In this document: in pieces, positions 1-20,000 of the stretch
How the letters are laid out: every line of letters starts with the position of its first letter
Numbering within the stretch: position 1 is the first letter of the stretch
Assembly: GCF_004010195.1 (NCBI RefSeq)
Contig: NC_057718.1
Coordinates: 69,316,616-69,336,615 of the forward strand
DNA length: 20,000 nt
Direction: 5' to 3'
Origin: Chiloscyllium plagiosum
Taxonomy: Eukaryota
Program-made: the position numbers and the translations under genes
The notes under the pieces: generated by a model
What the model was told of the DNA's origin: nothing
Database searches by the model: none
What the model saw: only the letters and a program-made list of their open reading frames with translations

Positions 1-128
1 ATAGGAAGGGTTTGGAGGGATATGGGCCGGGTGCTGGCAGGTGGGACTAGATTGGGTTGGGATATCAGGTCAGCATGGACAGGTTGGACCGAAGGGTCTG
101 TTTCCATGCTGTACACCTCTATGACTCT
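1..128 (+). mobile_element. CR1 LINE 3' end (CTATGACT-tail family), cut by the window edge
   Basis: End of ORF2 (..RKGLEGYGPGAGRWD*), 3' stem-loop GGACCGAAGGGTCT and tail CTCTATGACTCT. Nearly identical to 18015-18146. Confidence 0.9.
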
Positions 129-195
129 GGAAATGTCTCAGATTTGGAATTTTGGCAACACATCAAAACGAGGCCAGTGCCACCGAATTGCATTA

Positions 196-358
196 ATTTA
201 AAGTCATCAGATGATTATATGAATCAGAAAGGCTTAGAGGAATATGAGCCAAGTGCTGCAAATGAGACTAGATTAGGTTGAGATATCTGGTTGACATGGA
301 CGAGTTGGACTCAAGGGTCAGTTTTTGTGCTGTACATCGGTATGACTTTATGACTCTA
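196..358 (+). mobile_element. Older CR1 LINE 3' end fragment
   Basis: Translates as ..DDYMNQKGLEEYEPSA.. (compare DGYMNRKGLEGYG), with the same 3' UTR and tail TATGACTTTATGACTCTA. Confidence 0.85.
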
Positions 359-365
359 AATTACC

Positions 366-507
366 AGGAGAAAGTGAGGACTGCAGATGCTGGAGTTCAG
401 AGTCAAGAGTGTGGTGCTGCAAAAGAATAGCAGGTCAGACAACATCCGAGGAGCAGGAGAATCGACATTTCTGGCATAAGCCCTTCATCAGGAATGAGGC
501 TTGTGGG
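366..507 (-). mobile_element. Penelope-like element terminal (pLTR) fragment
   Basis: GAGAAAGTGAGGACTGCAGATGCTGGAG..CAGAGTC..CAGGTCAG..CATCCGAGGAGCAGGAGAATCGAC..CCCTTCATCAGGAATGAGG is the shark Penelope terminus as I recall it. A related copy lies at 13067-13165. Confidence 0.75.
461..492 (-). ncRNA. Degenerate minimal hammerhead ribozyme core of the Penelope terminus
   Basis: The minus strand reads C-CTGATGA-AGGGCTTATGCCA-GAAA-TGTCGAT: CUGAUGA box (485-491), short stem II GGC/TTAT/GCC, GAAA box (468-471). Confidence 0.6.
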
Positions 508-511
508 CCGT

Positions 512-1278
512 TGTTTTAAAAAATTCTTAAGGTCAAGGACCAGGCTCGCAGGAAAGTAGTCTGACACAGAACAAACAGCCAAGAGGCGAGTCTGCTAGAA
601 TATAGTTTTATTCCCCGCAGTGTCCCCACAACCAGTCTCGTACTTACAACGGGTCTGGCTTATACTCACTCTACATGTTACCAAAACTGGGAGCCGTCAG
701 TTCTCGTAGAGCGGTTGCCAACAACCCACGCTCGGCGGTTAAACGTAACCCCGGAGCAGACTCTACCGAACTGGAGACTTCTCCAGCTGATTTACCCTTT
801 TCCAGATATAAACATTCATGTGAACAGCAGAGCAAGGCTAAAAAACACATTCCATTCTGGTTACATACAGATAAGAAGATTCACACAGGAAGGTGTATAA
901 CAAGATTCACACGGGACTAAGCGACACCTTCCATTTTCGGTTAGATTCACACATGTATTGGGACACAATTTTAACCCTTTCACCACACGGTGAGAGAGAG
1001 ACTCATAGAAACCCGGGGCTGCGCGCTCAGGAATCGACACGCGCTCCGTCTGTAACTAACCCCGACCCCCCGCCCAGGTTGACCCGCGGGGCGAGGGTTC
1101 GACTTACAGGGAGTGGGCTCCCCGACTGGGAGATTAATAAGCCAATGCCAACAACATCCCTTAGCATGCCTGCTAGCTTTACTTTAAATTAGCTTCTGTT
1201 AAGTTACACCCGCTGAGCCCCTACCATGGGTGGGAGCGCGGCCGAAGACCTAGATTGGGTGCCAGAGGGTTCCCTTAC
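512..1278 (-). mobile_element. Putative solo LTR (~767 bp), family unknown
   Basis: Plus strand TGTTTT...CCCTTAC (terminal A missing; minus-strand start (T)GTAAGGG). Flanked by CCGT at 508-511 and 1279-1282. Minus-strand AATAAA at 607-612 and TATAAG at ~659-664. Internal repeats of AGATTCACAC at ~877, ~903, ~943. Confidence 0.6.
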
Positions 1279-1799
1279 CCGTCTCCAAGTCTCAGGTATT
1301 GAGAATGCCAGACTATAATTTTTTTTTGCTTTAAATTAGTTACTTGAGTCCAATAGTTGGAAACTAAAGGTTAGCTAATGACCATTTCTATCTGGCTGGA
1401 TACAAGAAGACTCATATGATTCATGCTGCCATGGAGATTGACCTTGACAGAGGAGGGGTCTACAAAAAGCCATTTGTAGGGCTGGGTTATTGGCTTTCCA
1501 AAAGATATCCCAGAAGTTCACAAGTTAATCTGACAGAATCGAAGAGGAAGCCAAATAGCAAAGTTAACAAGAACAAATTTCTATGTTTACCTTGCGGGAA
1601 TGCAGATGGAACCTCATGCTCAAATTGGAAAGGCCAAATTTTTAAGGATTTGAAATGAGGCTGCAAGATTTGCTTAACTTGAGCTGGGGAGATAATGTCC
1701 AGGAAGCTGCTGGAAAGGAAGACTATTGGCAAAAATATGACAGAACAATTAGAATTTGAGCATGAATTCCACATTGATTAGACCCAAATACTCCATACA

Positions 1800-1975
1800 A
1801 TGAAGGTGATGAAGGGTGATTTAATTGGATTGTTTAAGATAACTAAAAGAGTTGAAAGGGCAGACAGAGAAAAATGATTTCCTCTGGCAGGAGAATCAAG
1901 AGCAAGACTGTGTAAAATTAAAGCCAGACAACATAAGGATAATGTCAGGAATCATTTCTTCACACAAAGAGTAGA
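1800..1975 (+). mobile_element. Old, degenerate CR1 ORF2 C-terminal fragment
   Basis: Translates as KGDLIGLFKITKRVERADREK*FPLAGESRAR..VRNHFFTQRV, matching the CR1 motif GDLIEVYKI..FP..ESRT..FFTQRV. Confidence 0.75.
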
Positions 1976-2035
1976 AGAAACCCTAACCTTCCACTTTGTA
2001 AAAAGCCTTGGACCCTGCAGGTCAATTCAAAATGT

Positions 2036-2662
2036 TTAGACTCAGACCAGGGCACGCACTTCACCGGACGCGCAATGAAACTGGCCTGCCGCCTCCTAGG
2101 CATCAGACAGCACTTCCACGTCCCGTTCCATCCCCAGAGCTCCGCGATGGTCGAACGCATGAACCGGACCCTCAAAGCGGCGATCGTGAGGGCGATCGTC
2201 GAAACAGGGCAGGGCTCGGTGGACGTTCTGCCCTGCATACTGAGGCGCTTAAGGGCCACCCCAGGCCGCTCCACTGGCATCACTCCCTTCGAGCTCATGA
2301 CGGGGAGGGCCATGTGACTACCAGAGAACGTCATGGTCGGGGGGGGAGACATGGCCCCCCTGAGGGACAGGGTGACGCGCTATATCAGGCAGCTGGACAC
2401 GCAGCTGCGGGCCCTTAGACAAATCGCGTGCGACCAGCAGGACATTAGGGACCAGGCAAAACTGCAGCCGCATCTGCCCGCCCAACCCCTTCCCGGCGTT
2501 GGGGACAAAGTCCTGGTCAGGGCCAACCCCGACCGGCCCAGCTTCACCCCCTGGTGGCTGGGACCACACGAAATCATCCTCACCAGCGACACGTGCGCCT
2601 GTGTCGACATGAAGGGAAAGGGCAGGTGGAAACACTGGTCCCAGCTTAAAACCTACCCTTAA
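2036..2662 (+). pseudogene. pol: Retroviral integrase (pol 3' end), one premature stop
   Basis: One frame reads LDSDQGTHFTG..FHVPFHPQSSAMVERMNRTLK..RATPGRSTGITPFELMTGRAM*LPE..GDKVLVR..WWLGPHEII..WKHWSQLKTYP*. It contains the second D and the E of DDE and a WxGP C-terminal domain. The TGA at 2315-2317 is probably CGA>TGA. Confidence 0.93.
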
Positions 2663-2707
2663 GCCCCGACCGGACAGACTCTCCTCACCTCCCCCCTTTT
2701 GACTTGA

Positions 2708-2828
2708 CTCTAACCGCCCCTCTTTCTCCTTACAGTGCAGCGGGTGGAGCGGTTCCAGGGAGACCTGCTCCTACACACACTAACCCTACACCCTTGGTAA
2801 GGGTGCCTCTCTCCCTCTCTTCCCACAG
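2708..2828 (+). promoter_or_regulatory. Two tandem 3' splice acceptors upstream of env
   Basis: Branch CTCTAAC 2708-2714 + pyrimidine tract + TACAG ending 2735. Branch CACTAAC 2778-2784 + CTCTCTCCCTCTCTTCCCACAG ending 2828, 3 nt before the env ATG at 2832. Confidence 0.7.
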
Positions 2829-2831
2829 ATC

Positions 2832-4610
2832 ATGCTTCACCGGTGCACCGCTCTCCTCCTCTTCGCCCTACGACTAGTGCCTTCCTTCCCCGTATTCTGT
2901 ATTCCTGCAAGGGACAAACCCGATGTGATCGACGCGTTCTACAATGCCTGGCTGGAAGTTCTCCCGGGCGTACAGACACTCTGTTTATTCTGCACGTCNN
3001 NNNNNNNNNNNNNNNNNNNNNNNNNNNNNNNNNNNNNNNNNNNNNNNNNNNNNNNNNNNNNNNNNNNNNNNNNNNNNNNNNNNNNNNNNNNNNNNNNNNN
3101 NNNNNNNNNNNNNNNNNNNNNNNNNNNNNNNNNNNNNNNNNNNNNNNNNNNNNNNNNNNNNNNNNNNNNNNNNNNNNNNNNNNNNNNNNNNNNNNNNNNN
3201 NNNNNNNNNNNNNNNNNNNNNNNNNNNNNNNNNNNNNNNNNNNNNNNNNNNNNNNNNNNNNNNNNNNNNNNNNNNNNNNNNNNNNNNNNNNNNNNNNNNN
3301 NNNNNNNNNNNNNNNNNNNNNNNNNNNNNNNNNNNNNNNNNNNNNNNNNNNNNNNNNNNNNNNNNNNNNNNNNNNNNNNNNNNNNNNNNNNNNNNNNNNN
3401 NNNNNNNNNNNNNNNNNNNNNNNNNNAGAGGGAGCATACATCCAGCTCGACGGCATTGCAGTCCTGGAAACACACGCCCACACCATTAACCGCCTTATAG
3501 ACCGGGCCATGCGTATGGCCTGTGGATGGTAGCCCAGATCCGGCATAATCTTGACCAGATCCAAAGGGGGGAGGTGCCCGATTGGATCGACAGTGCCAAA
3601 CTGGCCTCACTCGCGGGGCGCTCCGGGCCGCTCGACAGCCGGACTCTGAAGGGTATGACCAGAGTATACCCAGTGATGCCTGACTTTGAGGTCAGTGAGG
3701 CGACAGGAGTCGGGATTGTCCTCCTGATCCCCGTGGTCACCCCAGAGTCGGGACCATTTCCCCTGTTTCACATTGAGAACATAGGAGTCATACGCTTCCA
3801 TCAAATATCGATTAGCTCACCACACAGCCATTTCTCGAAACGGCGCTGTGTACGGGGTGCCGCTTACAGGCTGCAAGCAGCAGGGGGCAATTACCATCTG
3901 CCCTCACCCCTTACGAAGGAGTGAAACAGCAGACTGCAGGTTCAACCAGACACAGGGCTGCATCCTTAAAATCGAACCCACGGGCTCCCACTTCACTAGG
4001 GCGGGGTATGGTGGGGGGGACGATATTGTGTCTCCACTCTTGAAACCTCATTTTGGTATAATGGATTGCAGTGCCTTATTCCCCAGCACGAGTTCTGCTT
4101 CACCCCCAGGCGCCCAGTCACGGTTGGGCAAGCTCACATCTCAGAGGTCCGACGACGGAACCCTGAGTCCACACAAACTACTGATAAATTCAGGGACACC
4201 CTCAGGGAATATCAGGAGTCCGAACAAGCCCCCATCCCACATTTGGCTGAGGTCTTATGGGAGCTTAGGACCCGGATAGGACACTCAGTGAAATTGTATC
4301 ACCAGTTGCAGTCGCATGTAAAGGACCTAGAGAAGGGCACAGACACAGCTCTGCAGTCCCTGGGGTGGGCACAGAGGGTGTGGGATTGGGGCCTGAACGT
4401 AAACATCCATCCATGGATCCGAATCATCTCGCACACCATTGTAGGCATACAGTTACTGCTGGCTCTGGCCTGGCTCTGGCCTGGCTCCTGCTGGCGTGTC
4501 ATTCATGCCGCCAGCACAAGAAACGAAAGGCCAGGAAGACCATGCTCCACGCCATTGACTCCTGGCGGGCGATCAGGCACTGTGAGCCCACAGGGCTCGA
4601 GTTAATGTGA
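2832..4610 (+). pseudogene. env: env pseudogene encoding a paramyxovirus/Mononegavirales F-like class I fusion glycoprotein (at least 4 frameshifts, N gap inside)
   Basis: Signal peptide MLHRCTALLLFALRLVPS. After the gap: IQLDGIAVLETHAHTINRLIDR.. / VAQIRHNLDQIQRGEVPDWID..IGIVLLIPVV..PLFHIENIGVIR / ASIKYRLAHHTAISRNGAVYGVPLTGCKQQGAITICPHPLRRSETADCRFNQTQGCILKIE..GYGGG / RYCVST..CLIPQHEFCF..heptad LYHQLQSHVKDLEKG..TM WIRIISHTIVGIQLLLALAW / LLLACHSCRQHKKRKARK..LELM*. Frame switches at ~3528, ~3795, G7 4013-4019 and an 11-bp duplication at 4459-4480. Confidence 0.85.
2999..3426. other. Assembly gap inside env
   Basis: Run of N. It probably hides the cleavage site and fusion peptide. Confidence 1.
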
Positions 4611-4733
4611 CCTTCTCCCGGGACTATCCAAAGGCCCCATGACTGCAGCATGACGGCCGGCGAAATGTACCGGGCGAGGAGCTGACTTTTAAAATATCGG
4701 CATCGGGGGTGTGGACGTGTCCAACCCCTTGCC

Positions 4734-4744
4734 GAAAGGGGGGA
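4734..4744 (+). promoter_or_regulatory. Polypurine tract
   Basis: GAAAGGGGGGA followed by C and then the TG that starts the LTR. Confidence 0.85.
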
Positions 4745-4745
4745 C

Positions 4746-5147
4746 TGCAAGCGGGCATCAGAGCCGCCCTGCTTTTGCCATGGGACTATGCCTACATCAG
4801 GAAACTATAAGAATTCATTTTGTGTTTTAAACAGCAGTCGCAGCTTTAAACCCATAGAACTCAGCAGCTGCCGGTCCGGCCACGTGACCGGGAGATAGGA
4901 GACAGAGGACAGATCAAATCCACACTAGACCAACACTATCCATGACTCATAGACCAAAACTCCGGAATTAATTAATATGGAAACCCATCTCCTAATCACA
5001 TCAAGAGACTAACTGAAACACACCCATGGAGAGCAGTCGAGATTCGGACCTCGGTTGGTCTCCGCCGGCGTTACTGTAGCAATAAACGTTACCGATTGTT
5101 GAACCGCACTCTGGGCTCGGACTGATATCATTTCATCCGCGCTAACA
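4746..5147 (+). repeat. 3' LTR of the ERV (402 bp)
   Basis: TGCAAGCG...CGCTAACA imperfect terminal inverted repeat (6/8), directly after the PPT. AATAAA at 5081-5086, E-box CACGTG at 4881-4886. An unrelated LINE begins at 5148. Confidence 0.85.
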
Positions 5148-6215
5148 GTAGCATGGAGGGGAACTTGCAGGTTGTGATGCCTTCCTGGATGGAAGAGGTC
5201 ATGAGTTTGGAAATTACTGTCTAAGGATCTTTGGTGAATTTCTGCAGAGTATTTATAGATAGTACATACTGCTATTATTGAGCATTAGTGATGGAGGCGT
5301 TGTGGGGAAAATCATCAGTCTCGGAGTCAGAATCGGGATTCAACGACAGAGTTTATTGTACAAAGACACCGGAGCTCTGGGGAGAGAGAGAGAGAGACGT
5401 TCAGCAGCACAGCTGTCAGCTGTGAGCCTTCTCTCACCCTTGGAGCACATGCCACAATATTTTATACATTTTATAGTATAATGGTCCAAATATCGAGTTT
5501 TTGTTTGTACAGCATTGTTTGTTTACAGAAAACATTACAGAGTCATTATCAGTTTCAGAGAAATGTTACAAAGTCATTGTCAGTTTCAGCAGCTATATGC
5601 AAGTCCTTTGCTGCAGTAATTGGTCCTGAGAAGGAAGATCATTTTCCATTACTGCAAATCTAAGGTATTAACACTTGCAGGTATTAACACAGCAGTCTCA
5701 GATAGTTAACATTTCTGTTGAAGGTAGTGGCTGGACACTTTGGGGGGCAGTAGACGTTACTGACGTGTATTCTCTCCCCCACTCACCTTAAACTAATTAT
5801 CTATGTTCTGTGTCTATTTTGCCGGTATCCTGTTGGCCTCAGATAGTATGCTTCACTGTACTTTTCAGCTAATGGCTCAGCTGCCATCTAGTGTGCTCAG
5901 TGACAATTTAGGGCTCAGTGGCCATCTTGTGTCTCTGTGCCCTGTGTCAGCATGCCACGTGTCAACACTTACTTCAGAGGGCATGGATGTTTGTGGATAT
6001 GATGCCAATCAAGTGGGCTGCTTTGGTCTGGATGATATCAAGCTTCTTGAGTGTTATTAGAACTGTACTCATCCATGCAAAGTGGGGAGCATTCTATCAC
6101 ACTCCTGACTTTGGGAAATCAGGAGGTGAGTTACTCACTGCAGTATTCCTAGCCTGTGACCTGCTGTTGTAGTGATTGCATTATATGGCAAGTTTCTGCT
6201 CAATGCTAACCTCCA
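5148..6215 (-). mobile_element. CR1/L2-group LINE ORF2 fragment, split by a solo LTR (5298-5976)
   Basis: The minus strand gives VRSVIECSPL..WMSTVLITLKKLDIIQTKAAHLIGI (5985-6110), continuing across the insertion into LHH*CSIIAVCTIYK (5250-5297). Confidence 0.75.
5298..5976 (-). mobile_element. Solo LTR (679 bp) with GAGG target-site duplication
   Basis: CGTTG(=TGTTG)...CTTCA flanked by GAGG at 5294-5297 and 5977-5980. Removing it restores the LINE. Minus-strand TATAAAA 5460-5466 and AATAAA 5352-5357. Enhancer-like repeats at 5527-5589 and AGGTATTAACAC at 5663 and 5679. Confidence 0.8.
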
Positions 6216-6659
6216 TTGGCTTTTAGTTTAGTTTATATTTTAGGAGTTATATGTTGATGTCAGAATGCAGTGTGTGCCTGTATCAGTTTGGAATATGTAT
6301 GGTTGAGTTGATGTCCCCTTTTAAGGAATGATCAGAGGGTGTGTAAAATAAATCCTACTGTTAATTTGGAATTAGTTTCTTAAGGATTTGGTGAAAATTT
6401 ACCTAATGGAATTGGTTGTAATTTTGTGAAACCAGTTGAAGGAAAGAAAGAATTTAAGTTAAAGGCTTAACTTATTTCCTCTCTCTTTAATATGCGATAC
6501 TATCTATGTTGTATTTTGTTTGAGGAAAGAGTCCTGGGTAAATGGTGAGTTTCAAAACCTTTATAATTGCATTATTGTGTTTGGAATTTCAGGTTCTAGC
6601 CAGAAAGAACTTCCAAATATCATTGTAATATGAGTGAATCTTTAGTTCTGGATATTAAG

Positions 6660-6772
6660 ATTAAGATATGGAGGATAGTGGGTTAGTATAGGTTAGGTGG
6701 GCTTGGATCGGCGCAACATCGAGGGCCAAAGGGCCTGTACTGCGCTGTATTCTTCTATGTTCTATGTTCTAT
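6660..6772 (+). mobile_element. Short CR1 3' end (TTCTATG-tail family)
   Basis: GGGCCAAAGGGCCTGTACTGCGCTGTA stem-loop followed by TTCTATGTTCTATGTTCTAT. Confidence 0.85.
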
Positions 6773-7995
6773 TTGCTCATCTTAAATGTTTGTTGATGTG
6801 ACTTGGTGCTTTAAAACTGGAGATAATTTTGGAACAGAATTACCCAACAGCAAAAATCGAAACATGCCAGACAGAAATCTGTGAACAGACAGCAACTGGA
6901 GGTGTTATTTTGCAAGGTAAGGCAGGTAACCTTGACACTGTAGCTGACAACGTTTTCCTAACTGTTCCATCCCCGTGTATTGAGACAAGGTCAATGAGTA
7001 ATGTCACCCACGAGCCAGTAGGGGCAGACAAGTCACAAGTCCTAACAAGGGTTAGGACAAGTCTCTTTACCAAAGCCTTTTGTGAAAATTGGATTGTATC
7101 ACTGAGTTTCCATGGCAGTTTTTGAACTAAATACATGAAAGGCTGACACTACATCACCTGGTGACTTGGGCCCTGCACCTTCTGAGACCAGCAGAGTTAA
7201 CTCTTCGTGTTGGCAGTTTTAAATCTTCTTGCATAACTTCTGTGGGGTGAAATATAATGTTTGAAACTTATTAACCCATTAGGCTTCTTCAAAAGCCACA
7301 GTGGATTTTACCTTTTTGTTTTTTTTTTGAACAGCTTTTCATGAGTACAGCTAGGGAGCTGGAAGTCTTGCAAGATAAAACCTTTGAAAACAGGAAACCC
7401 CTAAACTGAATACAATCACCTAATATTAGAGTGTTTAAAACCACTAAGCCTGGGTGTAATTGTTAGTGAATTTGGGATGAATTAAAATTACTTGATGCAA
7501 GTTGCTAGTTCAAGCTCACAATGGGAAATTCAATTAAAGGGAAAATACAATTAAAAATGTAAGTTTTAATTTAAAACAAGTGGAAACGTTCTAAGTGGTT
7601 TTAGTTTTTATCAGAATAAAATGGACTAGCTTAGGAAGAAATTAGTAGATTACTAATTGAACCTGTTAGCCGTACAACACTGAGGCTGTACACAAAATAA
7701 ACCCTTGAGTCTATTGCTGTCAACTTGAATTTAGAATAATTTTGAAAGATGGAAAGTTGAGTATAAGGAGTTATGTTTGAAAATATAGTAACACCAAACA
7801 AATGAAAATTGGTAATGCTTGAAACCACACAGCAGTAATGTTTATCTCTTTTAAAGCTATTGTGGAAACATGCTTTTTATTTACTTTTCTCCAGAGTCCC
7901 TAAATGGTAATTAATAGCCGTCATACTTTGGAATAAACAAAAACTGACAGTAAAGAAGTGACACAGAATCAAATGGAAATGAGAATATCGCCTTT

Positions 7996-8457
7996 TAGAA
8001 CCATAGAGTATTACAGCACAGAGACAGGCTCTTTGACCCAAACTGATCCATGACGATCAAAATGTCCATCCACACTAACCCCATTTCCCTGCACTTGGCC
8101 TATATCCTTCTAAGCCTTTCCTACCCATGTATTTGTCCAAGTGCCTTTCAAATGTTGTTAATGTACCTACCTCAACCATTTCTGGCCACTCATTCCATTT
8201 GCATACTACTCTGTGTTTTTTAAAAAAAGATTAATTCTCAGGTTCCCTTTTATTCTTTCCCTGCTAACCTTAAACTGATGCCCTCTAGTCCTCAATTCCT
8301 CAACCCTGGGGTAAAAAAAACTGAGCGCATTCATCCTATCCAAGGTTCTCATGATCTATAAGATACCCCTCAATCTCCTATGCTTTAAAGAAAAGGTCCT
8401 AGTTTGGCCAACCTCTCCCTGTAAATCAGACTGTTGAGTACTGGCAACATCCCTTGT
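7996..8457 (-). mobile_element. CR1 3' fragment
   Basis: Reverse complement of the CR1 3' end: TAGAACCATAGA tail, CCCATTTCCCTGCACTTGGCC, TAAGCCTTTCCTACCCATGTATTTGTCCAAGTGCC, through GGCAACATCC. Confidence 0.85.
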
Positions 8458-8967
8458 TATAGTTACGTGGAATATATCCAATGAAATCAAAGTGTAGATA
8501 GAAATATATAGTAAATAGCTTTCTTTTGGAGATATGTACTTTTGCCTGTGAGGTCATTTTTGAAAAAGGGAACTAAATTGGCTGATTTGGCCAGCACCAG
8601 GAACATTGGAATCAGGTGAGGAGGATGCACAGGCACCTTCTGTCGACTTCTGATCATTGGAAAGATTGGCTGAAAGTTAAAAATGTGTGACATAGCCTTG
8701 GGATACTAATGTAAGTGTGTAAAAGTGATTGCAACATTAAGTAATAAGTATGAGAGAATATGTTGCCATTTCTTTGCCATCAGTACCCAGCAGGAAGACA
8801 AAGCAGTGAGACTCATTAGTTTGCATAAAATATACATAAAGTAGTTTACATTGATAGATTTGCTGATTAGTTTGTATAGATATTAAGTGCATTAAGCTAA
8901 CAGATTTGGAAGAGCACATGTCTTATATTTGTTTTGATCAGACTTTAAAAAATCTATTAGGTACTTT

Positions 8968-9291
8968 CAGCCTAACAATTTAGTGGAACTCATTCCTGTT
9001 GATAAATTCTGGAGCACTGCGATATGGTCCTCCAAGTTGGTCTTCCTGCATCTGGGCAAGCTAGCTATGTCACTGTATCGACTGCAAGAGCTGCAACACT
9101 GATCTCCTTACAGGGAAACAAAATGAAACGATGAGGCAGATGGTATTGGTTGCAGTCATGATGCATTTGTGGGTGCACAACAGAGAGATCTCAGGCAGGT
9201 CACCCTTTGTTTTCAGGAAGGAGCCAGTAGCATAGACATTCAAAATGGCTATTAATTTCACTTCCGCCAAAAGAGGATGACCCTCCTCCAC
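8968..9291 (-). pseudogene. PIF/Harbinger transposase (HARBI1-like DDE nuclease) relic
   Basis: Minus strand: GHPLLAEVKLIAILNVYATGSFLKTKGDLPEISLLCTHKCI (Harbinger pattern L.FYATGSF...GD..GISQ...HxCI). Downstream EFINRNEFH*IVRL (9009-8968) matches FINRKGFHSLNVQL. Confidence 0.72.
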
Positions 9292-9299
9292 TTAAAATG

Positions 9300-9765
9300 A
9301 TAGGACAAAGGAACAGGAGTAGGTCATTCAGCTCCCCCAGACTGTTATCCTATTCATTAGGCTTATTGCTAATCCGTAATTCCTCTCGTCCATATTTCTG
9401 CCCTTTCTCTGTAACTTTTATTTCCCCTACAGATGGATAATCAGCTCTCTATGGTGTGGAATTCCAAAGACACTTGACCCTTGAAATTCTGTCTCATCTC
9501 GGTCTTAAATTTGCATCCAGTCATTTTGAGATTATGGTCCTAGACTCTCCCATAAGAGGAAACATCAGCATTTCCCCTGTCAAGCCCCTTAAGAATTTGA
9601 TGTGTTTCAATGAAATCACCTAATTTTTCTAAACTCCAGCAAGTAGAGTCCCAAGCCATTTAGCCTTTGGTCATAAGACCATATCTCCTTTACTGACAAA
9701 CATCCAAGTGAACCTTCTCTTAACTACTTCATATAAAATGGCATCTTTCCTTGAATAAGAGGATG
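9300..9765 (-). mobile_element. Old CR1 3' fragment
   Basis: AGGAACAGGAGTAGGTCATTCAG 3' end, GAATTCCAAAGA, CTCATCTCGGTCTTAAAT, GTCCTAGACTCTCCC and CCTGTCAAGCCCCTTAAGAAT are reverse-complement CR1 motifs. Confidence 0.75.
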
Positions 9766-10351
9766 GAGGATGAGAAAAAAATTGTGGTTATAAGAACTGT
9801 TTTTGTTTTGAGATACTTCAGGTGTTGGAAGCTATTTCCTCATTCCAAGAGCAGTAATTCTTGTTTGATAAGATGTTGCATTGCTTTGGAACTTTGGGGG
9901 GAAAAGAAATCCAAACAACAGCAATTTAAAAAGTAAAGAGCCAAAGGTAGAGACCACATGGGCAATGATTCAAACTGAGAATGAAGCCTATACTGCTGTC
10001 TGACACAACAGTGAATCTGCACAGTTACTGCCTTTGCTGCTTGAGTTCAAGTATCTCTGGACATTGGTATGTGTCCAAGAAAAATGAACAGCAGTGGAAT
10101 TCACAGTTGACCTTGGAGGTACCTTTGTGGGGGAGCTCACAGCATGAGAACAGTTAAGTGCATAGATTTTAAGTGTAACCTTACTTTTTTCAATTGTAAA
10201 TCTACAACAGTAAAGAAAGTGGGTTCTTTTTTGATAGGTTTCATAGAGATCCGTCTCTTGATTAAATTTAAAAAATATAAAATATAGGTACTTAGCAGTT
10301 TTTTTTAGAGCAGTAAAACTGTTATTTTCTGGGATTGTAGATTAAGGTGCA

Positions 10352-11652
10352 ATGACTGCCTTTAGTAGAGTGATGTGCTCTTCCTGTCAGATACGGGAGA
10401 TTGAGAGTTTCCATGTTACTGATGATTATGTCTGCAGGAAGTGCATTTGGTTGCAAATCCTATCCAATCACATGGATCAGTTTGAGCAGCAGTTCAACAC
10501 GGAAACAAAATCTTTAGTCCAACTCGTCCACACTAACCAGATAGCACAAATGATCTAGTCCCATTTGTCAGCACTTGGCCAATATCCCTCTAAACTCTTC
10601 CTATTTATATGCCCATCCAGATGCCTTTTAAATGTTGTAATTGTACCAGCCTCTACCACTTCCTCTGGCAGCTCATTCCATACACTTACCACCCTCTGTG
10701 AGAAAAAGTTGCCCCTTAGGTACCTTTTAAATTTCTTCCCCTCTCAGCCTAAACCTCTGCCCTCTAGTTCAGGACTCTCTCATCCTAGGGAAATGACCTT
10801 GTCTACTTACCTTATCCATGCCTCTCATGATTTTATAAACCTCTATAAGTCCACCCCTCAGAAGCAATGAGGAATTAACAGGAGCTAATGGGTGTGATGG
10901 ATGGCAGTTATATGAAGGGAGAAAAACCACAAATATAGTCAGTGTTAACTCCAGGAAAGGTAGAAAAGAGAGGTAGGTATGGAGGCGTCCTCTGTGGCTA
11001 TCCCCATCTCAAACAAATATGCTGTTTTGGAAAATGTAGGTGGTGATGGACTCTCAGGGTAATGTAGCACGAACAGTCAAGTTTCTGGTACTGAGACTGG
11101 CTCTGATGTTATGAGGAATACATCAGGTTCCAAGAGATTGATTGATTGTGATAGGGGATTGTTCAGTCAGAGGCACAGACAGGCGTTTCTGTGGCTGACA
11201 GCGAGAAATCAGAATGGTATGTTGCCTCCCTAGTGCCAGGATCAAGGATATATCTGAGAGAGTACAGAATATTCTCAAAGGTGAGTGAGACCAGCATGAG
11301 GCCATTGTACACATTGGAATTCATGGCATACGAAGTGACAAGGATGAGATTCTGAAGGGAAAATATAGAAAGTTGGCAGGAATTTAAAAAGGAGGTCCTC
11401 TAGGGTAGTAATATCTGGATTACACCCATTGCCACGAACTAGTGAGGGTAGGAATAGGAGGATTGAGCAGATAAATATGTGGCTGAGGAGCTGGTGCAGA
11501 GGAGCAGAGTTCACATTTTTGGATCATTGGAATCTCTTTTATTTCAGGATAAAAGTGACCTGTAAAATCAGGAGAGATTGCATGTGAATTGGAAGAGGAC
11601 CAATATACTAGCAGGGGTCATTTCCTGGAGCTGTTGGGTAGGATTAAACTAG
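10352..11652 (+). pseudogene. CR1 ORF1 (CxxC..CxxC zinc finger + SGNH/GDSL-type esterase), disrupted
   Basis: VMCSSCQ..YVCRKCIWLQ..EQQL|EAMRN, then VIGDCSVRGTDRRFCG, CLPSARIKDISERV, IVHIG, VVISGL, NMWLRSWC, LHVNWKRTNILAG. Multiple stops. Confidence 0.85.
10495..10859 (-). mobile_element. CR1 3' fragment inserted antisense into host ORF1
   Basis: Reverse complement of the CR1 3' end (CCCATCCAGATGCCTTTTAAATG, CACTTCCTCTGGCAGCTCATTCCA). Removing it joins CAG TT|A GAA GCA ATG in frame. Confidence 0.88.
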
Positions 11653-12562
11653 TAAGCTGGAAGGTGGGGTGGGACCCAGGGAGATAGTGAGGAAAGAGAG
11701 CAATCTGAGACTGGTGCAGTTGAGGAAAGGAGCAAGTCCAAAGTCAGGGCAGGCAGGGACAAAGCAGACAACAAGGTAGGACTGATAAATTAAACTGCAT
11801 TAAATGCAGGAGGCCCAACAGGGAAGTCGGAAGAACTGAGTGTGGTTAGGAACATGGGACTGGGATATTATAGCAATTACAGAAACTTGGCTCAGAGAAT
11901 GACAGAACTGGCAGCTTAATATTCCAGGATACAAATGATGTAGGAAGGATAGAAAGGGGGACAAGAGAGGAGGGGAAATGGCCGTTTCGATAAGAGACCA
12001 CATTATAGTTGTACTTGGGAAGGGTATTCCTGGAAATATGTCCAGAGAAGTTATTTGGGTGGAATAGAGAAATAAGAAAGGGATAATTACCTTATTGGGA
12101 CTGTACTATAGACCCCTCCGATTGTCAGTGGGAAATTGAGAAACAAATTTGTGAGGAGCCCTCCATTATCTGTAAGAATAATGGGAGACCTTCAAAAATG
12201 AGAAAGCGAGAGTTCAGAGACAGTATGTTCCTGTCAGGATGAAAAGCAAGGCAATGCTAGATGACTAGTGAAAGGTTTTTTCAAGGAAAAAGAAGCATAT
12301 GTCAGATATAGACAGCAGAGATCGAGTGAATGGTTAAAGTATAAAGGCAGTAGGAATATATTTAAGAGGGAAAACAGGAGGGCAAATAGGAGCATGGCTT
12401 TGGCAAATAGGTTTAAGGAGAATCCAAAGGGATTTTATAAATATTTTAAGGACAAAAGGGTAGCCAGGGAGAGAATATGACCCCTCAAAGATCAGCAAAG
12501 CACCTGATGTGTGGAACTGCAAGAGATGGGGTAGACACTACCCCGTCAGATGTACTGTGGAA

Positions 12563-12682
12563 ACACTATCTGAGGTACTAAGGGAGAACTCTCTGAGGTA
12601 ATGAGGGAGTACTATCTGAATTATTGAGGGAGCACTATCTGATGTACTGACGAAGCAGTATCTGATGCATTGAGGGAGAACT
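12563..12682. repeat. 23-bp minisatellite, ~5.2 degenerate units (consensus GCACTATCTGATGTACTGAGGGA)
   Basis: Units start at 12563, 12586, 12609, 12632, 12655 and 12678 (partial). A related longer unit lies at ~12535-12562. Confidence 0.85.
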
Positions 12683-13066
12683 CCCATATTTTCATCAGTG
12701 TTCACTTTGGAGAAGGACATGGAAGATATAGAATGTGGGGAAATGGATGGTGACATCTCGAAAAAGATCATATTACAGAAGAGGTGGTGCTGGATGTCTT
12801 AAAACACATAGGTGGATAAATCCCCAGGATCAAATCAGGTGTACCCTAGAACTCTGGGAAGCTGGGCAAGTGATTGCTGGGCCTCTTGCTGAGATAATTG
12901 TATCATCGATAGTCACAGATGAGGTGCCGGAAGACTAGAGGCTGGCTAACGTGGTGCCAATATTTAAGAAAGGTGGTAAGGAAAAGCGCGGGAACTGTAG
13001 ACTGGTGAGCCTGACATCTGTGGAGGAAATTCTGAGGGACAGGATTTAAATGTATTTGGAAACTCT

Positions 13067-13165
13067 GAGAAAGTAAGAACTGCAGATGGTGGAGAGTCAG
13101 AGTCAAAAAGTGTGGGGCTGGAGAAAGCACAGCAGATCAGGCAGCATCTCAGAGATAGGAGTGGT
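13067..13165 (-). mobile_element. Penelope-like terminal fragment inserted in host CR1 ORF2
   Basis: GAGAAAGTAAGAACTGCAGATGGTGGAGAGTCAGAGTC..AAGCACAGCAGATCAGGCAGCATC is homologous to 368-450. The host reads GAA A|GG CAA GGA CTG ATT (ERQGLI) across it. Confidence 0.8.
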
Positions 13166-13881
13166 GGCAAGGACTGATTGGGGTGGTCAACATGGCTTTG
13201 TGTGTGGGAAATCATAGTACATAGCATATAGAACATAGAACGTTACAACACAGTACAGGCCCTTTGGCCCTTGATGTTGCACCGACCTGTGGAACCAATC
13301 TGAATCCCATCTAACCTACAGTATTCCATTTTCATCCATATGTCTATCCAATGACCATTTAAATGCCCTTAAAGCTGGCAAGTCTACTATTGTTGCAGGC
13401 AAGGTGTTCCACGCCCCCTACTACTGTCTGAGTAAAGAAGCAACCTCTGATATTTGTCTTATATCTAACACCTCTCAATTTAAAGCTATGTCCCCTCGTG
13501 CTAGCCATCACCATCCAAAGAAAACGGCTCTCACTGTCCAACCTATCTAACCCTCTGATTATCTTCTATCTCAATTAAGTTGCCTCTGAACATTCTCTCT
13601 AACAAAAACAACCTAAAGTCCCTCAGCCTTTCCTTATAAGACCTTCCTTCCATTCCAGGCAACATCCTAGTAAATCTCCTCTGAATCCTTTCCAAAGCTT
13701 CCACATCCTTCCTACAATGCGGTGACCAGAGCTCGCACCTGATGTGTCGCACCAGACCAGACCACGCAATACTCTAAATGTGGCCACACAAATTGTTTTG
13801 TACAACTGCAGCATGACCTTGTGTTTCCGAAACTCAACCTTTCTACCAATAAAAGTTAATACACTGCATGCCTTCTTAACA

Positions 13882-13948
13882 ACCAACATCTACTACAAAC
13901 CAACCGACTCCCACAGCTACCTGGACTACACCTCCTCCCATCCTGCCC
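13882..13948 (+). mobile_element. Penelope RT fragment captured at a deletion in the CR1
   Basis: Encodes TNIYYKPTDSHSYLDYTSSHPA, matching the Penelope RT C-terminal motif (YxKPT....YL...S.HP). Confidence 0.8.
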
Positions 13949-15604
13949 ATCTCTCTGCTCATCTACATGACCAAAAATCTTACCATTTGCCCAGTAATCT
14001 GCACTCCTGTTGCTCCTTCTGAAATGAATCTCCTCACACTTTTCCACATTAAACTCCATTTGCCACCACTCAGCCCAACTCTGTAGCTTATCTATGTCTC
14101 TCTGTAACCTACAACATTCTTAGTTACTATCTACGACTCTACCAACTTTGTGTCATTTGCAAATTTACTAACCCATCCTTCTATACCCTCAGCTAGGTCA
14201 TTTATATAAATGACAAACAACAGTGGGCCCAAAAATGATCTTTGCAGTACCCCACTAGTAATTGAACTTCAGAATGAATATTTCCCATCAACGTTCACCC
14301 TTTGTCTTCTTTCAGCTAGCCAGTTTCTGATCCAAACTGCTATATCACCCTCAGTCCCATGCCTCCATATTTTGTGCAATAGCCTACCATGCAGAAACTT
14401 ATCAAACACCTTACTGAAATCCATATACGCCACATCAACCACTTTACCCTCATCCACCTGTTGGTGACCATCTCAAAGAACTCTAAGGTTTGTGAGACAT
14501 GACCTACCCTTCACAAAACCGTGTTGACTATCTCTAATCAACTTATTCCTCTATAGATGATTATAAATCCTATCTCTTATAACCCTTTCCAAAACTTTAC
14601 CCACAACCGAAGTAAGGCTCACTGGTCTATAATTTCCAGGGCTGTCTCTACTGCCCTTAAACAAGGGAACAACATTTGCTATCCTCCAGTCTTCTGGCAT
14701 AATTCCTGTAGGGAATGACAACATAAATATCAAAGCCAAAAGCTTGGCAATTCCCTCCCTGGCTTCCCAGAAAATCCTAGAATTAATCTCATCCGGCCAA
14801 GGGGATTTATCTATTTTTACACTTTCCAGAATTGTTGACACCTCCTCCTTGTGCACCTCAATCCCAATTAGTCTAGTAACCTGTTTCTCAGTACTTTCCT
14901 CAACCACATTGTCTTTTTCTCGCGTTCCCTATCTCCTCTGGTTCCACGCACAAATTCCCACTACTATGCTTGATGGCCCTAATCTTACTTTTGTCATACT
15001 TTTATTTCTGATATAGCTATAGAAAGCCTTAGAGTTTTCCTTGATCCTGTCTGCCAATAAGTTCTCATGTCCCCTCCTGGCTCTCTTTAGCTCTTTCTTG
15101 GCTAACGTGTAACACTCAAGCTCTCTAAATTAGCCATCACATCTCATCCTAACATAAGCCGCCTTCTTCCTCCTGACAAGACATTCAACTTCCTTAGTAA
15201 ACCACTGCTCCCGCGTTTGACAACTTCCTCCCCGCCTGACAGGTACATACTTATCAAGGACTTGCAGTAATTGGTCCTTAAATAAGCTTCACACTTCTAT
15301 TGTGCCCATCCCCTGCAGTTTTCTTCCTCATCCTATGTATCCTAAACCTTTCTTAATCACATTGTAATTGCCTTTTCCCCCAGCTATAACTATTACCCTG
15401 CGGTGTACACCAATCCCTTTCCATCATTAAAATAAACATAACCGAATTGTGGTCACTATCACAAAAGTGCTCACCTACCTCCAAATCTAACACCTGGCTG
15501 GGTTCATTACCAACACCAAATTGAATGTCGCCTCACCCCTTGTTAGCCTGTCTACAGGAAACCCTCCTGCACACACTGGACAAAAACTGACCCAGCTAAA
15601 GTAC

Positions 15605-16260
15605 ATAGAACATAGAACATAGAACAATACAGCACAGAACAGGCCCTTCGGCCCACGATGTTGTGCCGAACATTTGTCCTAGCTTAAGCACCCATCCATG
15701 TACCTATCCAATTGCCGCTTAAAGGTCACCAAAGATTCTGACTCTANNNNNNNNNNNNNNNNNNNNNNNNNNNNNNNNNNNNNNNNNNNNNNNNNNNNNN
15801 NNNNNNNNNNNNNNNNNNNNNNNNNNNNNNNNNNNNNNNNNNNNNNNNNNNNNNNNNNNNNNNNNNNNNNNNNNNNNNNNNNNNNNNNNNNNNNNNNNNN
15901 NNNNNNNNNNNNNNNNNNNNNNNNNNNNCTGTAACATCACTTCACGACTCTTGAATTCAATCACTCTGCTAATCAACGCTAATACACCATAGGCCTTCTT
16001 ACAAGCTCTATCCACATGAGTGGTAACTTTCAAAGATCTAGAACATAGACCCCAAGATCCCTCTGTTCCTCCACCTCACTAAGAACCCTACCGTTAACCC
16101 TGTATTCCGCATTCTTATTTAAATTTCCAAAATGGACAACCTCACACTTGGCAGGGTTGAACTCCATCTGCCACTCCTCAGCCCAGCTCTGCATCATATC
16201 TAAGTCCCTTTGCAGCCGACAACAGCCCTCCTCACTATCCACAACTCCACCAATCTTCGT
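15605..16260 (-). mobile_element. Young 5'-truncated CR1 (TTCTATG tail) nested in the antisense CR1, contains an N gap
   Basis: Perfect (CATAGAA)3 tail. Well-preserved DSEEGCCRLQRDLD..WAEEWQMEFNPAKCEVVHFG. AGTAC duplicated at 15600-15604 and 16266-16270. Confidence 0.88.
15747..15928. other. Assembly gap
   Basis: Run of N. Confidence 1.
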
Positions 16261-17203
16261 ACTATAGTACTTGAACTATAGTATTCCCAGTCAATATTTG
16301 GAAAGTTAAAGCTCCCCCATAACAACTACCCTGTCACTCTTGCTCCTATCGAGGATTATCTTTGCTATCCTTTCCTCTATGTCTCTGGAACTATTCGGAG
16401 GCCTTTACAAAACTCCCAACAGGGTGACCTCTCCTTTCCTGTTTCTAATCTCAGCCCATGCTATCTCAGTAGATGAGTCCTCAAACGTCCTTCCTGCAAC
16501 CGTAATACTGCCACACCACCCCCTCTTTTTATCATCTTCTGTTCTTACTGAAATATCTAAATCCCGGAAGCTGCAACAAACATTCCTGTCCCTGCACTAA
16601 CCATGTCTCTGAAATGGCCACAACATTGAAATCACAGGTACCAACCATGCTTTACCCACCTTTATTCCGGATGCTCCTGCGTTGAAGTAGACACACTTCA
16701 AACCAACTTCTTGCCTGCTGGTGTCTTCTTGTGACCTTGAAATCTAAGTTCTCTTGTCCTCCCGTATATTTGAATTGCAATTCAGGCTCCCATTCCCTTG
16801 CTGAATCAGTTTAAACCCACCCGAAGAGCATTAGCAAATTTCCCCTCCCAGGATATTGGTACCCCTCCGGTTCAGGTGAAGATTATCCTGTTTGTAGAGG
16901 TCCCAACTATCCCAGAAAGAGCCCCAATTATCCAGGAATCCAAAACCCTCCCTCCTGCACCATCCCTGTAACCACATGTTCAACTCCTTTCTCCCCCTTT
17001 TCCTCGCTTTGCTAGCATGTGGCATGGGCAACAAACCAGAGACAACAAGAGATAAAATTGATTGAGCTATTTGAAGAAATAATGAAGAAGTTTGGTGAGG
17101 GTAAAGTGATTGACATGATCTTTCTGGACTTCAGTAAGGCATTCAATAAGGTTCTACATGGTAGACTGATTGGCAAAGTTCAATCACATAGACTACAGGG
17201 AGA

Positions 17204-18146
17204 GGATCTTGACCAGATGGGCCAATGGGCTGAGAAGTGACAGATTGAGTTTAATTCAGATAAATGCGAGGTGCTGCATTTTGGGAAAGCAAATCTTAGC
17301 AGGACTTATACACCTTAATGGTAAGGTCCTAGGGAGTGTTGCTGAACAAAGAGACCTTGGAGTGCAGGTTCATAGCTCCTTGAAAGTGGAGTCACAGGTA
17401 GATAGGATGGTAAAGAAGGCGTTTGGTATGCGTTCCTTTATTGGTCAAAGTATCGAGTACAGGAGTTGGGAGGTCATGTTGCCACTGTACAGGACATTGG
17501 TTAGGCCACTGTTGGAATATTGTGTGCAATTCTGGTCTCCTTCCTATCGGAAAGATGTTGTGAAACTTGAAAGGGTTCAGAAAAGATTTACAAGGTTGTT
17601 GCCAGGGTTGGAGGATCTGAGCTATAGAGAGACNNNNNNNNNNNNNNNNNNNNNNNNNNNNNNNNNNNNNNNNNNNNNNNNNNNNNNNNNNNTTGCCAGG
17701 GTTGGAGGATTTGAGCTATAGGGAGAGGCTGAACAGGCTGGGGCTGTTTTCCCTGGAGTGTCGGAGGCTGAAGGGTGACCTTATAGAGGTTTACAAAATA
17801 ATGAGGGGCATGGATGGGGTAAATAGGCAAAGTCTTTTCCCTGGGGTCGGGGAGTCCAGAACTAAAGGGCATAGGTTTAGAGTGAGAGGGGAAAGATATA
17901 AAAGAGACCTAAGGGCAACTTTTTCATGTGTACGTGTATGGAATGAGCTGCCAGAGGAAGTGGTGGAGGCTGGTACAATTGCAACATTTAAGAGGCATTT
18001 GGATGGGTATATGAATAGGAAGGGTTTGGAGGGATATGGGCTGGGTGCTGGCAGGTGGGACTAGACTGGGTTGGAATATCTGGTCGGCTTGGACGGGTTG
18101 GACCGAAGGATCTGTTTCCATGCTGTACATCTCTATGACTCTATGA
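17204..18146 (+). mobile_element. 5'-truncated CR1 (CTATGACT tail) nested in the host CR1 RT
   Basis: LYRTLVRPLLEYCVQFWSP..LKGDLIEVYKIMRG..WNELPEEVV..GYGLGAGRWD* followed by CTCTATGACTCTATGA. The host joins as GGAGA|ACTAGCC (GELA). Confidence 0.9.
17634..17692. other. Assembly gap
   Basis: Run of N with about 34 bp duplicated on both sides. Confidence 1.
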
Positions 18147-19607
18147 ACTAGCCATTTGAAAGTAGAAGGTAGAGGGTTGCTTTTCCGACTGGAGGCCTGT
18201 GACCAGTGATATTCCACAAGGAGTGTTTTTTTTGTCATTTATATAAAAGATTTGGATGTGAACACATGTGGTATAGATAAGAAGTTTGCAGATGACACCA
18301 AAATTGGAGGTGCAGTAGACAGTGAAGAAGGTTACCTTCAAATACAACAATGGGCCAATGAGTGGCAGATGGACTTTAATTCAAATAAATCTGAGGTGAT
18401 GCAATTTGGAAAGGCAAATCATGGCAGGACATACACATAATGGTAAGGTCCTAAGGAGTGTCTCTGAACAAAGGTTTTGGAGTACAGGTTCACTGTTCCT
18501 TGAAAGTGTAGTTGCAAAAGATTGTGAAAACATTTGGTATGCTTTTCTTTATTGGTCAGAGCATGGACTATAGGAGTTGGGAGGTCATGTTGTGGTTGTA
18601 CAGGACACTTGGTTATGTCACTTTTGGAATAATGTACAATTCTGGTCTCCCTCCTTTTGGAAGGACAGTGTGAGACTTGAAAGGGTTTAGAAAAGATTTA
18701 CAAGGATGTTGCCAATGTTGGAGAGTTTGAGGTATAGGAAGAGGCTGGGTAGGCTGGCACTGTTTTCCCTGGAGGGTTGCAAGCTGAGGGGTGATCTTAG
18801 AGGTTTAGAAGTGGTAAGATAAAATCATGAGGGGTATGGATAGGATGGGGTTGGGGCATCCAGAACTAGAGAGCACAGGTGTAGAGTGAGAGAGGAAATA
18901 AATAAAAGGAACCCAAGGGGTAATTTTTTCACACATCAGGTGACGCTTGTGTGGAATGAGTTGCCAGAGGAAGTGGTAGACACTGGTACAATTACAATAT
19001 TTAAAAGGCACCTTGATGGACATATGGATAGGAAGGGGTTAGAGGGATATGGGCCAAGTGTTTGCAAATGGGACTAGATTAGGTTAGGATATCTGGTCAG
19101 CATGGACGAGTTGGACCAACAGGTCTGTTTCCATACTGTACATCTTTGACTCTGAGGACTGCACATACTTCTCCATACAGTGAGAAATGCTAGACCATGA
19201 TAACGAAGACATGTCTCCATCATCCAGTTGCATTTAGCCTCAGCGTATGCAGCAGCTTGGTTAAAGTGCCATGCTGGCTGAATGACTATTCAATGTAATT
19301 GAGAAGGATGTGCCTGCAGCATTCTGACACTTTTCTTACCCTAGAAACACATCAGTAACTTCTCACTGCATTCAGTATAGACTATGTTAAAGTTGACAGA
19401 TGATAAAGCAATAGTGTGTGGTTCCTACAACAACTATGGAATTTGCATAAATAATGATACACATTTGGGAAGTATTGGTCTTTTTATTGTCATTGCTATT
19501 TATTTCAATATCTTTGAGTTTCCCATATTCAATTTACAAGCACCAATGGCATTGTGCAAATTATCTTTGAGAAGCATCTGACAGAGGTCCTTCAATTCTT
19601 CTGCACT

Positions 19608-20000
19608 CAAAGATGGGAACCTGAGCTGTATACCGGAGGTGAGAGTTGATGCAGATGAGGCAATAGCAAGAGGTAGACCAGCTAGTGGGAAGGATTTTCC
19701 TGGGAAGGAACCAAGGGATCAGTTAAAGTGTGTTTGCTTTAACACAAGAAGTATCAGGAATAAAAGTGATGAACTTAGAGCATGAATCAATACCTGGTGC
19801 TCTGATGTTGTGGCCATAACAGAGACATGGGTTTCTCAGGGCAGGAATGGTTGCTGGATGTTCCAGGGTTTAGAGCATTTAAAAAGAATAGGGAGGGGGG
19901 AAAAGAGGAGGGGCTGTAGCATTACTAATCAGAGAGGGTATCACAGCTACAGAAGCTTCCATTGTCGAGGAAGATCTGCCTATCGAGTCAGTATGGGTGG
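19608..20000 (+). mobile_element. CR1 ORF2 start (APE endonuclease), cut by the window edge
   Basis: LKCVCFNTRSIRNKSDELRA*INTWCSDVVAITETWVS..RGGAVALLIRE. The left boundary is approximate. Confidence 0.85.

Follow-up and report, generated by a model that had tools for sequence, protein, structure and literature searches.

A truncated shark provirus with an integrase outside the lokiretrovirus clade and a predicted F-like envelope

The window analysed here, a 20,000-nucleotide stretch of the Chiloscyllium plagiosum genome, carries on its plus strand the rear half of an endogenous retrovirus, in the order integrase (IN), env, polypurine tract and LTR. The element is a dead, 5′-truncated provirus, likely from an unnamed lineage of true retroviruses of class III grade, with snakehead retrovirus (SnRV) as the likely nearest named virus and a spliced env that is predicted to be F-like. 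The first-pass annotation had described it as lokiretrovirus-like, an assignment that is not supported: the integrase falls outside the Loki clade in trees and AU tests, and the nearest full Pol, which serves as a proxy, has an RT that lies inside Retroviridae. The annotation had offered a host-range extension or a distinct lineage as possible outcomes; the distinct lineage holds, but the Loki host range is not extended.

The integrase remnant (2036–2662) comprises the C-terminal two thirds of the protein, from the second catalytic aspartate onward and including the C-terminal domain. It opens abruptly at 2036, just ahead of that aspartate, and is thus truncated at its 5′ end. Four integrase motifs share a single frame (2036–2659), which contains one internal TGA (2315–2317) and closes with a TAA at 2660–2662, and the top PDB matches of this fragment are retroviral integrases (E about 1e-9). 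The 5′ LTR, gag, protease, RT, RNase H and the N-terminal half of the integrase are absent from the element. Downstream of the integrase there are two polypyrimidine-AG tracts on the plus strand, at 2717–2735 and, immediately 5′ of the env ATG, at 2806–2828; both are candidate splice acceptors, the second for env, which would be expressed from a spliced RNA. The env pseudogene (2832–4610, plus strand) starts with a hydrophobic leader at ATG 2832 and ends with a membrane anchor, 124 nt before the polypurine tract (4734–4744, plus strand). The tract is followed by the putative 3′ LTR (4746–5147, plus strand), a stretch of 402 nt running from TG at 4746 to CA at 5147, with imperfect 8-bp inverted ends in which six of eight bases match, and with one AATAAA, at 5081. 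A second match to this LTR was not found within the window, and its ends, placed from this one LTR, are putative. The CpG observed/expected ratio is 0.72 in the integrase, 0.87 in the LTR and 0.60–0.87 across integrase, env and LTR, and it is 0.08–0.22 in the flanks. The anatomy of the remnant given by the first-pass annotation, with integrase motifs, an env behind splice-acceptor-like tracts, a polypurine tract and a short LTR, is real.

An assembly gap of 428 N (2999–3426) falls within env. The sequenced 3′ part, corresponding to the fusion subunit, can be followed in five frame segments with 78–93% amino acid identity to P0180 of Chiloscyllium punctatum, separated by four frame changes near 3506, 3795, 4016 and 4473. 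It had been remarked that the integrase has only one stop and keeps many CpGs; both features were found, but the four frame changes in env make the copy more decayed than the integrase suggests. The copy is a dead fragment, which would be able neither to replicate nor to make an intact Env.

Multiple related copies are present in sharks. A search with env gave four matches among 164 candidates, three of them from Chiloscyllium punctatum (79–88%) and one from Mustelus asterias (68%), and the IN searches retained 6 candidates out of 1128 and 11 out of 3024, with Chiloscyllium punctatum (70–82% over part of the length) and Heptranchias perlo (55%) among them. These relatives fit the cartilaginous-fish host that had been surmised from the letters alone, and make a carpet or bamboo shark likely. 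The better-preserved copies that had been anticipated do exist for env, and annotated relatives of the element occur in Chiloscyllium punctatum, Mustelus and Heptranchias. Parts of the stretch are present in 20 of the 24 listed sequencing runs, under four organism labels, with no RNA run listed among the holders. Contigs of two other organism labels span the junction between the flank and the integrase, with 6/278 and 17/636 letters different (about 2–3%); since the junction is bridged under both labels, the truncation is real, and it probably predates the divergence of those sharks. One raw RNA run (X22, about 2% read) yielded 53 reads, 50 of them partial matches, with no signal over integrase or env, a sample uninformative on expression. 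In all three contig runs the depth goes up over the LTR, which fits the existence of extra solo LTRs, depth not being a copy number.

Several other repeats lie in the window. The stretch 512–1310 is CpG-rich (observed/expected 0.76 over 520–1290), and its minus strand has an AATAAA (607–612) and ends that are TG...CA-like. It resembles an unrelated solo LTR that has inserted next to a SINE-like repeat, and it gave no BLASTN match to the LTR at 4746–5147. A degenerate tandem repeat with a 23-nt period is found at 12546–12683. Many decayed LINE-type reverse transcriptase fragments and 3′ tails, which we take to be CR1-like, occupy 1–350, 10490–10860 and 13600–19200 on both strands.

The sequence of the integrase places it outside the Loki clade. 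Its nearest relative is P0168, with 53% identity over 210 aa, followed by P0166 (50%) and P0160 (48%); this 48–53% group is unnamed, and elements of cyprinids belong to it, as do turtle and eel elements that match over shorter lengths. Identity to five rows of the Loki clade, selected by their match to printed Loki sequences (P0064, for instance, starts like Loki-Lro), is 33–41%, in one case over 128 aa only. In a careful tree (LG+G4) of 38 rows, formed by part of a 76-row set and added references, the query groups with P0168 and P0166 at 97/94 and the Loki clade stands apart at 97/91, the same separation being obtained in a quick mixture-model tree of the 76 rows. The AU test rejects both the union of the query with Loki (p 7.5e-9) and that of query, P0168 and P0166 with Loki (p 1.5e-5). 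Trees of the kind that the first-pass annotation had recommended leave the query integrase outside Loki, which is represented by two RT and five IN rows. The foamy viruses are represented by mammalian rows, fish foamy-like ERVs and Odin being absent from the trees. Integrase identity is 35% to WDSV, 31% to SnRV, with which the query does not group, 33–34% over about 100 aa to mammalian foamy integrases, and 29–38% to Gypsy rows, which are distant in the trees. The amphibian Gag/Pol proteins P0023 (Bufo bufo “posterior protein-like”), P0025 and P0022 form an IN branch of their own (99/98) and have non-Loki RTs; many class III-grade Pols such as these are annotated as “NYNRIN-like”.

As the window itself is without RT, the position of this domain rests on proxies that are 40–53% identical to the query in IN. 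The nearest full Pol was taken to be P0177, of 1211 aa, which shares the 90% cluster of P0168. Integrase swaps have been reported among retroviruses (PMC7947760), so such a proxy can mislead. The RT motif of P0177 is LPQG, and all 24 Loki RTs printed in the supplement of Wang and Han (PMC7947760) have xPFG. An RT tree of 27 rows, with six Gypsy rows as its root, puts Loki as sister to all the others and P0177 among those others (96/94), where it forms one clade (93/96) with L004, L006 and L007, three elements from metagenome contigs. This clade forms a polytomy with SnRV, ERV-L-like and foamy rows, where the labels ERV-L-like, WEHV-like and SSSV-like are our own presumed assignments. The names of the WDSV and SnRV rows and of three foamy rows come from matches to sequences in that supplement. 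P0177 is split from the six Gypsy rows at 100/100, and the class I clade stands apart at 99/99. The AU test rejects P0177 with Loki in RT (p 0.018); with a shorter RT of 200 columns and more distant proxies, none of the three unions is rejected (p 0.067 for Loki, 0.17 for SnRV and 0.35 for foamy). The best named BLAST match of P0177 is SnRV (41%, 256 bits), Loki-like rows reaching 231 and 209 bits, and RT identity is 32–35% to foamy and 35% to WDSV. The order IN, env, polypurine tract and LTR in the window, together with the 96/94 position of the proxy RT, points to Retroviridae outside Loki. Class I (gamma/epsilon) membership is contradicted by a Pol outside the class I clade and by the envelope, as none of five shark Env proteins has an ISD or CX6CC. 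The lineage is likely an unnamed fish–shark–turtle branch of ordinary retroviruses near SnRV.

The gamma-type signatures looked for in those five Env proteins were LQNR (ISD) and CX6CC. An RxKR/RxRR site is present in three of the four shark Env proteins checked, and both full-length ones have a C-terminal hydrophobic anchor. Atlas features put P0009, a shark Env, near Baculo_F, Fusion_gly and Gypsy Env clusters (0.93–0.95; 0.93 for Fusion_gly), at a low recognition of 1970 for a threshold of 2300, and the env piece at 3785–4015 of the window gave no usable Atlas match. Pfam detected no fusion-protein family, PF00523 included, in the window Env or the relative Env, a PDB sequence search with the Env profile returned one chance match only, and AlphaFold models of P0009, built from the single sequence and from a 6-row alignment, reached pLDDT values of 35 and 32. 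Because Pfam, PDB and both structure models gave nothing, the F-like (measles-F-like) type of this env is given here as a prediction.

Homologous and possibly related envelopes occur elsewhere. The env of L004 is homologous to the shark env (E 3e-10), the sole match under E 0.5 among 313 ORFs. The fusion subunit of WDSV Env (L001) gives a weak but collinear alignment to the shark Env (19% over 450 aa, E 0.004; hhalign E 0.007). For SnRV Env (L039) a weak alignment extends across 126 columns (hhalign E 0.02, probability 2%), with no significant pairwise BLAST match between P0009 and SnRV Env; a control with the gamma-type Env of L036 gave E 0.21 over 20 columns. The coordinates of the WDSV and SnRV Envs in these alignments are L001:5962–9651 and L039:6131–9535. 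These alignments (E 0.004–0.02) are suggestive, at the level of sequence, of WDSV and SnRV Envs that may be F-like too. Foamy Env is described as structurally F-related (PMC11468914). Given foamy Env, the homologous env of L004 and the weakly aligned WDSV and SnRV Envs, an F-like Env is not diagnostic of Loki. Envelope types also differ within one RT clade: L004 carries the F-like env homologous to that of the sharks (6628–8892), and L007 a gamma-type env (4089–5828) with LQNRMALD (ISD). Exchange of env between L004- and L007-type elements is likely.

That the element is a shark lokiretrovirus which the 2021 RT screen failed to detect is very unlikely. Such an identity would account for an F-like env with an RxKR site, a hallmark of Loki (PMC7947760), for the motif order of the shark fusion subunit, which matches that of Loki-Xtr Env by eye, for the NYNRIN annotation of some relatives, and for the short-RT result of p 0.067. 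Against it stand the rejected IN clade, a proxy RT that lies in Retroviridae and is without xPFG, and the length of the region preceding the cleavage site, about 230 residues in the shark Env P0171 versus about 115 in Loki-Xtr. Moreover, the published screen (PMC7947760) found Loki in none of six chondrichthyan genomes, both Chiloscyllium species among them, in agreement with the statement in the first-pass annotation that this host group was missing from the reported range. By the same tests, the element is rejected as a lokiretrovirus both on IN (p 7.5e-9) and, through P0177, on RT (p 0.018). An env-bearing Ty3/Gypsy retrotransposon would explain why the top Atlas clusters of the shark Env are arthropod Gypsy/Baculo_F proteins, but it is extremely unlikely with IN so far from the Gypsy rows and the proxy RT apart from all six of them; both domains lie outside Metaviridae, and a Ty3/Gypsy errantivirus was rejected on this basis. 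In its accessible part, a 2026 errantivirus preprint reports no intact vertebrate homologues.

Two further readings keep the element among retroviruses. A fish foamy-like ERV of the CmiFLERV type (clade Tu) is very unlikely: foamy-like ERVs are known in chondrichthyans, foamy Env is F-related (PMC11468914), and the proxies are not separated from foamy by the AU test (p 0.35), but both IN and proxy RT are distant from foamy, P0177 follows SnRV by eye and has none of the ZFERV-2/AciFLERV/AliFLERV motifs, and the interval from 4610 to 4734 leaves too little room for accessory genes. Very unlikely too, though compatible with the preferred explanation, is a recombinant with the Pol of one lineage and an env captured from a Loki-like or epsilon-like donor. 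The coexistence of F-like and gamma-type envs in one RT clade and the weak collinear likeness to WDSV Env would agree with such a capture; L004, however, couples a related Pol with a homologous env, which fits joint inheritance.

If the element is a truncated provirus of the unnamed SnRV-like lineage, its ancestor would have been an enveloped retrovirus that expressed gag-pro-pol from its LTR and env from a spliced RNA, its Env being cut, presumably by furin, at the RxKR/RxRR site to give a surface subunit and a fusion subunit of F-like type. This virus would have entered the shark germ line and multiplied. The present copy would then have lost its 5′ two thirds, become fixed before the host split from its close relatives, and decayed, so as to be now without a functional protein product. 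A broader reading is put forward tentatively, and may well prove wrong: these elements of sharks, bony fishes and turtles could form an unnamed genus-level branch with an F-like Env, swapped for a gamma-type one in some members. Taken with the Envs of SnRV, WDSV, foamy viruses and Loki, this would make the F-like fusogen the ancestral retroviral Env and not a trait particular to Loki.

These results do away with a tempting claim on host range, as a fish ERV is not identified as a lokiretrovirus by an F-like env. The element samples a little-described branch of fish and shark retroviruses whose env is neither gamma- nor beta-type, a kind outside what was sought by an anamniote Env survey (10.1101/2021.11.23.469661) that, in its accessible part, was confined to gamma- and beta-type Env. 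Further natural copies that retain RT would help to tell if the F-like Env is ancestral in retroviruses. No paper on an SnRV-grade shark ERV with an F-type env was found in the literature outside subscription journals, bioRxiv supplements, Dfam and Repbase; the accessible parts of PMC10435555, PMC10699275, PMC12287698, PMC13709493 and 10.1101/2023.10.26.564294 do not describe the shark family, and the P0001 and A2 scans of viral contigs found nothing.

Among known systems, Lokiretroviruses resemble the shark element in their Env, which is F-like and has an RxKR site, a signal peptide, a coiled coil and a membrane anchor (PMC7947760), the shark Env being predicted to be of this type, with motifs of this set present in its relatives. 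Lokiretroviruses also have a tether plus RNase H and an optional smc gene, features of a region that is deleted in the window. They differ in that the query IN and the proxy RT fall outside their clade, the proxy is without xPFG, and the surface subunit of the shark Env is longer. The epsilonretrovirus WDSV shares the weakly collinear fusion subunit, but its IN (35%) and RT (35% to the proxy) are distant and the class I clade is separate. CmiERV lineage I of Callorhinchus milii is an SnRV-related ERV of a cartilaginous fish with the same layout of gag-pol, AG tract, env and LTR, as far as the accessible part of PMC4422223 describes it; read by eye, it differs by a gamma-type env (LQNRMALD) and by an IN like that of P0087, a member of another branch with 32% identity to the query. 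Clade Huo or class III ERVs, SnRV-related ones included, have been reported from all major vertebrate lineages in the available text of PMC6001957. SnRV itself (L039, identified by its RT, which agrees with the SnRV row in the supplement of PMC7947760) is like the proxy Pol in its LPQG-type RT, the best named match, and like the shark element in its non-gamma Env, with the weak alignment over 126 columns. It differs in its IN, which does not group with the query, and in its long 3′ accessory ORFs, in place of which the shark element has 124 nt between env and the polypurine tract.
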